NCBI GenBank assembly: GCA_965237735.1 | Contig: CBDEFV010000002.1 | Location: forward strand, 33,958 to 97,957 | Length of the DNA stretch: 64,000 bases | Direction: 5' to 3' | Source: Candidatus Porifericomitales bacterium | GTDB taxonomy: Bacteria; Pseudomonadota; Gammaproteobacteria; CBDEFV01 | Part shown: in pieces, positions 1 through 64,000 of the stretch | How the letters are laid out: every line of letters begins with the position of its first letter | Numbering within the stretch: the first letter of the stretch is position 1 | Notes under the pieces: model-generated | Seen by the model: only the letters and a program-made list of their open reading frames with translations | Told to the model about the DNA's origin: nothing | Database searches by the model: none | Translations under genes and position numbers: made by a program

Positions 1-356
1 ACTCCGCCGCTGGCGGTGAAGTCTCCGGCGGCGGCCGCGGCCGCTTCGCGGGGCGAGCGCATCGGTAGGGAGGTGGGGAAAAACAGCGACACCTTGAACC
101 CCGCCTCATGCAGCAGGCGACCGAGAACCAGGCCGTCGCCGCCGTTGTTGCCCGGGCCGCAGAGGATCTGAATGTGCCGGGCTGCGGGCCAGCGCAGACA
201 GAGAAACTCAAGGGCCGCGGCCCCGGCTTTTTTCAGCAGATGGTCGGCGCCGAGGTTCAGTCGTTTGCGGGCCAGGGCGTCGATGCGATTGGCCGCGGCC
301 GTGCCGTAGAGGCGGTGGGCTCGCTTGAGGGGCAGGCGGGCCGGACTCGGTTCCAT
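1..356 (-). CDS. nnr: NAD(P)H-hydrate epimerase domain (YjeF N-terminus), partial; runs off the window start
   Basis: Not in the ORF track. Manual translation from ATG at 356 gives MEPSPARL...HIQILCGPGNNGGDGLVLGRLL; GxGNNGGDG is the NnrE/YjeF_N signature. Confidence 0.88.
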   Translation of the reverse strand, partial: MEPSPARLPLKRAHRLYGTAAANRIDALARKRLNLGADHLLKKAGAAALEFLCLRWPAARHIQILCGPGNNGGDGLVLGRLLHEAGFKVSLFFPTSLPMRSPREAAAAAAGDFTASGG

Positions 357-409
357 GGAGCGGTCGAGAAAAAGTGATGCCGGGCCGCTGGCTGAAACGC
401 CTCCGGTTT

Positions 410-1486
410 TTAAAAGACGGGGGCCGGGGCGCCGCTTCCGCCGACCAGTCGGTCGAAGAGGTTGTCGACGAGGCCGCTGAGGGAACCCTGAAAGTAGCGG
501 TCGAATGGGTTCGCCTGATTGTAGAGGTGGGTCTCTTCGGCCTTGATGCGGTCGCGGGCGACGCTTTCCAGGTTGTCGAGACTGTCGATCATGCCAAGCT
601 TGAAGGCGCGCTCCCCGGTCCAGAAGAAGCCGTTGAAGAGCTCCTGGTCGCTGGCGTTGAAGCGGGCGCCGCGGGCCCTTTGCACATCGTCGATGAACTG
701 GCGGTGGATGTCGTCGAGAATCTCCTGCAGATGGCGGCGATGCGATTCCTGAAAAGGCAGGAAGGGATCGAAGATGACCTTGTCGTCTCCGGCCTGAAGG
801 ATGCGCCTTTCGATGCCGTGTTCCCTCATCAGTTCGACGAAGCCGAAGCTGTCGAGGCGCACCCCGATCGAGCCGATGATCGACGAGCGCACGGCATGAA
901 TCTCGTCGGCCGCCGAGGCGATGTAATAGGCGGCCGAGGCACAGGAATCCACGACCACGGCGTGCACCGGTTTTTTGTATTCGGCCTTGAGCCGCAGGAT
1001 TTCGTCGTAGACCAGGGCTGCGTGGGCCGGCAGGCCGCCGTTGCTGCTGATGCGCAGAATCACGCCCCTGGCCTCGTCGTTGGCGAAGGCCTCGCGCAGG
1101 TTGGCGTTGAGGGATTCGGCATCGCTCGCATCGATGCCGATGACGCCGTAGATGTTAATGATGGCGGTATGCTCCTGTTCGGGCGGCGACGACTTCAGCG
1201 CCAGCGAGGTTTCGAAATCCCTGCCGGCACGGGAACAGAGGACCAGAGCCCAGGCGAGCAGCAGCAGCAGGCTGATTCTCAGGGCGACGCGCCAGCGGCG
1301 CGCACTGCGCTGCTCGCCGATGGCGGCGAGGGCCGCATCGCGCAACGCCTCGACATAATCCGTGCCGGGCTCCGGGGCAGAGCTCTCCCTGTGCTGCGCG
1401 GCAGCTCCCCCCTCCTTCGTTTCAGGCGGCGGCGCTGTGCCGGAAGAGGGCGGAGAGTCGGGCTTTGGGGGAGTTTCGTCGTTCAT
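410..1486 (-). CDS. sppA: S49 family signal peptide peptidase (SppA-like)
   Basis: One N-terminal TM helix, ISSNGG, CASAAYYIAS (catalytic Ser region), IIGSIGV. Confidence 0.85.
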   Translation of the reverse strand: MNDETPPKPDSPPSSGTAPPPETKEGGAAAQHRESSAPEPGTDYVEALRDAALAAIGEQRSARRWRVALRISLLLLLAWALVLCSRAGRDFETSLALKSSPPEQEHTAIINIYGVIGIDASDAESLNANLREAFANDEARGVILRISSNGGLPAHAALVYDEILRLKAEYKKPVHAVVVDSCASAAYYIASAADEIHAVRSSIIGSIGVRLDSFGFVELMREHGIERRILQAGDDKVIFDPFLPFQESHRRHLQEILDDIHRQFIDDVQRARGARFNASDQELFNGFFWTGERAFKLGMIDSLDNLESVARDRIKAEETHLYNQANPFDRYFQGSLSGLVDNLFDRLVGGSGAPAPVF

Positions 1487-1629
1487 GGCTTCGTTCCTGA
1501 TGAGGGGTCAACAGAGCGGGTCAGGCTCCTACATATTACACCGCCGGGGTGAATCCTGCTCTCTTCCCTCCGGCCAGGGTCGTCCCGGGGTCGGGGGCGC
1601 GCCCGGTTTTACCGGCCGGGTCAGGGGCT

Positions 1630-2655
1630 TCAACTGCGGGGTAAACGGAGAAAGGGTGAGATCTCGGGCGCGTCCAGCAGCCCCTCGGCAAGGCTGCCGA
1701 GCACCTGAGCGAGGGGATCGGGCAGGGGCGCGCGGGCCCGCAGCCGGCGCTCGGGCCAATCGAGGCTGTGGGCGTGGAGGAACTGGCGTTTGAGCCCCTG
1801 GATGCGGAAACTTCGGTCGCCGTAGCGGTCGTCGCCGGCCAGGGGGTGTCCGGCGGCTGTGGCGTGGACGCGGATCTGGTGCATGCGGCCGGTTCTCAGT
1901 TCGATTTCGACCAGCGCCGCCCGGCCGTTGTCCCACAGCGGGCGAAACAGGGTGCGCGACTCCTTGCCCCCGTCGTCGATGGCGACGCGGCGAAAGCCCG
2001 AGCGCGGCCCCTTCCTCGCCAGGGGCGCCTCGACCTCGACGGCGGAATTGCTCCAGCCGCCGCGGGTCAGCGCCAGGTAGCGCCGGCGCACGCGACCCTG
2101 CCTCAGGGCCTCGTGAAAAGCCAGCAGGGTTGGGCGGTTGCGCGCCAGCAACAGGCAGCCGCTGGTGTCGCGGTCGAGGCGATGGCCGAGCAGGAGCTCG
2201 CCGAATTCGTCCCTGAGGACGAGGAGCGCCTGGCCGAGGTCGGTCCTCAGGCCGCTGCCGCCGTGAACGGCGAGGCCGGCGGGTTTGTCGATGACAATGA
2301 TGTCGGCGTCGCGGTGGACCATGGCGTCGCCGATGCGCCTGGCCAGTTGGGGATTGGCTACGCCTGTGGCCAGGGGGGCTGTTGCGACCGGCGGCAGGCG
2401 GATGTCGTCCTGGTGCTGAAGGCGGTGGGAGGCTGGGACACGGCGGCTGTTGACACGGACCTGACCGCTGCGCAGAAGCTTGTATACATGACTTTTGGGC
2501 ACGCCCTTGAGGTGACAGGCGAGGAAGTTATCGATGCGCTGGCCGGCGCGGTCCGCCGGCACCCTGAGGTGGCGGGCGCGATCTTTTTTGCTGCGTTTAT
2601 CGTCTTCGCCGCCGTCTCCACCGTCGCTCGGCGTCTGGGGGGCTCCGTCGATCAA
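1630..2655 (-). CDS. rluC: 23S rRNA pseudouridine synthase (RluC-like, S4 domain)
   Basis: S4 domain GQRIDNFL...LRSGQVRVN; HRLDRDTSG catalytic motif; TGRMHQIRVH. Confidence 0.88.
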   Translation of the reverse strand: MIDGAPQTPSDGGDGGEDDKRSKKDRARHLRVPADRAGQRIDNFLACHLKGVPKSHVYKLLRSGQVRVNSRRVPASHRLQHQDDIRLPPVATAPLATGVANPQLARRIGDAMVHRDADIIVIDKPAGLAVHGGSGLRTDLGQALLVLRDEFGELLLGHRLDRDTSGCLLLARNRPTLLAFHEALRQGRVRRRYLALTRGGWSNSAVEVEAPLARKGPRSGFRRVAIDDGGKESRTLFRPLWDNGRAALVEIELRTGRMHQIRVHATAAGHPLAGDDRYGDRSFRIQGLKRQFLHAHSLDWPERRLRARAPLPDPLAQVLGSLAEGLLDAPEISPFLRLPRS

Positions 2656-4013
2656 TGCCAGATCACCAGGGATGTGGCGAGGCCGAGCAGCGTCACGAAG
2701 CCGACGACATCGGTGACGGTTGTCAGCAGGACGCCGCCGGAGACGGCCGGATCGAGATGGATGCGCCTGAGCCCCATGGGGATCAGGACGCCGGCCAGCG
2801 CACCTGCGATCAGGTTGATGGCGGTGGCGGCGGCGATGACAAGGGAGACGCCCGAGTGGCCAAACCAGAGCCAGGAGATCAGGGCCAGCGAGGAGGCCCA
2901 GATCAGACCGTTGATGAGGCCGAGCGAGATCTCTTTGATGAGAAGCTGTATGGAGTTGTCGCGGGAGAGGTAATTCAGGGCCTGGGCGCGGATGACCAGA
3001 GTCATGGTCTGGATGCCGGCGATGCCGCCCATGCTGGCGACGGCCGGCATGATCACGGCGAGGGCGACGACACGCTCGATGGTGTGCTGGAAAAAGCCGA
3101 TGAACCAGGCTGTGACGAGGGCGGTCGCGAGGTTGATGCCGAGCCAGGTCGAGCGGTTGCGAAAGGCCTTGGCCGAGGCGCGGAAGAGGTCTTCGTTGCT
3201 GCGCACGCCGGCTCGCTGCAACAGCGATTCTTCGGTGCTGCTGCGGACAAAATCGACGACGTCATCGACGGTGACCCGGCCCAGCAGTTTGCCGTCGTCG
3301 TCGGTTACCGGCGCCGACAGCAGATCGCGGTCCTCAAACAGGCGCGCCACCTCCTCGGCGGGGGTGTCGGCCCTGAACGAGATGTAGTCGCGATCCATGG
3401 CGTCGCTGACGAGAGTACTCTCTCTGGTCGTCAGCAGTTTGGGCAGGTGGAGCACGCCCAGGAGGCGGTTGTCCCTGCCGACGATCATGAGTTTGTCGGT
3501 GCCGGGCGGCATGTCGCCGCGCATGCGCAGATAGCGCTGCACCACCTCGAGCGAGCAGTCGCTGCGGACACTGAGGGTGTCGATGTCCATGAGGCCGCCG
3601 GCGCTGTCCTCCGGGTATCCCATGTACTGCTCGAGGCGGGCGCGGTTGTCCTGGTCCATGCCCTCGAGCAGTTGCTCGGCGAGGGTGTCGGGCAGGGCCT
3701 GCAGGAAGTCGACGAGATCGTCGATATCAACGGAGTCAAGGGCGTGGAGCAGCTCTTCGGTATCCATGTCCTCGATCAGTGTCTCGCGCACCTCTTCGCC
3801 CAGCTCCACCAGAGTGTCGCCGCGGGCGGCGGGGGCGACGAGATGCCACAGCAGCAGGCGCCGGTCGCTCGGCAGGGAGGTCAGCAGGCGGCCGATTTCG
3901 CTCGGGTGCAGGGCGTTGACGAGGCGCCGGGCGCGCATGTCGCCGCTGGCGGTCGCCTCCAGCAGTTGCTGCAGATCGTGGGCGGGGATTTTATCGGGTT
4001 CGGTTCTTGCCAC
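2652..4013 (-). CDS. mgtE: Magnesium transporter MgtE
   Basis: MgtE_N region, CBS pair (EDSAGGLM, GRVTVDD) and TM domain (GGIAGIQT, DPAVSGG, TTVTDVVG). Confidence 0.93.
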   Translation of the reverse strand: MARTEPDKIPAHDLQQLLEATASGDMRARRLVNALHPSEIGRLLTSLPSDRRLLLWHLVAPAARGDTLVELGEEVRETLIEDMDTEELLHALDSVDIDDLVDFLQALPDTLAEQLLEGMDQDNRARLEQYMGYPEDSAGGLMDIDTLSVRSDCSLEVVQRYLRMRGDMPPGTDKLMIVGRDNRLLGVLHLPKLLTTRESTLVSDAMDRDYISFRADTPAEEVARLFEDRDLLSAPVTDDDGKLLGRVTVDDVVDFVRSSTEESLLQRAGVRSNEDLFRASAKAFRNRSTWLGINLATALVTAWFIGFFQHTIERVVALAVIMPAVASMGGIAGIQTMTLVIRAQALNYLSRDNSIQLLIKEISLGLINGLIWASSLALISWLWFGHSGVSLVIAAATAINLIAGALAGVLIPMGLRRIHLDPAVSGGVLLTTVTDVVGFVTLLGLATSLVIWH

Positions 4014-4017
4014 GGTT

Positions 4018-4422
4018 TCAGTCTTTTCGGGGCCGGTTTTTTTTGACGCCGCTGTCCTTCCCCTCTCTCCCGCCTGCGGAATCCCGGGCGGCCGCTTTTT
4101 TCTGGCTGCTGGCCTGTTGCCGGCGGCGATCGCGCGGGTCGGCGATCAGGGGGCGGTAGATCTCGAGGCGATCGCCGGCCTGAGGCTGGTAGTCAGCGGC
4201 GTTGACCAGCTTGCCGAAGACGCCGACGGGGCTGTTTGCGAGATCGAACCCGGCGAAAGATTCCTCGATGCCGCTGGCGCGGATGCAGTCCAGGGCCGAG
4301 ATGCCGGCCGCGACCCTGAGCTTCAACAGTTCCTGGCGGTCGGGCAGGGCGTAGCAGACCTCGATTTCAATCAGCTCGGGGCTGGATTTTTCGGTTCTTT
4401 TTTGAGAATTGTGCGGGCTCAT
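4018..4422 (-). CDS. ratB: RnfH/RatB ubiquitin-like protein
   Basis: IEVCYALP...VGVFGK...GDRLEIYRPLIADP; lies directly downstream of ratA. Confidence 0.88.
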   Translation of the reverse strand: MSPHNSQKRTEKSSPELIEIEVCYALPDRQELLKLRVAAGISALDCIRASGIEESFAGFDLANSPVGVFGKLVNAADYQPQAGDRLEIYRPLIADPRDRRRQQASSQKKAAARDSAGGREGKDSGVKKNRPRKD

Positions 4423-4434
4423 GAAAGCGGCTCT

Positions 4435-5007
4435 TCAGGAGGAACTGCTGGAGTACGGCAGACAGGAGTTGTGCCTGAACTCGTCGGCACGCCGGCGGAA
4501 GGCCCCGATGAGAGATTCGCAGGCGAGGCGGAAGAGGGGGCCGAAGGCGAGGTCGAGGAAGCGGTTGGAGAACTCGAAATCGACGCTGAGGTCGATGCGG
4601 CAACCGCGCTCTTCCGGGGTGAAGCGCCACAGGCCGTGGAGCTGGCGGAAGGGGCCCTCGATCAGGGTCATCTCGATCTCCGTTTCGGGAACCAGGCGGT
4701 TGCGGGTGGTGAAGGACTGGCTCATGGGGCCCATGCTCATCTCCAGGGTGGCGACAATTTCCTGACTTTTCCGGGCCTGACTTTTCCGGGCCTGACTTTT
4801 CCGGGCCTGACTTTTCCGGGCCTGACTTTCCGGGGCCTGACTTTCCGGGGCCTGACCTCCAGGGACGCGGTCCTGCTGGCGGTGGACAAAGGAGCGGCTG
4901 CACCAGGGGAGGAAAGAGGAGTACCGGTCGATGTCGCATACCAGTTGGTAGAGCTGGGCCGGGGGGTGGTCGACATGCTCGCTGCGGCGGTAATGCCTTG
5001 CCGTCAT
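4435..5007 (-). CDS. ratA: RatA/PasT (Coq10-like START domain) with an in-frame repeat insertion
   Basis: True start is MTARHY (ATG 5007) inside the long track ORF 4435..5868; LVCDIDRYSSFLPWC, FTTRN, EGPFRQLHGLWRF, LSVDFEF. Confidence 0.88.
   Translation of the reverse strand: MTARHYRRSEHVDHPPAQLYQLVCDIDRYSSFLPWCSRSFVHRQQDRVPGGQAPESQAPESQARKSQARKSQARKSQARKSQEIVATLEMSMGPMSQSFTTRNRLVPETEIEMTLIEGPFRQLHGLWRFTPEERGCRIDLSVDFEFSNRFLDLAFGPLFRLACESLIGAFRRRADEFRHNSCLPYSSSSS
4761..4856. repeat. 15-bp tandem repeat (CCTGACTTTTCCGGG x4, CCTGACTTTCCGGGG x2, plus a partial unit) inside ratA
   Basis: Read directly; on the minus strand it encodes APESQ x2 and ARKSQ x4. Confidence 0.97.
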
Positions 5008-5927
5008 GGGAGGGCTCTCTCGAGTTTGGCCGGGGCTCCGCCCCGCCGGCTGCGTGCGCGGCCGTATTGGTCGGCCATGAAGACCGCCAGGCCGATCCAG
5101 ATGGCGACGAAACCCAGGGCCTCGACCAGCTGCAGCTCCTCGCCGAAGGCGAGGCCGCAGACAAATTGCAGGAAGGGGTTGATGTAGGAGACGAGGCCGA
5201 TAACGAAGAGAGGCAACAGTTCGATGCTGAGGGCGTAGAGCATGATGGGCGCCACCGTAGCCGCGCCGGCGAACAGCAGCAGGATGTCGGTCCTCAGGTC
5301 GAGGCGCAGCAGAAGCCCGCCCTGGCTGAACTCCAGCCACAACAGCAGGGCGAGGGCGATGGGGGCGGTCAGCAGCATTTCGATAAAGATGCCGGAGGTG
5401 GCGTCGGTGGGAATCAACTTGCGCAGGGCCCCGTAAATGCCGAAGGAGAGGGCCAGGGTCAGGCTGATCCATGGCAGGGCCTGGGCTTGGGACATGTGGA
5501 GGGCCACGCCGACGCCGGCCAGCAGGAAACTCAGCGACTGCCATCGATTGAGGCGTTCGTTGAAAAAAGTGATGCCGAGGGCGAGGGCGACCAGAGGCAT
5601 CAGAAAGTAGCCGAGACTCGCTTCGAGGATGTGGTTGTTGAGTACCGCCCAGATGAAGACGAACCAGTTGATCAGCAGCAGCAGCCCGGTGATCAGCAGG
5701 AAGGCCAGGCTGTGGAGATTGGTCAGGTGCGGCCGCAGGATGTGCCAGCGCCGCCCCCAGAGGATCAATGCCAGCATGAGCACCACTCCGCCGAGGATTC
5801 GATGGGAGACGAGTTCGACAAAATGGACGTGCTGGAGTTCGTGCCAGTAAATCGGCAACAGGCCCCAAAAGGTGAAGGTGGCGATGGCGAGTGTCAGCCC
5901 TTTGCTTGACAGGGGGGCGGAGGTCAT
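5004..5927 (-). CDS. rarD: EamA/RarD family transporter
   Basis: Start MTSAPLSS (ATG 5927); FWGLLPIYW, HRI, EASLGYFLMPL, SYINP; about 10 TM segments. Confidence 0.9.
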   Translation of the reverse strand: MTSAPLSSKGLTLAIATFTFWGLLPIYWHELQHVHFVELVSHRILGGVVLMLALILWGRRWHILRPHLTNLHSLAFLLITGLLLLINWFVFIWAVLNNHILEASLGYFLMPLVALALGITFFNERLNRWQSLSFLLAGVGVALHMSQAQALPWISLTLALSFGIYGALRKLIPTDATSGIFIEMLLTAPIALALLLWLEFSQGGLLLRLDLRTDILLLFAGAATVAPIMLYALSIELLPLFVIGLVSYINPFLQFVCGLAFGEELQLVEALGFVAIWIGLAVFMADQYGRARSRRGGAPAKLERALP

Positions 5928-5956
5928 GGGGTGCGGCCGCGGTCGGTTCCGCCTCC

Positions 5957-7717
5957 TCAGGAAATTAAGCGCAGGCCGAGCTCGCCCATCTGTGCAGTGC
6001 CGACGGTGGCTGGCGCCCGGGTCAGGGGACAGGTGGCCGACTGCGTTTTGGGGAAGGCGGTGACATCGCGGATCGAAGCGGTGCCGGCCATCATCATGGC
6101 CAGGCGGTCGAGGCCGAGGGCGATGCCGCCGTGCGGCGGACAGCCGTGGCGCAGGGCTTCGAGCAGAAAGCCGAACTGCTCTTCGGCTGCGGCGGCATCG
6201 ATGCCGAGGGCCGCGAGGGCGGCGAGCTGGGTCTCGACCCTGTGGTTGCGAATCGAACCGCCGCCGAGTTCGATGCCGTTGAGCACCAGATCGTAGGCAC
6301 GGGCGTAGCACTGGTCAGGGGCGCTGGTCACCCTGGGCTCATCCGCGGCCGTGGCCGCGGTGAAGGGGTGGTGCAGCGGCTGCAGAGAGCCGTCGGCTCC
6401 CCGTTCAAACATCGGGAAGTCCACCACCCAGAGTATTTTCCAGCTGTCTTCGATCAGGCCGAGGTCGCTGCCGAGGCGGTCGCGCAGGGCCGACATGGGC
6501 GGCTCGACAGCCTCGGGCGGGCCGGCGCCGAAGAACAGCAGGCTGCCGGGGGTGGCGTCGGCGGTTTTGAGAAGCCCGTCAATGCAGTCGTCGCTGAGGA
6601 ACTTGACGATTGGCGACTGCAGGCCGTCGCGCCCCTGTTGCGGGTCGTTGCAGCGGATCCAGGCCAGTCCCTTGGCGCCGCGGGCCATGGCAAAGCGGGT
6701 GAGGTCGTCGATCTGACCGCGGCTGAGCTGTTCGCCCTCGGCGACCTTCAGCATGGCGACGCGCCCCCGGGGATCGGACGCCGCCTTTGAAAACACCTGA
6801 AAGTCGCTGTCGGCGACCAGATCCTTTACTTCGACGAGCTCCAGGGGGTTGCGCAGATCGGGGCGGTCGCTGACGAAACGTCGCTTCGCCTGGTCCCAGG
6901 AGAGGCGGGGGAAGGGGTCGGGCAATCCGACTTCGAGCAACTCGGCAAAAAGCCTGCGCACCAAGCCCTCGGTCAGTTGCATGACATCTTCCTCCTCGAC
7001 GAAGCTCAGCTCGATGTCCACCTGGGTGAACTCGGGCTGGCGGTCGGCCCGCAAATCCTCATCGCGGAAACAGCGGGCGAGCTGGTAGTAGCGATCGAAG
7101 CCGCTGGCCATCAGCAACTGCTTGAACAGCTGGGGGGACTGGGGCAGGGCGAAGAAATGGCCCGGCTGAGTGCGGCTCGGCACCAGATAGTCGCGGGCTC
7201 CCTCGGGGGTGGCACGGGTCAGGGTCGGGGTTTCGATGTCGATCAGGTCCTCGCCCTCGAGATGGGTGCGGATGGCCGACGTCAGGCGCGAGCGGAAGCG
7301 CAGGCGCTGCTGCATGAAGGGGCTCCGCAGATCCAGGGGGCGCCACTGCATGCGGATGTCCTCGGAGACGTCTTCGTCGCCCGGCGAGAAGGGCACGGGC
7401 AGAGAGCGGTTGAGGATGCTGAGCTCCTCGCCGTCGACTTCGATCTCGCCGGTCGGCAGATCGGGGTTTTCGGTCTCGGGCGGCCGCCGTCGGACCTCGC
7501 CGGCGGCACGGATGACAAATTCGCTGCGCAGGCCCTCGGCCTCGGCGAAGTGAGGGGAGCGCCGGGGGTCAAACACCAGTTGCACCACGCCGGTGTGATC
7601 GCGCAGATCGACAAAGAGCACGCCGCCGTGGTCGCGGTGGCTGTGGACCCAGCCGCAGACAGCGACTTTTTGGCCGATGAGCGAGGGAGCAAGATCGTTG
7701 CAGTAGTGGGAACGCAT
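5957..7717 (-). CDS. aspS: Aspartate--tRNA ligase (bacterial type)
   Basis: MRSHYC, EGARDYLVPSR, ALPQSPQLFKQLLM, FRDEDLRADRQPEFTQ, PPHGGIALGLDR. Confidence 0.97.
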   Translation of the reverse strand: MRSHYCNDLAPSLIGQKVAVCGWVHSHRDHGGVLFVDLRDHTGVVQLVFDPRRSPHFAEAEGLRSEFVIRAAGEVRRRPPETENPDLPTGEIEVDGEELSILNRSLPVPFSPGDEDVSEDIRMQWRPLDLRSPFMQQRLRFRSRLTSAIRTHLEGEDLIDIETPTLTRATPEGARDYLVPSRTQPGHFFALPQSPQLFKQLLMASGFDRYYQLARCFRDEDLRADRQPEFTQVDIELSFVEEEDVMQLTEGLVRRLFAELLEVGLPDPFPRLSWDQAKRRFVSDRPDLRNPLELVEVKDLVADSDFQVFSKAASDPRGRVAMLKVAEGEQLSRGQIDDLTRFAMARGAKGLAWIRCNDPQQGRDGLQSPIVKFLSDDCIDGLLKTADATPGSLLFFGAGPPEAVEPPMSALRDRLGSDLGLIEDSWKILWVVDFPMFERGADGSLQPLHHPFTAATAADEPRVTSAPDQCYARAYDLVLNGIELGGGSIRNHRVETQLAALAALGIDAAAAEEQFGFLLEALRHGCPPHGGIALGLDRLAMMMAGTASIRDVTAFPKTQSATCPLTRAPATVGTAQMGELGLRLIS

Positions 7718-7981
7718 GGGCCAAAGGCGAAGGGTTGCAGGCAGGTCCGGGAGCGGGGGCGGCGGCTCGCTTGCATGATAATGGACAACGGCCCTGGCGG
7801 AGGTGTTTGTCGCCGGAGCATCTGATCCTATATATGCTATACTACGGAGAAGCCTGTTGCGCGGGCACCTGCTCTACCATCTTCTTGCTCTACCCCTGTT
7901 GTGTTCATGGAACTACTGGCCAAAGACGGGCAAACTAACTTACCCGTGTTATATGTTGTGACAAACTCTTCAACTCCACAA

Positions 7982-8063
7982 AGAGGTGGTCAGAACCCGA
8001 CCATCAGTACCCTTACAAATAGCCAACGCGCTTGAGGTTGGAGTTGATGATTTGAGTAAGTAA
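7982..8063 (+). pseudogene. Relic of the C-terminal half of an XRE-family HTH (controller-like) gene
   Basis: RGGQNPTISTL (7982-8014), a 1-nt frame change, then IANALEVGVDDLSK* ending 2 nt before the mod ATG; resembles XRE helices 4-5. Confidence 0.55.
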
Positions 8064-8065
8064 TT

Positions 8066-8866
8066 ATGAACAATCTCACCCTCACCGAAGAGCAGACCGA
8101 ATTTTTAATAAAGACGCTTCAAGACGGAAAAGAAATTCCGCTTGATTTTAAGCACTTGCTTTTCCCAACCACTAACAAAGAATATGAGTTGGCGTATGCG
8201 GGGAAAATGCGTAAAGAGGATTTGCTTGCAAACGAGGATGGGGTTTTTCCTGTTCCGATTCAAGTTGAAAAAGTGTTCAATGGCAATGAGTATAAAGCGT
8301 TTGAGGATGGTTGGAAAAACATGCTCGTGTTTGGTGACAACCTGCAATTTCTTAAAACTCTCTATAAAAATGAAGACCCACTTATCAAGGATAAGGTGAA
8401 AGGAAAAGTAAGACTGATTTATATCGATCCGCCTTTTGGTACTGGTGACGAATATGACGGAAACAGAGGACAAAGTGCCTACAGTGCAAAAAGAAAAGGT
8501 GCAGAGTTTATAGAATTCCTAAGAAGAAGATTGATTTTACTGAGAGAGTTGCTTGCTGATGATGGAAGTATTTATGTGAGAATAGATTATCGTTTCGGAC
8601 ATTATGTCAAAGTATTGATGGATGAAATTTTCGGTAAACAAAATTTCAAAAACCAGATTGTGATTAATAAATCAGTAAGACCGATGGAGGGTGTAAGACA
8701 ATTTCATTCTGGGCATGATTTTTTATTGTTCTATAGCAAGACAAACAATTATTGCTTCAATAACTATGAAATTCAAAAAGAAAGAGTACAATATCGTGCA
8801 ATGCACTTACCTGGTGTTCGATGGTCACCCATAGGTTATGAAGAAAAACAAAATTGCTGGATTTGA
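8066..8866 (+). pseudogene. mod: Type III R-M adenine methyltransferase (Mod), N-terminal fragment
   Basis: FGDNL, IYIDPPF (motif IV), HYVKVLMDEIFG; no motif I (FxGxGT) in this ORF or the next. Confidence 0.8.
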
Positions 8867-9578
8867 ATTTGACGGCAAAAAAGGTGACTTTCCAGTAAAG
8901 ATATTTGATTATCGAACTTTTAAGAATTCAAAAATTGATGAAGACTACCTCGAAGAAATACACGCCGTTGTCGGAAAGAGGGTGAGTGGCCGTGTATATA
9001 TCATCGCCCCTATAAATTATGTTGATTTCCTTCCTGACTATCACGAAATTGATAGGGTGAAATATTATTTCCTCAAGATCCCGTATCACGTTATCAAAGG
9101 TCTGCACAAAGAGTCATTCCATAAATTACGCCAACCGCAGAGCAAGAAAAATGTGAACGACCTAGAAGAAGCGATCGGTTTTCACTTCATTCACCATCCC
9201 GAAGTAAAGTCTGAATTAAAGAAAGGCAAGGACGGGGTAAAGATTGTGATCGAGAGCTTTGTGAGTCGCGAGCCTGAATCAGGCAGGGCACAAGACGAGA
9301 GGGGTATGAAGAATTTTGAAACTCTTTCGGCTGTCTTTGTGGACAAGAGCTACAATGGCAGGGCGTTCGAGATGGATGAAGCGTTTTTTGCCGATGAGCT
9401 TTTGCCAAAGAAATCAAAAAAGAACGACAGCGATGGTGAAGATATAAAAGTGGAGCTGAAAAAACTGGAAAAGAAGGGTTTGGAAATTACACTCAAAAGA
9501 TCAGGACTTGAAAAGCAAGTGATGGTAATTTATATAGATATATACGGAAATGATTTTTCGGAAGTATTCACGATATAG
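8838..9578 (+). pseudogene. Probable C-terminal fragment of the Mod subunit (may be translated separately)
   Basis: Overlaps the mod fragment by 29 nt in another frame, sits between mod and res, has the same low GC and no catalytic motifs. Confidence 0.6.
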
Positions 9579-9583
9579 AGAAT

Positions 9584-12178
9584 GTGGTTGTGCAAGATAG
9601 TAAAACCTACAGGCAAAAAGACTTGGTTCTCAATGTAAACCCGTCTTATGATCCGGCGAAACTCGATTTAAGCGCGTGGGATTCTTTCCTAGACACTTTG
9701 TGTGGCGATAGAGAGTATCAAAAAGAGGCAACAAAACAGGCGATCATTTTCCTTGCATCCCAGCGATATGAGACAACGCAAGATTTAGTGGCTGAAAACT
9801 ACCCGAAAAATCCTGAGTTGCAGGAAAAATACTCCACTAAAAACGACTACTATTGTCGCTTGCAACTCCAAGATAAACTTTTTGCAAATATTGATTTAGC
9901 GACGGGTACAGGAAAATCCTATGTGATCTACGGTGTTGCACAGATAATGCTCGGATTTGGTTTGGTAGACAAGGTATTGGTGCTTTGTCCGTCTTTAACC
10001 ATTGAAAATGGTTTGATGGAAAAGTTTGAACGATTAAGCGGAGACGGGCGAATCAAAAAAGCTATACCAACAAATGCGCGCTACGCAAACCCGAGTATTG
10101 TTGATGCAAATGTTACGGTAAAAGAGGGAAGCATTTGCATAGAAAACATCCACTCTGTTTACGAAACAACAGGATCATCAATCAAAGATAGTTTTCAAAA
10201 GGGTGAGCGCGTCTTGGTGCTCAATGACGAATCTCACCATATTTTCAATAGGATTTCAGGCAACATGGCGGGAGCTAAAGGATTAAAGCAGTGGAAAAAG
10301 TTTTTGCTTAACTCTGACTATAAATTTAAGTACATTCTTGGCTTTACTGGTACGGCATACCATGACAACAATTATTTTAACGACATTATCTATCGCTATT
10401 CGCTTCGCGAGGCGATTGGGGATCGGATTGTAAAGAATATCGAATACGTCCAGAGGGATGATAGTATAGGAACGGATGAAAAGTTTCAGAAAATCTATCA
10501 AAACCACAGAGAAAACATTGATAATTACCCAAAGGTCAAACCGCTTTCTATTTTGATCACCAAAGATATTTCAAAAGCAAAAAGCCTGCGAGAAGATTTG
10601 ATTAATTTTCTTGAAAAGAAAGAAGATAGACCACAAGAAAGTGTCGAGAATAAAGTGTTGATTGTTACTTCTCACAAAGAACACAGAGCAAATCTGCTGA
10701 AACTAAAAACGGTTGATGACAGAGAAAACCCGGCCGAATGGATTGTGTCTGTCTCCATGCTCACAGAGGGGTGGGATGTAAAAAATGTGTTTCAAATCGT
10801 TCCGTGGGAAGACAAAGCTTTTAATTCAAAACTGCTTATCGCTCAAGTTTTGGGTCGCGGATTGCGTTTGCCAGAAGCGTATACTTCTCCGCAACCAAAG
10901 GTGATTGTTTTTAACCACGACGCTTGGAGTAGACGTATAAAAGCCCTTGTTGATGAGGTTTTAGAAATTGAAACTCAAATGATTAGTGAAGTCATAACAA
11001 GCGGCGATCGTTTAAAACATCACTTTGACCTGCATAACCTTAATTACACCAGAATAGAAGTTGAGGTGGAACACAGGCCAAACCCTGTCGTTAATTATTC
11101 CCGCATTGAAGAAGAGGGTATCAAACTGGAGTCTCAGGTTACACAAGTAGAAAAAGGGACCTCTTATGAATCCATAGAGGGCAGGGTTCGAGACAAAAAA
11201 TACATTATTGAATACGAAACAAGGACTGTTCAAGAAGTTGTAGACCGAATTTATGGAGAATTTGAGATCAGGGACTGGGAAGGAAGAATTTTGAGACTCG
11301 GTGAGGAACGATACACGCAAAATAATTTGCCACCAAAAGAAAAGATCCGAAAGATCATTCTCAAATCAATGGGAAATGTTAGTATCCAGGGCGATCAAAT
11401 TATTGAGAGAAATGTTAATCAGATACTCAAGGCATTTGGCACTCTGCTGCGAGGGGGGAGCAAAACAGTCGTCCCCAAATTGAAAGTGGAGGATCCTGTT
11501 CCAATTTCTACCAAAGAGATTATGCGTGAAAGTTCAGCTATCGGCAACTTTAGGCGTGGATATTCACTGTTTTATACAAATGACTGGGAAAATGAGGTTT
11601 TGGATGACGAACAGCGAAGTATTATAAAAAAGTTCATAGAAGATGAGAGTTTGCCAAGAAGCGCAGTCAGGGAACGAAACCCGTTCTCTTTCAAGACACC
11701 AGTCAGTGTTGTCTTTACTAATTCAGAGCCAGAGCGGAGATTTATTGAAAAACTCTGCGAAGACGAAGTGGCAGGGAAAATTGACGCTTGGCTCAAATCA
11801 CGGGATCGCGGCTTTTACGGCATTCAGTATTCTTGGCGACCATCGAATCACCAAAAAACGGGAGAGTTCAACCCTGATTTCTTCATTAAGGTCGGCAAGG
11901 ACGGTGTGGAATATTTTGTTGTTGTGGAGATAAAAGAAGACAAGGATGACAGTGATGAGAATAAGGCGAAGTATAAATATGCCAACAAGCATTTCGAACT
12001 CCTAAATCAAAGGCTTAAAGACAAGAAAATCAAACAAAAATACATTTTCCATTTCTTGAGCCCGGAAGGATACACAACTTTCTTTGAGTATCTAAAGGAT
12101 AGAAGAATCCTGGACGGACAAGAAAAGTTTAGGTGTGAGTTGGAAAATCTTATAGAAACAACTGACGATGAAGAATAA
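9584..12178 (+). CDS. res: Type III restriction endonuclease Res subunit (SF2 helicase/ATPase plus PD-(D/E)xK nuclease)
   Basis: LATGTGKS (Walker A), LNDESHH (Walker B), FTGT, MLTEGWD, QVLGRGLR, C-terminal PDFF...VEIK. Confidence 0.9.
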   Translation: MVVQDSKTYRQKDLVLNVNPSYDPAKLDLSAWDSFLDTLCGDREYQKEATKQAIIFLASQRYETTQDLVAENYPKNPELQEKYSTKNDYYCRLQLQDKLFANIDLATGTGKSYVIYGVAQIMLGFGLVDKVLVLCPSLTIENGLMEKFERLSGDGRIKKAIPTNARYANPSIVDANVTVKEGSICIENIHSVYETTGSSIKDSFQKGERVLVLNDESHHIFNRISGNMAGAKGLKQWKKFLLNSDYKFKYILGFTGTAYHDNNYFNDIIYRYSLREAIGDRIVKNIEYVQRDDSIGTDEKFQKIYQNHRENIDNYPKVKPLSILITKDISKAKSLREDLINFLEKKEDRPQESVENKVLIVTSHKEHRANLLKLKTVDDRENPAEWIVSVSMLTEGWDVKNVFQIVPWEDKAFNSKLLIAQVLGRGLRLPEAYTSPQPKVIVFNHDAWSRRIKALVDEVLEIETQMISEVITSGDRLKHHFDLHNLNYTRIEVEVEHRPNPVVNYSRIEEEGIKLESQVTQVEKGTSYESIEGRVRDKKYIIEYETRTVQEVVDRIYGEFEIRDWEGRILRLGEERYTQNNLPPKEKIRKIILKSMGNVSIQGDQIIERNVNQILKAFGTLLRGGSKTVVPKLKVEDPVPISTKEIMRESSAIGNFRRGYSLFYTNDWENEVLDDEQRSIIKKFIEDESLPRSAVRERNPFSFKTPVSVVFTNSEPERRFIEKLCEDEVAGKIDAWLKSRDRGFYGIQYSWRPSNHQKTGEFNPDFFIKVGKDGVEYFVVVEIKEDKDDSDENKAKYKYANKHFELLNQRLKDKKIKQKYIFHFLSPEGYTTFFEYLKDRRILDGQEKFRCELENLIETTDDEE

Positions 12179-12318
12179 TAGAGATTATCAATATAATTGG
12201 CAGTCACCGATTGCCGATTAGCGTTTTTGTGGCTTCGACTCAAGGGTCTGCCCAAGACGGAAGTGCTAATTCCAAATCCGTAATCAGCCCCCGCCCCCCT
12301 TCCCAACATCCAATCTCC

Positions 12319-13455
12319 ATGACGGTTCTGGTCAGCGAGTTGCGCGAACACGCCCATGCCCTCGGCTTTGTCGCCTTTGGCATAGCGCGGCCGCAGGCCT
12401 CGGAGCGGACGAAACGGGAGTTTCTCGGCTTTCTCGCCGCCGGTTGCCACGGCGACATGGAGTGGATGGCCCGAGACCCTGAGAAGAGGGCATCGGTCGA
12501 ACGGCTCTGGCCCGAGGCCCGCTCGGTGATCGTCGTCGGCGCTTCCTACGCCCCTGACTTCGATCCGCTGGCGGCCGTTCAGGAGGGAGGGGATGGCGCC
12601 GTCATCGCCAGCTACGCCCGCGGCGGCGACTACCACAAGAGTCTGAAAAAACGCCTGAAACAGCTGGCCTCCTGGCTTGCCGAACGCGGCAGCCGCGTCA
12701 AGGTCTTTGTCGACACTGCGCCCCTGCTCGAGAAAGACCTGGCCGAGCGCGCCGGTCTCGGCTGGCGCGGCAAGCACACCAATCTGGTGTCGCGGCAGCG
12801 CGGTTCCTGGCTGCTGATCGGCGAAATCCTGACCGACCTCGAACTGCCGCCGTCCCAACCCGGAAAAAACCTCTGCGGCAGTTGCCGCGCCTGCATCGAA
12901 GTGTGCCCGACCCGGGCGATCACCGCGCCCTACCGCCTCGATGCGCGCCTCTGTATCTCCTACCTGACGATCGAGGCGAAGGGGCCGATTCCACGACCTC
13001 TGCGCAGGGCTGTCGGCAACCGCGTCTTCGGCTGCGACGACTGCCTCGCTGTCTGTCCCTGGAATAAATTTGCCCGCAGGGCCCACGAGCGCCTGATTGA
13101 GCCCTACGGCAACGGGGAACTGCCGAGACTCGGCGAGCTCCTGGCCCTCGATGAAGACTCTTTTCGCCAACTTTTCAGAGGCACCTCGATCAAGCGCACC
13201 GGCCGCGACCGCATGGTGCGCAATGCGCTGGTGGCCGCGGGCAACAGCGGCGACAGGGAGCTGTTGCCGGCAGTGGAAAAGCTGTTGAGGGATTCGGCGG
13301 CGCTCGTCCGCGGGGCGGCGGTCTGGGCCGCGGCCCGCCTGGCGTCGGATGAGGGCTGGCCAGCGCTGTGTGCCCGCCACTACGTCGCTGAGAAGGACCC
13401 CCAGGTGCTCGAGGAGTGGCGTCTCGAACGGCAGGGGGAGGAGGCGGCCAAGTGA
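12319..13455 (+). CDS. queG: Epoxyqueuosine reductase
   Basis: YARGGDYH, VDTAPLLEKDLA, GWRGKHTNL, CGSCRACIEVCPT and GCDDCLAVCPWN Fe-S motifs; start placed at ATG 12319. Confidence 0.95.
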   Translation: MTVLVSELREHAHALGFVAFGIARPQASERTKREFLGFLAAGCHGDMEWMARDPEKRASVERLWPEARSVIVVGASYAPDFDPLAAVQEGGDGAVIASYARGGDYHKSLKKRLKQLASWLAERGSRVKVFVDTAPLLEKDLAERAGLGWRGKHTNLVSRQRGSWLLIGEILTDLELPPSQPGKNLCGSCRACIEVCPTRAITAPYRLDARLCISYLTIEAKGPIPRPLRRAVGNRVFGCDDCLAVCPWNKFARRAHERLIEPYGNGELPRLGELLALDEDSFRQLFRGTSIKRTGRDRMVRNALVAAGNSGDRELLPAVEKLLRDSAALVRGAAVWAAARLASDEGWPALCARHYVAEKDPQVLEEWRLERQGEEAAK

Positions 13456-13723
13456 GGGGCGCCTGCATGGGCCGCAGAGGCGGCGGCCGGGGAGCCGACT
13501 GCTGCCGATCGCCGGAGTCGAGGGGGGCGCTGTCGTCGGGGCTCCCTGTTGAAGGCTTTTCTGCTGCTTTGTTAATTTTTTGTAATATCCAGGGCGCCGC
13601 TTTTTAACCGCCTGTGGGGTTGTTTGGTCTCTGGAGCTTATAATAAAAAACGTTGAGCCGGTGCCCCTGACTCTGACAGGCATTGGCATTTTTGTCCCCA
13701 ACAATCAAAGGAGATTGTCAATT

Positions 13724-13987
13724 ATGAACTCACAGCAATTTAAAATCAATGGCAAAATGCTCGCCTTCGCCGCGGCTTCCCTGCTTGTCGCCGGTTGCGC
13801 CAAAATGGGCGAAGCCTCGGACGTCGCTGCCGGCAAATGCCATGGCGCCAATGCCTGCGCTGGCCAAAGCGCCTGCCAGACGGCCAATTCCTCCTGTCAA
13901 GGGCAAAATGCCTGCGCTGGCCAAGGTTGGTTGCAGCTGAGCAAGGGCGAGTGCAGCAAAAAAGATGGCAAGTTCGAAGCCATCTGA
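13724..13987 (+). CDS. Cys-rich RiPP precursor (bufferin BufA2-like) with lipoprotein signal peptide
   Basis: AGGAG RBS at 13709-13713; 87 aa; LVAGC lipobox (Cys25); six further Cys in KCHGANACAGQSACQTANSSCQGQNACAGQGW...EC; directly upstream of DUF692. Confidence 0.85.
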   Translation: MNSQQFKINGKMLAFAAASLLVAGCAKMGEASDVAAGKCHGANACAGQSACQTANSSCQGQNACAGQGWLQLSKGECSKKDGKFEAI

Positions 13988-14005
13988 GCCAGAGTCTTCT
14001 ACTGT

Positions 14006-14055
14006 GCCGGCGAGGGCCGCGGTTCGGATTGACCGGGCCCGACCTTCGCTCCGGC
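14006..14055 (+). promoter_or_regulatory. Imperfect intercistronic stem-loop after the precursor gene
   Basis: GCCGG(14006-10) pairs with CCGGC(14051-55), CGAGGG pairs with CCTTCG, plus an inner GC stem; no U-tract. Confidence 0.45.
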
Positions 14056-14117
14056 TTGTTCTTCGATAAAACGATTCGCGCCTTTGGTGCGCTGACTTCC
14101 GGGTTGATTGATACTCA

Positions 14118-14987
14118 ATGAGTTCTTTTCTCGGTTTTGGGTTGGGTCTCAGAGCTGAGCACTATCAGAGCATTCTCGAACGGAAAGCAAAAACAGACGG
14201 GCCAAAAATAGACTGGTTCGAGATCATTTCCGAAAACTACATGGTTGACGGCGGCAAGCCGTTGCATTTTCTCGATCGCGTACGGTGCGACTACCCCTTG
14301 GCCATGCACGGGGTATCCCTGTCCATCGGAGCCAGCGAAGAGCTGGATCAGGACTACCTGCGGCAGTTGAAAGCCCTGGCCGAGCGCATCGAGCCGGTGT
14401 GGATCTCCGACCACCTCTGCTGGACCCGCGGCGACGCCCACTACCTGCACGATCTCATGCCCCTGCCCTACACCGGCGAGGCCGTGCGCCACTTGGCCGG
14501 GCGCATCAGCCGGGTGCAGGATTTCCTCGGCCAGCGCATTCTGCTGGAGAACCTGTCGAGCTACGTCAGCTTCCGTTCCTCCGAACTCGAGGAGTGGGAG
14601 TTCTTGGTAGAGGTCGCCGAGACCGCCGACTGCCTGCTGCTGCTCGATATCAACAACATCTTCGTCAGCGCCCGCAATCACGGCTTCGACCCGCGCCTCT
14701 ATGTGGATGCGGTACCGGTCGAGCGGGTGCGCCAGTTTCACCTCGCCGGCCACACCACCAACGAGAGCGGCAGCATCCGCATCGACACCCACGACCAGCC
14801 CGTTTGTCAGGGCGTGTGGGATCTCTACGGCTATGCCGTCGAGCGCTTCGGCCAGGTAGCGACCATGATCGAGCGCGACGACAATATTCCGCCGCTGGCC
14901 GAGCTGCTCGAGGAGCTGGAGCAGGCGCGCCGGATTGCCGAGGCCGTCTGGTCGCGCTGTGGCACCCCTGCCGGAGGCGGACTCTGA
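14118..14987 (+). CDS. DUF692 multinuclear non-heme iron oxidative enzyme (MNIO; BufB/MbnB family)
   Basis: [50 protein letters not shown] iron-ligand motifs. Confidence 0.93.
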
Positions 14988-15934
14988 GCGAGCTGGCGAG
15001 ACTGCAGAAGCTCTTTACCGACTGGGTGACTCATCCTGCCGTCGGCAACGAGGGCATGGAGGAGTTGATCGTCGGCGACGACAGCGCCTCGGCGGTCGAG
15101 CGCCTCGACGTCTACCGCAACGCTTACCGCCTGCGCCTGATCAAGGCCATGGCCATCGAATATCCCGGTCTCAGGGAACTCATGGGCGATCAGGAGTTTG
15201 CCGGGCTCGCCTGGGCCTTTGTACAGGCGCACCCGCCCGAGCACGCCTCCCTGCGCTGGGTCGGGCGCGGCCTCGATAGTTTCGTGCGCCGGACGCCGCC
15301 CTGGCGGGAGCAGGAGGTGCTGGCCGAGATGGCCAGCTACGAGTGGGCTCAGGGACTGGCCTTTGACGCCGCCGACTCCGTGGCCGTCACGATCGGGGAG
15401 TTGCAGGCCCTGCCGGCCGACCGGTGGCCCGGGCTCAGCTGCCGCCTGGTGCCGTCCTGCCAGCGGCTCGACCTGCGCTGGAAGATTCCCCTGCTGAACC
15501 GGGAGCTGCGACGGCGGCCGGGCGACTCCGGCGAAGACATCGACGAGCGCCTGTCCATGCAGAGCTCCAATGTCGCCACCCTGCGCCTGGTTCAAAAAGA
15601 AGAAGAGCGGGGAGTGGACGCGGCCGCCATTAAAGAGTTGCTGCGCCCGCAGTCGCAGCCGCACCCCTGGGTGCTGTGGCGCCATGGCCTCGACATTCAC
15701 TGGCGCTCTCTGGGCCATGCCGAGGCCTGGGCCCTGCAGCAGGCCCGGCAGGGGCAGGTGCTGGCCGATATCTGCGAGGGTCTGTGTCACTGGTTTGCCG
15801 TCGATCGAGTGCCGCTGGAGTTCGCCTCCATGCTGAATACTTGGGTTGAGGGCGGCCTGGTCGCCGAGTTTCTGCCGGCGTCAAAGCCCGGACTGCGTAT
15901 CGTCGCCGACAGGCAGGAGGGCGGCAGCCGGTAA
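14984..15934 (+). CDS. DUF2063 (BufC/HvfC-like) MNIO partner protein; probable CTG start
   Basis: LARLQKLF...[14 protein letters not shown]...YPGL...ASYEWA. No in-frame ATG/GTG near the start; GGAGG at 14973-77 lies 6 nt before CTG 14984. Confidence 0.85.
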
Positions 15935-15999
15935 AATTTCACCGGCCGCTGTCTCCCCGGTCCTCTGCCTTCCCCCTGACCGCTAATCCGTAATTTTTC

Positions 16000-16191
16000 A
16001 TGGATCCATACAAAGCCGTTATTATCGCCGTCTTCTTAATCGGCGTCTTCAGCCTTTTTTCGGGGCTTTTTTTCATGCTGAAAGGCAGGGACGGTGAAAA
16101 GAAGACTGTTCGCGCCTATGGTTTTCGCGTCGGGTTTTCAATTTTTGCCTTTCTGCTGGCAATCGCCCTGACGCTCTGGCAACAGCACTGA
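16000..16191 (+). CDS. Twin-transmembrane-helix small protein (DUF2909/HIG1-like)
   Basis: 63 aa, two hydrophobic helices, SLFSGLFFMLKG...RVGFSI pattern. Confidence 0.7.
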   Translation: MDPYKAVIIAVFLIGVFSLFSGLFFMLKGRDGEKKTVRAYGFRVGFSIFAFLLAIALTLWQQH

Positions 16192-16203
16192 AAGAGGTCA
16201 CAG

Positions 16204-16632
16204 GTGGAAGCAAAAATCACCATCGCCGAGTTTGAGAAGCTCATGGACGAGACGGCGCCCTTTGCCCGCCCCCTCGATCTCGGCATTGAGGAGCTCGGCG
16301 AGACCGTCATCATGACCATGCCAGCCAATGCCAACAACCTGCGGCCGGGCGGCACCATCTCGGGGCCGGCCATGATGGCCCTGGCGGACACGGCCGCCTA
16401 TGCTCTGGTGCTGGCCCATATCGGACTGGTGGAGTTGGCGGTGACCACGAACTTCAGCGTCAATTTTCTGCGCCGGCCCTCGCCGGGGCCTGTGAAGGCG
16501 GTGGCCAGCATGTTGAAGATCGGCCGGCGGCTGGCGGTCGTCGAGATCGACATCGAGGGTGATTTTGACGGCGGGCCCAAGCGGGTCGCCCATGTGGTCT
16601 GCACCTATTCGATTCCTCCCGACCGCGGCTGA
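16204..16632 (+). CDS. PaaI-family (hotdog fold) thioesterase
   Basis: LRPGGTISGPAMMALAD, AVTTNFSVNFLR, GRRLAV. Confidence 0.88.
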   Translation: MEAKITIAEFEKLMDETAPFARPLDLGIEELGETVIMTMPANANNLRPGGTISGPAMMALADTAAYALVLAHIGLVELAVTTNFSVNFLRRPSPGPVKAVASMLKIGRRLAVVEIDIEGDFDGGPKRVAHVVCTYSIPPDRG

Positions 16633-16699
16633 AGGCGATAAAATGAGAGGCATTGCTGGAGTTGCTCCAGGTTCCCGCCCGCCTTCTCCATAAGAATTC

Positions 16700-17404
16700 A
16701 TGAAATCCGCAGACTTTAGCGACATTCAGGCCCTGGCGTTCGATGCCTATGGCACCCTCTTCGACGTCCACTCCGCCGTCGCCCGCCACAACGAGGCCGT
16801 CGGCCTTCAGGCCGGCGAGCTCTCCGCCTGCTGGCGGCAGAAGCAGTTGCAGTACACCTGGCACCGCAGCCTCGCCGGCTGCTATGAGGACTTTGAACGC
16901 CTGACGGAGGATACGCTCGACTACGCCATGGAGACCTTCGGACTCCAGGACGACGAACTGCGCCGGCAGCTGCTCGCCGCCTACTTCACCCTGGAGGCCT
17001 TCGCCGAAGTGCCCGGCGTACTCAGACAGCTGGCGACCGCCGGCATGAAGCTGGCGATCCTCAGCAACGGCACCCCGGCCATGCTCGATGCCGCCGTTTC
17101 CACCGCAGGCCTTGACGGCCTCTTCGATGAATGTCTGTCGGTTCATGAACTCCAGGTCTACAAACCGGACCCGCGGGTCTATCAGTTGGCGGTTGACCGC
17201 CTCGGAGTGAAGGCCGGCGAGATCTGCTTTCAGTCGTCGAACTCCTGGGACGCCCACGCGGCTGCCGATTTTGGCATGCGGGTCGCCTGGGTCAACCGCT
17301 ACAATCAGGTGCGCGACCGCCTGCCTGCCGCTCCGGCGGCCGAACTCGGCAGCCTCGCCGAGTTGCCGTCGCTATTGGGCCTCGCCGAGCCGGCGCCGCT
17401 TTAA
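16700..17404 (+). CDS. L-2-haloacid dehalogenase (HAD type II)
   Basis: FDAYGTLFDV nucleophile motif, WRQKQLQYTW, LSNG, YKPDP, SSNSWD. Confidence 0.9.
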   Translation: MKSADFSDIQALAFDAYGTLFDVHSAVARHNEAVGLQAGELSACWRQKQLQYTWHRSLAGCYEDFERLTEDTLDYAMETFGLQDDELRRQLLAAYFTLEAFAEVPGVLRQLATAGMKLAILSNGTPAMLDAAVSTAGLDGLFDECLSVHELQVYKPDPRVYQLAVDRLGVKAGEICFQSSNSWDAHAAADFGMRVAWVNRYNQVRDRLPAAPAAELGSLAELPSLLGLAEPAPL

Positions 17405-17501
17405 TTGCCGCCGGCGGCTCCGGGCGGTCCCCCGCTGCAGCGGGATCGCGCCGGTCTGAAGAGCCCGATCCGCCCGACCCCATCTTCCTGAGAGAGCCAG
17501 C

Positions 17502-18954
17502 GTGAAAGATATTTTTGCCAACTACATCGCCGGCGAGTGGCGGCGCTCCGCAACCGCCACGGCCAACATGAACCCGTCCGACACGACTGATCAGATCGGC
17601 CTTTACAGTCAGGCGGGCGCGGCCGACATCGACGAGGCCGTCGAGGCCGCCCGGGCGGCCCAGCCGGCCTGGGCCGCCCTCGGCCTCGAGGCGCGGGTGC
17701 GGGCCCTGACGGCCATCGGCGACGAGATGCGGGCGCGGGCCTCTGAGCTCGGCGAACTCCTGGCGCGGGAGGAGGGCAAGACGCGGGCCGATGGCATCGG
17801 CGAAGTGCAGCGCGCCGGTCAGTTTTTTCAGTATATACGGGGCCGAGGTTCTGCGGCTGCAGGGCGATTTCGCCGATTCGGTGCGCCCCGGCGTCGAGAT
17901 CGCCGTCAGTCGCGAGCCGGTTGGCGTGGTCGCCGTCATCTCGCCGTGGAACTTCCCCACAGCCACAGCCAGCTGGAAGATCGCCCCGGCTCTCGCCTTC
18001 GGCAACAGCCTGGTGTGGAAGCCGGCCAATCTGACTCCGGCTTCGGCTTGGGCGCTGACGGAAATCATCAGCCGTCAGGGGTTGCCGCCGGGCACCTTCA
18101 ACCTGGTCATGGGCGACGGCTCCGAGGCCGGCGGCGCCCTGGCCCGCCACCCTCAGGTGCGGGCGATCAGCTTCACCGGCTCGGTCGCCACCGGCCGCCG
18201 CGTGGCGGCGGCCTCCCTGGAAAATATGGCCCGCATCCAACTGGAGATGGGATCGAAGAACGCCCTTCTGGTCATGGACGATGCCGACCTGCAACTGGCG
18301 GTCTCCTGCGCCCTCGTCGGCGCCTATTCCAGCTGTGGCCAGAAGTGTACGGCCTCGAGCCGCCTGATCGTCCACGAAAAAGTCCACCATGCCTTTGTCG
18401 AAGGGCTGGCCCAGGCCCTCAAGGACATGAAGGTCGGCCACGCCCTCGCCGAGGACAGCCAGTTGGGGCCGGTTGTCAGCGAGGGACAGCTGGCCTCGAA
18501 TCTCGAATACGTCCAACTCGCCCAGGGCGAGGGCTGCCAGCTGGTCCAGGGCGGCGGCAGGCTGGAGATGGCGACTCCGGGCCACTACATGGAGCCGGCT
18601 CTTTTTGTCGGCGGCAACAACTCCATGCGCGTCAACCGCGAGGAGATGTTCGCCCCCATTGCCTGCGTCATCGAGGTCGGTTCCTACGAAGAGGGGCTGG
18701 CCCTGACCAACGACACCGATTTCGGCCTGACTTCGGGCATGGTGACAGCATCGCTGGCGCGGGCGGCGCACTTTCGCCGCCATGCCGAGACAGGTTGCGT
18801 CATGGTCAACCTGCCGACCGCGGGCACCGACTATCACGTGCCCTTCGGCGGCCGCAAGGATTCGAGTCATGGACCGCGCGAGCAGGGACGCTATGCGGCG
18901 GAGTTCTACACTCAGGTGAAGACCGCCTATATCCAGTCGGGCGAGCCCCGGTGA
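17502..18954 (+). pseudogene. Aldehyde dehydrogenase, frameshifted at about 17835
   Basis: N-terminus (NPSD, EEGKT) in the 17502 frame; SPWNFP, FTGS, LEMGSKN, GQKCTAS, EEMFAP in the 17791 frame; removing one A from CAG TAT A TAC restores QYYGAE. Confidence 0.85.
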
Positions 18955-19919
18955 GCCGGGCGGCGCCCCTGATCGACGGCCTGCAGTACTGCAACTGGTC
19001 GCGGAGGATCTTTGACGACATGGCCGCGGGCGGGCTCGATGCCGTCCATGTGACCCTGTCGTACCACGAAGACCTGCGCGAGACCATCGCCCACATCGCC
19101 CGCTGGAACCGGCGCTTCCAGCGCTTTTCCGACCGCATCCTGCCCGGCTGCGCGGCGGCCGATGTCGAGCGGGCCCAGGAATCAGGGCGGACGGCAATCT
19201 TTTTTGGCCTGCAGACGGCGGCCCCGATTCAGGACGACATCGGCCTCGTCGAGATCCTCCACAGGCTGGGGGTGCGCTTCATGCAACTGACATACAACGA
19301 CCAGAGCCTTCTGGCATCGGGCTACTGCGAGCCGGAGGACGGAGGGCTGACGCGCATGGGGCGCGAGGTCGTCAGCGAGATGAACCGGGTCGGCATGGTG
19401 GTCGATATGTCGCACTCGGGCGAGCGTTCGACACTCGAAGCGATCGAGCATTCGCAGCGGCCGGTCGCGGTGACCCATGCCAATCCGGATTTCTGGCGCG
19501 AGGGGCCGCGGAACAAGTCGCGACAGGTTATCGAGGCCCTGGCCGAGAGCGGCGGCGTACTCGGGCTCAGCCTCTACCCCCACCACCTCGCCGGCGGCCC
19601 TGACTGCACCCTGGCCGACTTCTGCGTCATGGCGGCCCGGGTCGTCGAGATCATGGGGGGCGACAGGGTCGCCATCGGCAGCGATCTCTGCCAGGACCAG
19701 CCGGGGGATGTGCTGCGCTGGATGCGTAGCGGCCGCTGGCTTATCGATGAAGACGAAGAGGGACACGGGCTCGAATTTCCGCCCCAGCCCAGCTGGTTCC
19801 GCAGCAACCGCGACTTCCCGCGCCTGGCCGGGGGGCTGGCCGCGGCCGGCTTCGACAGCGGCGGCGTCGCCGCCATTCTCGGCGGCAACTGGCTCGACTT
19901 CTTTCGCCGCTCGTTCTAG
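18951..19919 (+). CDS. Membrane dipeptidase-like amidohydrolase (M19 family)
   Basis: GTG 18951 overlaps the ALDH stop; LIDGLQYCNWS, QLTYN, DMSHSG, THAN, IGSDL. Confidence 0.85.
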   Translation: MSRAAPLIDGLQYCNWSRRIFDDMAAGGLDAVHVTLSYHEDLRETIAHIARWNRRFQRFSDRILPGCAAADVERAQESGRTAIFFGLQTAAPIQDDIGLVEILHRLGVRFMQLTYNDQSLLASGYCEPEDGGLTRMGREVVSEMNRVGMVVDMSHSGERSTLEAIEHSQRPVAVTHANPDFWREGPRNKSRQVIEALAESGGVLGLSLYPHHLAGGPDCTLADFCVMAARVVEIMGGDRVAIGSDLCQDQPGDVLRWMRSGRWLIDEDEEGHGLEFPPQPSWFRSNRDFPRLAGGLAAAGFDSGGVAAILGGNWLDFFRRSF

Positions 19920-19921
19920 TC

Positions 19922-21626
19922 GTGGCTGAGGTGGGGAGCGCCGCAGCAACGCCGTTTCAGGGCGCCGCTCTGCCCGCGCGACCGCCGTCCGAAGTTGCCC
20001 GCCTGCAGCGCCTGGGCGCGGCCCACTCGACCCGGCTCAGCTTTATGCGCTCATTGCTGCGCCTGCTGGCGCGGCAGGACTGGCAGCTCGGGTGCTCGCA
20101 GCGCCAGTGGGATGAGCAGGGCCACGGCTGGGCTCTCTATGGTGGCCCGCGGCCCGGAGCGCTGCTACAGCCTGGTGGCCTTCACCCATGCCCTCGCCGA
20201 CGAGGAGCGCAGCGATCGGGTGATCGCCGAGCGCTGGGACGCCACCTTCGCCCTGCTCGACGGCGAGGCCGGGGCCGCCGACATCGAGCGCCTGCGGGTC
20301 CAGATTCCGCTGCAGGAGAAGGGGCGGGTCTCGCGTCGCGAACTGGTGCTGAGTCGCGCCAACAAGAGCGTACGCATGTTTGAATATGTCTGCGGCCGCC
20401 TCGCCGGGGGACGGCAGCCGGAGCCCGGCCGGGTGATCGAGGTCGGCTATCTGATGAGGACGACGGCGGTCTACGGCAACGGCAAGTTCGGCCTCGCCGA
20501 CCGCATCTGCATCGCCGACCGGCCCGAGCTCGCCGGCCCTTTTCGCGCTGAGCTGCTGGCGGTCTACCTGATCCGCGCCTTCACCCACGACCTGGTCAAC
20601 TATCTGGCGCGGGTGCGCGGCGGCAGCCGGGCGGTCGAGCTCGATCCGAAGATTCAGCGCTTTCTCGGCATCGGCAACTCGACCGGCCTCGGCATGGCCC
20701 CCTTCCTCAACAAGCACCCGCAGTTGCTGCACCGCTGGCTCGGGGCGCGCGAGCGGGCCCTCTCCCTGATCTGCAGTCAGCCCGAAGCGACGGAGGCGGC
20801 TGCGTTCAGGAAGCTGTTGCAGCGGGCGAGGCTGCATGTAGCCGGTTGGAAAGTCGCCGATCAGCGTCAGAGCGACCGCATTGAACAGTTGAACCGCGAT
20901 CTCGGGTTGATCTCGCGGCGGGCCGAGTCGATTCTGGCCGCCCCCCGCCCTTGGGCACAGTTGATGGAATGGGCGTCCGGGGCGGTGGCGCTGGAGGCGC
21001 AGGAGATGCTGTTCAGCCTCGTGATCGAGCCTCATGGGAAGCTGGTTGATCACTTGGAGGACCAACTCGCCTGCGAAGAGCACAAGGCCCTCGACGCCTC
21101 CATGAAAGTGGGGCAGCTGTTGCAGTTGCTCGAGCGCGACTACGCCTGGGCCCTGAGGTCGGAGCTGGATGCAGGCGACTGTGCCCGTTTCTGGTATGTA
21201 TCGCAAGAGAAACTCGAACCGCGTATCGGCTGGCGCTAGGCAGAGCCCGGCAGCTCACGCGAGATGCCGCTGGGAGTCACCCGCGCCCTGAGCCAGTTGC
21301 AGACCCTGTTGCGGCGGGCCGACCCCGAAGAGAGGGCGGGGCGTCTTGCCGCCCGCTTCCCCGAGACACGCCACTGGTTGCGGCGGGTCCAGACCCTGGC
21401 CTCGACCCCTTATGGAGAGGTGCGCGACAACCTGCTGGCGTCCGGCATGCGGCCCCTCGATCTGCTGCGCGGGAAGCTTGCCATGTTCGGCGCCACCAAA
21501 TTTGATCCCCAGTCGGATCTGTGGCTGCGCATCCACATGTTCCAGGGGGCGCCCCTGCCTTCCGATCTCAGTTCGCGCGATTCGCATGTTGCCGATGACT
21601 GGCTCTTTCCCGTCTTTCAGGGCTGA
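19922..21626 (+). pseudogene. Conserved hypothetical protein (about 565 aa if repaired) with a frameshift at about 20141 and an in-frame TAG at 21237-21239
   Basis: Three track ORFs (19922.., 19995.., 21264..) join into one reading: HSTRLSFMR..GWALY / VARGPERCYSLVAF..SDRVIA..YGNGKFG..GIGNSTGLGMAPF..KLEPRIGWR*AEPG..FGATKFDP..FQGAP. Confidence 0.75.
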
Positions 21627-21905
21627 TTCCCCATTAATCGACTCGCCCCAATTTCTGGCTTAAAGGCTGCGGCGCGCCCTCCATCTGCTATCCTTAAAAA
21701 AGAATCATTGCGGGCTCAGGGGGCTGGCTGTGCCCCGCCCCTGACCCTGAGATCCCGCTTTTGTCCTTCTTGCCGCCCAGGACATCCAGAGCCGAGTTTC
21801 TTCAAGGAGCGCCCGGCGAGTGGCCAGCGGCTGTTTTGTCGCCCTTGGCGCGGGCTCTTTGGTTTGGCAGAGGGCTCGTGCCGCTGTGCCCTGCCCAGGT
21901 TTTAA

Positions 21906-22961
21906 ATGGCTTTGCAGAATAGAGACACACGCATCGCTGAGCTGCGCGAAATGCCGCGGCCAGTGGAGTTATTGCAGGAATTGCCGGCCGATGAGGCCAA
22001 TGAGCGGCTCGTTTATGCGAGCCGCGAAGCCGTGCATGAGATTCTCGCCGGCCGCGATGAGCGGGTACTGGTGGTGGTCGGCCCCTGCTCGGTCTACGAT
22101 GAGAAGGCGACTCTGGAGTACGCTGAAAAACTCGCTGCCGAGGCGCAGAAACACAGCAAGAATCTGCTCGTCATGATGCGCGTCTATTTTGAAAAGCCGC
22201 GCACTACTGTCGGCTGGAAGGGCATGATCAACGATCCCCACCTCGATGAGAGTTTTGAGATCGGCGTCGGCCTCAGACGCGCCCGCAAGCTGTTGCTGGC
22301 GGTCAATGCCCTGGGGCTGCCGGCCGGCACCGAGTTTCTCGATCCCATAGTGCCGCAGTATGTCGCCGATCTGATCAGCTGGGGCGCAATCGGCGCCCGC
22401 ACGACCGAGAGCCAGGTGCACCGCGAACTCGCCTCTGGCCTGTCCTGTCCCGTGGGCTTCAAGAACGGCACCTCGGGCAATGTACAGATTGCCGTCGACG
22501 CTGTCAAGTCGGCCCGTTTTCGCCATCACTTCATCGGCTCCGACAGCGAGGGGCGGGTGGCGGTGTTCGCCACCAGAGGCAACGAAGACTGCCACCTGAT
22601 TCTGCGCGGCGGCAGCGACAAGCCGAACTTCGATGCCGCCTCGGTGGCGGAGTCGAAGAGGCATCTGCAGCGGTCGAACCTGCCGCAGATGCTCATGATC
22701 GATTTCAGCCACGCCAACAGCAACAAGGATGCAGAGCGGCAAAAGCAGGTCTGCAGCGATGTCGCCGCCCAGATTGCGGCCGGCGAGCGCGCCATCATGG
22801 GAGTCATGGTCGAGAGCAATCTGGTCGGGGGGCGCCAGGAGATCAGCGCCAGCATGCGCTACGGCCAGAGCATCACCGACGCCTGCGTCGGCTGGGGCGG
22901 CACGGTCGAGATGCTGCAGCAGCTCAGCGAGGCCGTCGCGGCCGGCCGCAACCTGTTGTGA
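21906..22961 (+). CDS. aroG: 3-deoxy-D-arabino-heptulosonate 7-phosphate synthase (class I alpha)
   Basis: GPCS, YFEKPRTTVGWKG, GARTTESQVHR, GFKNGTSG, DFSHANS, SITDAC; the paralog name (aroG/F/H) is not resolved. Confidence 0.9.
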   Translation: MALQNRDTRIAELREMPRPVELLQELPADEANERLVYASREAVHEILAGRDERVLVVVGPCSVYDEKATLEYAEKLAAEAQKHSKNLLVMMRVYFEKPRTTVGWKGMINDPHLDESFEIGVGLRRARKLLLAVNALGLPAGTEFLDPIVPQYVADLISWGAIGARTTESQVHRELASGLSCPVGFKNGTSGNVQIAVDAVKSARFRHHFIGSDSEGRVAVFATRGNEDCHLILRGGSDKPNFDAASVAESKRHLQRSNLPQMLMIDFSHANSNKDAERQKQVCSDVAAQIAAGERAIMGVMVESNLVGGRQEISASMRYGQSITDACVGWGGTVEMLQQLSEAVAAGRNLL

Positions 22962-24280
22962 TCGCCCGCCTCAACAGCTCCTCGGCGGAGTTCGACCGCG
23001 ACTTTGCGCGCCTGCTGGCCCAGGCCCAGGCCGGCAACGATGAGCGCACAGACCAGGTTCAGGCCATCGTCGAAGATGTGCGCCGGTGCGGGGATGCGGC
23101 CCTCGCCGGGTACAGCCGCCGCCTTGACGGCCTGGATTGCAGTTCTGCCGCCGACATGGCGGTGTCGCCGGCAGAGAGCGAGCGCGCCTGGCAGGCCCTG
23201 GTCGAAGAGGAGCGCCATGCGCTGCAGTTTGCCGCCGGCCGGGTGCGCGATTTCGCCTCGCGCCAGCTCGAGCGCGACTGGAATTTTGAGGACGAGTGGG
23301 GCAACGTGCTCGGGGAGCGGGTCATCGCCCTCGACCGCGTCGGCCTCTACGTCCCCGGCGGTCAGGCGAGCTATCCCTCCTCGCTGCTGATGACGGCTGT
23401 GCCGGCTCAGGTTGCCGGCGTGCCGGAGCTGGTCGTCGCCACCCCGGCAAAAGGCGACCGCGGGCCTTCGCTCCGGGTGCTGGCCGTCGCCCATATGCTG
23501 GGGCTGACGGAGGTCTACTCCTTCGGCGGCGCCCAGGGCGTGGCCGCCCTGGCCTACGGCACCGGGACGCTGAAGGCGGTCGACAAGATCGTCGGCCCGG
23601 GCAACTTCTGGGTCACGGCGGCGAAAAGACTCGTCGCCGGCCGGGTCGCCATCGAATCGCTGGCCGGGCCTTCCGAGGTCTGCATTGTCCTCGACCGGGT
23701 CGAGGATGCCCGCACGGCCGCCCTTGATCTGTGTGCCCAGGCGGAGCACGACAGCGAGGCCCGGGCCCTGCTGATCGCTGTCGGCGAGGGGGTCGTCGAT
23801 GCCGTCGCCTCGGCCCTGGCCGAGCTGGTTCCCTCCTTTGAGCGCCGCTCGATCATCGCCGCCGCCCTCTCTGCCCGCGGCGCCCTGATCGAGGTGGCGG
23901 GGCGGCGGGACGCCGCCCGTCTCGTCGATCTCATCGCCCCCGAGCACCTGCAGCTCATGGTGGCTGAACCCGAGGAGCTCTGGCGGCAGATTCGACATGC
24001 CGGCGCCGTCTTTCTCGGCAGCCACAGCGCCGAGGTGTTCGGCGACTACTGCGCCGGCCCCAGCCATGTGCTGCCCACAGGCGGCTCGGCCCGTTTTTCC
24101 TCACCGCTCCGCGCCAGTGACTTTCAAAAGCACAGCAGCGTCGTCTCCCTCTCGCCCGGAGGCTCCCGCGCCCTGGCGCCCGTGGCCGCCCGTCTCGGTG
24201 AGAGCGAGGGACTGGGGGCGCACGCCGCCTCGGCCCGCCGCCGCCTGGACGCAGGCGCTTCGTCTTCATCCCGGACCTGA
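22958..24280 (+). CDS. hisD: Histidinol dehydrogenase
   Basis: YVPGG..YPSS, GGAQG, IVGPGN, AGPSEV, QAEHD, PEHLQL, GDYCAGPSHVLPT. Confidence 0.96.
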   Translation: MIARLNSSSAEFDRDFARLLAQAQAGNDERTDQVQAIVEDVRRCGDAALAGYSRRLDGLDCSSAADMAVSPAESERAWQALVEEERHALQFAAGRVRDFASRQLERDWNFEDEWGNVLGERVIALDRVGLYVPGGQASYPSSLLMTAVPAQVAGVPELVVATPAKGDRGPSLRVLAVAHMLGLTEVYSFGGAQGVAALAYGTGTLKAVDKIVGPGNFWVTAAKRLVAGRVAIESLAGPSEVCIVLDRVEDARTAALDLCAQAEHDSEARALLIAVGEGVVDAVASALAELVPSFERRSIIAAALSARGALIEVAGRRDAARLVDLIAPEHLQLMVAEPEELWRQIRHAGAVFLGSHSAEVFGDYCAGPSHVLPTGGSARFSSPLRASDFQKHSSVVSLSPGGSRALAPVAARLGESEGLGAHAASARRRLDAGASSSSRT

Positions 24281-24296
24281 GTCCAGGGAGGCGCCG

Positions 24297-25358
24297 ATGA
24301 AAGCTGGGGCCATTGAAATGCCGCTGCGGGCCGATCTCGCAACTCTCGAGGCCTATCGACTGGCCCCGCCGGCGAAGATTCGCCTCGACGCCATGGAAAA
24401 CCCGCAGCCGCCGCCGGCGGCCTGGCTGGAAGCTCTGGTCGGGGTCGAGATCAACCGCTACCCCGACGGGGCCGCAGTCGATCTGAAGGACGCCCTGAGC
24501 GGCTACCTGGGACTGCCGTCCGGCACTCCCATGCTCCTCGGCAATGGTTCCGATGAGTTGCTGCAACTGCTGATGCTGGCTCTGCCCGCCGGCGCCGCCC
24601 TGGTCGGGGTGCGGCCGGGTTTTGCCATGTATGAGATTCTCGCCCGCGCCCTGCGGCTGAAATTTGTGGCCGCGCCTCTCGATGAGAACTTCGAGCTCGA
24701 CCTGCCGGCCATGGCCGGAATCCTCGAGCGCGAGCAGCCGGCCCTGGTGTTGCTGGCGCGGCCCAACAACCCGACGGGGAACAGCTTTGCCAGGGCGCAT
24801 GTCGAGCAGGTGCTCGAATGGGCTCCGGGCCTGGTCGCCGTCGACGAGGCCTACGCACCCTACGCCGGGGAGTCCCTGATTGCCGGGCTCGAACGCCACC
24901 CGCGGCTGCTCCTCCTCGGAACCCTGTCGAAACTGGGCCTGGCCGGCCTCAGAGTCGGCTGGCTGCTGGGGCAGAGTCAGTGGCTCGATCAGATTGACAA
25001 GCTGCGCCTGCCCTACAACCTCAATGTCCTGTCCCAGGCCCTGGCCTGTCGTGCCCTCGAGCAGAGCGCGCACCTCGACGGGGCCGTGGCCGCCGTGGTC
25101 CGCCGCCGCGGTCAGCTTGCCGCCGGGCTGCAGCAGTTGCCGCTGAGGGTTTTTCCGAGCCGCGCCAATTTTATTCTGGTGCGGCCTCACCGGGCCCGGG
25201 CCGGCGATCTCTACAGGGGTCTGCTGCAGGCCGGCATCCGGGTGCGCCTGATCGACGGCGAGCATCTGCCGAACTGTCTGCGCATCACGGTCGGCACCGA
25301 TGAGGAGTGCGGCCTGTTGCTCGAGAAGCTGCGGACTCTGCTGGCGGAGCAGGACTGA
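24297..25358 (+). CDS. hisC: Histidinol-phosphate aminotransferase
   Basis: ATG 24297; LDAMEN, NRYPD, GNGSDE, PNNPTG, VDEAY, TLSK, GLRVG. Confidence 0.93.
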   Translation: MKAGAIEMPLRADLATLEAYRLAPPAKIRLDAMENPQPPPAAWLEALVGVEINRYPDGAAVDLKDALSGYLGLPSGTPMLLGNGSDELLQLLMLALPAGAALVGVRPGFAMYEILARALRLKFVAAPLDENFELDLPAMAGILEREQPALVLLARPNNPTGNSFARAHVEQVLEWAPGLVAVDEAYAPYAGESLIAGLERHPRLLLLGTLSKLGLAGLRVGWLLGQSQWLDQIDKLRLPYNLNVLSQALACRALEQSAHLDGAVAAVVRRRGQLAAGLQQLPLRVFPSRANFILVRPHRARAGDLYRGLLQAGIRVRLIDGEHLPNCLRITVGTDEECGLLLEKLRTLLAEQD

Positions 25359-26113
25359 TGGCGTCCCGCTGCGACATCCTCGCCTGGTGCGATCAACAAC
25401 TCGCCGCCGCCGATTTCGTCGATTACTGCCCCAACGGCCTTCAGGTCGAGGGCAGGGATGAGGTGCAGCGGCTCGCCAGCGGCGTGACCGCCAGTCAGGC
25501 TTTTCTCGAGCGCGCCCTCGAGGCCGGCGCCGACATGGTGCTGGTTCACCACGGCTATTTCTGGCGCGGAGAGGATGCCGCGGTCGTCGGCATCAAGGCG
25601 CAGCGTCTGCGGCTGCTCATGGCGGCCGATGTCAATCTGCTCGCCTATCATCTGCCGCTCGACTGCCACGGGGTCCTCGGCAACAACCGTCAACTCGGCG
25701 ACCGGCTCGGCTTTGTCATCGAGGGCGCGAGCGCCGCCGGCGGCGTTGAAAACCTGCTGTGGCGGGGCCGGCTGGCACAGCCACAGCAGCCGGCCGAGCT
25801 CGCCGCCCATCTGCAAAAGGTGTTGCGGCGGGCGCCGATCCGGGTTGACGGCGGCCGACCGATCGAGACCCTCGCCTGGTGCACGGGCGGCGGCCAGGGC
25901 TTTATCGAAGAGGCCGCCGACCTGGGAGTCGACGCCTACATCAGCGGCGAAATATCGGAGCAGACGACCCATCTGGCGCGAGAGCGCGGCCTGTCCTACT
26001 TCGCCGCCGGCCACCACGCGACCGAGCGCTACGGCGTCCAGGCCCTGGGAGCGGCCATTGGCGAGCACTTCGCCATTGAGCACAGGTTCATCGAGATCGA
26101 CAACCCCGCCTAG
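25358..26113 (+). CDS. ybgI: Nif3-like dinuclear metal protein (GTP cyclohydrolase 1 type 2 homolog)
   Basis: DYCPNGLQVEG, VHHGYFW, YHLPLDCH, AGHHATERYG. Confidence 0.9.
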   Translation: MASRCDILAWCDQQLAAADFVDYCPNGLQVEGRDEVQRLASGVTASQAFLERALEAGADMVLVHHGYFWRGEDAAVVGIKAQRLRLLMAADVNLLAYHLPLDCHGVLGNNRQLGDRLGFVIEGASAAGGVENLLWRGRLAQPQQPAELAAHLQKVLRRAPIRVDGGRPIETLAWCTGGGQGFIEEAADLGVDAYISGEISEQTTHLARERGLSYFAAGHHATERYGVQALGAAIGEHFAIEHRFIEIDNPA

Positions 26114-26116
26114 GTC

Positions 26117-27301
26117 ATGGCCCCTGTCTTCGCCAACCCGCGGCCGGCACTGCTGGCCCTCGCCGACGGCACCCTGCTGCAGGGCATCGGCGCCGGCGTC
26201 GCCGCCGATGCCTGGGGCGAAGCCGTCGGCGAAGTCGTTTTCAACACCGCCATGAGCGGCTATCAGGAGGTGCTGACCGATCCCTCCTACCACCGCCAGC
26301 TCGTCTGCTTCACCTGTCCCCATATCGGCAACGTCGGTTGTAACGAGGACGACAGGGAATCGGGGCTTCTCGCCGGCGGCCTGATCGCACGCGACCTCTC
26401 CCCTGAGGCGAGCAATTACCGGGCGGACGAAAATCTTGAAAGTTTTCTGCGCCGCCATGGCATGCCGGCGATTTACGGCCTCGACACCCGCCGCCTGACG
26501 CGCCTGTTGCGCGATCGCGGCTGCGTCAATGGTTGCATCCAGGTGCCGCCCGAGGGGCAGAACCCCGACCCGGAACGGGCGCTGCAGAAGGCAGCGGCAG
26601 CGCCCGCCATGGCCGGCCTCGACTTGGCCACGGAGGTCAGCGGCTCGGTCGAGGGTCCCTGGAGCCAGGGATCCATTGATCCCGTGAGCGGCCCTCGTCC
26701 CTCGCCCTCAGCCGACCTCAGGGTCGTCGTCGTCGATGCCGGGGTCAAGCACCATATTCTGCGCTGTCTGCGCGATGTCGGCTGCGAGGTCGAAGTAGTG
26801 CCGGCGGCCGTGACTCTCGAGCAGATCCGCCAGTTGCGGCCGGATGGCGTCCTCCTGGCCAACGGCCCCGGGGACCCGGCCGCCTTCGATGGCGGCCGGC
26901 GGCTGGCGACCGAACTCGTCGCCGAAGGCCTGCCTCTCTTTGGCATCTGCCTCGGCATGCAGTTGCTGGCCCTGGCTCTCGGCGGGGCCAGTGAAAAGAT
27001 GGCCTTTGGCCACCACGGAGTCAACCACCCGGTGCTCGACATAGCCGACAGGCGGGTCCTGATCAGTTCGCAGAATCACGGCTTCGTCGTCAGCGAGGAC
27101 AGCTTGCCGGCAGAGATCGAAGTCACCCACCGCTCATTGTTTGACGGCTCCCTCCAGGGTTTTCGCTCGCGCGAGCGCTGTATTATGGCGTTTCAGGGAC
27201 ACCCCGAGGCGAGTCCCGGCCCCCATGATGCGGCGCCGCTTTTTCAGGCCTTTGTCTCCATGATGGAGGGCGCCGCGGCCAGGAGGCCAGGCCATGCCTA
27301 A
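26117..27301 (+). CDS. carA: Carbamoyl-phosphate synthase small subunit
   Basis: [48 protein letters not shown]. Confidence 0.97.
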
Positions 27302-30300
27302 GCGCACCGATATCGAAACCATTCTGCTGATCGGCGCCGGCCCCATTGTCATCGGCCAGGGCTGCGAGTTCGACTACTCGGGCACCCAGGCCTGCAAGGC
27401 CCTGCGCGAAGAGGGCTACCGTCTGGTGCTGCTGAATTCCAACCCGGCGACGATCATGACCGACCCGGGCATGGCTGACGCCACCTACATAGAACCGGTC
27501 AACTGGCAGAGCGTCGAATGGCTGCTCGATCACGAAAAGCCCGATGCCATTCTCTCGACCATGGGAGGGCAGACGGCCCTGAATACGGCCCTCGAACTGG
27601 AAGACCGGGGCATTCTGAAAAAGTGGAATGTCGAACTGATCGGCGCCGACCGCGAAGCCATCGCCATGGCCGAGGATCGCGGGCTCTTCCGCCAGGCCAT
27701 GGAGGAGCTTGGCATGGAGGTGCCGCGCTCGCGGGTGGTCGGCACTCTGGAGGAGGCTGGGGAGACGGCCCGGGAGCTCGGCTATCCGCTGATTGTCCGC
27801 CCCTGCTTCACCCTCGGAGGCAGCGGCGGCGGGGCGGTTTTCAATGTCGAGGACCTGGAGCGCATCGTCCGCCGCGGCCTCCAGGCTTCCATGACGACCG
27901 AGGTCCTGCTCGAGGAGTCGGTGCTGGGTTGGAAAGAGTTTGAGATGGAGGTGGTCTGCGACGGCGCCGACAACGCCATCATCGTCTGCTCGATTGAGAA
28001 TTTTGATCCCATGGGAGTACACACCGGCGATTCCATCGCCGTCGCCCCGGCCCAGACCCTGACGGACAAGGAGTTGCAGGACATGCGCGACGCCTCCATC
28101 GCCATCCTGCGCAAAGTGGGCGTGCGCACGGGCGGCTCCAATGTTCAGTTCGCCGTCGACCCGCGCACCGGACGCAGGGTCGTGATCGAGATGAACCCGC
28201 GGGTCTCGCGCTCCTCTGCACTGGCCTCGAAGGCCACCGGCTTCCCGATCGCCTGGGTCGCCGCCAAGCTCGCCGTGGGCTACACTCTCGACGAACTGAG
28301 AAACGGCATCACCGGAGGGGTCACGCCCGCTTCTTTCGAACCGGCGCTCGACTATGTGGTGGTCAAGACGCCGCGCTTCAACTTCGACAAGTTCCCTGAA
28401 GCCGACAGGCGCCTCGGCACCCAGATGAAGTCGGTCGGCGAGGCCATGGCCCTGGGGCGCTCTTTTCCTGAGGCCATGCAGAAGGCGTTGCGCAGCCTCG
28501 AGATCGGCCTGGCCGGCTTTGACAGGCCCCCCGGCTTGCCCGAGACCGAGGAAGAGGCGCGGGCCCTGATCGAGATGGAACTCGGAGCGCCGACGGACAA
28601 GCGCGTGCTCCATGTGGCCGAGGCCTTTCGCCGCGGCTACAGCCTCGAGCGGGTGGCCGAATTGACGGCCATCGACCCCTGGTTCCTGCGCCAGATTGCG
28701 CAGCTCGTGGCCATGGAGGTGCGCCTTGGCGAAGTGTCCTTCGGCGATCTCGACGCCGACGATTTGCGACAGCTGAAAAGACGCGGCTTTTCCGACCGCC
28801 GCATCGCCGTCTGCCTCGGCGGCGGCGAGGAGGAGGAGGCCGTGCGCCGCCGCCGCCACAGTCTGGGGGTGCGCCCGGTTTACAAGCGTGTCGATACCTG
28901 CGCCGGCGAGTTTCCGTCGGTCACGGCCTATCTCTACTCCTGCTACGACGAGGAGTGCGAGGCCGCGCCCGACCCTGACGCCAGGAAAATTGCCATTCTC
29001 GGCGGCGGCCCCAACCGCATCGGCCAGGGCATTGAATTTGACTACTGCTGCGTCCAGGCCTCCCTGAGCCTGCGTGAGCAGGGTTGGCAGACAATCATGA
29101 TCAACTGCAATCCCGAGACGGTGTCGACCGATTTTGACATTTCCGATCGCCTCTACTTCGAGCCTCTGACCCTTGAGGATGTGCTCGAGGTGCTGCATGT
29201 CGAACGGACGGCCAGGGTCATCGTCCACTACGGCGGACAGACGCCGCTGAAGCTGTCGTCGGCGCTGGCGCGGGCCGGAATCGAGATCGTCGGCACTCAG
29301 GCCGACGCCATCGATCTCGCCGAAAACCGCGACCGCTTCCGCCTTCTGATCAACGAGCTCGGCCTGCGACAGCCGCCCAGCGCGGCGGCCAGGGATGGCG
29401 AAGAGGCGGTCAGGGCCGCCAACGGGCTCGGCTATCCGGTGCTGGTGCGGCCCTCCTATGTGCTCGGCGGCCAGGCCATGGAGATCATCTCCAGCGACGA
29501 GCGCATGCGCGCCTATGTCCGGCGCGTGGCCGACCTGACCGGGGAGGACGCGCCCATCCTGATCGACACTTTTCTGGTCGATGCCCAGGAGGTCGACGTC
29601 GACGCTGTCTGCGACGGCCGCAAAGTGCGCATCGCCGGCGTCATGCAGCACATCGAGGAGGCGGGCGTCCATTCGGGCGATTCGGCCTGCGCCCTGCCGG
29701 CCTTTTCCATTGCCGACAAAACCGTGGCCGAGATCGAGCGCCAGGTCGAGCAACTGGCCCTGGCGATGAAGGTCGTCGGCCTCGTCAATGTGCAGTTCGC
29801 GCTTCACGGCGACGACATCTATGTGCTCGAGGTCAACCCCCGGGCATCGCGCACCGTGCCCTTCGTCGCCAAAGCCACCGGCTATCCGCTGGCGGCCCGG
29901 GGAGCCCGCTGCATGGCCGGGGAGGCGCTGCCTGCCCGGTCGCCCCCGTGGCGGCCGCACTTCTACAGCATCAAGGAGGCGGTGTTTCCCTTCGCCAAGT
30001 TTGCCGGGGTCGACGTGCTGCTCGGTCCGGAGATGAAGTCGACCGGCGAGGTCATGGGGATGGGGGAGACCATGCCCGAGGCCTATGTCAAGGTACTCAA
30101 CGCCGCAGGGGGGGCGATCGAGCCGAGCGGCACGGCGCTCTTCAGTGTCCGCGACGCTGACAAGGCCGAAATCTGCCTGCTTGCCAGACGCTTTGTCGAG
30201 GCCGGCTACAGCCTGGCGGCGACGAGTGGCACGGCCGCTGCCCTCGAGCAGGCCGGTTTCGGGGAGGTGCGCTCAATTCCCAAGATCAGCGATCCCCGCC

Positions 30301-30560
30301 ACGCGGGCGCGAGCGTACTCGACGCCCTCGTCAACGGCGAGGTGCAGTTTGTCGTCAACACGGTCAGCAGCAGCGAGTCGATGCGCGATTCACGCCGCCT
30401 GAGGCGCGAAGCCATGCTGCGCAATATCACTTACACCACGACTCTGGGGGGAGCCCGCGCCCTGGCGGAGGCCCTGGAGCAGAGAAACAGCCGCCTCTAC
30501 TGCCTGCAACAGGCCCAGGGAAGTGCAGACGACAACTCGAGGGCCGCCGGGGGGGCCTAG
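27294..30560 (+). CDS. carB: Carbamoyl-phosphate synthase large subunit
   Basis: [56 protein letters not shown] domain. Confidence 0.98.
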
Positions 30561-30658
30561 CGGCTCTGCTGCCGTTGGCTCTATAATAGATGAAAGCCAT
30601 TCAGGATTAAACTTCTTATTAAGTCTTTTTACCACCGGTTTCTGCAGGAGGTCAGGCC

Positions 30659-31135
30659 ATGGAGAGAACTCCCCTAACACCAGATGGAGCCGCCAAACTG
30701 CGGCTTGAGCTCGACAACCTGAAAAGCGTCGAGCGCCCCCAGGTCATCAAGGCGATCGGCGCGGCCGCAGATCTCGGTGATCTCAAAGAAAATGCCGAAT
30801 ATCACGCCGCCCGCGAGCGCCAGAGCATGGTCGAAGGGCGCATTCGGCACCTTGAGAGCGTCCTGGCGATGGCCGACATCATCGACGTCAGTTCAATGGA
30901 GCTCAGCGACCGCGTCGTTTTCGGCGTCTGGGTCGAACTCATGGACCTCGACGAAGGCTCGAAAGTGAAATACCGCATAGTCGGCGCCCCCGAGGCCGAC
31001 ATCAATGCCGGCCTGCTGTCGGTGCAGTCGCCGCTGGCCCGCTCCCTCATCGGCCGGGTCAAGGGGGACGTGGTCTCTTTTCAGGCGCCGGCCGGCACCC
31101 GTGAATACGAGGTGATCGGCGTCAGCACCTCCTGA
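30659..31135 (+). CDS. greA: Transcription elongation factor GreA
   Basis: GDLKENAEYHAAR, SPLARSLIG. Confidence 0.96.
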   Translation: MERTPLTPDGAAKLRLELDNLKSVERPQVIKAIGAAADLGDLKENAEYHAARERQSMVEGRIRHLESVLAMADIIDVSSMELSDRVVFGVWVELMDLDEGSKVKYRIVGAPEADINAGLLSVQSPLARSLIGRVKGDVVSFQAPAGTREYEVIGVSTS

Positions 31136-31764
31136 GCAGGCGCCCTGGGCCCTGGGTTCGGGCGCATGAGCGCGATCTCTATGTCAGGCGCTCCAGGACT
31201 CAGGGATTCCGCTCGCGGTCCGTCTACAAGCTGATTGAAATCGACGAGCGCGAACGACTGCTGCGGCGGGGGGACGCCGTCGTCGAGATCGGCGCCTCTC
31301 CCGGCGGTTGGACGCAGTACGCCATCGACCGTGTCGGCCCGGCCGGGAGGGTCGTCGCCATCGACATCTCGGCCATGGAGGCGCTGCCCGGTTGCGAGCT
31401 GATTCGAGGTGATTTTTCGCTGCCCGAGATTGCCGGTCAGGCCCTGCAGTCGCTGCCGCCAGCCGGGGCGGACAGGGTTCTGTGCGATGCCGCCCCCGGC
31501 ATTACAGGACAGACAGCCGTGGATGAGGAGGCCTTCCTCGAATTAAACAAAGCCGCCCTTGTTTTTATCGGACGGGTGCTGAAAAATGGCGGCGACGCCC
31601 TTATCAAGACTTTTGCCAGCCCATCGACGGAAGTTTTCCGCGCCGAGCTCGCCCGCTCCTTTGCCTCGGTTCGTTCGCGCAAGCCTGCGGCATCCAAGGG
31701 TCGCAGCCGCGAGTTCTATATGTTGGCGAAAAGCTTCAAAGGTAGTAAAATAAAGCTACCCTGA
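31132..31764 (+). CDS. rlmE: 23S rRNA (U2552-2'-O)-methyltransferase; probable CTG start
   Basis: Frame is open from CTG 31132 (the track begins only at 31375): [32 protein letters not shown] (K-D-K-E tetrad). Confidence 0.9.
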
Positions 31765-31790
31765 CAAACGTTCCGGAGGGATCGATTTCC

Positions 31791-33752
31791 TTGAAAGACA
31801 TGCTGAAACATTTTTTGCTGTGGTCCGCCATAGCGGTCGTCCTGATGTCCGTCTTCAATCAGTTCAGCGGCGGCGCCGACACTTCCTCGGCCATCTCCTA
31901 CAGCCAGTTCATCAATAGCGTCAAGAGCGGCGAAGTCAAGTCGGTGCTGATCAACGGCCCCGAGATCAAGGGCCGCATGGAGAGCGGCCGCACCTTTTCC
32001 ACCTACAGCCCGGAAACCGACAACCGCTCTCTCATCGGCGAGTTGATCGACGGCGGCATCGAGATTCGCGCTGAAGCGCCGGAGCAACCGGGCCTGTTGA
32101 TGCAGATTTTCATCAACTGGTTTCCCTTCCTGCTGTTGATCGGCGTCTGGATCTTCTTCATGCGCCAGATTCAGGGCGGCGGCGGACGTGGCGCCATGAA
32201 CTTCGGCCGCAGCCGCGCCCGCATGATCGCCGAGGAGGACAACACCGTCACCTTCAAGGATGTGGCCGGCATCGACGAGGCCAAGGAAGAAGTCAAGGAA
32301 CTCGTCGATTTTCTCCGCGATCCCTCGCGCTTTCACAAGCTCGGCGGCAAGATTCCCCGCGGCGTCCTCATGATCGGCATACCCGGCACCGGCAAAACCC
32401 TGCTGGCGCGGGCCATCGCCGGAGAGGCCAAGGTGCCGTTCTTCACCATTTCCGGCTCGGATTTTGTCGAGATGTTCGTCGGCATCGGCGCCTCGAGGGT
32501 GCGCAACATGTTCCTTCAGGCCAAGAAGCGCGCCCCCTGCATCATCTTCATCGATGAGATCGATGCCGTCGGCCGCCATCGCGGCGCCGGCCTCGGCGGC
32601 GGGCACGACGAGCGCGAGCAGACGCTGAATCAGCTGCTGGTCGAGATGGACGGCTTCGACGGCAATGAAGGCATCATCGTCATCGCTGCGACCAACAGGC
32701 CCGATGTGCTCGATCCGGCCCTGTTGCGGCCGGGCCGCTTCGACCGCCATGTCAATGTGCCCCTGCCCGACCTCAAGGGGCGCAAAGAGATCATCAAGGT
32801 GCACATGAAAAACCTGCCGCGAATCGCCGAGGACGTCAACCCTGAGACCATCGCCCGCGGCTGCCCGGGATTCTCGGGAGCGGACCTCGCCAACCTCGTC
32901 AATGAGTCGGCCCTGCTGGCGGCGAGAAGAGGTCGCAAGGACGTCGATATGGACTGCTTTGAGGGAGCCAAGGACAAGCTCATCATGGGCATAGAGCGCC
33001 GTTCGATTCTCATGAGCGAGGATCAGAGGCGTATGACGGCCTACCACGAAGCCGGCCACGCCGTCGTCGGCCGCCTGGTGCCCGAGCACGATCCGGTGTA
33101 CAAAGTCAGCATCATTCCGCGGGGCCAGGCCCTGGGGGTGACCATGTTCCTGCCGGAGGAAGACCGCTACAGCGTGTCGAAGCAGCGGCTTGAGAGCCAG
33201 ATTTCATCGCTCTACGGCGGCCGCATCGCCGAAGAGTTGATCTACGGCCCCGAGCATGTGACCACGGGAGCTTCCAACGACATCAAACGGGCGACCGAGC
33301 TCGCGCGCAATATGGTCATCAAGTGGGGGCTGTCGAAAAAGATGGGACCCCTGCTCTATAGCGAAGACGACGACGAGATCTTTCTCGGCCGCACCATCAG
33401 CCGTCAGAAGCACATTTCCGCCGGCACCGCCGAATCGATCGACGCCGAGGTCTGGCGCATTGTCGACGACAATTACAAGCGCTCGAAAACGATCATCGAG
33501 GAAAACCTCGACAAACTCCACGCCATGGCCGAGGCCCTCATGGAGTACGAGACCATCGACAGCCATCAGATCGACAACATCATGGCCGGCAAGGATGCGG
33601 GGCCGTCCTCGACTTCGACCACGGCCTTCATGTCCAGCGAAGGGGGCGCCTCGAGCAAGAGCAAGGGCAAGAAGTCTTCGTCTTCCTCTGCCGGCAGAAA
33701 GGTCAAGGGCCGCAGAAAGGGCGGCGTCGTCGACCCGGTCGCCGAGAGCTAA
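31791..33752 (+). CDS. ftsH: ATP-dependent zinc metalloprotease FtsH
   Basis: [39 protein letters not shown]. Confidence 0.98.
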
Positions 33753-33909
33753 GGCAGCAATGGGCTGGATGCCGAAAATAACAGCAAAACACCTGAGCCG
33801 TCACCCCTGTTTCGGAATTTTCCGCTACAGAGCCTACAGAGCCTTTCCATTGCTCGGTCCTGGCTCCCTTGGGCGTCGGAGCCTGAAGGCCTGTTTGCAA
33901 TGGACAGGG

Positions 33910-34635
33910 ATGATTTCGTTTTTCAGGAGGAGGCGTAGGATCCGGGCCACGTTGATCCATATTGGCAAGTGCGGCGGAAGCTCAGTGAGGGCTGCGCTAC
34001 AGGAGACAGGTCTTGACAGGAGGCTGCGCATCGTTCACATCCAACAGCCCGTCTTCTCAGCCGATATGAAGTATATCATCGTCGCCAGGGACCCGCTGAG
34101 GCGGGCGGTTTCAGCATTCAACTGGCGTTACAAACAGGTGGTTACCGACAAGCTGGAGGCGAACCGGTTCCCGGGCGAGCGCGATGTTCTTGAGCGCTAT
34201 GGCAGCATTGATGCCTTGGGCAAAGCGCTCTATGATGAAAATGATAAACTGCAGATGCCCGCCTTTCGCGATGCCCGCAACATCCATCACATTCGCGAGG
34301 ATGTCAGATTCTACCTCACGGAGCTCTTGAATCGCTGCGACCCCGATCAGATTGAGGCGGTCATAATGCAGGAGGATATGGGCGCGGACATCAGAAGGGT
34401 CTTTGGCATCAAATGTCGACAGCGCCACAACGTAAACAAGGGGCACATTACGCTTTCGGCGAGAGCGCGGGCCAACCTTATACGGTTTTTTCAGCGCGAC
34501 TACGAAGCGATGGCCCGCCTCTACGCATGGGGGAAAATCGACAGGAATATCTATCTGAAGGCCATGTCCCGACCTTTATCGTACGGCAACGGCAAGGCGC
34601 TGCGTCAATCTTTTGCCGCCTTGGTCGAGCCCTGA
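33910..34635 (+). CDS. Sulfotransferase-family protein (start uncertain)
   Basis: HIGKCGGSS (5'-PSB-like loop) and RDPLRRAVSAF (3'-PB-like motif); 52-55% GC in sampled lines. Confidence 0.7.
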   Translation: MISFFRRRRRIRATLIHIGKCGGSSVRAALQETGLDRRLRIVHIQQPVFSADMKYIIVARDPLRRAVSAFNWRYKQVVTDKLEANRFPGERDVLERYGSIDALGKALYDENDKLQMPAFRDARNIHHIREDVRFYLTELLNRCDPDQIEAVIMQEDMGADIRRVFGIKCRQRHNVNKGHITLSARARANLIRFFQRDYEAMARLYAWGKIDRNIYLKAMSRPLSYGNGKALRQSFAALVEP

Positions 34636-34773
34636 AATCACGCCCCTCTATTGGCTGGCGGCGGCGTCAGCCGCTCTGCCCGCCCCGGCGGGCGCACCCT
34701 GAACAGCGGGCCGGAGCGGCGGCGGGTCGAGGGTCGATTCCCTGCCGCAAAACCGGCGCTGGCCGGGGCAGTA

Positions 34774-34808
34774 AAACTTGACAAAAAGAGTCGGGTTTGT
34801 GTTATAAT
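34774..34808 (+). promoter_or_regulatory. sigma70 promoter of the isc operon overlapped by an IscR type-1 operator
   Basis: TTGACA 34778-83; extended -10 TGTTATAAT 34800-08; 25-bp dyad AAACTTGAC-N7-GTCGGGTTT 34774-98. Confidence 0.8.
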
Positions 34809-34890
34809 GTTTTCAGCCATCTCCCAGAGCGCCCTCACTTTCTGAAACATCTTCCCTGAAACATCTTTAATATCCGCCCGTCAATTTCCG

Positions 34891-35355
34891 ATGAAGCTTA
34901 CCACCAAAGGACGCTACGCCGTGCAGATCATGCTGGAAATGGTCAGCAAGGGAGAAGAGCGCTCGCTGACCGCCGCTGTTCTCGCCGAGAATCAGAGCAT
35001 CTCGGAGAGCTACAGCGAGCAGATTCTGCTGAGATTGCGGCGCTGCGGCCTGCTTCGAAGTGTTCGCGGGGCTCGCGGCGGCTATCGCCTGGCGCGGGCG
35101 CCCGAGGACATTTCGATCGCCTCGGTGTTCGCCGCGGTCGAAGAGAGGACCGACGCCACCCGCTGCGGCGGCCTGCAGGACTGCCACGCCGACAGACCCT
35201 GCATCGCCCACGACCTGTGGGCGGCCCTGACCGATCACATCGACTCCTTTCTCGCCAGCGTCACTCTGGCAGACGCGGCCCGCCAGCAGCAGTCGGCGGC
35301 GGCGGCCAAACAGCTGCTGCCGAAAAATGCGATTCTGCCATCCCTTAGTCTTTAA
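34891..35355 (+). CDS. iscR: Fe-S cluster assembly regulator IscR
   Basis: MKLTTKGRYAV, SYSEQI, RGARGGY, C-x5-C-x5-C-x2-H cluster ligands. Confidence 0.93.
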   Translation: MKLTTKGRYAVQIMLEMVSKGEERSLTAAVLAENQSISESYSEQILLRLRRCGLLRSVRGARGGYRLARAPEDISIASVFAAVEERTDATRCGGLQDCHADRPCIAHDLWAALTDHIDSFLASVTLADAARQQQSAAAAKQLLPKNAILPSLSL

Positions 35356-35376
35356 ACTCTCGATGGACCTGACCCT

Positions 35377-36600
<1,224 letters not shown>

Positions 36601-36635
36601 TTTTCACAACTCACCACCTCCAGAGGTAAAGTTCA

Positions 36636-37067
36636 ATGGCTTATGGAAAAAAAGTGCTCGATCACTACGAAAACCCACGCAATGTGGGCTTGTTTGATCA
36701 GAGCGACCCCAATGTCGGCACCGGCATGGTCGGCGCCCCGGCCTGCGGCGACGTCATGCGCCTGCAGTTGAAAGTGAACGAGGCCGGCGTCATTCAGGAT
36801 GCCTGCTTCAAGACCTACGGCTGTGGCTCGGCCATAGCCTCGTCGTCGCTCGTCACCGAAATGGTCAAGGGGCGGACGCTCGATGAAGCCGAAGCCATCC
36901 GCAATCAGGAGATTGTCGATGAGCTGGCCCTGCCGCCAGTCAAGATCCACTGCTCGGTACTGGCTGAGAGCGCCATAGCCGCGGCCATCGCCGACGTCCG
37001 CAAGAAGCGGGGAGAGACTCCGACAGCCGATGCTGCCGCAGCGGTCGAGGAAAAGGTCGCGTCCTGA
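36636..37067 (+). CDS. iscU: Fe-S scaffold protein IscU
   Basis: APACGDVM, GCGSAIASSS, LPPVKIHCS. Confidence 0.98.
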   Translation: MAYGKKVLDHYENPRNVGLFDQSDPNVGTGMVGAPACGDVMRLQLKVNEAGVIQDACFKTYGCGSAIASSSLVTEMVKGRTLDEAEAIRNQEIVDELALPPVKIHCSVLAESAIAAAIADVRKKRGETPTADAAAAVEEKVAS

Positions 37068-37085
37068 CGGCGGAAGCGCTCTGCC

Positions 37086-37409
37086 ATGGCGATCACCCTG
37101 ACCGAACCCGCCGCCGCCCGCGTCCGCAAGTTTATCGACCAGCGCGGCCGGGGGTTGGGCGTGCGTCTGGGCGTGCGCAAGACCGGCTGCTCCGGCTTGG
37201 CCTACACCCTGGAGTATGCCGATGAAATCCAGGCCGGCGATGTTCAGTTCAGGGATCGGGATACGCTGGTTCTGGTGGACCCCAAAAGCCTGCTCTACCT
37301 GGATGGAGTCGAACTCGACGTGGTCAAGAGCGGCCTTAACACCGGCTTTGTTTTCAACAACCCCAACGTCAAGGACACCTGTGGCTGTGGCGAGAGCTTC
37401 ACTGTCTGA
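37086..37409 (+). CDS. iscA: Fe-S assembly A-type carrier IscA
   Basis: [15 protein letters not shown]. Confidence 0.97.
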
Positions 37410-37558
37410 AAAGCTTTCCCGGACTGGGCCCGGAACAGTCGGAACAGCCGGGAGAGCCGCTGACTGCGGCCCGGTCTCCGGCGGTTGACTGCCGGGGTCA
37501 ATTCGTTTGCCGGGCCTGCGGGCATGCATTCGCTGCAATTCAGGAGATTGAAGAACGA

Positions 37559-38128
37559 ATGAGCGGGGCGGCAAAAGGTCTGCAACAGATGTCAGCCGGG
37601 GACGGCGTAGTCGATGAGAGCGAAAATTTCTTTTCTTTATTCGGCCTTGAAGTCAATTTCGAGGTCGATGAAAAAGGGCTCAAGCAGCGTTACCGCTCCC
37701 TGCAGAGGATGGCCCACCCGGATCGCCATGCCGTTGCCGAGAAACTGTCCAGCGATTGGGCTGCCCGCTGGTCGGCGCGCATCAACGACGGCTACAGGAC
37801 CCTGTCCGACCCCTTTGAACGCGCCCGCTATCTGTTGCAGTTGCAGGGTATGGATGCTTCGGGGGAGCAGGCGCTGTCCAGCGATATGGGTTTCCTTGCC
37901 GCTCAGATGGAGTGGCGTGAGCGCATAGACGGAGTCACTGCAGGGGAGCCCAGCCCGATCGGCCAGTTAAAGCAGGAGATCTCCGGGGAGCTCGAAGGTC
38001 AGCGGCAGCAGTTTCTGCAGCTGGCGGCGGCCGGTAATTGGCCCGCTGGCGGCGAGGTCGTCGCCCGCTGGAGTTTTTATCGTCGCCTCGCGGCCAAAGT
38101 CGCTGATCTCGAGGCCTCCTGCCTGTGA
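37559..38128 (+). CDS. hscB: Co-chaperone HscB
   Basis: J-domain NFFSLFGL...AHPDR...INDGY; LAAQMEWRE. Confidence 0.92.
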   Translation: MSGAAKGLQQMSAGDGVVDESENFFSLFGLEVNFEVDEKGLKQRYRSLQRMAHPDRHAVAEKLSSDWAARWSARINDGYRTLSDPFERARYLLQLQGMDASGEQALSSDMGFLAAQMEWRERIDGVTAGEPSPIGQLKQEISGELEGQRQQFLQLAAAGNWPAGGEVVARWSFYRRLAAKVADLEASCL

Positions 38129-38206
38129 TTTCCACGCGCTCGGGCAGAGGAGATCAGCAGCGGCGCGAGCCTTCACTACAACCGGAACCTTTGCAACAGG
38201 GATTCT

Positions 38207-40087
38207 ATGAAGCTATTGCAGATTTCTGAACCGGGGGCGCCCCCGGGTGCCCCCGGCGCGGTGGGCATTGATCTGGGCACGACCCATTCGCTTGTCGCCG
38301 TGATCGACGGCGGCCGGGCCCGCTGCCTCGGGGTCGAGGGCGATTCGACGCTGCTGCCTTCCATTGTCGGCTTTGGCCGGGACGGGGCCGTCAGCATCGG
38401 CCGAGCCGCCGCCGATGGGGAAGAGGGGCGGGCCCGGTCCGTGGTTCATTCGGTCAAGCGGCTGCTGGGGCGGGGCCTCGAGGACTTTCCGCAGCGCACC
38501 CTCTCATCCCATGATTGGCGCGAGGGCGCCGCGCCGCGTTTAATGACAGACAGCGGTGAATACACGGCTGTCGAGATGTCGGCTGAAATTCTTAAAGTCC
38601 TGCGCCGGCGTGCCGAAGAGGAGCTCGACGGGGACCTGACCGGCGCCGTGATCACGGTGCCGGCCTATTTTGACGATGCCCAGCGGCAGGCAACCAAGGA
38701 TGCCGCCCGTCTCGCCGGCATCCATGTGCTGCGGCTGCTGAACGAGCCCACGGCCGCGGCTATTGCCTACGGCCTTGATCGGGGAGAGCGCGGCCTGGTC
38801 GCCGTCTATGATCTGGGCGGGGGAACTTTCGACTTTTCGCTGCTCGAGCTCGAGGACGGCGTCTTCGAGGTGCGCGCTACTTCCGGCGACGCCGCTCTCG
38901 GCGGAGATGACTTCGACACCCTCATCGCCGACGAGATCGAAAAGCGGGCGGGGCGCAGGGCGGCCTCCGGCGCCGAGCACCGCGCCCTGCTCGAAGCGGC
39001 CCGGGGCGCACGCCACGGCCTCAGCGAGGAGGGCACGGCGGCTGGCGAAATCGAGGCCAGCCTCGAGGGCGCAAGCTGGCGAGGCCAGTTGAGCGCTGAG
39101 GATTTTGCCGCCCTGGCCGAGCCCCTGATCGACCGCACCCTCAGGTGCTGCCGTCGGGCCCTGGTCGATGCCGGTCTCGAGATCGGGGATGTCGAGGCTG
39201 TGGCTCTGGTCGGCGGGGCCACCCGCATGCCTCTGGTGCGCCGGCGGGTGCAGCGGTTTTTTGACCGCGAGCCCTTGTCCTCGCTTGATCCCGATGAGGT
39301 CGTGGCCCTCGGCGCCGCCCGTCAGGCCGATCTTTTGACCGGTGGCGGCGATGAGAGCGGGCTCATGCTGCTCGATGTCCTGCCGCTGTCGCTCGGCATT
39401 GAGACCCTGGGAGGCCTGGTGGAGACGATTCTGCCGCGCAATACGGCCATTCCCTGCGCCCGGGCTCAGGAGTTCACGACCTTCAAGGACGGTCAGAGAG
39501 CCCTGTCGTTGCATGTTGTTCAGGGCGAGCGCGAACTGGTTGCCGACTGCCGTTCGCTGGCGCGTTTTGTCCTCGGCGGCATTCCCCCCATGGCGGCGGG
39601 CGCAGCCCGTATCCGCGTGACCTTTCAGGTCGATGCCGACGGCCTTCTGGTGGTGACGGCCCGGGAGCAGACCGAAGGGGTCGAGGCCGCCGTCGAAGTC
39701 AGGCCGTCCCACGGCCTGACAAGCGAAGAGATCGAAGACAAGCTGCGATCCTCCTTCGACCATGGAAAAGAGGACATCGACAGGCGCCGCCTGGTCGAGG
39801 CCCGGGTTCTCGGTTCCCGGAGCCTCGCCGGACTCGAGGCTGCCCTGGCAGATGCACCCGAGCTTCTGCAGCAGGGTGAAGCCAAGATACTGAGGCGCGT
39901 CAGCGCCAAGTTGCGTCGGGCGATCGAGGGCGAGGACCCGGCCCTGCTGACCGAGGCGACCGAAGAACTCGAGCAGGTTGCGGCCCCCTTCGTCAACCGC
40001 CGCATGAACGCCGGCCTGAAAAAGGCACTGGTCGGCCTGAATGTCGAAGAAGCGCAGCGCAGGATCGCCGTGGACCAGAGTTCCTGA
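38207..40087 (+). CDS. hscA: Fe-S chaperone HscA (Hsp70 family)
   Basis: [42 protein letters not shown]; located in the isc operon. Confidence 0.95.
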
Positions 40088-40148
40088 CCCCGCCCCCTGC
40101 CTCCTGTCAACCCGCATCAACTCCCGCCTCTCCGGACCCGGTTTCTCC

Positions 40149-40487
40149 ATGCCTAAAGTCATAGTTCTGCCCCATCATGAAATCTCCCCCGAGGGCGATG
40201 TTTTCGAGGCCGAGAGCGGTACCTCCATCTGTGATGCCCTCCTTGACAACGGCATAGAGATCGAGCACGCCTGCGAAAAATCCTGCGCCTGCACAACCTG
40301 CCATGTCTATGTCCGCGAAGGGTTCGACTCCCTCGAGGAGGCGACCGACAGCGAGGAGGATTTCCTCGACAAGGCCTGGGGCGTCGACCCCGATTCGCGG
40401 CTCAGTTGCCAGGCGATCGTCCGCGATCAGGATCTGATCATCGAAATCCCCTACTACACCATCAACATGGTGTCCGAGAATCACTGA
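40149..40487 (+). CDS. fdx: ISC-system [2Fe-2S] ferredoxin
   Basis: ATG 40149; EHACEKSCACTTCH, SRLSCQ. Confidence 0.96.
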   Translation: MPKVIVLPHHEISPEGDVFEAESGTSICDALLDNGIEIEHACEKSCACTTCHVYVREGFDSLEEATDSEEDFLDKAWGVDPDSRLSCQAIVRDQDLIIEIPYYTINMVSENH

Positions 40488-40531
40488 ATCGGTCGGGCCT
40501 TGAAACCCCCTTGCAAAATGGAGCAGAAGCT

Positions 40532-40726
40532 ATGAAATGGACAGATGTCCTGACGATCGCCGAGGAGATCGAAGAGCGCCACCCCGAGGTCGACCCCCAG
40601 TATGTGCTCTTCACCGATCTGCACCGCTGGATCTGTGAACTGCCGGATTTCGACGACGATCCCGACAAGTCAAACGAACGGATTCTCGAAGCCATCCAGA
40701 TGGCCTGGATCGACGAGCGCGGTTGA
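40532..40726 (+). CDS. iscX: Fe-S assembly protein IscX
   Basis: MKWTD...FTDLHRWICELPDFDDDP..SNERILEAIQMAWIDE. Confidence 0.95.
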   Translation: MKWTDVLTIAEEIEERHPEVDPQYVLFTDLHRWICELPDFDDDPDKSNERILEAIQMAWIDERG

Positions 40727-40755
40727 TGGTCGGGGCCTTGCCCCCGCTGTTTTCG

Positions 40756-40764
40756 TGCTATGAT
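40756..40764 (+). promoter_or_regulatory. Probable extended -10 promoter for nuoA
   Basis: TGcTATGAT about 30 nt upstream of the nuoA GTG. Confidence 0.45.
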
Positions 40765-40794
40765 TAGAACAGTTGATTCCGTTGTCCTGCCGCC

Positions 40795-41151
40795 GTGTTA
40801 GAGCTTTATTTTCCTATTCTGATGTTGTTGCTGGTCGCGCTCCTCATAGGCGGTGCGGCCTTGGCCGCCGGCCGCCTGGTCGGTTCGCGCAACCCCCACC
40901 CCGACAAGGACGCCCCCTACGAATGCGGCTTCGAGGCGTTCGAGGACGCCCGTCTCAAGTTCGACGTGCGCTACTATCTGGTGGCCATACTCTTCATCAT
41001 CTTCGACCTTGAAATCGCCTTCCTCTTTCCCTGGGCCCTGATTCTCGACGATCTGCCGGTCGAAGGCTTTCTCGCCATGGGCCTGTTTCTGCTGGTTCTG
41101 GTGGTCGGCTTCATCTATGAGTGGCGCAAGGGGGCTCTCGAATGGGAATAG
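40795..41151 (+). CDS. nuoA: NADH-quinone oxidoreductase subunit A
   Basis: [27 protein letters not shown]. Confidence 0.96.
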
Positions 41152-41618
41152 AGGGCGCGCTCGAGCGCGGCTTTGTTACCGCCAAACTCGATAAACTCCT
41201 GAACTGGGCCCGTACCGGCTCCATGTGGCCCATGTCCTTTGGACTGGCATGCTGTGCCGTCGAGATGATGCACGCCGGCGCCTCGCGTTACGACCTCGAC
41301 CGTTTCGGCATCATCTTCCGCCCGAGTCCGCGGCAGTCCGATGTCATGATCGTCGCCGGCACCCTGACCAATAAAATGGCGCCGGCCCTGCGCCGCGTCT
41401 ATGACCAGATGCCCGATCCCAAATGGGTCATCTCCATGGGATCCTGCGCCAACGGCGGCGGCTACTATCACTACTCCTACTCAGTTGTGCGCGGCTGCGA
41501 TCGCATCGTGCCGGTCGATATCTACGTCCCGGGCTGTCCGCCGACGGCGGAGGCCCTGATCTACGGTATTCTGCAGTTGCAGAACAAGATTCGCCGGACG
41601 CACACCATCGCCCGCTAG
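41142..41618 (+). CDS. nuoB: NADH-quinone oxidoreductase subunit B
   Basis: [24 protein letters not shown]. Confidence 0.97.
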
Positions 41619-41627
41619 ACCGCCCCC

Positions 41628-42422
41628 TTGTCCGCTGCCAAACCGACCAGGCCGGCCATGGCCGAGGGATCGAAAGACAACCGCAATCTGGCGATTATCG
41701 TCGGCGAGATCTTCCGCGACCAGCTGCTCAACCTGGAGATCGCTTTCGACGAGGTGACCCTGGAGGTGGCTCCGGGCGAGCTGCTCGATGTCTGCGGCCA
41801 GTTGCGCGATCGGCCGGAGCTCGGTTTTGAGCAGCTCATCGATCTTGCCGGCGTCGACTATCTCCACTATGGGTGCGGCGAATGGAAGGGCTCGGACAAG
41901 GCCTCCGGCAGCGGTTTCAGCCGCGGTGTCGAGGTCGAGCGCAAAACTACGGGCCGCCTGCGATTTGGCGTCGAATCCGCGCGGGAGAACAGGTCGCGTC
42001 CCCGCTTCGCCGTCGTCTATCATCTGCTGTCCTGCAGCCACAACCGCCGCCTGCGGCTGCGCTGCCCGGTCGAGGACGGCGTTGTGCCGCTGGTGCCATC
42101 GGTCACTTCCGTCTGGAACTGTGCCGACTGGTATGAACGCGAGGCTTTTGACCTCTTTGGCATCTATTTTGACAATCATCCCGACCTGCGGCGGCTGCTG
42201 ACGGACTACGGCTTTATCGGCCACCCTTTCCGCAAGGATTTCCCCCTGATCGGAGCCGTCGAGGTGCGCTACGATCCGGCTCACGGCCGCGTCGTCAACG
42301 AGCCGGTGTCGATCGAGCCGCGGGTGTTGGTGCCGCGCGTGATCGGCGGCGAGGAGGGTTCGATGCAGCCGCGGCCCGAAGTCGATCCGGCTGTCGGCGC
42401 CGAGAAGGCGACGGGGGACTGA
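41628..42422 (+). CDS. nuoC: NADH-quinone oxidoreductase subunit C
   Basis: [40 protein letters not shown]. Confidence 0.96.
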
Positions 42423-42426
42423 CGGC

Positions 42427-43680
42427 TTGGCCGAGATCCACAACTACACCCTGAATTTCGGGCCCCAGCACCCGGCGGCGCACGGCGTGCTGCGCCTGGT
42501 GCTCGAGCTCGACGGCGAGGTGGTGCGTCACGCCGACCCCCACATAGGGCTGTTGCACCGGGCCACCGAGAAACTGGCTGAGACCAAGCCTTACAACCAG
42601 AACATCGGCTACATGGATCGCCTCGACTATGTCTCCATGATGTGCAACGAACACGGCTATGTGCTGGCTATCGAGAAGCTGGCGGGCATCAGGCCGCCGC
42701 TTCGCGCCCAGTACATAAGGGTGCTGTTCGACGAGATCACGCGCATCCTCAATCACCTGCTGTGGCTCGGGGCCCACGCTCTCGATATCGGCGCCATGAC
42801 GGTTTTTCTCTACGCTTTCCGCGAGCGCGAAGACCTCATGGACTGTTACGAAGCGGTGTCGGGCACGCGCATGCACGCGACCTACTACCGCCCGGGCGGG
42901 GTTCACCGCGACCTGCCGGACAGCGTCCCCCAATACGAGACGACCGCCGGACGCAGCGCCCGTGAGACAAAGAAGCTCAACGCCGACCGCCAGGGCACCC
43001 TGCTCGATTTCATCGAGGCCTTTGCCCGGCGATTTCCAGCCTGCATCGACGAGTACGAGACGCTGCTGACCGACAACCGCATCTGGAAGCAGCGCACCGT
43101 CGATATCGGCATCATCAGCCCTGAGCGCGCCCTGCAGCTCGGTTTTACCGGCCCCATGCTGCGCGGGTCCGGCATTGAGTGGGATCTGCGCAAGAAGCAG
43201 CCCTATGCGGTATACAGCGACCTCGATTTCGATATTCCAGTGGGCACGAACGGCGACTGCTATGACCGCTATCTGGTGCGCATCGAGGAGATGCGCCAGT
43301 CGGTGCGCCTGATCAGGCAGTGCGTCTCCTGGCTGCGCGACAATCCCGGCCCCGTCAGCATTGAGGATCCGGGGTTCAGCCCGCCGAAGCGGGAGCAGAT
43401 GAAGGGCAGCATGGAATCCCTGATTCACCACTTCAAGCTCTACACCGAGGGATACAGCCTGCCGGCTGGAGAGGTCTACACCGCCGTCGAGCACCCCAAG
43501 GGCGAGTTCGGCGTCTATCTCGTCTCCGATGGGGCCAACAAACCTTACCGCCTGAAGGTGCGGGCCTCCGGTTTTGCCCATCTGGCGAGTCTCAATGAGA
43601 TGGTCGCCGGCCATATGCTGTCGGATGTGGTCGCGGTCATCGGCACCCAGGACATCGTCTTCGGCGAGGTCGATCGATGA
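42427..43680 (+). CDS. nuoD: NADH-quinone oxidoreductase subunit D
   Basis: [32 protein letters not shown]. Confidence 0.98.
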
Positions 43681-44246
43681 GCCCCAAAGCCTCTGCCCAG
43701 AAACCCCTCGCCGCCCGGGTGCAGCCCGCGGGCCAGCCCTTTGGCTTCCTGCTCGGCCCGACGACGGCCAGGATCGATCGCTGGCTCGCCCGTTTTCCCG
43801 ATGATGCCGAGGGGCGCCGTTCGGCTGTGCTCTCAGCCCTGCGGGAAGCGCAGCACCAGAGCGGAGGCCATTTAACCCCGCGCCTCATCGACGATGTCGC
43901 CGACTACATCGGCATGGCGCGCATCGACGCCTACGAAGTCGCCTCTTTCTATTCCATGCTCGAGACCGGGCAGGTCGGACGCTGCTGCATCTCCCTGTGC
44001 ACCAACCTCAGTTGCATGCTCAGGGGGGCCGACGACATCCAGGCCCATCTCGAACGGCGCCTGGGCATCAGGACGGGCGGGAGCACCGCCGATGGCCGCT
44101 TCTTCCTCAAGCGCGAGGAGGAGTGTCTGGCGGCCTGCTGCAACGCCCCGGCCATGCAGGCCGATCATCGCTACTACACCGATCTGACCGAAGAGCGGGT
44201 CGATGAAGTGCTGACGTCGCTCGGCGCCGGGCCCTTTTCCGACTAG
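43677..44246 (+). CDS. nuoE: NADH-quinone oxidoreductase subunit E
   Basis: [22 protein letters not shown]. Confidence 0.93.
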
Positions 44247-44250
44247 GCCG

Positions 44251-45531
44251 GTGAAGTCGAACCAGATCTGCTTTTCCACCCTCCAGTTCGACGAGCCATG
44301 GAGCTACGGGAACTACCTGAAGCAGGGCGGCTACCAGGTGTGGCAGCGCATTCTCAAGGGCGAGTTGACGCGCATCCAGATCATCGACGAGATCAAGGCG
44401 TCGAATCTGCGAGGCCGAGGCGGCGCCGGCTTTCCCACCGGGCTGAAGTGGAGCTTCATGCCCCAGGAGTCAAAGCGCAGCTATCTGGTGGTCAACTCCG
44501 ATGAATCCGAACCCGGCACCTGCAAGGACCGCGACATCCTGCGCTTCAACCCCCACGCCCTGATTGAGGGCATGGCGATCTGCTGCTTTGCCATCGGCGC
44601 TGAGAGGGGTTACAACTATATGCGGGGAGAGTTTCTCGACGAGCCCTACCGCCGCTTCGAAGAGGCGCTCGAAGAAGTTTACGCCGAGGGTTTTCTCGGG
44701 TCTGGCCTCGGCAGCAACCGCATCAACATGGATATCGTCAGCGCTCTGGGCGCCGGAGCCTACATCTGCGGCGAGGAGACGGCCCTGCTCGAATCGCTCG
44801 AAGGCAAGAAAGGCATGCCGCGCTTCAAGCCGCCGTTTCCAGCGCAGTACGGCCTCTACGGCTGTCCGACGACGGTCAACAACACCGAAACCATCGCCTC
44901 TGTGCCGATCATCCTGCGTCAGGGCGCGGCCTGGTTTGCCGGCCTCGGCGTCGAACGCTCCGGCGGCCAGAAGATTTTCTCGGTGTCGGGCCATGTGGAA
45001 AAACCGGGCAACTACGAAATTGATCTGGGCACGCCCTTCAGCGAACTGCTGCAACTGGCCGGCGGCGTCCGCGGCGGGTGCAGGCTCAAGGCCGTGATCC
45101 CGGGGGGCTCTTCGGTTCCGGTGCTGCCCGGGGCGGTCATGATGGAGACCAACATGGACTATGACGCCATCGCCGCCAGCGGTTCCCTGCTGGGTTCGGG
45201 GGCCGTCGTCGTCATGGATGAGACGACCGACATGGTCAAGGTGCTGCGCCGTATCAGCCGCTTTTATTTTTCCGAGTCCTGCGGCCAGTGCACTCCCTGC
45301 CGCGAGGGCACCGGCTGGCTTTACCGCATGCTGACCCGCATCGTCGAGGGCCAGGGGCAGGCGGGAGACCTGGAGAAACTCGACGATGTGGCCCGCAAGA
45401 TCGAAGGCCGCACCATCTGCGCCCTCGGCGATGCCGCAGCCATGCCGGTGAACAGTTTTCTCAAGCATTTTCGCCACGAATTCGAAGCCTGTATCACCGA
45501 GCTCCAGCCTGAAAAGACAGGCACTGACTGA
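44251..45531 (+). CDS. nuoF: NADH-quinone oxidoreductase subunit F
   Basis: GRGGAGFPTG, DESEPG, YICGEETAL, ESCGQCTPCREG, TICALGD. Confidence 0.98.
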   Translation: MKSNQICFSTLQFDEPWSYGNYLKQGGYQVWQRILKGELTRIQIIDEIKASNLRGRGGAGFPTGLKWSFMPQESKRSYLVVNSDESEPGTCKDRDILRFNPHALIEGMAICCFAIGAERGYNYMRGEFLDEPYRRFEEALEEVYAEGFLGSGLGSNRINMDIVSALGAGAYICGEETALLESLEGKKGMPRFKPPFPAQYGLYGCPTTVNNTETIASVPIILRQGAAWFAGLGVERSGGQKIFSVSGHVEKPGNYEIDLGTPFSELLQLAGGVRGGCRLKAVIPGGSSVPVLPGAVMMETNMDYDAIAASGSLLGSGAVVVMDETTDMVKVLRRISRFYFSESCGQCTPCREGTGWLYRMLTRIVEGQGQAGDLEKLDDVARKIEGRTICALGDAAAMPVNSFLKHFRHEFEACITELQPEKTGTD

Positions 45532-45559
45532 CCGGGCTGATCGCTGCAGAGGTTGAGTT

Positions 45560-46432
45560 GTGGCCGCGAGATTGAAGTTGCCCGCCACCGATTACAAATA
45601 CCGGCGGGAGAACGGTAACTCCTGGTCGCTGATTGCGCCCCGGGCGGTGCGCCGTCTGAGCCGCGACCTGAAAAAGGTATATGGCCTGCTGGAGGCGAGC
45701 AACCCCCCTCGGGTGCCGGAGTCGGAGCGACTGTTGCGCGATATTCTCCACGAGCTCCCGGCCCATCTCGAGGCCCTGCTGCTGATGTCGCTGGTGCATC
45801 GGGCGCGGGGCAATGATCTCGAGGCCTATCTTTTCGCCAAGGAGGCCGTAGCTATCGGCTGGTCGGCCATGCCGGGCGATTTTGAAATAGGCAGCGATAT
45901 CCTGCCCTGGGATGGCGGCTGCAACCGCGATTTCCTCCGTGCCCAGCTGTGCTATGGCTCTGTTCTGGCGCAACTGGATTATTTCCTCGACGCCTACGAG
46001 AGCTTCACCGACCTGTTGCAACTCTGCCCGTCGGACGAGAGCGGCGCCCGCTACCACGCCATCGAAGTCGCCCTGAGCGCCAACAAGCCGCGGCTGGCCC
46101 TGAAGGTCATCGAATCCAGAGCCGACGACAGCGCCGACATGCGCTACAACCATGCCTTGGCCTGGCTGGCCGTCGGCCGGGTGGTCAGGGCGCGGGAGCT
46201 GCTTGAACCCGCGGTGCGCTCGCATCCGGCGATCGCCCGGGCGCTCCTGTCGCCGGGCTCGTCCTCTGCCTCCTCCAACCGCCCTGGCGCCTGGCCCCAG
46301 CCGTCGGAAGGCGATCCCCAGGCCTATGTCGCCCGTTTCGGCGAATTCTGGCAGAGCACCAAAGGGGCTAGGGTGCTGCTGGCCGCCACCCTCGAGGAGC
46401 CGCTCCTGGCCCGCTCCCCGAGCCGTGCCTGA
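45560..46432 (+). CDS. Hypothetical helical-repeat (TPR-like) protein
   Basis: Amphipathic helix pairs such as NRDFLRAQLCYG...LLQLCPSDESGARY and YNHALAWLAVG; no catalytic motif recognised. Confidence 0.6.
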   Translation: MAARLKLPATDYKYRRENGNSWSLIAPRAVRRLSRDLKKVYGLLEASNPPRVPESERLLRDILHELPAHLEALLLMSLVHRARGNDLEAYLFAKEAVAIGWSAMPGDFEIGSDILPWDGGCNRDFLRAQLCYGSVLAQLDYFLDAYESFTDLLQLCPSDESGARYHAIEVALSANKPRLALKVIESRADDSADMRYNHALAWLAVGRVVRARELLEPAVRSHPAIARALLSPGSSSASSNRPGAWPQPSEGDPQAYVARFGEFWQSTKGARVLLAATLEEPLLARSPSRA

Positions 46433-48146
46433 AGCCCTGCGCGAAAAAGGGTCCGAGGCTCGCGCAAAAATCGCGGCTACAGGGCCCTGGCCGAAGATTT
46501 CCCGAAGGAGGCAGGTATTTTTGTGGTTGGCGCTGGCCTGTTCGTCCATCCTCCTCATGTCGCGGGGCGGGCCTTACCAGGCCCTGGGTCTGGTCATGCC
46601 GGCGGCGCTCCTGATCGCCATCGAAACGGCCTTTCGGGGTCGCAGCTACGCCGATCCGGGCCCTCGCCATTCCAGTTTGAAGCCGCTGCTGTCGTTTTTT
46701 GCAGCGCTCTTCCTGTGCTATGCCCTGGCCGCCTTCACAGCCGGCGCCAGCCTGATTCACAGCGCCATTGATTTCGGCGGCATTCCGCGGCCCCTGGCCT
46801 ATCCTTTAGTGGCTGCGGGCCTCGGTCTCGAAGGGGCGGTTCTGCTCTTTCTTGCCTTTGTCCTGCCGGCCTGGCTGCTGCCGCGGCGCGGCGGCCTTGA
46901 CCTGCCAGCCCGCTGGCTGTGGGCGGCGACGGTCGATCTGTTTTTTCCCCGCTATATGTTTCAGTGGTCCTGGGGGGAGTGGATGCTCGAGCACCTCGAC
47001 TGGATCAGCCAGGCTGCGGATCTATTGGGCGGGCCCGGCCTCGGCACCATCGCTCTGGCCCCGGCCTTTGCCGTCCTGGCCCTCTGGCGTCGGTGGGGGA
47101 ATCGCCGGCAGGGCGACCAGAAGGAGAGTCCTTCGCCTCGCTACTGCGCGATGGCGGTCGGCGGAGCCGCGCTTCTCTGGGTCGCCGCCGCCGGCTACGG
47201 GGCGGTGCGCCTGTCGCAGCTGGATGCCGCTGCCGCGGGAGATGGCGGGATCGATTCCGCCGCCCCCAACCTGGTTGTGCTGCAGCCGAATTTTCCCGTT
47301 GGCGGCCCCCGACGGGCCAAGTTCAATGTCCTGATCGGGGACTCTGAGCAGGCCCTGAATCTGGTGCCGGCCGAGGCCCGGCGGCAGAGCATCCTCGTCT
47401 GGTCCGAATCGGTTTTTCCCTACACCCTTTCGGCGGCGTCCCGGGCCGCGCTCAAAAAATGGTCGCAGCGCTGGCAGGTCGAGATCCTGTTAGGCGCGAT
47501 CTCGGAGCCCACTGCCGCCAAGGGGCGGCGAATGCTGGCTGCCCTGTTTTCGCCGTCGGCGCCCGTGCAGGAGTACACCAAGGTGAGTCTGATTCCTTTT
47601 GGCGAATATGTGCCCCTCGCCACTGTCTGGCCTTCCTGGGGCCAGTGGTTTCGCCGCCATGTGGTGCATCTGACGGATTTTTCCGCCGGCGATGAGGCCG
47701 TGGTTTTTCAGGCTGCGGACGGCTGGAATTTTGCGCCCCTGCTCTGCTTTGACATCCAGCACCGCCACCTCGCCCGTCAGGCCGCGGGCCTGGGGGCCGA
47801 AGCCCTGCTGTTGCTGGCCAATCTGGTCTGGTTCGGCACCGAGGACGCCGAGTTCTGGATGGGGCGGGCAGCACGCTGGCGGGCGATCGAGAACCGTCTG
47901 CCAGTGCTCATGACTTCACAGAATGGCCCCACCCGGGCCTTCGATGCCGCCGGCCGCGAACTGGCCGGTTCCCTGCCGGCCAATGAACATGCCCTGGGGG
48001 TGCTGAGCCTGCCGCGGTCCGGCCTCGCCTCCGTCTACAGTCGATACGGTCCCTGGTTTGAAGGTACCCTGGCTGTCGGGGCCGCTTTGGCAGCGATTTT
48101 TACGTTTTTTGCCGCCGGCAGGCGAGACCGCGGTCGGGGCGGCTGA
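46426..48146 (+). CDS. lnt: Apolipoprotein N-acyltransferase
   Basis: GTG 46426; multi-TM N-terminus; nitrilase-fold triad regions WSES, YTKVSLIPFGEY, LLCFD; RAIEN. Confidence 0.85.
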
Positions 48147-48290
48147 TATTTTCCCGCTGAGGGCGAAAGCCGAAGAATTTTCTGTCTTTCAGCCTTTCGT
48201 CTGGATGCCTCCAGGCGTTAAATTGTTAATACCAGCTAGACTCTGGCTATTGGCTTCCTCCTGCAATTTTTCATCGACGCAGAGTCCCCC

Positions 48291-49949
48291 TTGTACCTAT
48301 ACGACCAGCACGATCAGCGCATCCTCAACGAGCGGGTAGCCCAGTTCCGCGACCAGACCCGCCGCTACCTGGCGGGTGAACTCAACGATGAGGAGTTCAA
48401 GCCGCTGCGCCTCATGAACGGGCTCTATATCCAGCTCCACGCCCCCATGCTGCGGGTGGCCATTCCCTACGGCCTCATGACGGCGGAGCAGGCGCGCACC
48501 CTGGCCACCATCGCCCGACGCTACGACAAAGGCTACGGTCACTTCACCACCCGGCAGAACATTCAGTTCAACTGGCCGCAGCTCGAGGACGTGCCGGATA
48601 TCCTCGAGGCTCTGGCGGCCGTCTCCATGCACGCGCTTCAGACCAGCGGCAACTGCATCCGCAACATCACCTGCGACCATCTTGCCGGCGTGGCCGAAGA
48701 CGAGATCGAGGATCCGCGCATCTGGTGCGAGGTTCTGCGCCAGTGGTCGACTCTCCATCCCGAGTTCAGCTACCTGCCGCGCAAATTCAAGATCGCCATC
48801 TCCGGAGCCGAGGGCAAGGATCGGGCGGCCTCGGAAGTGCACGACATCGGCCTGCACCTGAGGCGCGGTGACAACGGCGCCGTCGGCTTCTGCGTGCTCG
48901 TCGGCGGCGGCCTCGGCCGGACTCCGGTGATCGGAAAGGTCATCCGCGAGTTTTTGCCGCAGAGCGATTTTCTCTCCTACATGACGGCCATCCTGCGGGT
49001 ATACAACGAAGCGGGCCGGCGCGACAACATCTACAAGGCGCGCATCAAGATCCTCGTCAATGCCCTGGGGATCGAGGAGTTTCGCGATCAGGTCGAAAAG
49101 GAGTGGCAGCTGGTGCGGCAGGACTCCAGGCTCGAAGTCACCCCGAAACAGATCGACTGGGTACGGGAGCGATTTCCCCTGCCTCAGTGCGAGGCGGCTC
49201 CGCAGGCCGGGGTGGCCGAGGAGGACCTCGCCGACGGCGACTTTGCCCGCTGGTTGCGGCACAACACCGATGGCCACAAGGTGCCGGGCCACGCCATTGT
49301 CTACCTGTCGTTGAAGGCGCCCAAGGTGCCGCCGGGAGACATCTCCGCCGATCAACTCGACGCTGTGGCGGACATGGCCGAGCGCTACAGCTGTGGCGAG
49401 ATCCGCACGACCCACACCCAGAACCTGGTCTTTGCCCAGGTGCGGCGCGACCAGTTGGCGGCTCTCTGGCGGGAGCTGTCGGAGCAGGGTCTGGCGACGC
49501 CGAACATCGGTTCCCTGACCGACATGATCTGTTGTCCGGGGCTCGATTTCTGCTCGCTGGCCAACGCCGGCACTATCGGTATCGCCGAAGAGGTCAACAG
49601 GATGTTTGACGATCTCGACTACATCCACGACCTCGGCGATGTCCGCATCAACATCTCCGGCTGCATGAACGCCTGCGGCCACCATCACGTGGGCAACATA
49701 GGAGTGCTGGGCGTCGATAAGGACGGCGCCGAATGGTATCAGATCACCATCGGCGGCAGCTCGGGCACCGGTGCCCGCCTCGGCAAGGTCGTAGGTCCCT
49801 CGGTGCCGGCCGCCCAGTTGGTGCCGACTCTGGCGCAGATTCTGCAGGTCTACCGCGAGGGCCGGGAACCGGAGGAAAGTTTTGTCGATTTTGTCCACCG
49901 GGTTGGAGTCGCTCTGTTCAAGCAGAGTATATATGGCAGTCGTCACTAA
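48291..49949 (+). CDS. cysI: Sulfite/nitrite reductase, siroheme-[4Fe-4S] hemoprotein subunit
   Basis: HFTTRQNIQ, TSGNCIRN, LPRKFKIA, CPGLDFC, ISGCMNACG. Confidence 0.88.
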   Translation: MYLYDQHDQRILNERVAQFRDQTRRYLAGELNDEEFKPLRLMNGLYIQLHAPMLRVAIPYGLMTAEQARTLATIARRYDKGYGHFTTRQNIQFNWPQLEDVPDILEALAAVSMHALQTSGNCIRNITCDHLAGVAEDEIEDPRIWCEVLRQWSTLHPEFSYLPRKFKIAISGAEGKDRAASEVHDIGLHLRRGDNGAVGFCVLVGGGLGRTPVIGKVIREFLPQSDFLSYMTAILRVYNEAGRRDNIYKARIKILVNALGIEEFRDQVEKEWQLVRQDSRLEVTPKQIDWVRERFPLPQCEAAPQAGVAEEDLADGDFARWLRHNTDGHKVPGHAIVYLSLKAPKVPPGDISADQLDAVADMAERYSCGEIRTTHTQNLVFAQVRRDQLAALWRELSEQGLATPNIGSLTDMICCPGLDFCSLANAGTIGIAEEVNRMFDDLDYIHDLGDVRINISGCMNACGHHHVGNIGVLGVDKDGAEWYQITIGGSSGTGARLGKVVGPSVPAAQLVPTLAQILQVYREGREPEESFVDFVHRVGVALFKQSIYGSRH

Positions 49950-50460
49950 AGAAGGGCGGCTCCTGACGGTGGCTGAGGATCCGTGGGTGCGCGTCTCTTC
50001 TCTGGAGGAGGCCGGGCCGGGTGCGAAGGTGTGGCCGATTGAGCTCTACTTGGAAAAGCGTCCGCAGATTCTGGCCCTCGGCGGGTCTCGAGGGCTGGCC
50101 ATACCCAGCGGCAGGGGGCTCGATGAGTGGCGGCATCTGGTGGCCGAAGTCGACATGATCTTTCTCGACTTTGAGCAGTTCCGCGATGGCCGCCACTACA
50201 GTCTGGCGCGGCGTCTGCGCGAGCAGCTCGGCTACGGGGGGGGCCTGCGCGCCTGCGGCGAGGTTGTGCCCGATCAGTTGTTTTTTCTCGCCCGCTGCGG
50301 CTTTGATTCCTTTGAGTTGTCGCCCGCAGTCGCGACTCAGGCGCAGAACTGTCTCCGACCCTTTTCCGCCGTCTATCAGGCGGCCGGCGACGAGGCCGAG
50401 CCCCTGTGGATTCGGCGCCTCAGTGAAAGCGGCGGAAAAGAGAAGCTGACGAAAAGTTAA
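49933..50460 (+). CDS. DUF934 protein (sulfite reductase partner)
   Basis: FRDGRHYSLARRLR, LRACGEVVPDQ, RCGFDSF, YQAA; overlaps the reductase stop. Confidence 0.88.
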   Translation: MAVVTKEGRLLTVAEDPWVRVSSLEEAGPGAKVWPIELYLEKRPQILALGGSRGLAIPSGRGLDEWRHLVAEVDMIFLDFEQFRDGRHYSLARRLREQLGYGGGLRACGEVVPDQLFFLARCGFDSFELSPAVATQAQNCLRPFSAVYQAAGDEAEPLWIRRLSESGGKEKLTKS

Positions 50461-50579
50461 TTTCGCTTTAATTTCCGGGTTTTTCAGATTGAAGACCCAG
50501 CTTTGCTCTATCATGTAAACATTGCGAATCATAAAATCCGCACCCTCTCCATCTTATCCATTAACCTTCTGATTAAGAG

Positions 50580-51131
50580 ATGAAATTGACAGACGAAACG
50601 ACAGAACCCTTAGCACAAATTGAAGACAACATCGACTCGGATGACGAACTTTTTGAAGAGAGCGCTGAAGACTTCGACGCTGAGCTGGACCCAGACGATC
50701 CCTCCGACAAAATTCCCACGGCAGGCGAGGTCCAGAACCTGCAAAACCAATACCTTAACATCCTCCGCAAAGAGAAAGTTCCAGTTCTGGTCTATCTCGT
50801 CAACGGCGTCAAGCTTCAGGGTATGGTCGAATCCTTTGACCAGTATGTGGTCCTGCTGCGCAACAGCTCGAGCCAGATGATCTACAAGCACGCCATTTCG
50901 ACCATAGTGCCGATTCAACGTGGAGGCTATCCGGATCGTCACGATCCCCGCAGCGGCCCTGAACCCCGTGGCGGAGGCTATGGCGGCTACCCTGGAGGAG
51001 GCGATTACGGCGGTGGCGGCTACGGCGCCCGCAGCAAGTACCGCCCCGCCCCCGGCGGAGCTCGGCCCCGTGAAGACTCCCGCAGCAGCCGCTGGCGTCC
51101 GGGCGGCTACGAGGACGAAAACGAAGGTTAG
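50580..51131 (+). CDS. hfq: RNA chaperone Hfq with long N- and C-terminal low-complexity extensions
   Basis: Core [44 protein letters not shown]; upstream of hflX. Confidence 0.95.
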
Positions 51132-51246
51132 CCCTTCTCGCCGCCGCCCCGATCTGCCTCTGACGGCGGACCGGTCGGCAGGATGCGGGGGCAGCGGTGG
51201 ACTGCTGTCGTCGCATACGACTCCTGCGCCCTCGGCGCGGGGGCGA

Positions 51247-52674
51247 CTGAAGGCCAGCGCTCTTGAGACCCCCCTCGCCGGCGCCAGGCTGCTGGTGGTG
51301 GGGCTGACAGTCGCTGCCCGGCCCGGCCCTGACATGGCTGAGCTGGCGTTGCTGGCCCGGGCGGCTGGAGCTGAAGTCGGCGGTTGCCTGCCGGTGTCGC
51401 TGCGCGCGGTCGAGGCCCACGCCTACCTGGGCTCTGGCAAGGTCGCCGAACTCAGAGAACGCGTCGCATCCGAGGGCGTTGACGGCATCTTCCTCGGCTG
51501 CCGCCTGAGCCCGTCCCAGCAGCGCAATCTGGAGCGTGATCTGGGGGTGGCAGTGTTTGACCACCCCGTCCTGATTCTGGAAATTTTTGCCCAGCGTGCG
51601 CGGTCCTTCGAAGGCAAGCTGCAGGTCGAACTCGCCCGCCTGAACTATCTCTCTTCGCGCCTGGTCCGCGGCTGGACTCACCTCGAGCGCCAGAGCGGCG
51701 GCATCGGCCTGCGTTCGGGTCCAGGGGAATCGCAGCTGGAGGTGGACCGTAGAGTGCTCGCCACCCGCATCCGCCGCATCCGTAAGCGGCTCGGCATGGT
51801 CGAACGCAACCGCGAACTCGGTCGTGGCAGCCGCAGCGAAATGCCGACTGCAGCTCTGGTTGGCTACACCAATTCCGGCAAATCAACCCTGTTCAATGCC
51901 CTGACAGAGGCGAGGGCCTACACCTCCAGCCGCGTCTTCGCCACGCTCGACACGGTCGTACGCCGGGTAGAACTTCAGGGCCACAATCTTTTGCTGATCG
52001 ACACTGTGGGCTTTATTTCGGCGCTGCCGCCAGAGTTGATCGATGCTTTCAAAGCCACTCTGCGCGAGGCCTCGGAGGCCGACCTGCTGCTTCATGTCGT
52101 CGACTTTTCCGACCCCGAATGGCGCGAGCGGGTGGAGGTTACGGAGAAGGTGCTGGCCGACCTCGGAGCCGACCAGATTCCCTGTATCCAAGTGCTGAAC
52201 AAAATCGACAGACTAAAAGAGCCTCAGGAGCAGGGAGAAGACAGGGAGCCTCAGGTACGTGGAGACCGCTCCCGCGCCAGCAAGCGGCGAGTCAGGATCT
52301 CGGCCCGTACCGGCGCCGGCCTCGATCAGTTGCGCTCCCTGCTGCAGGATACTTTTGCAGACGAGCGCCTGAGCGGTCGGCTGTCGCTCCCCCCCAGCCA
52401 GGGTTGGCTGCGGGCGCGCCTCTACGGGCTCAAGGCCGTGCGGGCTGAAGAAGTGCGCGATGACGGCGGCTCGGTGCTGACTCTCGACATCGGTCGGCGG
52501 CAGTGGGCCCTGCTGCGGGCCCAGTTGAACCTGAAGGAGTCGGAATCAATGGAGATCGACAGTCTCGAACAGCGACAGGAGGGCCGGGGGCAAGCTACGC
52601 CCTCAGACGCCGGCCCGGTGCCTGAGGAGAGTCCCGACCAGGGCCCGATTGCCGTTGTCAGTCGCGTCGGCTGA
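51247..52674 (+). CDS. hflX: GTPase HflX (start uncertain)
   Basis: LSPSQQRNLE, GPGESQLE, GYTNSGKST, FATLD, DTVGF, NKID. Confidence 0.93.
   Translation: MKASALETPLAGARLLVVGLTVAARPGPDMAELALLARAAGAEVGGCLPVSLRAVEAHAYLGSGKVAELRERVASEGVDGIFLGCRLSPSQQRNLERDLGVAVFDHPVLILEIFAQRARSFEGKLQVELARLNYLSSRLVRGWTHLERQSGGIGLRSGPGESQLEVDRRVLATRIRRIRKRLGMVERNRELGRGSRSEMPTAALVGYTNSGKSTLFNALTEARAYTSSRVFATLDTVVRRVELQGHNLLLIDTVGFISALPPELIDAFKATLREASEADLLLHVVDFSDPEWRERVEVTEKVLADLGADQIPCIQVLNKIDRLKEPQEQGEDREPQVRGDRSRASKRRVRISARTGAGLDQLRSLLQDTFADERLSGRLSLPPSQGWLRARLYGLKAVRAEEVRDDGGSVLTLDIGRRQWALLRAQLNLKESESMEIDSLEQRQEGRGQATPSDAGPVPEESPDQGPIAVVSRVG
52219..52272. repeat. Imperfect 27-bp tandem duplication inside hflX
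   Basis: GAGCCTCAGG...GGAGA occurs at 52219 and 52246; encodes EPQEQGEDR/EPQVRGDRS. Confidence 0.7.
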
Positions 52675-52724
52675 ATGGCGGCAGTCGGGAGGCGCCTGTC
52701 TTATAAGGCACCGGGCAGAAAAGG

Positions 52725-52733
52725 TGTTATAAT
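52725..52733 (+). promoter_or_regulatory. Extended -10 promoter upstream of hflK
   Basis: TGTTATAAT, identical to the isc promoter element, in the hflX-hflK gap. Confidence 0.55.
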
Positions 52734-52928
52734 TAGCATTTGTCCGTCCAGAGGTTCTCCTCGCGGTCGATGTCGAGGGTTTATTCTTTGCCGCTCAACC
52801 TGGACGGCGATGTCTGATCCCCTGAATCGACCCGTCCGAACTACTGAAAACTTTTTCAGCGCGGTTACTTTCCCCCGGTACCCGCTCCGCAGCCCACCAC
52901 CACCTGTGCTTCCAAGCCACATTGTTTG

Positions 52929-54155
52929 ATGACTGAAGACATGCCTGTCAACGCCGGCAACGCCCAGGCCAGGCCCGAACCTCTCAGGAGAGAGGACCGT
53001 GACCGGTGGAGCGGCGGTAATGGCAGGGGCGATGGCCCGCCGGACCTCGAAGACCTGTTTCGTCAGTTGCGGGATAAATTCGCCGGCGGCAAATTTTCCC
53101 GTGGTCGCGGCAAAGCATCCAGTAAAGGACCGAGCGGAGGAGGCAGTGAAAAGCCCCTGCTCCTGGGGCTCCTGCTGCTGTTGCTCGGCTTTGTCGCCTA
53201 CAGCAGCATTTTCACGGTCCAGACCGGTGAGCGGGCTGTCATTACCCAGTTCGGCCGCTATGTGCGCACCGCCGAACCGGGCCTGAATTTCCGCCTTCCC
53301 TGGCCGGTCGAGGAGCATGACACCGTCAATATCGACGGCGTCCGCGAGATCTCGCTGAAAGGGCAGGCGGTTCTTACCAGCGACGAGAACATCGTTGTCG
53401 TCGATATGGGAGTGCAGTACAACATCAAGGATGCGGCCAACTATCTCTTCCTCACCCGCGGCCCTGACGAGACCTTGCAGAATGCGGTTGAAAGCGTTTT
53501 CCGCGAGATCTTCGGCAAGAACAACATGGATTTCATCATCTTCGAGGGGCGTGAAATCATGGCCGACCAGGTGCGCGAGCAGGCGCAGACGATTCTCGAC
53601 AACTACGGCACCGGCCTCAATGTGTTGACCGTCAACATGGAGCGGGCTCAGCCGCCGGACGAAGTCCAGGCGGCCTTCTCCGACGCCATCAGCGCCCGCG
53701 AGGACATGCAGCGCTACATCAATGAGGCCGAAGCCTACGCCAACGAGATCGTGCCGCGTGCCCGCGGCGACGGCCGGCGCGTCATCGAAGAGGCCAATGC
53801 CTATCGGACGCGCATCGTTAAAAGTGCCATCGGCGAGGCCAGCCGTTTCAGCGCCCTCTACGACGAGTATAAAAAATCGCCCCGGGTCGTGCGCGACCGC
53901 CTCTACATTGAAACCATGGAGCGGCTCTTCGCCGAGACCGGCAAAGTCATCATCGACAACGGCGGCGGAGAGGGCGGACAGAGCCTTTTCTACGTACCCC
54001 TCGATCGTCTGATTCAACAGCGTGCGGCCGGCGTCGGCTCGCAACGGCGGCCGGGAGACCTGACGCCGCCCGGCAACCAGCCGGATGAAATCTACGAACC
54101 TTCGGAGGCGTCCAGCGATGCCAACCGCGGTTCGCGCAGCCGGGGCCGTCAATGA
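52929..54155 (+). CDS. hflK: FtsH modulator HflK
   Basis: GPPDLEDLF, FGRYVR..PGLNFRLPWP, LTSDENIV, AQPPDEVQAAF, EAEAYAN. Confidence 0.96.
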   Translation: MTEDMPVNAGNAQARPEPLRREDRDRWSGGNGRGDGPPDLEDLFRQLRDKFAGGKFSRGRGKASSKGPSGGGSEKPLLLGLLLLLLGFVAYSSIFTVQTGERAVITQFGRYVRTAEPGLNFRLPWPVEEHDTVNIDGVREISLKGQAVLTSDENIVVVDMGVQYNIKDAANYLFLTRGPDETLQNAVESVFREIFGKNNMDFIIFEGREIMADQVREQAQTILDNYGTGLNVLTVNMERAQPPDEVQAAFSDAISAREDMQRYINEAEAYANEIVPRARGDGRRVIEEANAYRTRIVKSAIGEASRFSALYDEYKKSPRVVRDRLYIETMERLFAETGKVIIDNGGGEGGQSLFYVPLDRLIQQRAAGVGSQRRPGDLTPPGNQPDEIYEPSEASSDANRGSRSRGRQ

Positions 54156-55045
54156 AAGTCGGCAGGATCAGCATTGCTCTGGCGGTTCTGGCGGCCGCCG
54201 GAACCCTCCTGGCGTCGTCGATCTTTTTCACGGTTGGCGAGCGCGAATACGGCCTCAAGCTGCTTTTTGGCGAGATACAGCGCTGGGACTACGAGCCCGG
54301 CCTGCACGCCAAATGGCCCTTTGCCAACAGTATCTATAAATTCGATCGGCGGGTGCTGTCGCTGGATATGCCGCCGGAGCGCATGCTGACGATCGAAAAG
54401 AAGAACCTGATCGTCGATTCCTTTGTCAAATGGCGCATCAGGGATCACGCCCTCTTTTTCCGCTCCACGGCCGGCAATGAGAGGCGCGCGCTGTCGCGCC
54501 TGCTGCAGCTGGTGCGCAAGGGCCTGCTCGACGCCTTTGGCAAGCGCACGGTGCAGGAAGCGGTCTCGGGCAAGCGCGCCATCCTCGCCCAGGAAGTGCA
54601 GGAAAAACTCAAGGATCCCACAGCCGAATTAGGGGTCATGGTGGTCGATGTGCGCATCAAGAAGGTCGAACTCCCCGAAGATGTTGAGAACAGCGTCTTT
54701 CGCCGCATGGAAAAGGAGCGGGCGACTGCCGCCAAGACGTTCCGCGCCCGCGGCGAAGAGCAGGCCAAGGGCATCCGCGCCGATGCCGAGCGGCAACGCG
54801 AGGAAGTCCTGGCCGAGGCCTATGGCGAGGCCGAGCGCATTCGCGGTCTCGGCGATGCCAAAGCGGCCGAAATCTACGCCAGGGTGCACAACCGTGATGC
54901 CGAGTTCTACAACTTCTATCGCAGCCTCGCAGCTTATCGGAAATCCTTCCATGGAAGCAAGGATCTGCTGATTCTGCAACCCGATTCGCACTTCTTCCGC
55001 TATTTTCAAGAGAACCGACCGACAGGCTCCAACCAGCTGCGCTGA
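54152..55045 (+). CDS. hflC: FtsH modulator HflC
   Basis: EPGLHAKWPF, KKNLIVDSFVKWRI, DVRIKKVELP, FYNFYRSL. Confidence 0.96.
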   Translation: MKVGRISIALAVLAAAGTLLASSIFFTVGEREYGLKLLFGEIQRWDYEPGLHAKWPFANSIYKFDRRVLSLDMPPERMLTIEKKNLIVDSFVKWRIRDHALFFRSTAGNERRALSRLLQLVRKGLLDAFGKRTVQEAVSGKRAILAQEVQEKLKDPTAELGVMVVDVRIKKVELPEDVENSVFRRMEKERATAAKTFRARGEEQAKGIRADAERQREEVLAEAYGEAERIRGLGDAKAAEIYARVHNRDAEFYNFYRSLAAYRKSFHGSKDLLILQPDSHFFRYFQENRPTGSNQLR

Positions 55046-55120
55046 TCTCTCTGATTCATGGCCACGGACTGACGCCCGCGGAGGGAAAACCGAGGAACCG
55101 ACAACAATGACATTGTCCCC

Positions 55121-55309
55121 ATGATCTGGCTCGAACTGCTGCAGGCCCTTGGCCTGGTTCTGGTGCTGGAAGGCCTTCTGCCGGCGGTCGCGCCGACGCG
55201 TTACAGCCGCATGCTGGGCACCCTGTCTCGGGTGAGGCCGGCTTCCCTGAGGGCGGTCGGCCTGGTATCCATGGTCGTCGGAGCCCTGATTTTCAACCTG
55301 CTGACCTAG
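55121..55309 (+). CDS. yjeT: DUF2065 small membrane protein
   Basis: ALGLVLVLEGLLP..P...LRAVG; conserved position after hflC. Confidence 0.9.
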   Translation: MIWLELLQALGLVLVLEGLLPAVAPTRYSRMLGTLSRVRPASLRAVGLVSMVVGALIFNLLT

Positions 55310-55310
55310 A

Positions 55311-56558
55311 ATGTCTCCGCGCTCTCGAGCCGGTTCTCCGGCGGCGAAGGAGAGTTCCCTGTGGCAGTTGCCCGAGGGAGTCGACGAGTACCTGCCCCCC
55401 TACTCGCAGAGGGTCGAGGCCATGCGGCGGACCCTGGTCGACCTTTTTGCCCGCTGGGGCTATCGCCAGGTCATGCCGCCGCTGATCGAGTACCTTGAGA
55501 CCCTGGCCCAGAGCGGCGGCGAGCTCGACATCGACACCTTCAAGCTGATTGACCATCTGAGCGGCCGCACCTTGGGCATCCGCGCCGACATCACCCCTCA
55601 GGTAGCCCGCATCGACGCCAGTCAGGCCAACCGCTCCCGGGCCGCTGAAGTGGCTCGCTGGTGCTATCTCGGGCCAGTGCTGCGGGCCCGAACCGGCCCG
55701 GGCAAAAGGCGCGAATTCATTCAGTACGGCTGTGAGATTTTCGGCTCGGAGTGCTTCGACAGCGATGCCGAGATCGTTGATCTCATGTACCGCAGCCTGG
55801 CTTCCCTCGGCCTCGCCGAAGTCCATATCGACATCGGCCATGTGGGGATTTTCCGCGCCCTTGTCGACGACACCGAGCTGTCAGAGGAAGGCAGATGCCA
55901 ACTCATGAGGCTGCTCGGCCACAAGGATGTCGGCGGCATGCGCGAACTGCTCGAGGCCCAAGGGGCGACGGCCGATCAGGTGCGCCGCCTGACCGCTCTG
56001 GCGAGTTGCTACGGCGAGGCTTCCCGGACCCTGGAGCGTGCCCGCGAACTGCTGCAGCCCCTGTCTGAACCTCTGAAGACGGCCCTCAGTCACACGGCCG
56101 GAGTCCTTGAGCGCCTGCGTCTGAGATCCCCTGAGCTCAACCTCAGCCTCGACTTTGCTGAATCGCGGGGCTATGAGTACCACACGGGCCTCGTCTGCGC
56201 CGCCTATGTTGCGGGAGGGCGGGGAGAGATGGCGAGAGGCGGCCGCTACGGGCCGGCAAAAATTTTGTCCTCCGGCGGGGCGGAGCGCCCGGCGACCGGG
56301 TTCAGCGCCGATCTCAACGCCATTCTGGAACTGGTCGACTGCAGCGATGGAGATGAGGACGCCATCTTTGTCAACAGCCCCGACAGCGAGGTCGTCTGGC
56401 GTGAGATCGAACGGCTTCGCCTGTCCGGCGAAACCGTGATTCCGCGCCTTTCCGGCCAGGCCGACGACGGTCGTGGCCTGGGTTGCCGACGGCGACTCGT
56501 CGCCAGCGGCGACGGTTTCGCCGTCGTTGCCATAAATCAATCTGCCGACCTCTCATGA
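55311..56558 (+). CDS. hisZ: ATP phosphoribosyltransferase regulatory subunit
   Basis: LPEGVDEYLP, RADITPQVARID, REFIQYG, YEYHTG, RPATGFS; upstream of purA. Confidence 0.93.
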   Translation: MSPRSRAGSPAAKESSLWQLPEGVDEYLPPYSQRVEAMRRTLVDLFARWGYRQVMPPLIEYLETLAQSGGELDIDTFKLIDHLSGRTLGIRADITPQVARIDASQANRSRAAEVARWCYLGPVLRARTGPGKRREFIQYGCEIFGSECFDSDAEIVDLMYRSLASLGLAEVHIDIGHVGIFRALVDDTELSEEGRCQLMRLLGHKDVGGMRELLEAQGATADQVRRLTALASCYGEASRTLERARELLQPLSEPLKTALSHTAGVLERLRLRSPELNLSLDFAESRGYEYHTGLVCAAYVAGGRGEMARGGRYGPAKILSSGGAERPATGFSADLNAILELVDCSDGDEDAIFVNSPDSEVVWREIERLRLSGETVIPRLSGQADDGRGLGCRRRLVASGDGFAVVAINQSADLS

Positions 56559-57844
56559 AAATCGACGGCAATTTTGCGGTTCTCGGCCTCCAGTGGGGGG
56601 ATGAGGGCAAGGGCAAGATCATCGACCTCCTGGCCGAAAACGCCGACATAGTCGTGCGCTTTCACGGCGGTGACAACGCCGGCCACACTGTCGTCGTCAA
56701 GGGCCGTACCCAGGTGCTTCATCTCCTGCCCTGCGGCATCCTGCAGCCGCACCCGCTCTGCGTCATCGGCAACGGCGTTGTCGTCAACCTGCAGCGGTTG
56801 CTGGCCGAGATCGAGGAGGTCCGGGCCCTGGGCATCGATGTCCACAGCCGGCTGCGCATCAGCGGCAATTGTCCGATTCTGCTGCCGTCGCACATCGCCA
56901 TCGACAGTGCCCGTGAGGGCGGCGAGGGCGCGATCGGCACCACCTGCCGCGGCATAGGCCCGGTTTATGAAGACAAGATTGCCCGCCGGGCCCTGCGCAT
57001 AAACGATATGACGGACCCGGCCGCGTTCAGTGAAAAAATGCGCGAGCTGATCGATTACCACAACTTCTGGTTGCAGCAGTACCACGGGGCCGAACCCGTC
57101 GATGCCGCGGCCACCATCGATCAATGCCTGCAGGCCGGGGAGGCGCTGCTGCCCCAGGTAACTGACACCGGCGAGTTGCTGATGCGGGCGGCCAGGGAAG
57201 GGCGCAAGATCATGTTCGAAGGGGCTCAGGGAAGCCTGCTCGACATCGACCACGGCACCTACCCCTTCGTCACTTCCTCGACGACGACCATAGGCGCGGT
57301 ATTCTCCGGGGCGGGCGTCGGCATCGACATACTCGACCGTGTCGTCGGCGTCAGCAAAGGCTACGCCACCCGGGTGGGCAGCGGACCCTTCCCGACCCAG
57401 GCCAATGGCAGCGACGCCGACCATCTGTCGAGCATAGGCCGCGAGTTCGGCGCCACCACAGGCCGGCCGCGGCGCTGCGGCTGGCTGGATCTGCCGGCTC
57501 TGCGCCGAACCCTCTCCCTCAGCGGCGTCGACACCCTGGTGCTGACCAAGCTCGATGCCATGGGGGGCCTGCAGCGGGTGCGCCTGTGCCACTCCTACAG
57601 GATCGACGGCCGCGAAGAGCAGACCCCCAACCTCTCCACCGCCGAAATGGAAGTGGTGGAACCGGTTTACCGCGACTACCCGGGCTGGCTCAGGGAAGAT
57701 TTTGCCGCCGCCAGAAAATACGGCGATCTGCCGCAGACGGCGCGCGACTTCATCGCCGAAATCGAGCGCTCGCTCGGCCTCGAGGTCGCCCTGGTGTCCA
57801 CCGGCCAGGAGCGCGACCAGTATGTCATCAAAGGGGATGCCTGA
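56555..57844 (+). CDS. purA: Adenylosuccinate synthetase
   Basis: ATG 56555; QWGDEGKGK, GGDNAGHT, EGAQG, HGTYPFVTSS, TTGRPRRCGW. Confidence 0.97.
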   Translation: MKIDGNFAVLGLQWGDEGKGKIIDLLAENADIVVRFHGGDNAGHTVVVKGRTQVLHLLPCGILQPHPLCVIGNGVVVNLQRLLAEIEEVRALGIDVHSRLRISGNCPILLPSHIAIDSAREGGEGAIGTTCRGIGPVYEDKIARRALRINDMTDPAAFSEKMRELIDYHNFWLQQYHGAEPVDAAATIDQCLQAGEALLPQVTDTGELLMRAAREGRKIMFEGAQGSLLDIDHGTYPFVTSSTTTIGAVFSGAGVGIDILDRVVGVSKGYATRVGSGPFPTQANGSDADHLSSIGREFGATTGRPRRCGWLDLPALRRTLSLSGVDTLVLTKLDAMGGLQRVRLCHSYRIDGREEQTPNLSTAEMEVVEPVYRDYPGWLREDFAAARKYGDLPQTARDFIAEIERSLGLEVALVSTGQERDQYVIKGDA

Positions 57845-57865
57845 GAGTCGGGGCCCGTTCAGCCC

Positions 57866-57888
57866 TGCGGCGGCGAGACCGCATTTTT
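57866..57888 (+). terminator. Possible intrinsic terminator after purA
   Basis: TGCGG-N8-CCGCA followed by TTTTT; the stem is short. Confidence 0.45.
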
Positions 57889-57925
57889 CGTTGAAGCGTC
57901 CCCGACCAGAGCGGCAGAGGTGCGC

Positions 57926-58705
57926 ATGAAAGACGCCGTAGTCGTCAAATGCGGCGGCCTCTCGGTCGATGGAGAGGGACCGGCCCTGCCCCTGATGAAA
58001 TCCCTGGCGGCCCTCGCCGACAGCGGCTCTCCTCTCTGCGTGGTCCACGGCGGCGGGGCCCAGATCGGCCGCCTGCTCGATCGCCTGGGAATCCGCAGCC
58101 GTTTTGAGCGCGGCCTCAGAGTGACGAGCCCCGAGGCCATGGAAGTCGTGGAGATGGCGCTGTCGGGCTCTGTCAACAAGAATCTGACGGCCGCCCTGAA
58201 CCGCGCCCTCGGCAGTGACCGGGCCGTCGGCATCAGCGGTCGCGACGGCGATCTTCTGCGCGCTCGTCCGCTGTCGACCGAGGCAGGGGCGGATCTGGGC
58301 CGCGTCGGCGAGATCGGCAGGGTCAATCCCGGGCTCTTGCATACGCTGTTCGAGGCCGGCCGGATTCCGGTTGTAGCACCTGTTGCCAACGGCGTCGATC
58401 AGCAGGCGTGGAACATCAACGCCGATATGGCCGCCACGGCCCTGGCGATCGAATTGCAGGCGGCGCGCCTGGTCTTTTCCACCGATGTCGCCGGCGTTCT
58501 CGACGCCCAGGGCCAACTCATGCCCTCCATCGACAGTTCTTTGGCGGCGCGCCTGATAGAGGAGGGAGTGATCGGCGGCGGCATGATCCCCAAGGTCGAG
58601 TGTGCGCTGCGCGCCCTCGCAGGCGGGGTGCAGGCGGTCGATATAGTCGAGGGCTCGGCTCCTCTGGCACTGACCGCGGGTGCGGGAACCCGTATCACCG
58701 ACTAG
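57926..58705 (+). CDS. argB: Acetylglutamate kinase
   Basis: VVKCGG, VHGGG, GLRVT, NINAD, GGMIPKV. Confidence 0.93.
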   Translation: MKDAVVVKCGGLSVDGEGPALPLMKSLAALADSGSPLCVVHGGGAQIGRLLDRLGIRSRFERGLRVTSPEAMEVVEMALSGSVNKNLTAALNRALGSDRAVGISGRDGDLLRARPLSTEAGADLGRVGEIGRVNPGLLHTLFEAGRIPVVAPVANGVDQQAWNINADMAATALAIELQAARLVFSTDVAGVLDAQGQLMPSIDSSLAARLIEEGVIGGGMIPKVECALRALAGGVQAVDIVEGSAPLALTAGAGTRITD

Positions 58706-58787
58706 AATTTTTTGCCGGCGCCGCCTCCGCGGCGGCGGGGCGGCGGGAAACCTCCGGAGAGAGGGTTCCCGGGAGGCGGAGGCAGCT

Positions 58788-59705
58788 TCAGAACGAGAGG
58801 GTGCGCGGGCTGCTGATCAGGGCGGTGGCCAGCTTTTCAGCCGCCGCCAGCAGAGGTTCATCGATGCAGCTGCGAAATCCGCGGCCGTGCAGCCAGGCGA
58901 GCACCCGGCCGCTGGCGACATTGCCCCTGGCACCGGGCGCATAGGGGCAGCCGCCGAGGCCGCCGGCGGCCGTGTCAAAAACCCTCAGGCCCTTTTCCAG
59001 GCTCACCTCTATATTCTCGAGGGCCCTCCCCTGAGTGTCGTGGTAATGGCCGGCCAGTTGGCGGGCCGGGGCGATCCTGAGGACAGCGTCGAGCATGGCT
59101 CCCACCTGGTCGGGAGTGCCGCTGCCGATGGTGTCGGCCAGGGAGATTTCAAAACAGCCGAGCCCGAGCAGTTTTTCCGTCAGCTCGGTCACGGCCCGGG
59201 GCTCAGTGGGGCCGGCGTAGGGGCAGGAAATCGCGCAGGAAACATAGGCCCGTACAGGGACAGCATGGTTCCTGGCGGCCCGGGCGACCTCGGCGGCGCG
59301 CGCCAGGACTTCGGCAATCGAAGCGTTGGTGTTGCGCTGGCTGAACTCCTCGGAGGCCGAGGCAAAGACGGCGATCTCATCGACGCCGGCGCTGTGGGCG
59401 CGCTCATAGCCCCGCAGGTTGGGCACCAGAGCACTGTAACGGACTCCCGGCCGGCGGCGGATGCCGGCCATGACCTTAGCTGAATCCATCATCTGCGGCA
59501 CCCAGCGCGGCGAGACGAAGCTGGCTGCCTCGATGCGCCTGCAGCCCGCCGCTGCCAGGGCGTCGATCAGCGCGATCTTGTCGGCGGCATCGATCGGTTC
59601 GGGTTCGCTCTGCAGGCCGTCGCGGGGACCGACTTCGACGATCGAAACCTCCCGCTCATGGCCGGCCGCCGCGGGCGGGGGGCGCCGCTCTTCGCCCTGC
59701 GGCAT
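58788..59705 (-). CDS. Hydroxymethylglutaryl-CoA lyase
   Basis: ATG 59705 overlaps the envC stop; EVGPRDGLQ, SFVSPRWVPQM, LADTIG, HYHDT, GGCPYAPGA.GN. Confidence 0.93.
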   Translation of the reverse strand: MPQGEERRPPPAAAGHEREVSIVEVGPRDGLQSEPEPIDAADKIALIDALAAAGCRRIEAASFVSPRWVPQMMDSAKVMAGIRRRPGVRYSALVPNLRGYERAHSAGVDEIAVFASASEEFSQRNTNASIAEVLARAAEVARAARNHAVPVRAYVSCAISCPYAGPTEPRAVTELTEKLLGLGCFEISLADTIGSGTPDQVGAMLDAVLRIAPARQLAGHYHDTQGRALENIEVSLEKGLRVFDTAAGGLGGCPYAPGARGNVASGRVLAWLHGRGFRSCIDEPLLAAAEKLATALISSPRTLSF

Positions 59706-60886
59706 CAGAGTTCTTCCAGCCACTGCAGCGGATCGAGGAAGTCGTCTTTTCTGCGCACCAGAAAATAGAGCCCGACTTTGGTGCTGATGCCGCTGCGGCC
59801 GCTGCTCGCCAGCTGCTCGCCGGCTTCGACGGTTGAGCCCACCTTCTTGTGCAGGCTGCGGCAATTGGCGTAGAGCGTCATGTAATCACCGTGGCGCACG
59901 ATCATGGTGAGGCCATGAGCAACCAGCCACTCAGCGAAGATCACGGTTCCGGGATGGACCGCACTGATCGGGGCCCCTTCATCGGTGGCGACAAAAATGC
60001 CGCGCCAGGGGATGTTGCCGAGTTCTGCGTTGGGGCTGTTGAAGCGGGCCCTGAGCGAGCCGTCAACGGGCCAGAGCAGCCCGCCCTTGTAGTTGCCGAA
60101 GCCCCCTTCTTCAAGGCGCACGGGGGGCCGCACTTCCTGGCGGTCGAGTTGGCGCAGCAGCAGCTCGAGGCGGTCTTCCTCCTGTTGCAGAAATTCGATG
60201 CGTTTGTTGCCCGCGGCCAGAGAGGTCTCAAGCTCGTTCAACTTGTCCGCGCGGGCAACCCGCTGCTCCTTGACGTCTTCGAGGCGCGACATCAGCTGTC
60301 GCCGGCTGTGCTCCGCCTCGGCCAGCTTTTGAGTGCGCTCTTCCGCCAGCGACAGATAGCGATCGGAGGCCGCCTGAAGAATATCTTTCTGCTGGTTCCA
60401 CTGGCGTTCGTGGTACCAGTGATAGCGCATGGCGCGCGAGATCTGGCCGAGCTCGTCCTGATTGAGCAGAGCCCGCAGCAGGGGCTGGCGGCCGCGAATC
60501 ATGGCGGTCCGCAGCGACTGGGCGACGAGGGTCCGCTGTTCTTCCAGGTTTTTGCGGGCCACTCTCAGCTGCCTGTGGATGCTCGCAAGGGCGCTCTCAT
60601 GCTGGTGCACCTGATCCTGCTGTTCTTCGGCCAGCAGCTCGATCCTGCCGAGGTTGATGTCGAGGCGGCGCAGTTCGACGGTCTCGGCTTTCCGCTCTTT
60701 CTGCGCCTGCTGCTGCTGTTGCTGCAACTCTTCGAGCTTGATGCGGACCTCTTCGAGATCCGACTGGTAGTCCTGATTCCGCCCCTGGGCCGAAACAGCC
60801 AGGGAGGCGGCGAGAAGGCCGGGCAGAATCAGTTGCCTGAGGGCTCGGGCGAGGCGGCGAAGGGGCAGGTAGAGCAGGGGCCTCAT
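59705..60886 (-). CDS. envC: Murein hydrolase activator EnvC-like (coiled coil plus degenerate M23 domain)
   Basis: Signal peptide, long coiled coil, WPVDG, GTVIFAEW, G.TMIVRHG, LYFLVR. Confidence 0.85.
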   Translation of the reverse strand: MRPLLYLPLRRLARALRQLILPGLLAASLAVSAQGRNQDYQSDLEEVRIKLEELQQQQQQAQKERKAETVELRRLDINLGRIELLAEEQQDQVHQHESALASIHRQLRVARKNLEEQRTLVAQSLRTAMIRGRQPLLRALLNQDELGQISRAMRYHWYHERQWNQQKDILQAASDRYLSLAEERTQKLAEAEHSRRQLMSRLEDVKEQRVARADKLNELETSLAAGNKRIEFLQQEEDRLELLLRQLDRQEVRPPVRLEEGGFGNYKGGLLWPVDGSLRARFNSPNAELGNIPWRGIFVATDEGAPISAVHPGTVIFAEWLVAHGLTMIVRHGDYMTLYANCRSLHKKVGSTVEAGEQLASSGRSGISTKVGLYFLVRRKDDFLDPLQWLEEL

Positions 60887-61740
60887 TGAATCTCGCCGCT
60901 CTTGAGGGAAGAACGCAGCTGCTCGCGCACCAGGGAGGTGTCCGGCCGTTTTCCGCGCCACAGGTAGAAGGATTCGGCCGCCTGTTCAATCAGCATGCCG
61001 AGGCCGTCGGCAACCAATCGGGCTCCCCGGGCGCCGGCCCACTCCATGAGGGGAGTCGGCGACGGGCGGTAATCGAGGTCGTAAAAAACGGTTTCGCTGC
61101 CGATCACAGAAGGCGGCGGGGGCGGGGCCCTGCCCATGCAGTTGACGACCAGATCAAAGGTGGCGGCAAGAGTCTTGTTGTCGGGGGCCAGGTGGCAGGT
61201 TTCCAGCGGAAAGGGGCTCAGTTCGGCGAGCTTCTGTGCCCGGTCGAGGGTGCGGTTGGCGATGAGGATGCGCGCCGGCCTGGTCTCGATCAGGGGCGCG
61301 AGCAGGCCGCGGACAGCGCCGCCGGCGCCGAGGACAAGAATCTGACAGCCTGTCGGCGGCTGTCCGAGCAGCTGCTTCAGGTCTCTCATGAAGCCGACGC
61401 CGTCGGTGTTGTCTCCCTGGGGCGGGTAAGGGTGGTCCGCCGAGGTCGCCCTGAGGGTGTTGACGGCGCCTGCGCGGTCGGCTCGCGGCGATCGCTGCGA
61501 GCACAGCCGCCACGCCTCTTCCTTGAACGGGGCTGTGATGTTGCAGCCGCTGGCTCCGGCGGCGAAGAAACTTTTCAGGGCCGGCTCCAGCCCTTCGAGT
61601 GGCGGCTCTACAGTGCCGTAGTCGATGGATTCCCCGGTCTGATCGGCGAAGAGGGCATGGATGCGGGGCGACAGGCTGTGCCCGACAGGATGGCCGAAAA
61701 CAGCATAGCGGTCGGGGGCAATGAAGTTTTTCGAATCCAA
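60883..61740 (-). CDS. aroE: Shikimate dehydrogenase (start uncertain; track ORF extends to 61845)
   Basis: GHPVGHSLSP, NITAPFK, AVNT, GDNTDG, LGAGGA, GLGMLIEQAA. Confidence 0.95.
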   Translation of the reverse strand: MDSKNFIAPDRYAVFGHPVGHSLSPRIHALFADQTGESIDYGTVEPPLEGLEPALKSFFAAGASGCNITAPFKEEAWRLCSQRSPRADRAGAVNTLRATSADHPYPPQGDNTDGVGFMRDLKQLLGQPPTGCQILVLGAGGAVRGLLAPLIETRPARILIANRTLDRAQKLAELSPFPLETCHLAPDNKTLAATFDLVVNCMGRAPPPPPSVIGSETVFYDLDYRPSPTPLMEWAGARGARLVADGLGMLIEQAAESFYLWRGKRPDTSLVREQLRSSLKSGEIQ

Positions 61741-62081
61741 GGACTTGAGGAGCGAGGGATTAGTGTGGCGTCGGCCTGTTTTACCGGCGAATGAAACCAT
61801 TTGAAGTATAATATCAATATGGCTTTGAGACAATGCGGTTTGCATGTTCTACTGCCGTCGGCAAACAACTGCTCTGGCGAGGGCGGACGCCAGACACTGA
61901 AGGCAGTTCTGGGTCGACGGGGGTGTCTCAGAGTTTCAGTGCCCCGAAGTCTCGCATCCGGGGCCATGCATATCTTCCCGTTGCTGATTTTTTGGCCTGA
62001 AAAGCGGCCGCAGAGAAGCTTGGAGGGCCCAGCCATTGTCATCCATCTGGTAATAAGATTTTTTCATAATGCTGATTCATA

Positions 62082-63455
62082 GTGAATAAGGCATCATCGC
62101 TTTACATGCACAGGAGTGCTGAGCTTTCGACAAACCCGGTAAACGGCGAGGGTTACCCGCCGCCCCTGACCGAAGGGGGAAACGGGGCCCGGCAGGCAGA
62201 GAGGACCCCAGCGCCTGAAGCCCACCTCAGCGAGACGGTCTTTGAGCAATTCGCGCTGCCTGCGCCCATCCTTCAGGGCTTGGCCTCCTGTGGCTTCAAG
62301 TACATGACCCCGGTGCAGGAGAAGACGGTGGGCCTGTTGCTTGAAGGCCGCGACCTGGCCGCCCAGGCCCGCACCGGCAGCGGCAAGACCATCGCCTTTC
62401 TGGTGCCCATATTCAAATGCCTGCTCAACAAGGAGCCGCAGCAGCGGCGCAGGCCGAACCAGCCGCGGGCCCTGATCATAGCGCCGACGCGGGAGCTGGC
62501 GCTGCAGATAGGACGCGATGCCAGGGCCCTGCAACTCGATCACTACTGCAATCTGGTGGTCGTCTATGGCGGCAGCGGCTACAAGGAGCAGGGCGACACC
62601 CTGCAGCAAAATCCCGACATGGTAGTGGCGACTCCGGGGCGCCTTATGGACTACCTGCGCCAGCGTCTGATCGACTTGAGCGCTGTCGAGATCCTCGTCA
62701 TCGACGAGGCTGACCGCATGTTTGACATGGGCTTCATCCGCGATCTCCGCTTTATCTTCAATCGCCTGTCTCCAGTTGAACGGCGGCATAATATGGTGTT
62801 TTCTGCGACCCTGTCGCCGCAGACGCTCGAATTTGCCTATGAGCACATGAACGCGCCCGAGGTCGTCGAAGTCAACAGGACGGGGGAGATCGTCGATCGC
62901 ATAGAGGAGAAGCTCTACATGCCGGGCCAGCACGAAAAGCTGCCGCTCCTGATCAACCTGCTCAACAACTCCGAGATTGAGCGGGCCCTGGTCTTTGTCA
63001 ACACCCGCATGGCGGTCGAGCGCCTCAGCGAGAACCTGATTCGCCGCGGAGTGCCGGCCTGCGGCATCAGCGGCCTGGTGCTGCAACAGAAGCGCGAACG
63101 CCTGCTGGAAGGCTTCCGCAGCGGCAAAATCAGGGTGCTGATTGCCACCGACCTCGTCGGTCGCGGCCTGCATGTGCCCAAGGTCTCGCATGTCTTCAAT
63201 TACGATCTGCCGCACCAGGCGGAGAACTATGTTCACCGCATCGGCCGCACGGCCCGTATCGGCGCCCGCGGCGTCGCTGTGAGTTTCGCCTGTGACCGCT
63301 ATGGCTATATCATGCCCGACATCGAGAAATTCGTCGGCCACAAGCTGCCGGTGGAGCCGATCACAGACGAGATGCTGGTTATGCCCGCGAGGGCCAGGGA
63401 GGCCGGTGAGCGCCGTCGCCGCAGAAATTCGCGTTCGCGGGCCAAGGGTTCATGA
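62082..63455 (+). CDS. rhlB: DEAD-box RNA helicase RhlB
   Basis: TGSGKT, PTRELA, DEADRMFDMGF, SAT, YVHRIGRTAR, VSFACD.Y. Confidence 0.9.
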   Translation: MNKASSLYMHRSAELSTNPVNGEGYPPPLTEGGNGARQAERTPAPEAHLSETVFEQFALPAPILQGLASCGFKYMTPVQEKTVGLLLEGRDLAAQARTGSGKTIAFLVPIFKCLLNKEPQQRRRPNQPRALIIAPTRELALQIGRDARALQLDHYCNLVVVYGGSGYKEQGDTLQQNPDMVVATPGRLMDYLRQRLIDLSAVEILVIDEADRMFDMGFIRDLRFIFNRLSPVERRHNMVFSATLSPQTLEFAYEHMNAPEVVEVNRTGEIVDRIEEKLYMPGQHEKLPLLINLLNNSEIERALVFVNTRMAVERLSENLIRRGVPACGISGLVLQQKRERLLEGFRSGKIRVLIATDLVGRGLHVPKVSHVFNYDLPHQAENYVHRIGRTARIGARGVAVSFACDRYGYIMPDIEKFVGHKLPVEPITDEMLVMPARAREAGERRRRRNSRSRAKGS

Positions 63456-63470
63456 CCCTTCAACACGGAG

Positions 63471-64000
63471 GTGGAGGGGCTGGCGGCTGACACCGAACGT
63501 GCCTTCAGCAGGTTGGGCCGGTCCGCCGTCAAGAGGGTGCGGTCTCTGCTGGTGGCAACAGGCCTTTTGCTGTCGCCTTTTTCCGCTTGGGCAGCCGGGC
63601 AGTGCGAATACTCGGTGGACACTTCACTGCAGATAGACGCCACCCTCTTTGACATCTCGGAAGACGGCGAGGTCAAGGCCTTCGACGCCGGCTTCACTAT
63701 CGGCGACGTTGACGGCAAGATTCTGCGGGGCCGTGCCGACGAAATCCACCGCGACCCCGAGGGAGAGATCGAAGTCAGGGGGGCTGGAATCACTCCCTGT
63801 GCCGAGGGTTCAGAGGATTGGGAGCTCGGCGCCAGCGCCCTCGAAATCTCCGCCGACGGCCGCACCCTGACAGCCTATAACACGGTCTTCAGGTTCTTTG
63901 GCATCCCTGTTTTCTGGTTGCCCTGGGCGCGCTTCCCCCTCGGCAGCGAGAGGCGCAGCGGCTTTTTGTTTCCCGAGGCCGGCTACGACAACCGCAACGG
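63471..64000 (+). CDS. lptD: LPS-assembly protein LptD, partial; runs off the window end; start uncertain
   Basis: Not in the ORF track. Manual translation gives TPCAEGSEDWEL.ASAL...GIPVFWLPW..FP..ERRSGFLFP. Confidence 0.88.
   Translation, partial: MEGLAADTERAFSRLGRSAVKRVRSLLVATGLLLSPFSAWAAGQCEYSVDTSLQIDATLFDISEDGEVKAFDAGFTIGDVDGKILRGRADEIHRDPEGEIEVRGAGITPCAEGSEDWELGASALEISADGRTLTAYNTVFRFFGIPVFWLPWARFPLGSERRSGFLFPEAGYDNRN

Follow-up and report, generated by a model that had tools for sequence, protein, structure and literature searches.

The locus at positions 13724-15934 of the window (the whole stretch of 64,000 nucleotides that was analyzed) is probably a normal and functional three-gene operon of the Buf2 type of bufferins (captophorins), in which bufA2, bufB and bufC follow one another in tandem on one strand (+). 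Its precursor belongs to a known family, in which it is atypical, and shows no sign of a new function; the locus represents no new kind of system. Two features make the precursor atypical, namely a lipoprotein-type signal and the absence of Lys after all four Cys that are expected to be modified; this loss of Lys is most likely a recurrent rare variant with unchanged function. Bufferins form a class of copper-buffering RiPPs that is very large and was defined recently; the cysteine-selection rules of their MNIO enzymes are currently being worked out.

13724-13987, (+) strand: bufA2, 87-residue bufferin precursor, match to NF050166
13796-13798, (+) strand: codon of Cys25, predicted lipidation site, read from the sequence
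13856-13918, (+) strand: codons of Cys45 to Ala65, with four Cys (C45, C51, C58 and C64) expected as 5-thiooxazoles
14118-14987, (+) strand: bufB, MNIO (DUF692) of 289 residues, matches to NF050167 and PF05114
14984-15934, (+) strand: bufC, DUF2063 protein of 316 residues if the CTG start is used, match to PF09836

The family assignment is not due to chance. The bufA2 product scored 67.8 bits against NF050166 of NCBIfam (curated cut-off 60, E = 7e-19), which was the lowest score among the above-cut-off matches across 401 genomes; the bufB product scored 383 bits against NF050167 (cut-off 310) and 366 bits against PF05114, and the bufC product 70.1 bits against DUF2063 (PF09836, cut-off 27.2). 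Against the HvfB and HvfC models, BufB and BufC remained below the cut-offs (274 vs 360 bits and 32 vs 142 bits, respectively). A spacer of 130 nt lies between bufA2 and bufB, and bufB and bufC overlap by 4 nt. The preliminary description had proposed a bufferin-type MNIO RiPP cluster with precursor, DUF692 and DUF2063 genes in tandem, and the scores above, including that against the BufA2 model which it had suggested as a check, bore this out and placed the cluster in the BufA2/Buf2 type. Its suggestion that the locus was a candidate for an uncharacterized system lost most of its novelty: lipoprotein-type Buf2 have been published, and the charge and Lys fraction of the precursor lie within the family range.

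The bufA2 gene, preceded by an AGGAG Shine-Dalgarno sequence at 13709-13713, encodes MNSQQFKINGKMLAFAAASLLVAGCAKMGEASDVAAGKCHGANACAGQSACQTANSSCQGQNACAGQGWLQLSKGECSKKDGKFEAI, which is laid out as a signal peptide (residues 1-24), a variable tether (26-38) and a six-Cys domain (39-77). After C25, Cys occupy positions 39, 45, 51, 58, 64 and 77 with the spacing of the family, and the columns that are invariant in a 128-sequence family alignment (C39, N43, C45, C51, C58, N62, C64, G68 and C77) were all kept. The six core Cys and the quoted motifs CAGQSAC and CQGQNACAGQG were found as had been claimed. The residue before a modified Cys supplies the carbonyl for the heterocycle, and the residues preceding the four expected sites were intact (NAC, SAC, SSC and NAC). 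C45, C51, C58 and C64 are expected to be the modified Cys by homology with C. vibrioides Buf2 (PMC11626156). An AlphaFold2 model of BufA2 contained two strands (36-40 and 69-73) and a short helix (74-79), with C39 on the first strand, C77 on the helix and a core pLDDT of 70-87; this predicted fold agrees with the published BufA2 description (PMC11626156), and a PDB fold search with the model gave no match.

The signal peptide has K7 and K11 in its n-region and a 13-residue hydrophobic core (judged by rule), immediately followed by LVAG|C25, a canonical lipobox that fits [LVI][ASTVI][GAS]C perfectly. LVAGC was unchanged in the related precursors P0002 and P0003, and the next 13 residues varied, with indels. 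The genome encodes both Lgt (210 bits) and LspA (101 bits), over their cut-offs, and the lipobox together with these two enzymes makes BufA2 a predicted acylated lipoprotein and SPII substrate, as the preliminary description had read it. The residue at +2 of Cys25 is Ala, i.e., without the Asp inner-membrane retention signal; the +2 sorting rule is not universal among Gammaproteobacteria. Leprevost et al. (2025, PMC12452194) reported lipoprotein signals in about 16% of Buf2 precursors, so the earlier caveat that lipoprotein variants may already exist was correct and applies here. Such Buf2 were discussed again in a survey of RiPP lipoproteins, in which lipidation was proven experimentally for DybA, a chryseobasin-type MNIO RiPP (PMC13056109). 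In the samples surveyed here, other lipobox Buf2 loci included L017, L031, L033, L044, L067, P0024 and P0058, among others. A tie between the lipobox and low Lys content was rejected, as no association was found in 204 single-domain precursors (Fisher p = 1.0).

The residues following C45, C51, C58 and C64 are A, Q, Q and A, at sites where the family mostly has Lys; 0/4 of these sites form a Cys-Lys dyad, and no dyad occurs anywhere in the peptide. Among the 150 best representatives, Lys followed the second Cys in 142/163 domains, and Lys or Arg followed the fifth in 133/163; beside the closest BufB genes, 80 of the 81 adjoining precursors had Lys after the second Cys, and the share ranged from 87 to 99% of family domains depending on the sample. 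The preliminary description was correct in placing Lys at the motif sites of BufA2-type peptides. Outside the window lineage, 5 of about 440 domains lacked Lys and Arg at all four positions after the Cys (Cys+1), and none in this state stood beside the 80 closest BufB genes. Judged from the sequences sampled, the Lys/Arg-free state is rare but not unique and has arisen several times; 5/6 of the proteins or lineages carrying such domains were lipoproteins. The wording "Lys-poor, near-neutral" held locally at the Cys+1 sites but not for the peptide overall, which in its mature form keeps 6 Lys, with a net charge of +1 (25th percentile of the family) and a Lys fraction at the 19th percentile. The 120 matches listed from a profile search of a 5.8-billion-protein set were the most consensus-like ones and hence added little on rare variants, and the Lys-poor precursors P0079, P0148 and P0105, on contigs too short for MNIO sites, stand outside the enzyme-site comparison that follows.

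In BufB, alignment to 7tcr_A placed H64, H99, E144, D177, N180, H208, D223, H225 and E252 at the nine metal-ligand positions of MbnB, all of which are conserved. The enzyme carries the motif I-E-R-D254-D255, and two of its residues may bear on substrate recognition.

14442-14444, (+) strand: codon of Tyr109, a lineage-specific N109Y change; Asn in 75/79 close relatives
14880-14882, (+) strand: codon of Asp255, which follows the catalytic Asp; Asp in 82/82 close BufBs

BufB2-Asp251, the equivalent of Asp255, was proposed to contact the substrate Lys (PMC13097082), and the site after the catalytic Asp is reportedly Asp in Cys-Lys-type MNIOs and Phe in Lys-Cys enzymes (Gadgil et al. 2026). Judged by this residue, the window BufB has the signature of a Cys-Lys-type MNIO, and the window precursor, without a single dyad, lies outside the "Cys-Lys" captophorin group, which is defined by multiple dyads (Gadgil et al. 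2026). Simple covariation of site 255 with the substrate Lys was unsupported: Asp occurred with KAAK and AQQA precursors, Gly with KAAA, AKAK and KAKK, and Ala with AAKK and KKKK. At position 109, the Cys-Lys-type BufBs examined had N, Q, H or S. Among bufA2-linked MNIOs, Tyr109 was otherwise found only in the L118 enzyme, beside the Lys-poor tandem precursor P0008; two further MNIOs with Tyr109 are probably of another type than BufA2, one of them with no precursor found next to it and the other a second MNIO copy in its locus. Another lineage-specific change, G104R, was considered as charge compensation and rejected, as Arg104 was also present in BufBs with KKKK precursors.

The partner protein BufC aligned over its full length with 75 homologues, apart from a lineage-specific insertion.

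15509-15631, (+) strand: BufC insertion of about 36 residues, lineage-specific; occupancy 0 in 75 homologues

This insertion sits in the interdomain region, after DUF2063 and before the C-terminal domain, as two pieces within residues ~176-216 that are separated by five aligned residues. With a C-terminal extension of ~15 residues, BufC reaches 309-316 residues in the lineage vs a median of ~262 in the 75 homologues, and its C-terminal half had no HMM match. BufC as a whole, this half included, gave no PDB sequence match. Partners of the PME-type 1 class, to which BufC proteins belong, combine an N-terminal DUF2063 domain with an RRE-like C-domain. The CTG start at 14984 overlaps the bufB stop as CTGA, and relatives have GTG in the same register; further in-frame starts are GTG at 15026 and ATG at 15056. 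With CTG in place of this GTG, the window genome may produce BufC in low amounts; the CTG may instead be an assembly error.

Two syntenic relatives, L084 and L085, have precursors with 90-92% identity, in which the AQQA pattern was kept. In comparison with these relatives, dN/dS was 0.07-0.12 for bufA2, 0.06-0.07 for bufB and 0.19-0.24 for bufC (dS ~0.4), which indicates strong purifying selection on each gene of the operon across the three genomes. Since every Lys has gone, Asp255 has been kept and purifying selection persists, the locus is a clean natural test of the published idea of an Asp in "Cys-Lys" MNIOs that recognizes the Lys of the substrate, and the survey maps the frequency and the clades of Lys loss. 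Downstream DUF2909, thioesterase and HAD genes were considered as cluster parts or as a membrane partner and were rejected, because they are syntenic only in the lineage; DUF2909 adjoins the operon only there and at two Legionella loci. No copper gene was found beside the operon. For the idea of metal being handed to a membrane partner, no conserved candidate stands beside the operon, and none of the results obtained supports the idea of a different modification or metal preference.

The closest characterized system is C. vibrioides Buf2 (BufA2/BufB2/BufC2, CCNA_02999-03001; Buf_6/12Cys), which has the same three-gene content, the same six-Cys spacing with the same invariant Asn and Gly, a Sec-type N-terminal signal instead of a leader peptide, and an MNIO with the E-R-D-D motif plus a DUF2063 partner and no DoxX gene. 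In this system, each of the four central Cys shows a shift of -4 Da, the first and sixth Cys form a disulfide, and expression is copper-induced (PMC11626156). The window differs in its SPII-type rather than SPI-type signal, in having no Lys after the four modifiable Cys, in N109Y of BufB, in a BufC that is ~50 residues longer because of the interdomain insertion and the C-terminal tail, and in a genome without SigF/NrsF regulators. Predicted lipoprotein-type Buf2 (PMC12452194; PMC13056109) share with the window a BufA2 signal peptide that ends in a lipobox, but nearly all of them, unlike the window precursor, retain Cys-Lys dyads. A lipidated bufferin has yet to be characterized experimentally, and the locus would be a convenient candidate for the first.

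In core and tail, the window precursor much resembles a large "KAAA" clade of Buf2, known from metagenomes of marine and estuarine sediments (L124-L189, representative P0031; SACATATTSCAGQNSCAGQGW...GGKFEA), in which Ala replaces Lys at 3/4 Cys+1 sites; in the member L126, all four Lys are gone. The signal of this clade, unlike that of the window, is of the SPI type and lacks a lipobox, and the MNIO of the clade combines E-R-D-G with Asn109, whereas that of the window combines E-R-D-D with Tyr109. In the BufB tree, the "KAAA" enzymes form a separate, well-supported clade that shares a poorly resolved neighborhood with the window enzyme. In fontiphorin, oxazolin and gonophorin (FonB, HvfB), an MNIO and a DUF2063 partner likewise convert Cys to 5-thiooxazoles, in a copper-binding peptide that is exported by the Sec system (PMC13097082). 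These systems are Lys-Cys or EGKCG captophorins, however, with an EGKCG-repeat precursor architecture unlike that of the window, and in their enzymes the catalytic Asp is followed by Phe instead of Asp.

By homology with these systems, we infer the thiooxazole chemistry, the modified Cys, the copper ligand, the lipidation and the sorting of the window product; for copper, homology is the entire basis. The 87-residue precursor would be made in the cytoplasm, where the iron enzyme BufB with its partner BufC would oxidize C45, C51, C58 and C64 to 5-thiooxazoles. Full modification by BufB is not guaranteed, because the Cys-Lys dyads that the enzyme is proposed to read are absent. The peptide would then be exported by the Sec system and, as its signal ends in LVAG|C25, Lgt would add diacylglycerol to Cys25, LspA would cut before it, and the new N-terminus would be acylated. 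With a structural disulfide between C39 and C77, the predicted product consists of a copper-chelating domain of 63 residues that a 13-residue tether keeps at the periplasmic face of a membrane, probably, given Ala at +2, the inner leaflet of the outer membrane. Anchored there, it may buffer excess copper as the soluble Caulobacter bufferins do.

Against this reading of a normal Buf2 operon, we weighed the possibility that BufB and BufC have been retuned for a Lys-free substrate, with N109Y and the 36-residue insertion compensating for the lost Cys-Lys dyads, and that they yield a lipid-anchored metallophore whose function is distinct. Lys-poor clades do have enzymes with differences close to the active site: Tyr109 arose in the window lineage and independently beside P0008, and the "KAAA" clade, with 3/4 Lys lost, has changed the neighboring specificity site from Asp255 to Gly. 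The confinement of the BufC insertion to the window lineage and the 5/6 share of lipoproteins among fully Lys/Arg-free carriers point the same way. Nevertheless, Tyr109 amounts to two independent cases only, the fully Lys-free L126 precursor is paired with an Asn109 enzyme, site 255 (D, G or A) is not simply related to the Lys count, G104R also occurs with KKKK precursors, and the lipobox and low Lys were unassociated in single-domain precursors (p = 1.0). Moreover, conserved flanking Lys are absent from Buf1 bufferins, which nevertheless bind copper (PMC11626156), and we consider retuning unlikely. It is similarly doubtful that the lineage represents a natural "Lys-to-Ala scan", in which a retuned pair that has kept Asp255 makes an anchored thiooxazole peptide with altered metal behavior; if the retuned pair were true, residue 109, beyond the published Asp251 site, would read the residue after the modified Cys. 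A distinct metallophore would mean a different affinity, a different metal or a membrane copper hand-off, and the altered behavior of the scan would concern metal affinity, selectivity or membrane action relative to soluble Lys-rich bufferins.

It seems quite improbable that Lys recognition has gone and the precursor is partly modified or unmodified, leaving a plain Cys-rich (thiolate/disulfide) lipoprotein or a decaying operon. No Cys-Lys dyad is left, although BufB retains the proposed Lys-binding Asp, the bufC start of the window has mutated to CTG, and the HMM score of BufA2 is the lowest above the cut-off; these points are opposed by the purifying selection on all three genes in three genomes (dS ~0.4), by the intact pre-Cys residues, invariant family columns and BufB metal ligands, and by the abundance in sediment metagenomes of a clade with 3/4 Lys lost. 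A CTG start that overlaps a stop codon by four bases can still allow coupled re-initiation, which argues against decay. Least probable of all, and only marginally credible, is an incidental Cys25 with cleavage by signal peptidase I to a soluble periplasmic bufferin. With Val at -3 and Gly at -1, the signal would also fit the rule for signal peptidase I, and all characterized bufferins are soluble (PMC11626156), but a perfect lipobox that is invariant among three relatives and followed by 13 variable residues, the presence of Lgt and LspA, and the same arrangement in the published ~16% of Buf2 all favor the lipoprotein of the normal Buf2 reading.

The noncoding parts of the operon contain several elements that may act in its expression.

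13569-13589, (+) strand: AT-rich direct repeat, TTGTTAAT-N3-TTGTAAT, upstream of bufA2
13639-13644, (+) strand: TATAAT, -10-like, in the block GCTTATAATAAAA, which is invariant among three relatives (alignment)
13657-13694, (+) strand: leader hairpin with a stem of 9-12 bp and then a U-run, ATTTTTG, ~30 nt before the start codon
14006-14055, (+) strand: G+C-rich stem-loop without a U-run in the bufA2-bufB spacer (fold)

The AT-rich repeat, almost identical in L084 and L085 and the sole copy in the 2.27-Mb genome, is a candidate regulator-binding site. A copper-type regulon acting through this repeat was rejected, as the box is unique in the genome and NrsF is absent; both SigF and NrsF, the copper regulators of Caulobacter, were missing from the genome. 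No full sigma-70 site turned up on the (+) strand in a scan for consensus promoters; TATAAT is a putative -10 element and has no good -35 hexamer. An Rfam search of the leader and the spacer gave no match. In the leader hairpin, all nine pairs of the core stem were retained in a 3-sequence consensus fold, every change being one-sided, and the structure looks like an intrinsic terminator or attenuator with a putative role. The spacer fold (136 nt, 13985-14120) had a z-score of only -1.55 and is thus weak; the sequence of its stem-loop is partly conserved in L084 and L085, and the stem-loop may be a stabilizer or a partial attenuator that sets the precursor:enzyme ratio.

Three plus-strand genes, bufA2, bufB and a DUF2063 gene (bufC), occupy positions 13724-15934, and they are listed here together with the elements upstream of them.

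13569-13589: direct repeat TTGTTAAT-N3-TTGTAAT upstream of bufA2, AT-rich, conserved in relatives, unique in the genome
13639-13644: TATAAT between the direct repeat and the leader hairpin, conserved
13657-13694: leader hairpin just downstream of TATAAT, conserved 9-12 bp stem, then an ATTTTTG U-run
13724-13987, + strand: bufA2, 87-aa peptide, AGGAG upstream
14118-14987, + strand: bufB (NF050167, 383 bits; PF05114, 366 bits)
third gene, to the cluster end at 15934, + strand: bufC, DUF2063 domain (PF09836, 70 bits)

The operon is a true representative of a family already well described, and NCBI models would name it automatically. The NCBIfam model NF050166 ("BufA2 family periplasmic bufferin-type metallophore"; cut-off, 60 bits) gave BufA2 67.8 bits, and the 383 bits of BufB come from NF050167 ("MNIO family bufferin maturase"), where the cut-off is 310 bits. 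When aligned to MbnB chain 7tcr_A, BufB has H64, H99, E144, D177, N180, H208, D223, H225 and E252 at the nine metal-ligand positions known from the MbnBC structures. BufA2 has all invariant columns of a 128-sequence BufA2 alignment (C39, N43, C45, C51, C58, N62, C64, G68 and C77). In an AlphaFold2 model of the peptide (pLDDT 69 overall, 70-87 in the core), residues 36-40 and 69-73 form strands and residues 74-79 a helix, an arrangement that puts C39 and C77 in place for the family disulfide. The preliminary description was right in all details of the sequence, and the search against the BufA2 model that it proposed placed the peptide above the cut-off. Its suggestion of an uncharacterised system is largely undercut: the family is well described, the lipoprotein signal is published, and no evidence of new function was found; the operon is no new kind of system.

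Residues 1-24 of BufA2 comprise two Lys and then a 13-residue hydrophobic core, and the signal terminates in L-V-A-G-C25, the lipobox read before, which is a textbook one with Ala at +2. The same lipobox is present in P0002 (92% identity) and P0003 (90%), the precursors of two syntenic relative loci. The 13 residues that follow are variable, with indels, among the window BufA2 and its relatives, as would be expected for a tether. LspA and Lgt are both encoded in the genome (2.27 Mb, 63% G+C, 97% complete). Leprevost and co-workers reported lipoprotein signal peptides, and possible anchoring to the membrane, for about 16% of Buf2 bufferins, the type with a BufA2 precursor (PMC12452194), which bears out the earlier caveat that lipoprotein variants might already be recorded. 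Our survey of lipobox frequency, also suggested there, gave 11 of the 81 precursors adjoining the closest BufB genes by a rule-of-thumb scan, and about 15 after reading by eye. DybA, another MNIO RiPP, was demonstrated experimentally to be triacylated via the lipoprotein pathway in a 2026 PNAS paper that lists bufferins among predicted RiPP-lipoproteins (PMC13056109). The lipoprotein signal of BufA2 is not new but a minority feature already published.

In Buf2 of C. vibrioides, 5-thiooxazoles arise from the four central Cys, and a disulfide joins the two outermost Cys (PMC11626156); by homology, the same would hold for the window BufA2. Gadgil et al. named this precursor group "Cys-Lys" and proposed that the substrate Lys is contacted by an Asp of the enzyme, BufB2-Asp251, which directly follows the catalytic Asp (PMC13097082). 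In the window BufA2, C45, C51, C58 and C64 are followed by A, Q, Q and A. The best 150 representatives of 1,016 matches in a library clustered at 50% contain 163 domains, of which 142 have Lys after the second Cys and 133 have Lys or Arg after the fifth. Across GTDB genomes, the 80 closest BufB genes adjoin 81 precursors; 80 of these likewise have Lys after the second Cys, and none is Lys-free. When 401 genomes were drawn evenly from the phylum, 22 had BufA2 above the cut-off, and all 26 domains read had Lys at this position; the window BufA2 has the lowest score of the above-cut-off matches. When all samples were pooled with the 120 best profile-search matches (about 440 domains), the four positions were fully free of Lys and Arg in three sequences of the window lineage and in five domains (about 1%) outside it. 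One of the five belongs to P0079, a lipoprotein with a single domain; the others are the second domains of the tandem 12-Cys lipoproteins P0008, P0105, P0161 and P0164. These counts confirm the earlier statement that BufA2-type peptides have Lys at Cys+1, and they indicate that the Lys-free state is rare. A precursor with no Cys-Lys dyad at all is a recurrent but rare sequence variant, and nothing seen here points to a new function.

The description "Lys-poor, near-neutral" applies to the Cys+1 sites but not to the whole peptide, which, with 6 Lys in 63 residues, a net charge of +1 (25th percentile) and a Lys fraction at the 19th percentile, is not unusually Lys-poor or neutral. Among single-domain precursors, low Lys showed no association with a lipobox (Fisher p = 1.0). 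A fully Lys-free domain occurs in six proteins or lineages, and five of these are lipoproteins, but the cases are too few and too closely related to carry weight. In metagenomes, GQNxCAGQGW was found on 66 contigs, mostly of one populous sediment clade. Precursors of this clade (L124-L189) keep one of the four Lys (K, A, A, A), except that its member L126 has A, A, A, A, and all have ordinary SPI-type signals. In the tree of BufB sequences, a long stem leads to the window lineage, a well-supported trio, which shares an unresolved part of the tree with KAQK, KAAK, KAKK and KAAA groups and has Sedimenticola-type loci (KAQK) as its nearest relatives. The KAAA clade, L126 and these tree groups argue that, in this part of the family, Lys has been lost repeatedly and by degrees; the window lineage lies at the extreme end.

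Both relative loci (L084 and L085) have the gene order queG-bufA2-bufB-bufC-DUF2909-thioesterase-HAD and retain AQQA. Against the window, dN/dS was 0.07-0.12 for bufA2, 0.06-0.07 for bufB and 0.19-0.24 for bufC; such low values at a dS of about 0.4 indicate selection to keep both the variant precursor and its enzymes. In L084 (5232) and L085 (5255), bufC starts with a GTG overlapping the bufB stop as GTGA, whereas the window has CTG (CTGA) at 14984-14986. The next in-frame starts, GTG 15026 and ATG 15056, would each drop conserved N-terminal residues. Coupled re-initiation at the CTG is plausible, albeit probably weak; the CTG may act as a weak near-cognate start, lower the expression of BufC, or come from an error in the assembly.

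Lineage differences in BufB and BufC are compatible with retuned substrate recognition, although the sample is small and we consider this reading unlikely. The window lineage departs from 79 close BufBs at five otherwise conserved positions; two of these, changed as G104R and N109Y, are the most strongly conserved and lie in the loop that follows the SDH metal-ligand motif. Arg104 also occurs in BufBs paired with KKKK precursors, and hence G104R was rejected as a change tied to Lys loss. Tyr109 is found among bufA2-linked MNIOs only in the window lineage and in a distant enzyme adjoining the Lys-poor P0008, as well as in two MNIOs that are probably non-BufA2; in Cys-Lys-type enzymes the residue is N, Q, H or S. 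BufB keeps Asp255, the equivalent of the published Lys-contact site. Nearly all KAAA clade members read have Gly there (E-R-D-G), and Gly or Ala is found in a few further lineages with two to four of the Lys left in the precursor. BufC, at 309-316 aa versus a median of about 262, has roughly 36 extra residues between its two domains, an insertion particular to this lineage, and also a C-terminal tail. The operon would serve well for demonstrating a lipidated bufferin and for testing the Asp-Lys recognition model, neither of which the field has yet done.

The direct repeat is a possible regulator-binding site for the operon, and the leader hairpin, for which Rfam gave no match, looks like an intrinsic terminator or attenuator. 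Buf2 clusters typically have no DoxX gene, and this one likewise has none. No sigma/anti-sigma pair lies near the operon, and NrsF was not found in the genome. Elsewhere, one Buf2 locus (L118) has divergent ECF sigma/anti-sigma genes with an NrsF-type anti-sigma, and another (L122) has a divergent ECF sigma with a zf-HC2-type anti-sigma, plus DoxX; the window lineage has none of these genes. On another contig of the same genome, C4:445808-449599 (L003) is a Buf1-type cluster with a DUF2282 precursor, an MNIO with an I-E-W-D-T motif and a DUF2063 partner, so that the genome carries both bufferin families, as does C. vibrioides, but without NrsF. The genes downstream of bufC are syntenic with the operon only in the window lineage. 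Between aspS and queG, a low-G+C block of about 4.2 kb (8066-12178) contains restriction-modification-like ORFs; since aspS and queG are adjacent in both L084 and L085, this block is an insertion specific to the window's genome.

Follow-up and report, generated by a model that had tools for sequence, protein, structure and literature searches.

The closest described system to the locus analysed here is the homarine (N-methylpicolinate) operon homABCDER(T) (Ferrer-Gonzalez et al., Nat Microbiol, March 2026; PMC13236597). The genes are arranged in the order E-A-B-T-C-D-R in Cobetia sp. OBi1 (ACFLL8_11490-11520) and correspond to SPO3188-SPO3192 in Ruegeria pomeroyi DSS-3. Knockouts of homB, homC, homD, or homR abolish growth on homarine, homA adjoins homB in 97.7% of genomes, and the published homB profile is highly specific (PMC13236597). 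The trigonelline pathway TgnAB-TgnC-TgnD of Acinetobacter baylyi, to which the same publication draws an analogy, also comprises the opening of the ring of an N-methylpyridinium carboxylate, the oxidation of an aldehyde, and the hydrolysis of an amide.

The window, as the whole analysed stretch of 64,000 nucleotides from contig CBDEFV010000002.1 of Candidatus Porifericomitales bacterium, an uncultured organism represented by a metagenome-assembled genome, is called below, contains a related three-gene cluster, the features of which are as follows.

17502..18954, + strand: homD-type aldehyde dehydrogenase (start GTG 17502, stop TGA 18952-18954)
17823..17829, + strand: homD frameshift caused by an additional base within or beside the T6 run 17823-17828
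18951..19919, + strand: homC-type M19-fold amidohydrolase, intact (start GTG 18951, stop TAG 19917-19919)
19922..21626, + strand: homB-type protein of ~567 aa, broken (start GTG 19922, stop TGA 21624-21626)
20139..20142, + strand: homB frameshift, an extra G near 20141
21237..21239, + strand: in-frame TAG of homB, at a variable position of the family (relatives have Y/F/A/H/Q)
21627..21905, no strand: non-coding spacer of 280 bp at the usual position of the homA start

The stop codon of homD and the start codon of homC overlap in a GTGA, and the gap between homC and homB is 2 nt, which bears out the tight coupling of the three genes described in an earlier note on this DNA. The published operon likewise contains a homD aldehyde dehydrogenase, a homC "peptidase", and a large unannotated homB in close coupling and in this relative order. 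The match in content and order to homABCDER(T) identifies the genes at 17502-21626 as homD-homC-homB of the homarine operon, a system that is already described. The identification is based on architecture, annotation, and taxonomic range rather than on direct alignment to SPO3189 or ACFLL8_11500. It is very probable that the window carries homD-homC-homB of this operon in an atypical form that probably does not work as written.

The arrangement recurs among 160 related loci, which keep the same order of genes in different phyla. A DUF3726 gene is positioned directly 3' of the gene for the large protein in 135 of 148 of them, in 88/110 an M19 gene precedes the gene for the large protein on the same strand, and an aldehyde dehydrogenase of the type found in the window is often located 5' of the M19 gene (39/103). 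Subsets of the loci contain a BCCT gene between the genes for M19 and HomB, a divergent LysR gene, or genes for Rid and Ldh_2; the Rid-type and the Ldh_2-type neighbour are both candidates for HomE. The published operon shares with these loci the small hypothetical homA (DUF3726), the BCCT gene between homB and homC, and the LysR regulator, and shares with the family of the window its range of Rhodobacterales, SAR116, and Gammaproteobacteria. The suggestion in the earlier note of a catabolic marine cluster linked to homarine thus agrees with the content and order of the 160 loci (PMC13236597); the three genes co-occur elsewhere, and the Rid, BCCT, and regulator genes that were to be looked for are present in subsets of the loci. 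The roles that the note proposed, with a first step by the large protein, action of the M19-like protein on a non-peptide amide of a ring-opened N-heterocycle, and oxidation of a semialdehyde by the aldehyde dehydrogenase, are likewise supported. The description of the cluster as poorly characterised no longer holds at the genetic level.

The locus in the window differs from the published operon in three respects: homA is positioned on another contig instead of adjoining homB, the locus has no regulator, transporter, or accessory gene, and homD and homB are interrupted. The homDCB genes are flanked upstream by genes for a HAD type II dehalogenase and a hotdog thioesterase, and downstream by a DAHP synthase gene, which begins at 21906 as the next gene 3' of the spacer. 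Neither flank is present at the other hom loci compared. None of the accessory genes for LysR, BCCT, Rid, and Ldh_2 adjoins homDCB of the window, and homR was not found at the locus. A search of the whole genome identified no BCCT gene, a single Rid gene on contig C4, and a single Ldh_2 gene, which adjoins pcnB and is 35% identical to the hom-linked type.

HomC is encoded by the sole M19 gene of the genome and matches Pfam PF01244 with 231.9 bits (cut-off 26) over profile positions 37-318, with the match starting only at position 37. It belongs to the same TIM-barrel amidohydrolase family as the M19 dipeptidases human DPEP1 (PDB 1itq) and Streptomyces Sco3058 (3id7), with which it shares the beta-metal histidines (DMSH, THAN) and the aspartate of GSD. 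In contrast to the dipeptidases, the alpha-site histidine and aspartate are replaced by leucine and tyrosine, and the bridging glutamate by glutamine. The sequence IDGLQY occupies the place of HxD, and FFGLQ that of the bridging glutamate, its glutamine being aligned with the glutamate of GAEGGH in the alignment to Sco3058. The binuclear zinc site formed by HxD, the bridging glutamate, and two histidines is therefore not present in HomC, in which other residues stand in for three of the five canonical metal ligands and just the two histidines are kept. In the segment QLTYN, a tyrosine presumably takes the place of the histidine of the canonical LTHN motif. The three replacements are fixed in 105/105 aligned HomC sequences, and the motifs IDxLQYxNW, GxQ, DMSH, THAN, and GSDLCQD are invariant across these orthologues. 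The non-canonical metal site read from DGLQY and FGLQ in the earlier note is thus a property of the family.

The best solved relative of HomC is PDB 2i5g, a structural-genomics "amidohydrolase" of 325 aa (E 7e-61 over residues 7-319), which likewise has IDGL for HxD and GFQ for the bridging glutamate, but is more distant from HomC than the orthologues of hom loci (55-66% identity). In contrast to the M19 dipeptidases, HomC is expected to act on a small amide that is not a peptide. The match to Pfam Peptidase_M19, well over the cut-off, would suit an ordinary dipeptidase whose gene is next to the other two by chance; however, the ligand replacements invariant in 105 orthologues, the gene order conserved across phyla, and the coupled start and stop codons leave this explanation next to no probability, and we consider it refuted by the conserved order and the replaced metal site.

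The large protein HomB has no match in Pfam or NCBIfam, in line with the earlier note, which called it domain-less. Its relatives are ~560-570 aa long and also lack a Pfam domain (E down to 1e-122), and none of the at least 8000 clusters of the family carries one. Across all three pieces, HomB of the window shares 86-87% identity with P0002, an intact protein of 567 aa, and just 52-58% with most family members; it was absent from the 30 same-class relatives searched, among which the lineage has no close genome. The AF2 model of P0002 has a pLDDT of 80, and its comparison with the PDB provided nothing convincing (Foldseek E of at least 0.12; best Z of 5.2 in VIA wide). A search of the ESM Atlas identified unnamed clusters only.

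The Pfam Aldedh match of homD is split over two frames, which cover profile positions 3-100 and 91-460. The best NCBIfam matches, DioxValDhHalo and GucD, are both under their equivalog cut-offs, and the sequence of the enzyme is like that of 2,5-dioxovalerate/alpha-ketoglutarate-semialdehyde dehydrogenases. Orthologues across the break read RAGQFFTYYAAE, with no residue missing, and the catalytic motifs PWNFP, LEMGSKN, and GQKCTA are all present. The aldehyde dehydrogenase of the window is 61-73% identical to those 5' of M19 in hom-type loci.

It is conceivable, but improbable, that HomC, HomB, and HomA of the window belong to a paralogous branch acting on an N-methylated or N-heterocyclic solute other than homarine. 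The candidates are the dimethylglycine-linked branch of Pseudomonas, represented by PDB 2i5g, and branches for substrates of trigonelline or picolinate type. Specificity for homarine has been demonstrated just for Cobetia and R. pomeroyi (PMC13236597), the nearest solved HomC-like structure is annotated just as an "amidohydrolase", HomB has the low identity to most of its family given above, and the detached homA adjoins the one-carbon and serine genes glyA, glyA, and sdaA. However, the aldehyde dehydrogenases that share 61-73% identity with homD come from full hom-type loci with BCCT and LysR genes, the published homB profile discriminates well, and no dgcAB-like genes adjoin the locus.

Three reading-frame lesions are present within 4.1 kb, one frameshift in homD and one frameshift and the TAG in homB. 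The earlier note only implied these breaks by referring to repaired proteins: one extra base interrupts the aldehyde dehydrogenase gene, an extra G and a TAG interrupt the large gene, and the M19-like gene is intact. Since HomB keeps 131/132 family-invariant columns, the lesions are either recent or errors of the assembly. Recent, real inactivation in a small genome (2.27 Mb) is the reading that we moderately favour. The alternative, to which we give a substantial probability short of even, is that the operon is intact and functional, that a long-read metagenome assembly introduced the two one-nucleotide insertions and the TAG by error, and that HomA acts in trans from its separate locus.

Apart from the three lesions no decay is visible, as HomB retains its invariant columns, the aldehyde dehydrogenase its catalytic motifs, and HomC is intact, which is equally consistent with assembly errors. 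The break in homD is positioned in a T run, and frameshift-like events are about 7-fold enriched at homopolymers of at least 6 nt (13% vs 1.8% genome-wide), a pattern typical of long-read consensus errors. The same reading is favoured by the assembly consisting of only 7 contigs, by the intact HomB of the close relatives P0002, encoded on a 46-kb contig, P0003, and P0121, encoded on a 2.29-Mb contig, and by the intact homA on contig C5. However, the background of 67 frameshift-like events in 1.78 Mb of coding sequence corresponds to 0.038 per kb, and the probability of at least two in 4.1 kb is 0.011, counting the two frameshifts alone. Of the 1167 homopolymers of at least 6 nt in coding sequence, less than 1% carry an event, from which it follows that the consensus is accurate in general. 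Neither the G insertion nor the TAG is within a long homopolymer, and this genome has few in-frame stops inside its genes, although the genome-wide scan for them is insensitive and missed the TAG of homB itself. The lost adjacency of homA and the missing accessory genes also fit erosion.

Frameshift-like events are clustered in the genome, with 17 pairs at most 3 kb apart where 6.3 would be expected. carB and the other long genes of the window are uninterrupted, and the six other aldehyde dehydrogenase genes of the genome are intact. We also considered that the TAG had arisen from a Dcm-type CCAGG site, be it through a systematic error at the methylated base or because such a site is a deamination hotspot, and rejected this: there is no excess of CTAGG, and the ~20 candidates genome-wide are mostly real gene junctions. 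Because the column of the TAG is variable in the family, a change from TAY to TAG is equally possible. A second contig with the broken fragments was also rejected as an independent assembly; the two are copies of a single record, mirrored at NCBI and ENA.

The only PF12525 (DUF3726) gene of the genome is located on contig C5, where it is flanked by hisG on one side and by two glyA genes with sdaA on the other. Its product is intact and can be aligned with HomA proteins from end to end. No DUF3726 gene or homA remnant is present in the window, including the spacer 21627-21905, in which no repeat marking a rearrangement was found either. In 135/148 other loci the DUF3726 gene starts at most 400 bp from the homB stop, and it adjoins HomB in 17/17 other gammaproteobacterial genomes. 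The absence of homA, the obligate partner, from the locus in the window had escaped the earlier note. The locus adds little by itself, since a description of the pathway appeared in March 2026; it represents a known system that is decaying or mis-assembled. Nevertheless, the rare natural separation of homA from homB and the fresh lesions of homDCB make the locus a useful case for two questions, namely whether marine bacteria with small genomes lose the use of homarine and whether HomA can function in trans.

The predicted model of HomA resembles Ldh_2 proteins, with VIA Z scores of 13.9-15.3 to eight Ldh_2 structures over ~200 aligned residues (next best Z 5.6) and a Foldseek E of 3e-7. Alignment of HomA with the Ldh_2 profile by hhalign has a probability of 53% and an E of 1.3e-4 in the N-terminal 54 columns only, with a gap in HomA exactly at the Ldh_2 motif ERDGxxSHG; Pfam assigns DUF3726 alone to the protein from C5. 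HomA thus models as a shortened protein of the Ldh_2 fold, an NAD(P)H-oxidoreductase family, apparently without the S-H-G region.

The following account of the intact system takes its genetics and metabolomics from PMC13236597, and we infer its single steps; the enzyme-by-enzyme chemistry is likewise inferential in that publication. HomB and its small partner HomA would open the N-methylpyridinium ring. HomD, an enzyme of the alpha-ketoglutarate-semialdehyde dehydrogenase type, may then oxidise the resulting C5 aldehyde to the carboxylate. HomC, with just the two beta-site histidines and an aspartate, could hydrolyse a non-peptide amide, which may be an N-formyl-N-methyl group or an N-methyl lactam. 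This would yield N-methylglutamate, which a demethylating enzyme of the sox/mgd type would convert to glutamate.

Despite the parallel to trigonelline degradation, no link in sequence or fold was found between Tgn and hom proteins: the HomB model has no PDB match, and HomA, with its predicted cut-down Ldh_2 fold, contains no recognisable flavin reductase. A new pyridine-nucleotide-dependent first step is therefore possible. We tentatively suggest that ring opening may not use a two-component flavin oxygenase like TgnAB but new pyridine-nucleotide chemistry, for example hydride transfer to the pyridinium ring; this proposal, which draws on predicted models, is more doubtful than likely. In that case, this genome would also demonstrate that HomA can be retained intact when its gene is apart from that of HomB. 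The fixed non-canonical site of HomC, the putative cut-down Ldh_2 fold of HomA, and the lack of a PDB match for HomB sharpen the biochemical question left by the genetics of PMC13236597. With regard to the last putative step, the genome contains two soxD-containing loci of the sox/mgd type.

The window genes at 17502–21626 are homD, homC and homB of the known homarine catabolic operon, as identified by their architecture, annotation and taxonomic range. All three run in one direction (+ strand) at about 66–69% GC:

17502–18954, + strand: gene 1, aldehyde dehydrogenase (homD), GTG 17502 to TGA 18954, Pfam Aldedh in two frames
18951–19919, + strand: gene 2, M19-family protein (homC), GTG 18951 to TAG 19919, PF01244 with 231.9 bits
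19922–21626, + strand: gene 3, large protein (homB), GTG 19922 to TGA 21626, starting two bases past the homC stop

The start of homC, the sole M19 gene of the genome, overlaps the aldehyde dehydrogenase (ALDH) stop as GTGA, and its reading frame is intact. The frames, this overlap and the alignments confirm the description of the three genes in the earlier note, including their coupling and motifs; left unsaid there was that two of the three, homD and homB, are broken. Positions 3–100 of the Aldedh profile in Pfam match the homD frame from GTG 17502 and positions 91–460 match the frame closing at TGA 18954, and the two frames join at 'cag ttt ttt c agt'. At this junction, homD orthologues run unbroken through RAGQFFTYYAAE, indicating that the window contains exactly one surplus base in or beside the T6 run at 17823–17828. 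The closest NCBIfam families of homD are 2,5-dioxovalerate / alpha-ketoglutarate-semialdehyde dehydrogenases, with scores below the equivalog cut-offs. The homB gene of the window has no match in Pfam or NCBIfam. Its product is colinear with the nearest intact relative, P0002 (567 aa), with a piecewise identity of 78–86%; the alignment requires a frame switch past '...GWALY', equivalent to a surplus G at about 20141, and reading through TAG 21237–21239.

The homarine operon was described by Ferrer-Gonzalez et al. (Nat Microbiol 2026, PMC13236597). Its order in Cobetia sp. OBi1 is homE-homA-homB-homT(BCCT)-homC-homD-homR, and homA to homR of R. pomeroyi are SPO3188–3192, with SPO3188 (homA) annotated as 'hypothetical protein' (PMC13236597). 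Among its products, HomB is large and lacks annotation, HomC is predicted to be a peptidase and HomD is an ALDH; the operon is distributed among Rhodobacterales, SAR11, SAR116, SAR92 and many Gammaproteobacteria (PMC13236597). The loci related to that of the window have the same architecture, and the earlier interpretation of a catabolic cluster linked to homarine is, on this match, essentially right. The system is already known, and the window locus is one more copy of it.

The HomB family is very large, with at least 8000 members, as 8000 of 8000 scored candidates were significant. A typical member has 560–570 aa, lacks a Pfam domain and is labelled 'hypothetical'; the hosts include Rhodobacteraceae, Sulfitobacter, Marivibrio, Gammaproteobacteria and others. 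Among 160 related loci (80 from species-representative genomes and 80 from metagenomes), for which fractions are descriptive because the loci share phylogeny and are not independent, a DUF3726-like gene is positioned immediately 3' of the HomB gene in 135 of the 148 loci with sufficient flank, a same-strand M19 gene 5' of it in 88 of 110, and an upstream ALDH at least 55% identical to that of the window in 39 of 103. One subset has a BCCT transporter between the M19 and HomB genes. A divergent LysR regulator is located on the far side of the ALDH gene, and some clusters are flanked by Rid-family or Ldh_2-family genes. The Rid-family gene directly follows homA in BCCT-containing Rhodobacteraceae-type clusters (loci L016, L024, L062 and L065 at about 10385–10700; L115 and L117 at about 3120–3440), and an Ldh_2-family gene takes its place in many other loci. 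The intact 562-aa HomB P0121 (ENA), encoded on a contig of 2,286,184 bases, shares one 90%-identity cluster with P0003, which is 86% identical to the window HomB. The contig of P0121 is probably the closed genome of a sister lineage to the 2.27-Mb source MAG.

The hom genes are necessary for growth on homarine, and mutants in homB, homC, homD and homR do not grow on it (PMC13236597). The homarine ring is opened with its N-methyl group kept; C7H9NO5, C6H9NO4, C6H9NO3 and N-methylglutamine accumulate as intermediates, and the N-methylglutamate formed is demethylated to glutamate by N-methylglutamate dehydrogenase (PMC13236597). From these formulae and the protein families, HomAB may attack the pyridinium ring, which would convert C6 to an N-formyl group and C5 to an aldehyde. 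HomD, of the alpha-ketoglutarate-semialdehyde type, would oxidize C5 to a carboxylate, and C7H9NO5 is compatible with N-formyl-N-methyl-dehydroglutamate. HomC could then strip the formyl group to yield C6H9NO4. Alternatively, HomC may open an N-methyl lactam, as C6H9NO3 is compatible with N-methylpyroglutamate. A reductase, the Ldh_2/DpkA-like enzyme of many loci or another enzyme, would then produce N-methylglutamate.

The AF2 model of HomB, calculated for P0002 with a 20-sequence alignment (pLDDT 80, pTM 0.83), has no convincing counterpart in the PDB. The model of HomA from the source genome (pLDDT 88.6) matches eight Ldh_2-family structures with Z 13.9–15.3 over about 200 residues, and the best match outside these eight has Z 5.6. 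Profile comparison aligns HomA with Ldh_2 in the N-terminal helices only (probability 53%), with a gap at the S-H-G region of Ldh_2 enzymes. HomA has been described with an FAD-binding motif, and an analogy to TgnA/TgnB was drawn (PMC13236597). The predicted Ldh_2-like fold sits uneasily with both, and disproves neither. The remaining novelty is the chemistry of HomAB, on which the window locus throws no light.

Aligned with Sco3058 and human DPEP1, HomC retains the two histidines of the beta site (DMSH, THAN) and the GSD aspartate, and has L-Q-Y at the HxD motif and Gln for the bridging Glu. In its 'QLTYN', Tyr presumably stands in place of the His of the canonical 'LTHN' motif. In an alignment of 105 non-identical HomC sequences from the related loci, residues D9, Q12, Q88, H155, H176, D245, Y115 and N116 never vary; L11 occurs in 95 of the sequences and Y13 in 103. 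Judged from this alignment, the active site is fixed and selected, not decayed. Among solved structures, 2i5g ('amidohydrolase') is the nearest to HomC, with E 7e-61, and has the IDGL and GFQ features in common with it. HomC shares the M19 fold of canonical enzymes but departs from the binuclear-zinc site that defines them, with L-Q-Y and Gln in place of HxD and the bridging Glu. A sensible reading of the sequence is that HomC may be an amidohydrolase, mononuclear or metal-independent, whose substrate is a small non-peptide amide.

The usual partner of homB, the DUF3726 (PF12525) gene homA, is detached. The homB stop is followed by 280 non-coding bases and a DAHP synthase gene, and no homA remnant was found downstream of homB. 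The sole DUF3726 gene of the genome is on contig C5 (335585–336304, minus strand), flanked by hisG and by two tandem glyA genes plus sdaA. Its product aligns over the whole length with HomA proteins and shares their invariant S-R-x-x-G-A-G motif near the C-terminal end. homA and homB are adjacent in 97.7% of genomes (PMC13236597). A DUF3726 gene is present in 17 of 400 other gammaproteobacterial genomes, directly beside HomB in all 17, and the source genome is the exception among those examined. The C5 genes form a co-directional run of murA-like, hisG, homA (239 aa), glyA (399 aa), another full-length glyA (506 aa) and sdaA at 331000–338800 (locus L164, 4921–12731, minus strand). The two tandem SHMT paralogues next to homA suggest a one-carbon/serine module.

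No LysR, BCCT, Rid or Ldh_2 gene adjoins the window hom locus, and the whole genome contains no BCCT gene. The HAD dehalogenase, thioesterase and DAHP synthase genes flanking it are absent from all other hom loci compared. Upstream of homD are a hotdog-fold thioesterase (16204–16632) and a type II haloacid dehalogenase of the HAD family (16700–17404; TIGR01428, 226 bits against a cut-off of 125). The genome carries two soxD-containing sox/mgd-type loci, at C2:184600–191200 and C5:197436, of the heterotetrameric sarcosine-oxidase / N-methylglutamate-dehydrogenase type. Given the detached homA, the missing regulator and transporter and three fresh lesions, the cluster is a probable recent pseudogene cluster or assembly-error case.

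The three lesions lie within 4.1 kb. A Viterbi frame tracker based on codon usage placed both hom frameshifts to within a few bases. Across 1.78 Mb of coding sequence it detected 67 frameshift-like junctions (0.038 per kb), which bear on any broken-gene finding in this genome. At this rate, the probability of at least two events in 4.1 kb is about 0.011. The events cluster genome-wide, as 17 pairs lie no more than 3 kb apart where 6.3 would be expected (P about 0.001), and clustered lesions are expected in genes that are really decaying. Homopolymers of at least six bases show a further, about 7-fold enrichment of events, a pattern compatible with slippage mutation as well as with errors in a long-read consensus. 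Coding sequence contains 1167 homopolymers of this length, and fewer than 1% of them are affected. In-coding stops are rare in the source genome, its six other ALDH genes are all intact, and of the 132 columns invariant in its family the window HomB retains 131, as good a score as that of intact members. We lean towards recent genuine inactivation of the hom genes; an assembly or consensus artefact is a lesser but substantial possibility. The genome as a whole contains either some tens of pseudogenes or residual long-read errors. Just past the right end of the window, another multiply broken gene has three frameshift-like switches in 1.5 kb (C2:101383–102886), of which two coincide with T6 and G6 runs, and comparable clusters are located at C4:149503–151036 and C7:569425–570100.

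Elsewhere in the window, about 4 kb at 8001–12200 have 39–40% GC in surroundings of 62–69%. This block carries the type III restriction-modification genes pointed out in the earlier note, including a Res ORF of 864 aa at 9584–12178.

What the first reader, a model, noticed from the sequence alone, without database searches (positions are those of the whole stretch)
50580..51131. Tripartite Hfq: acidic N-terminal arm, Sm core, RGG/YGG prion-like tail
Seen: 183 aa. The first 51 aa contain 20 Asp/Glu, and there is no in-frame ATG or GTG closer to the core. The 72-aa tail has 21 Gly, 11 Arg and 7 Tyr ([24 protein letters not shown]) and ends in an acidic tip YEDENEG. Known: typical Hfq has only a few N-terminal residues; acidic C-terminal tips autoregulate the basic rim; Gly-rich tails occur in Acinetobacter; RGG/Tyr-Gly domains drive condensates in FET/hnRNP proteins. 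Inference: a hexamer with six RNA-mimic acidic arms and six sticker-rich tails could form self-regulated RNP condensates. I know of no described Hfq with this combination.
Basis: partly seen in the sequence, partly recalled or inferred. Interest (0 to 1): 0.78.

Follow-up and report, generated by a model that had tools for sequence, protein, structure and literature searches.

The report
Hfq with acidic N-terminal arm
This is the only copy of the RNA-chaperone gene hfq in an uncultured gammaproteobacterium, and its otherwise normal core carries a conserved, very acidic 47-residue front arm seen in no other Hfq examined, plus a floppy glycine/arginine/tyrosine tail; this makes it a natural test case for how charged tails tune Hfq.

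Summary
Window 50580-51131 (+) is a 183-aa ORF with exactly the reported composition. Residues 48-113 are a canonical Hfq Sm core that passes both NCBIfam Hfq equivalog cut-offs. The gene sits in an hfq-hflX-hflK-hflC operon and is the genome's only hfq.

The 47-aa acidic arm (19 D/E, net charge -17) is probably translated:
- the ATG is conserved in all four clade sequences;
- arm indels are in frame;
- arm dN/dS is 0.27-0.34;
- the other two frames contain stops;
- three of the four sequences have no canonical start near the core.

Neither the arm nor the tail has a sequence relative outside one genus-level clade. That holds for 5.8 billion proteins, 1.84 billion representatives and 241 million metagenome records. 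About 370 other Hfq sequences inspected have canonical N-termini or non-acidic miscalled ones.

The tail is less unusual. Long Gly-rich tails with Arg, aromatic residues and acidic tips recur in other Hfqs. "RGG/prion-like" overstates it: it has two RGG triplets, no di-RGG box, 31% charged residues and almost no Q/N.

My reading is a working Hfq whose acidic arm extends the known acidic-tip autoinhibition. That mechanism, and condensate formation, are untested inferences. I class it as a new variant of a known kind, of moderate interest.

The parts
50580..51131 (+). hfq coding sequence, 183 codons plus TAG stop
   Evidence: ORF list and sequence. Pfam PF17209 E 1e-27. NCBIfam equivalogs NF001602 (113.1 bits, cut-off 95) and TIGR02383 (97.5 bits, cut-off 61.7). 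It is the only hfq match in the genome.
50580..50720 (+). Acidic N-terminal arm, codons 1-47 (19 D/E, 2 K/R, net charge -17). Invariant blocks [12 protein letters not shown] and DPSDKIP.
   Evidence: Composition. Conservation in four sequences. dN/dS 0.27-0.34 and in-frame indels. AF2 pLDDT 48-60 with no secondary structure.
50721..50918 (+). Sm core, codons 48-113: N-terminal helix 48-64 and five strands. Proximal, distal and rim residues are retained (Q55, Y72, K78, F86, Y89, Y102, K103, H104; rim R63, K64, K66, R94).
   Evidence: AF2 pLDDT 84-94. Alignments to PDB Hfq chains 8p91 and 1u1s. Alignment A2.
50919..51107 (+). Gly/Arg/Pro/Tyr-rich disordered tail, codons 114-176
   Evidence: Composition. 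pLDDT below 50 over residues 119-178. dN/dS 0.25-0.45 with many in-frame indels, while composition is conserved (G 21-23, R 11-14, Y 6-8).
51108..51128 (+). Acidic C-terminal tip YEDENEG, codons 177-183
   Evidence: Conserved as [14 protein letters not shown] and YDDENES in the three intact relatives.
50574..50576 (+). In-frame TAA two codons upstream of the ATG. It fixes the ATG as the first possible start.
50470..50579 (+). AT-rich (37-43% GC in a 63% GC genome), weakly structured leader and probable promoter region. It is conserved among the four clade sequences and has only a weak SD-like AAGAG directly before the ATG.
   Evidence: Alignment A1. The -30..+30 window around the ATG folds at -4.5 kcal/mol, against a background of -18.5 +/- 6.1; only 1.25% of windows are as weakly structured. 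No sigma-70 consensus match.
51049..51053 (+). C5 run in the tail. A 6x long-read assembly of the same organism has C6 here, which yields the truncated 164-aa call P0001.
   Evidence: Relatives keep the frame through to the conserved tip.
51238..52674 (+). hflX, the downstream operon partner. The start is uncertain: relatives use TTG where the window has CTG.
   Evidence: Pfam GTP-bdg_N, GTP-bdg_M and MMR_HSR1. Alignment A5.
52926..54155 (+). hflK (Band_7 family), followed by hflC in the relatives
   Evidence: ORF. Gene tables of L101-L103.

Best explanation
This is the organism's single, functional Hfq, translated from the ATG at 50580. It is a canonical Sm/Hfq ring core with all three RNA-binding surfaces intact, flanked by two lineage-specific disordered regions that are under purifying selection.

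Shown: gene identity, operon context, conservation of the start codon, coding-type evolution of the arm and the tail, predicted disorder, and restriction of both extensions to one genus-level clade.

Inferred mechanism: the six 47-residue arms carry about -17 charge each, roughly -100 per hexamer. They leave the ring at the N-terminal helices on the proximal face, next to the rim. There they act as tethered polyanions that compete with RNA for the basic rim (R63, K64, K66, R94), the proximal face and the Arg-rich tails. This would be a much stronger version of the acidic-tip autoinhibition shown for E. coli and Caulobacter Hfq, admitting only high-affinity RNAs and speeding the release of RNA duplexes. 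The Gly/Arg/Tyr tail would add flexible, low-specificity RNA contacts and multivalent tail-arm and tail-tail contacts. Its own acidic tip keeps the classical gate.
For: - Identity: Pfam and NCBIfam Hfq equivalogs score above their cut-offs. PDB Hfq chains match at E 1e-24 to 1e-26. The core residues are conserved. The order hfq-hflX-hflK-hflC is syntenic in all relatives. There is one hfq in a genome that is 97% complete.
- Arm is translated: the ATG is conserved in 4 of 4 sequences, including L102, where the gene caller chose an internal ATG. Arm indels are 6 and 3 nt, whereas the upstream non-coding stretch has runs of 1, 2, 3 and 4 nt. dN/dS is 0.27-0.34 at dS 0.41-0.64. Variable columns by codon position are 8/12/18, with a third-position excess at p = 0.04. 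The other two frames hold 1-6 stops in every sequence. The region around the ATG is among the least structured 1.25% of the window.
- Near-cognate start is unlikely: the SD-like GAGG eight nt before CTG54 is absent in L102, and only L101 has a GTG at the canonical position.
- Disorder: the AF2 core has pLDDT above 90, the arm 48-60 and the tail below 50.
- Mechanistic precedent: acidic CTD tips dock on the basic rim and compete with RNA (PMC6561178, PMC9704730). [quoted passage not shown]
- Composition is conserved despite sequence and length changes in the tail.
Against:
- Conservation rests on only four sequences from one shallow clade (sulfite reductase 90-92% identical). The dN/dS and codon-position tests therefore have little power.
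- The SD before the ATG is weak (AAGAG at zero spacing).
- Some conservation of the arm's DNA could reflect RNA-level constraints such as hfq autoregulation.
- The autoinhibition role is reasoned from charge and geometry only. No multimer model or binding data were available.
- The invariant hydrophobic residues (L24, F25, F32) fit a specific docking motif at least as well as bulk-charge mimicry.
Confidence: 0.6

Rival explanations
1. The hexamer is a condensate scaffold: about 42 Tyr and 66 Arg in its tails act as stickers and six polyanionic arms act as built-in counter-ions. Hfq would then form self-limiting RNP droplets by complex coacervation between arms and tails of different hexamers.
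For: - The tail is disordered and rich in Gly, Arg and Tyr, and this composition is conserved.
- Arm and tail carry opposite local charge.
- E. coli Hfq is already linked to condensates with polyphosphate and DNA through its C-terminal region (PMC10954037, PMC13278351).
- Sm-fold proteins with RGG domains drive RNP granules in eukaryotes (SCD6, PMC3694794).
Against: - The tail is short (70 aa) and has only two RGG and two [GS]Y[GS] motifs.
- It is 31% charged, nearly neutral overall (+2) and Q/N-poor, so it is not prion-like.
- The protein's net charge of -13 (pI 4.6) should favour solubility and repulsion.
- No experiment or predictor was available here.
Confidence: 0.2
2. The arm is a partner-docking peptide and not an RNA mimic. 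The invariant acidic-hydrophobic block [10 protein letters not shown] would work like the acidic-hydrophobic C-terminal tip of bacterial SSB. It would recruit a basic-pocket partner, such as an RNase, a helicase, a ribosomal protein or HflX, to Hfq-bound RNA.
For: - Two blocks are invariant ([12 protein letters not shown] and DPSDKIP), and the hydrophobic residues L24, F25 and F32 are strictly conserved inside an otherwise variable acidic stretch.
- This pattern is typical of short linear motifs.
- SSB-tip-like logic is established (my own knowledge).
Against: - No candidate partner was identified.
- With only four close sequences, invariance is weak evidence.
- No homologous motif occurs elsewhere: the only genome hit lies inside a folded domain and is a chance match.
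Confidence: 0.15
3. The arm is not part of the protein. Translation would start at a near-cognate codon next to the core (CTG54, ATT45 or ACG47; GTG48 in L101). The 140 nt upstream would be a conserved 5' leader that happens to stay open.
For: - The SD before the ATG is weak.
- A GAGG lies eight nt before CTG54 in three of four sequences.
- L101 has a GTG exactly at the canonical start position.
- The region around CTG54 is also weakly structured (-7.4 kcal/mol).
Against: - dN/dS is about 0.3, changes are in excess at third positions, and indels are in frame, unlike the true non-coding stretch upstream.
- The ATG is conserved in all four sequences.
- The frame is open in all four, while the other two frames contain stops.
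- The GAGG and the GTG are each missing in at least one relative.
- CTG, ATT and ACG are very poor bacterial starts (my own knowledge).
Confidence: 0.1
4. Both extensions are translated but are nearly neutral, lineage-specific disordered add-ons with no specific role. They would be tolerated because the core still works.
For: - They are restricted to one tiny clade.
- The tails evolve fast, with many indels.
- An earlier unverified note, e1-1160722, reports dense tandem duplications at gene ends in this genome.
Against: - dN/dS of 0.25-0.45 is well below 1.
- The arm has invariant blocks and the tip is invariant.
- Tail composition is held constant through indels.
- No tandem repeat occurs in or around the gene.
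Confidence: 0.1

Closest known systems
Canonical proteobacterial Hfq with an acidic C-terminal tip (E. coli Hfq, -DSEETE; Caulobacter crescentus Hfq, -DADD, PDB 6gwk; PMC6561178, PMC9704730)
   Same: The Sm core passes the equivalog thresholds and keeps the proximal, distal and rim residues. The operon with hflX, hflK and hflC is the same. The C-terminal domain is disordered and ends in an acidic tip (YEDENEG).
   Different: The canonical N-terminal extension is about 4 residues; here it is 47 residues with 19 D/E. The negative charge available to compete with RNA is several-fold larger and is tethered at the opposite terminus. The rim reads R-K-E-K plus R94, against R-R-E-R plus K47 in E. coli.
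Acinetobacter/Moraxellaceae Hfq with a long Gly-rich 'GGFGGQ' C-terminal domain and a dense acidic tip (PMC11617691, PMC5663733), and unnamed Hfq representatives with R/G/F-rich tails (P0248, P0168, P0130, P0206, P0121, P0124)
   Same: A long, disordered, Gly-rich tail with aromatic residues ends in an acidic tip. Composition is conserved more than sequence.
   Different: The tail here is not a regular repeat (no tandem repeat). It uses Tyr where those tails use Phe, and it is rich in Arg and Pro with interspersed acids. It has no sequence relative outside the clade. None of those proteins has an acidic N-terminal arm.
Eukaryotic Sm-fold proteins with RG/RGG tails (LSm4, SmD1, SmD3; Scd6/SCD6 with an LSm domain plus an RGG domain, PMC3694794, PMC6693564)
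   Same: An Sm ring subunit is fused to an Arg/Gly-rich disordered C-terminal region, which in eukaryotes promotes RNP granule assembly. The resemblance is functional and convergent.
   Different: The tails share no homology. This tail has only 1-2 RGG triplets and no di-RGG or tri-RGG box. Bacteria are not known to methylate such tails. No eukaryotic example pairs the tail with a polyacidic N-terminal arm.
Autoinhibitory acidic disordered tails of nucleic-acid-binding proteins (the bacterial SSB C-terminal tip, the HMGB1 acidic tail; my own knowledge)
   Same: A tethered polyanion with a few conserved hydrophobic residues could both mask the protein's own basic nucleic-acid-binding surface and dock partners.
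   Different: The fold families are unrelated, and nothing was tested here.

Membership tests
Hfq (Pfam PF17209; NCBIfam TIGR02383 / NF001602 equivalogs) | Profile match above the curated cut-off | tested here: met
   PF17209 scores 96 bits (cut-off 27). NF001602 scores 113.1 bits (cut-off 95) and TIGR02383 scores 97.5 bits (cut-off 61.7).
Hfq (Pfam PF17209; NCBIfam TIGR02383 / NF001602 equivalogs) | Sm fold: N-terminal helix plus a five-stranded bent sheet, with the Sm2 motif YKHAIST | tested here: met
   The AF2 model has helix 48-64 and strands 68-73, 78-86, 90-94, 99-102 and 106-111 at pLDDT 84-94. YKHAIST lies at residues 102-108.
Hfq (Pfam PF17209; NCBIfam TIGR02383 / NF001602 equivalogs) | RNA-binding residues of the proximal face (Q8, F42, K56, H57), the distal face (Y25, G29, I30, K31) and the basic rim (R16, R17, R19, K47), in E. 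coli numbering | tested here: met
   With an offset of 47: Q55, Y89, K103, H104; Y72, G76, V77, K78; rim R63, K64, K66, R94. The rim has two Arg where E. coli has three.
Hfq (Pfam PF17209; NCBIfam TIGR02383 / NF001602 equivalogs) | Genomic context hfq-hflX-hflK-hflC | tested here: met
   The usual upstream miaA is replaced by lnt, a NIR_SIR gene and a DUF934 gene.
Hfq (Pfam PF17209; NCBIfam TIGR02383 / NF001602 equivalogs) | Homohexameric ring that binds sRNA and mRNA | not testable with these tools
   Only monomer prediction was available.
Hfq with an autoinhibitory acidic C-terminal tip | A cluster of acidic residues at the extreme C-terminus of a disordered C-terminal domain | tested here: met
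   YEDENEG has 4 acidic residues among the last 6, and the tip is conserved in relatives.
Hfq with an autoinhibitory acidic C-terminal tip | The tip competes with RNA for the rim | not testable with these tools
   This needs binding and annealing assays.
RGG/RG-box RNA-binding domain (di-RGG or tri-RGG, spacing 0-4; definition recalled from Thandapani et al. 2013) | At least two RGG (or RG) repeats spaced by 0-4 residues | tested here: not met
   The window has RGG at residues 114 and 130 only, and no di-RGG or di-RG box. L101 has one RGG. L102 has one RGG and one di-RG.
Prion-like / FUS-type low-complexity domain | A long, uncharged region rich in Q/N/S/G/Y with many [GS]Y[GS] motifs | tested here: not met
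   The tail is 70-72 aa with 31% charged residues, 2 Q/N and two [GS]Y[GS] motifs. PLAAC itself was not available.

The most novel reading that the evidence does not exclude
A bacterial lineage has rebuilt its only Hfq into a charge-segregated, self-gated RNP scaffold. Six 47-residue polyanionic N-terminal arms would act as built-in RNA mimics that mask the ring and the Arg/Tyr-rich tails. Displacement of the arms by cognate RNA, polyphosphate or a change in salt would then free the tails to cross-link hexamers into condensates. This would be a switchable bacterial counterpart, by convergence, of eukaryotic LSm/RGG granule proteins. It would also be the first Hfq regulated from its N-terminus.
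Probability: 0.15. Interest if true: 0.75.

Novelty: new variant of a known kind. Interest (0 to 1): 0.5.

Why it matters
Hfq is the central sRNA chaperone of Gram-negative bacteria. How its disordered, charged appendages set RNA selectivity and turnover is an active question. Published work treats the N-terminal extension as a stub of about four residues and places all autoregulation in the C-terminal tip.

A natural Hfq with a conserved polyacidic N-terminal arm of net charge -17 and a basic Gly/Arg/Tyr tail offers a ready-made construct series: full-length, arm-deleted, tail-deleted and tip-deleted. With it, three questions can be tested in E. coli and in vitro:
- Is nucleic-acid mimicry dose-dependent?
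- Does the point of tethering matter?
- Can opposite-charge disordered regions on one ring drive or suppress condensation?

Its value is limited by two facts. The host is uncultured, and the architecture is confined to a tiny clade.

Tried and rejected
I therefore have no transcript or read evidence for the start site.
- A scan of 241 million JGI metagenome records with arm-specific patterns found 517 pattern matches, but none encoded a relative.
- Searches restricted to the arm and to the tail in 5.8 billion proteins returned only clade members.
- The genome-contig scan returned 80 loci, all with canonical Hfq. Apparent tblastn matches into the tail there (for example L003, L004, L010) run past the stop codon into GC-rich intergenic sequence and are compositional. 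The open frames end 15-25 residues after the core.
- A duplication origin for the arm or tail was rejected. There is no tandem repeat and no significant second copy in the genome. The one hit, on contig C1 at E 8.5e-4 without composition correction, lies inside a 909-aa folded protein and is a chance match.
- The sigma-70 promoter scan found nothing. I did not pursue sigma-32-like similarity in the conserved leader.
- The long overlapping ORFs (50920..52674 + as called from its GTG, 50610..51335 - and 50809..51681 -) were set aside as GC-rich artefacts or as an over-extended hflX.
- The 164-aa version P0001 was rejected as the true product. It differs by one extra C in a homopolymer in a 6x long-read assembly and loses the tip that relatives conserve.
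- Monomer AF2 cannot show whether the arm docks on the ring, so I used it only for the order/disorder profile.

Full report
**Observation.** Window 50580-51131 (+) is a 183-codon ORF.
- 20 Asp/Glu and 2 Lys/Arg in the first 51 residues;
- 21 Gly, 11 Arg and 7 Tyr in the last 72 residues;
- the tip YEDENEG.

An in-frame TAA lies two codons before the ATG. After the TTG at codon 3 there is no ATG, GTG or TTG before the core. The composition is specific to this gene. Among 7,055 ORFs of at least 90 aa in the 2.27-Mb, 63% GC genome, hfq alone has a 40-residue window with G>=12, R>=4 and Y>=4.

**Identity.**
- Residues 54-113 match Pfam Hfq (E 1e-27).
- The protein passes both NCBIfam Hfq equivalog cut-offs: NF001602 at 113.1 bits against 95, and TIGR02383 at 97.5 against 61.7.
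- Solved Hfq structures from Pseudomonas, E. coli and others match at E 1e-24 to 1e-26. Their residue 5 aligns to query residue 51-52, so the protein has 46-47 residues more than a canonical N-terminus.
- With an offset of 47, the functional residues of E. coli Hfq are kept: proximal Q55, Y89, K103, H104; distal Y72, G76, V77, K78; rim R63, K64, K66 and R94.
- AlphaFold2 on a 20-sequence alignment gives a confident Sm fold: helix 48-64 and five strands at pLDDT 84-94. The arm has no secondary structure (pLDDT 48-60), and residues 119-178 of the tail are below 50.
- Downstream lie hflX and hflK. In relatives the order is lnt, a NIR_SIR sulfite-reductase-like gene, DUF934, hfq, hflX, hflK, hflC, DUF2065.
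- The genome is 97% complete and has a single hfq.

**Is the arm translated?** Three relatives carry the same architecture: P0002/L101, P0004/L102 and P0003/L103. The evidence for translation is:
- In the DNA alignment the ATG is conserved in all four sequences. In L102 the gene caller chose an internal ATG, but the upstream ATG is present and in frame.
- Indels inside the arm are 6 and 3 nt. The non-coding stretch upstream has indel runs of 1, 2, 3 and 4 nt, and 39% of its columns vary, against 27% in the arm.
- Pairwise dN/dS in the arm is 0.27-0.34 at dS 0.41-0.64. The core gives 0.06-0.18 and the tail 0.25-0.45.
- Variable arm columns by codon position are 8/12/18, a third-position excess at p = 0.04.
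- The other two frames contain 1-6 stops in every sequence.
- The 60 nt around the ATG are AT-rich and fold at only -4.5 kcal/mol. The window-wide mean is -18.5 +/- 6.1, and only 1.25% of windows are as weakly structured. This is typical of an initiation region.

Three points count against translation. The SD is weak (AAGAG abutting the ATG). A GAGG lies 8 nt before CTG54. L101 has a GTG exactly at the canonical position. However, the GAGG is absent in L102 and the GTG is absent in three of the four sequences. I put the chance that the arm is not translated at about 10%.

**How widespread is it?**
- An exhaustive phmmer search of 1.84 billion representatives gave 3,567 Hfq-like hits. Only one scored below 1e-30 (P0004, which stands for this clade). 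All others match the core alone at about 108 bits or less.
- Searches restricted to the arm and to the tail in 5.8 billion proteins returned only the clade.
- A pattern scan of 241 million metagenome records found no further arm.
- In 100 other gammaproteobacterial loci, an ATG lies 54-56 codons before the YKHAIST motif, which is the canonical N-terminus.
- Among the 264 proteins listed by the two searches, many gene calls have 15-70 extra N-terminal residues. These are hydrophobic or basic and look like miscalled starts. None is acidic.
[quoted passage not shown] A full-text search for Hfq with 'N-terminal extension' and 'acidic' turned up no such protein.

There are caveats. I could inspect only 150 of the 3,567 representatives. 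Unverified earlier notes of this scan describe Hfq-like proteins with basic N-terminal arms and acidic tails in Acidobacteriota and in Legionella-like bacteria. N-terminal arms as such may therefore not be unique, although those have the opposite polarity. The clade here is also shallow: its sulfite-reductase neighbour is 90-92% identical across members. It sits in a lineage with no same-order relative among the held reference genomes.

**The tail.** It is disordered and rich in Gly, Arg, Pro and Tyr. Its composition is held constant through many in-frame indels (G 21-23, R 11-14, Y 6-8). The acidic tip is conserved.

It is not an RGG box and not prion-like by the usual criteria. It has two RGG triplets 16 residues apart, no di-RGG box, two [GS]Y[GS] motifs, 31% charged residues and two Q/N.

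Long Gly-rich tails with Arg, aromatic residues and acidic tips occur in other Hfq representatives (P0248, P0168, P0130, P0206, P0121, P0124). Such a tail is also published for Acinetobacter (PMC11617691). The tail is therefore a new member of a known theme. The arm is the unusual part.

**Mechanism (inferred).** The N-terminal helices of Hfq lie on the proximal face next to the rim. Six arms of net charge -17 would place about 100 negative charges there, and the protein's pI is 4.6. In E. coli and Caulobacter, four or so acidic tip residues dock on the basic rim, compete with RNA, suppress non-specific annealing and speed product release (PMC6561178, PMC9704730).

The most economical reading is that the arm is a greatly enlarged, N-terminally tethered version of that gate. 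It would act on the rim, the proximal face and the Arg-rich tails. The tail would supply extra flexible RNA contacts.

The invariant blocks [12 protein letters not shown] and DPSDKIP, with the conserved L24, F25 and F32, leave room for a specific docking role, either on Hfq itself or on a partner. Arm and tail have opposite local charge, the hexamer offers about 42 Tyr and 66 Arg, and there are precedents for Hfq with polyphosphate (PMC10954037) and for eukaryotic LSm-RGG proteins (PMC3694794). The short, highly charged tail and the strongly negative net charge argue against strong self-association. Nothing here tests it.

**Assembly check.** A 6x long-read assembly of the same organism (L104) is identical over 900 nt except for one extra C in the run at 51049-51053. 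That extra base produces the truncated 164-aa call P0001. Relatives keep the frame through to the conserved tip, so the window's version is the credible one. L103, from a 2x assembly, has a similar frameshift in its tail.

**Verdict.** This is a real Hfq with a conserved, probably translated polyacidic N-terminal arm that is so far unique, plus a Gly/Arg/Tyr tail of a recurring kind. I class it as a new variant of a known kind. Interest is moderate (0.5): it would surprise Hfq specialists and is readily testable by heterologous expression, but it is confined to a tiny uncultured clade and has no functional evidence yet.

Noticed in passing
window 51230-51300 (start region of hflX): Relatives L101 and L102 start hflX at a TTG about 120 nt after the hfq stop. 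The window, and the identical L104, have a spacer 5 nt shorter and CTG at that codon. No ATG, GTG or TTG lies in frame between 50920 (inside hfq) and about 51294. hflX here may therefore start at a non-canonical CTG or at the downstream GTG, which would remove part of the conserved N-terminus.
   Followed up: partly
window 51049-51053; L104:1501-1995: There is a homopolymer C5/C6 discrepancy between two assemblies of the same organism. The C6 version gives a truncated 164-aa Hfq without the acidic tip (P0001). It is probably a long-read homopolymer error. hflX was also not called on that contig.
   Followed up: yes
window 46152-50460: hfq is not preceded by miaA as in most Gammaproteobacteria. 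Instead it follows lnt (CN_hydrolase), a NIR_SIR sulfite/nitrite-reductase-like gene and a DUF934 gene. This order is conserved in all three relatives. The new upstream junction may be linked to the origin of the arm.
   Followed up: partly
window 50470-50579: The leader is AT-rich (about 40% GC in a 63% GC genome) and conserved in the four clade sequences (…TTTTCAGATTGA…GCTTTGCTCTATCATGTAAA.ATTGCGAA.CATAAAA…). It has no sigma-70 consensus match. A TTGAA…CTATCAT arrangement vaguely recalls heat-shock promoters known upstream of E. coli hfq.
   Followed up: no
proteins P0248, P0168, P0130, P0206, P0121, P0124: Several unnamed Hfq representatives of 116-237 aa carry long tails rich in Gly, Arg and Phe/Tyr (for example RGF/GGF repeats and RGGGERGGERGGEH) that end in acidic tips. 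Arg/Gly/aromatic Hfq tails appear to have arisen repeatedly.
   Followed up: partly
genome contig C1:36722-36829 (-): A 909-aa ORF contains IDPDSDDEMFGEDLFPKDFIVDLDPPD, which is 47% identical to the Hfq arm over 36 residues. It lies inside a long ORF and looks like a chance match.
   Followed up: yes
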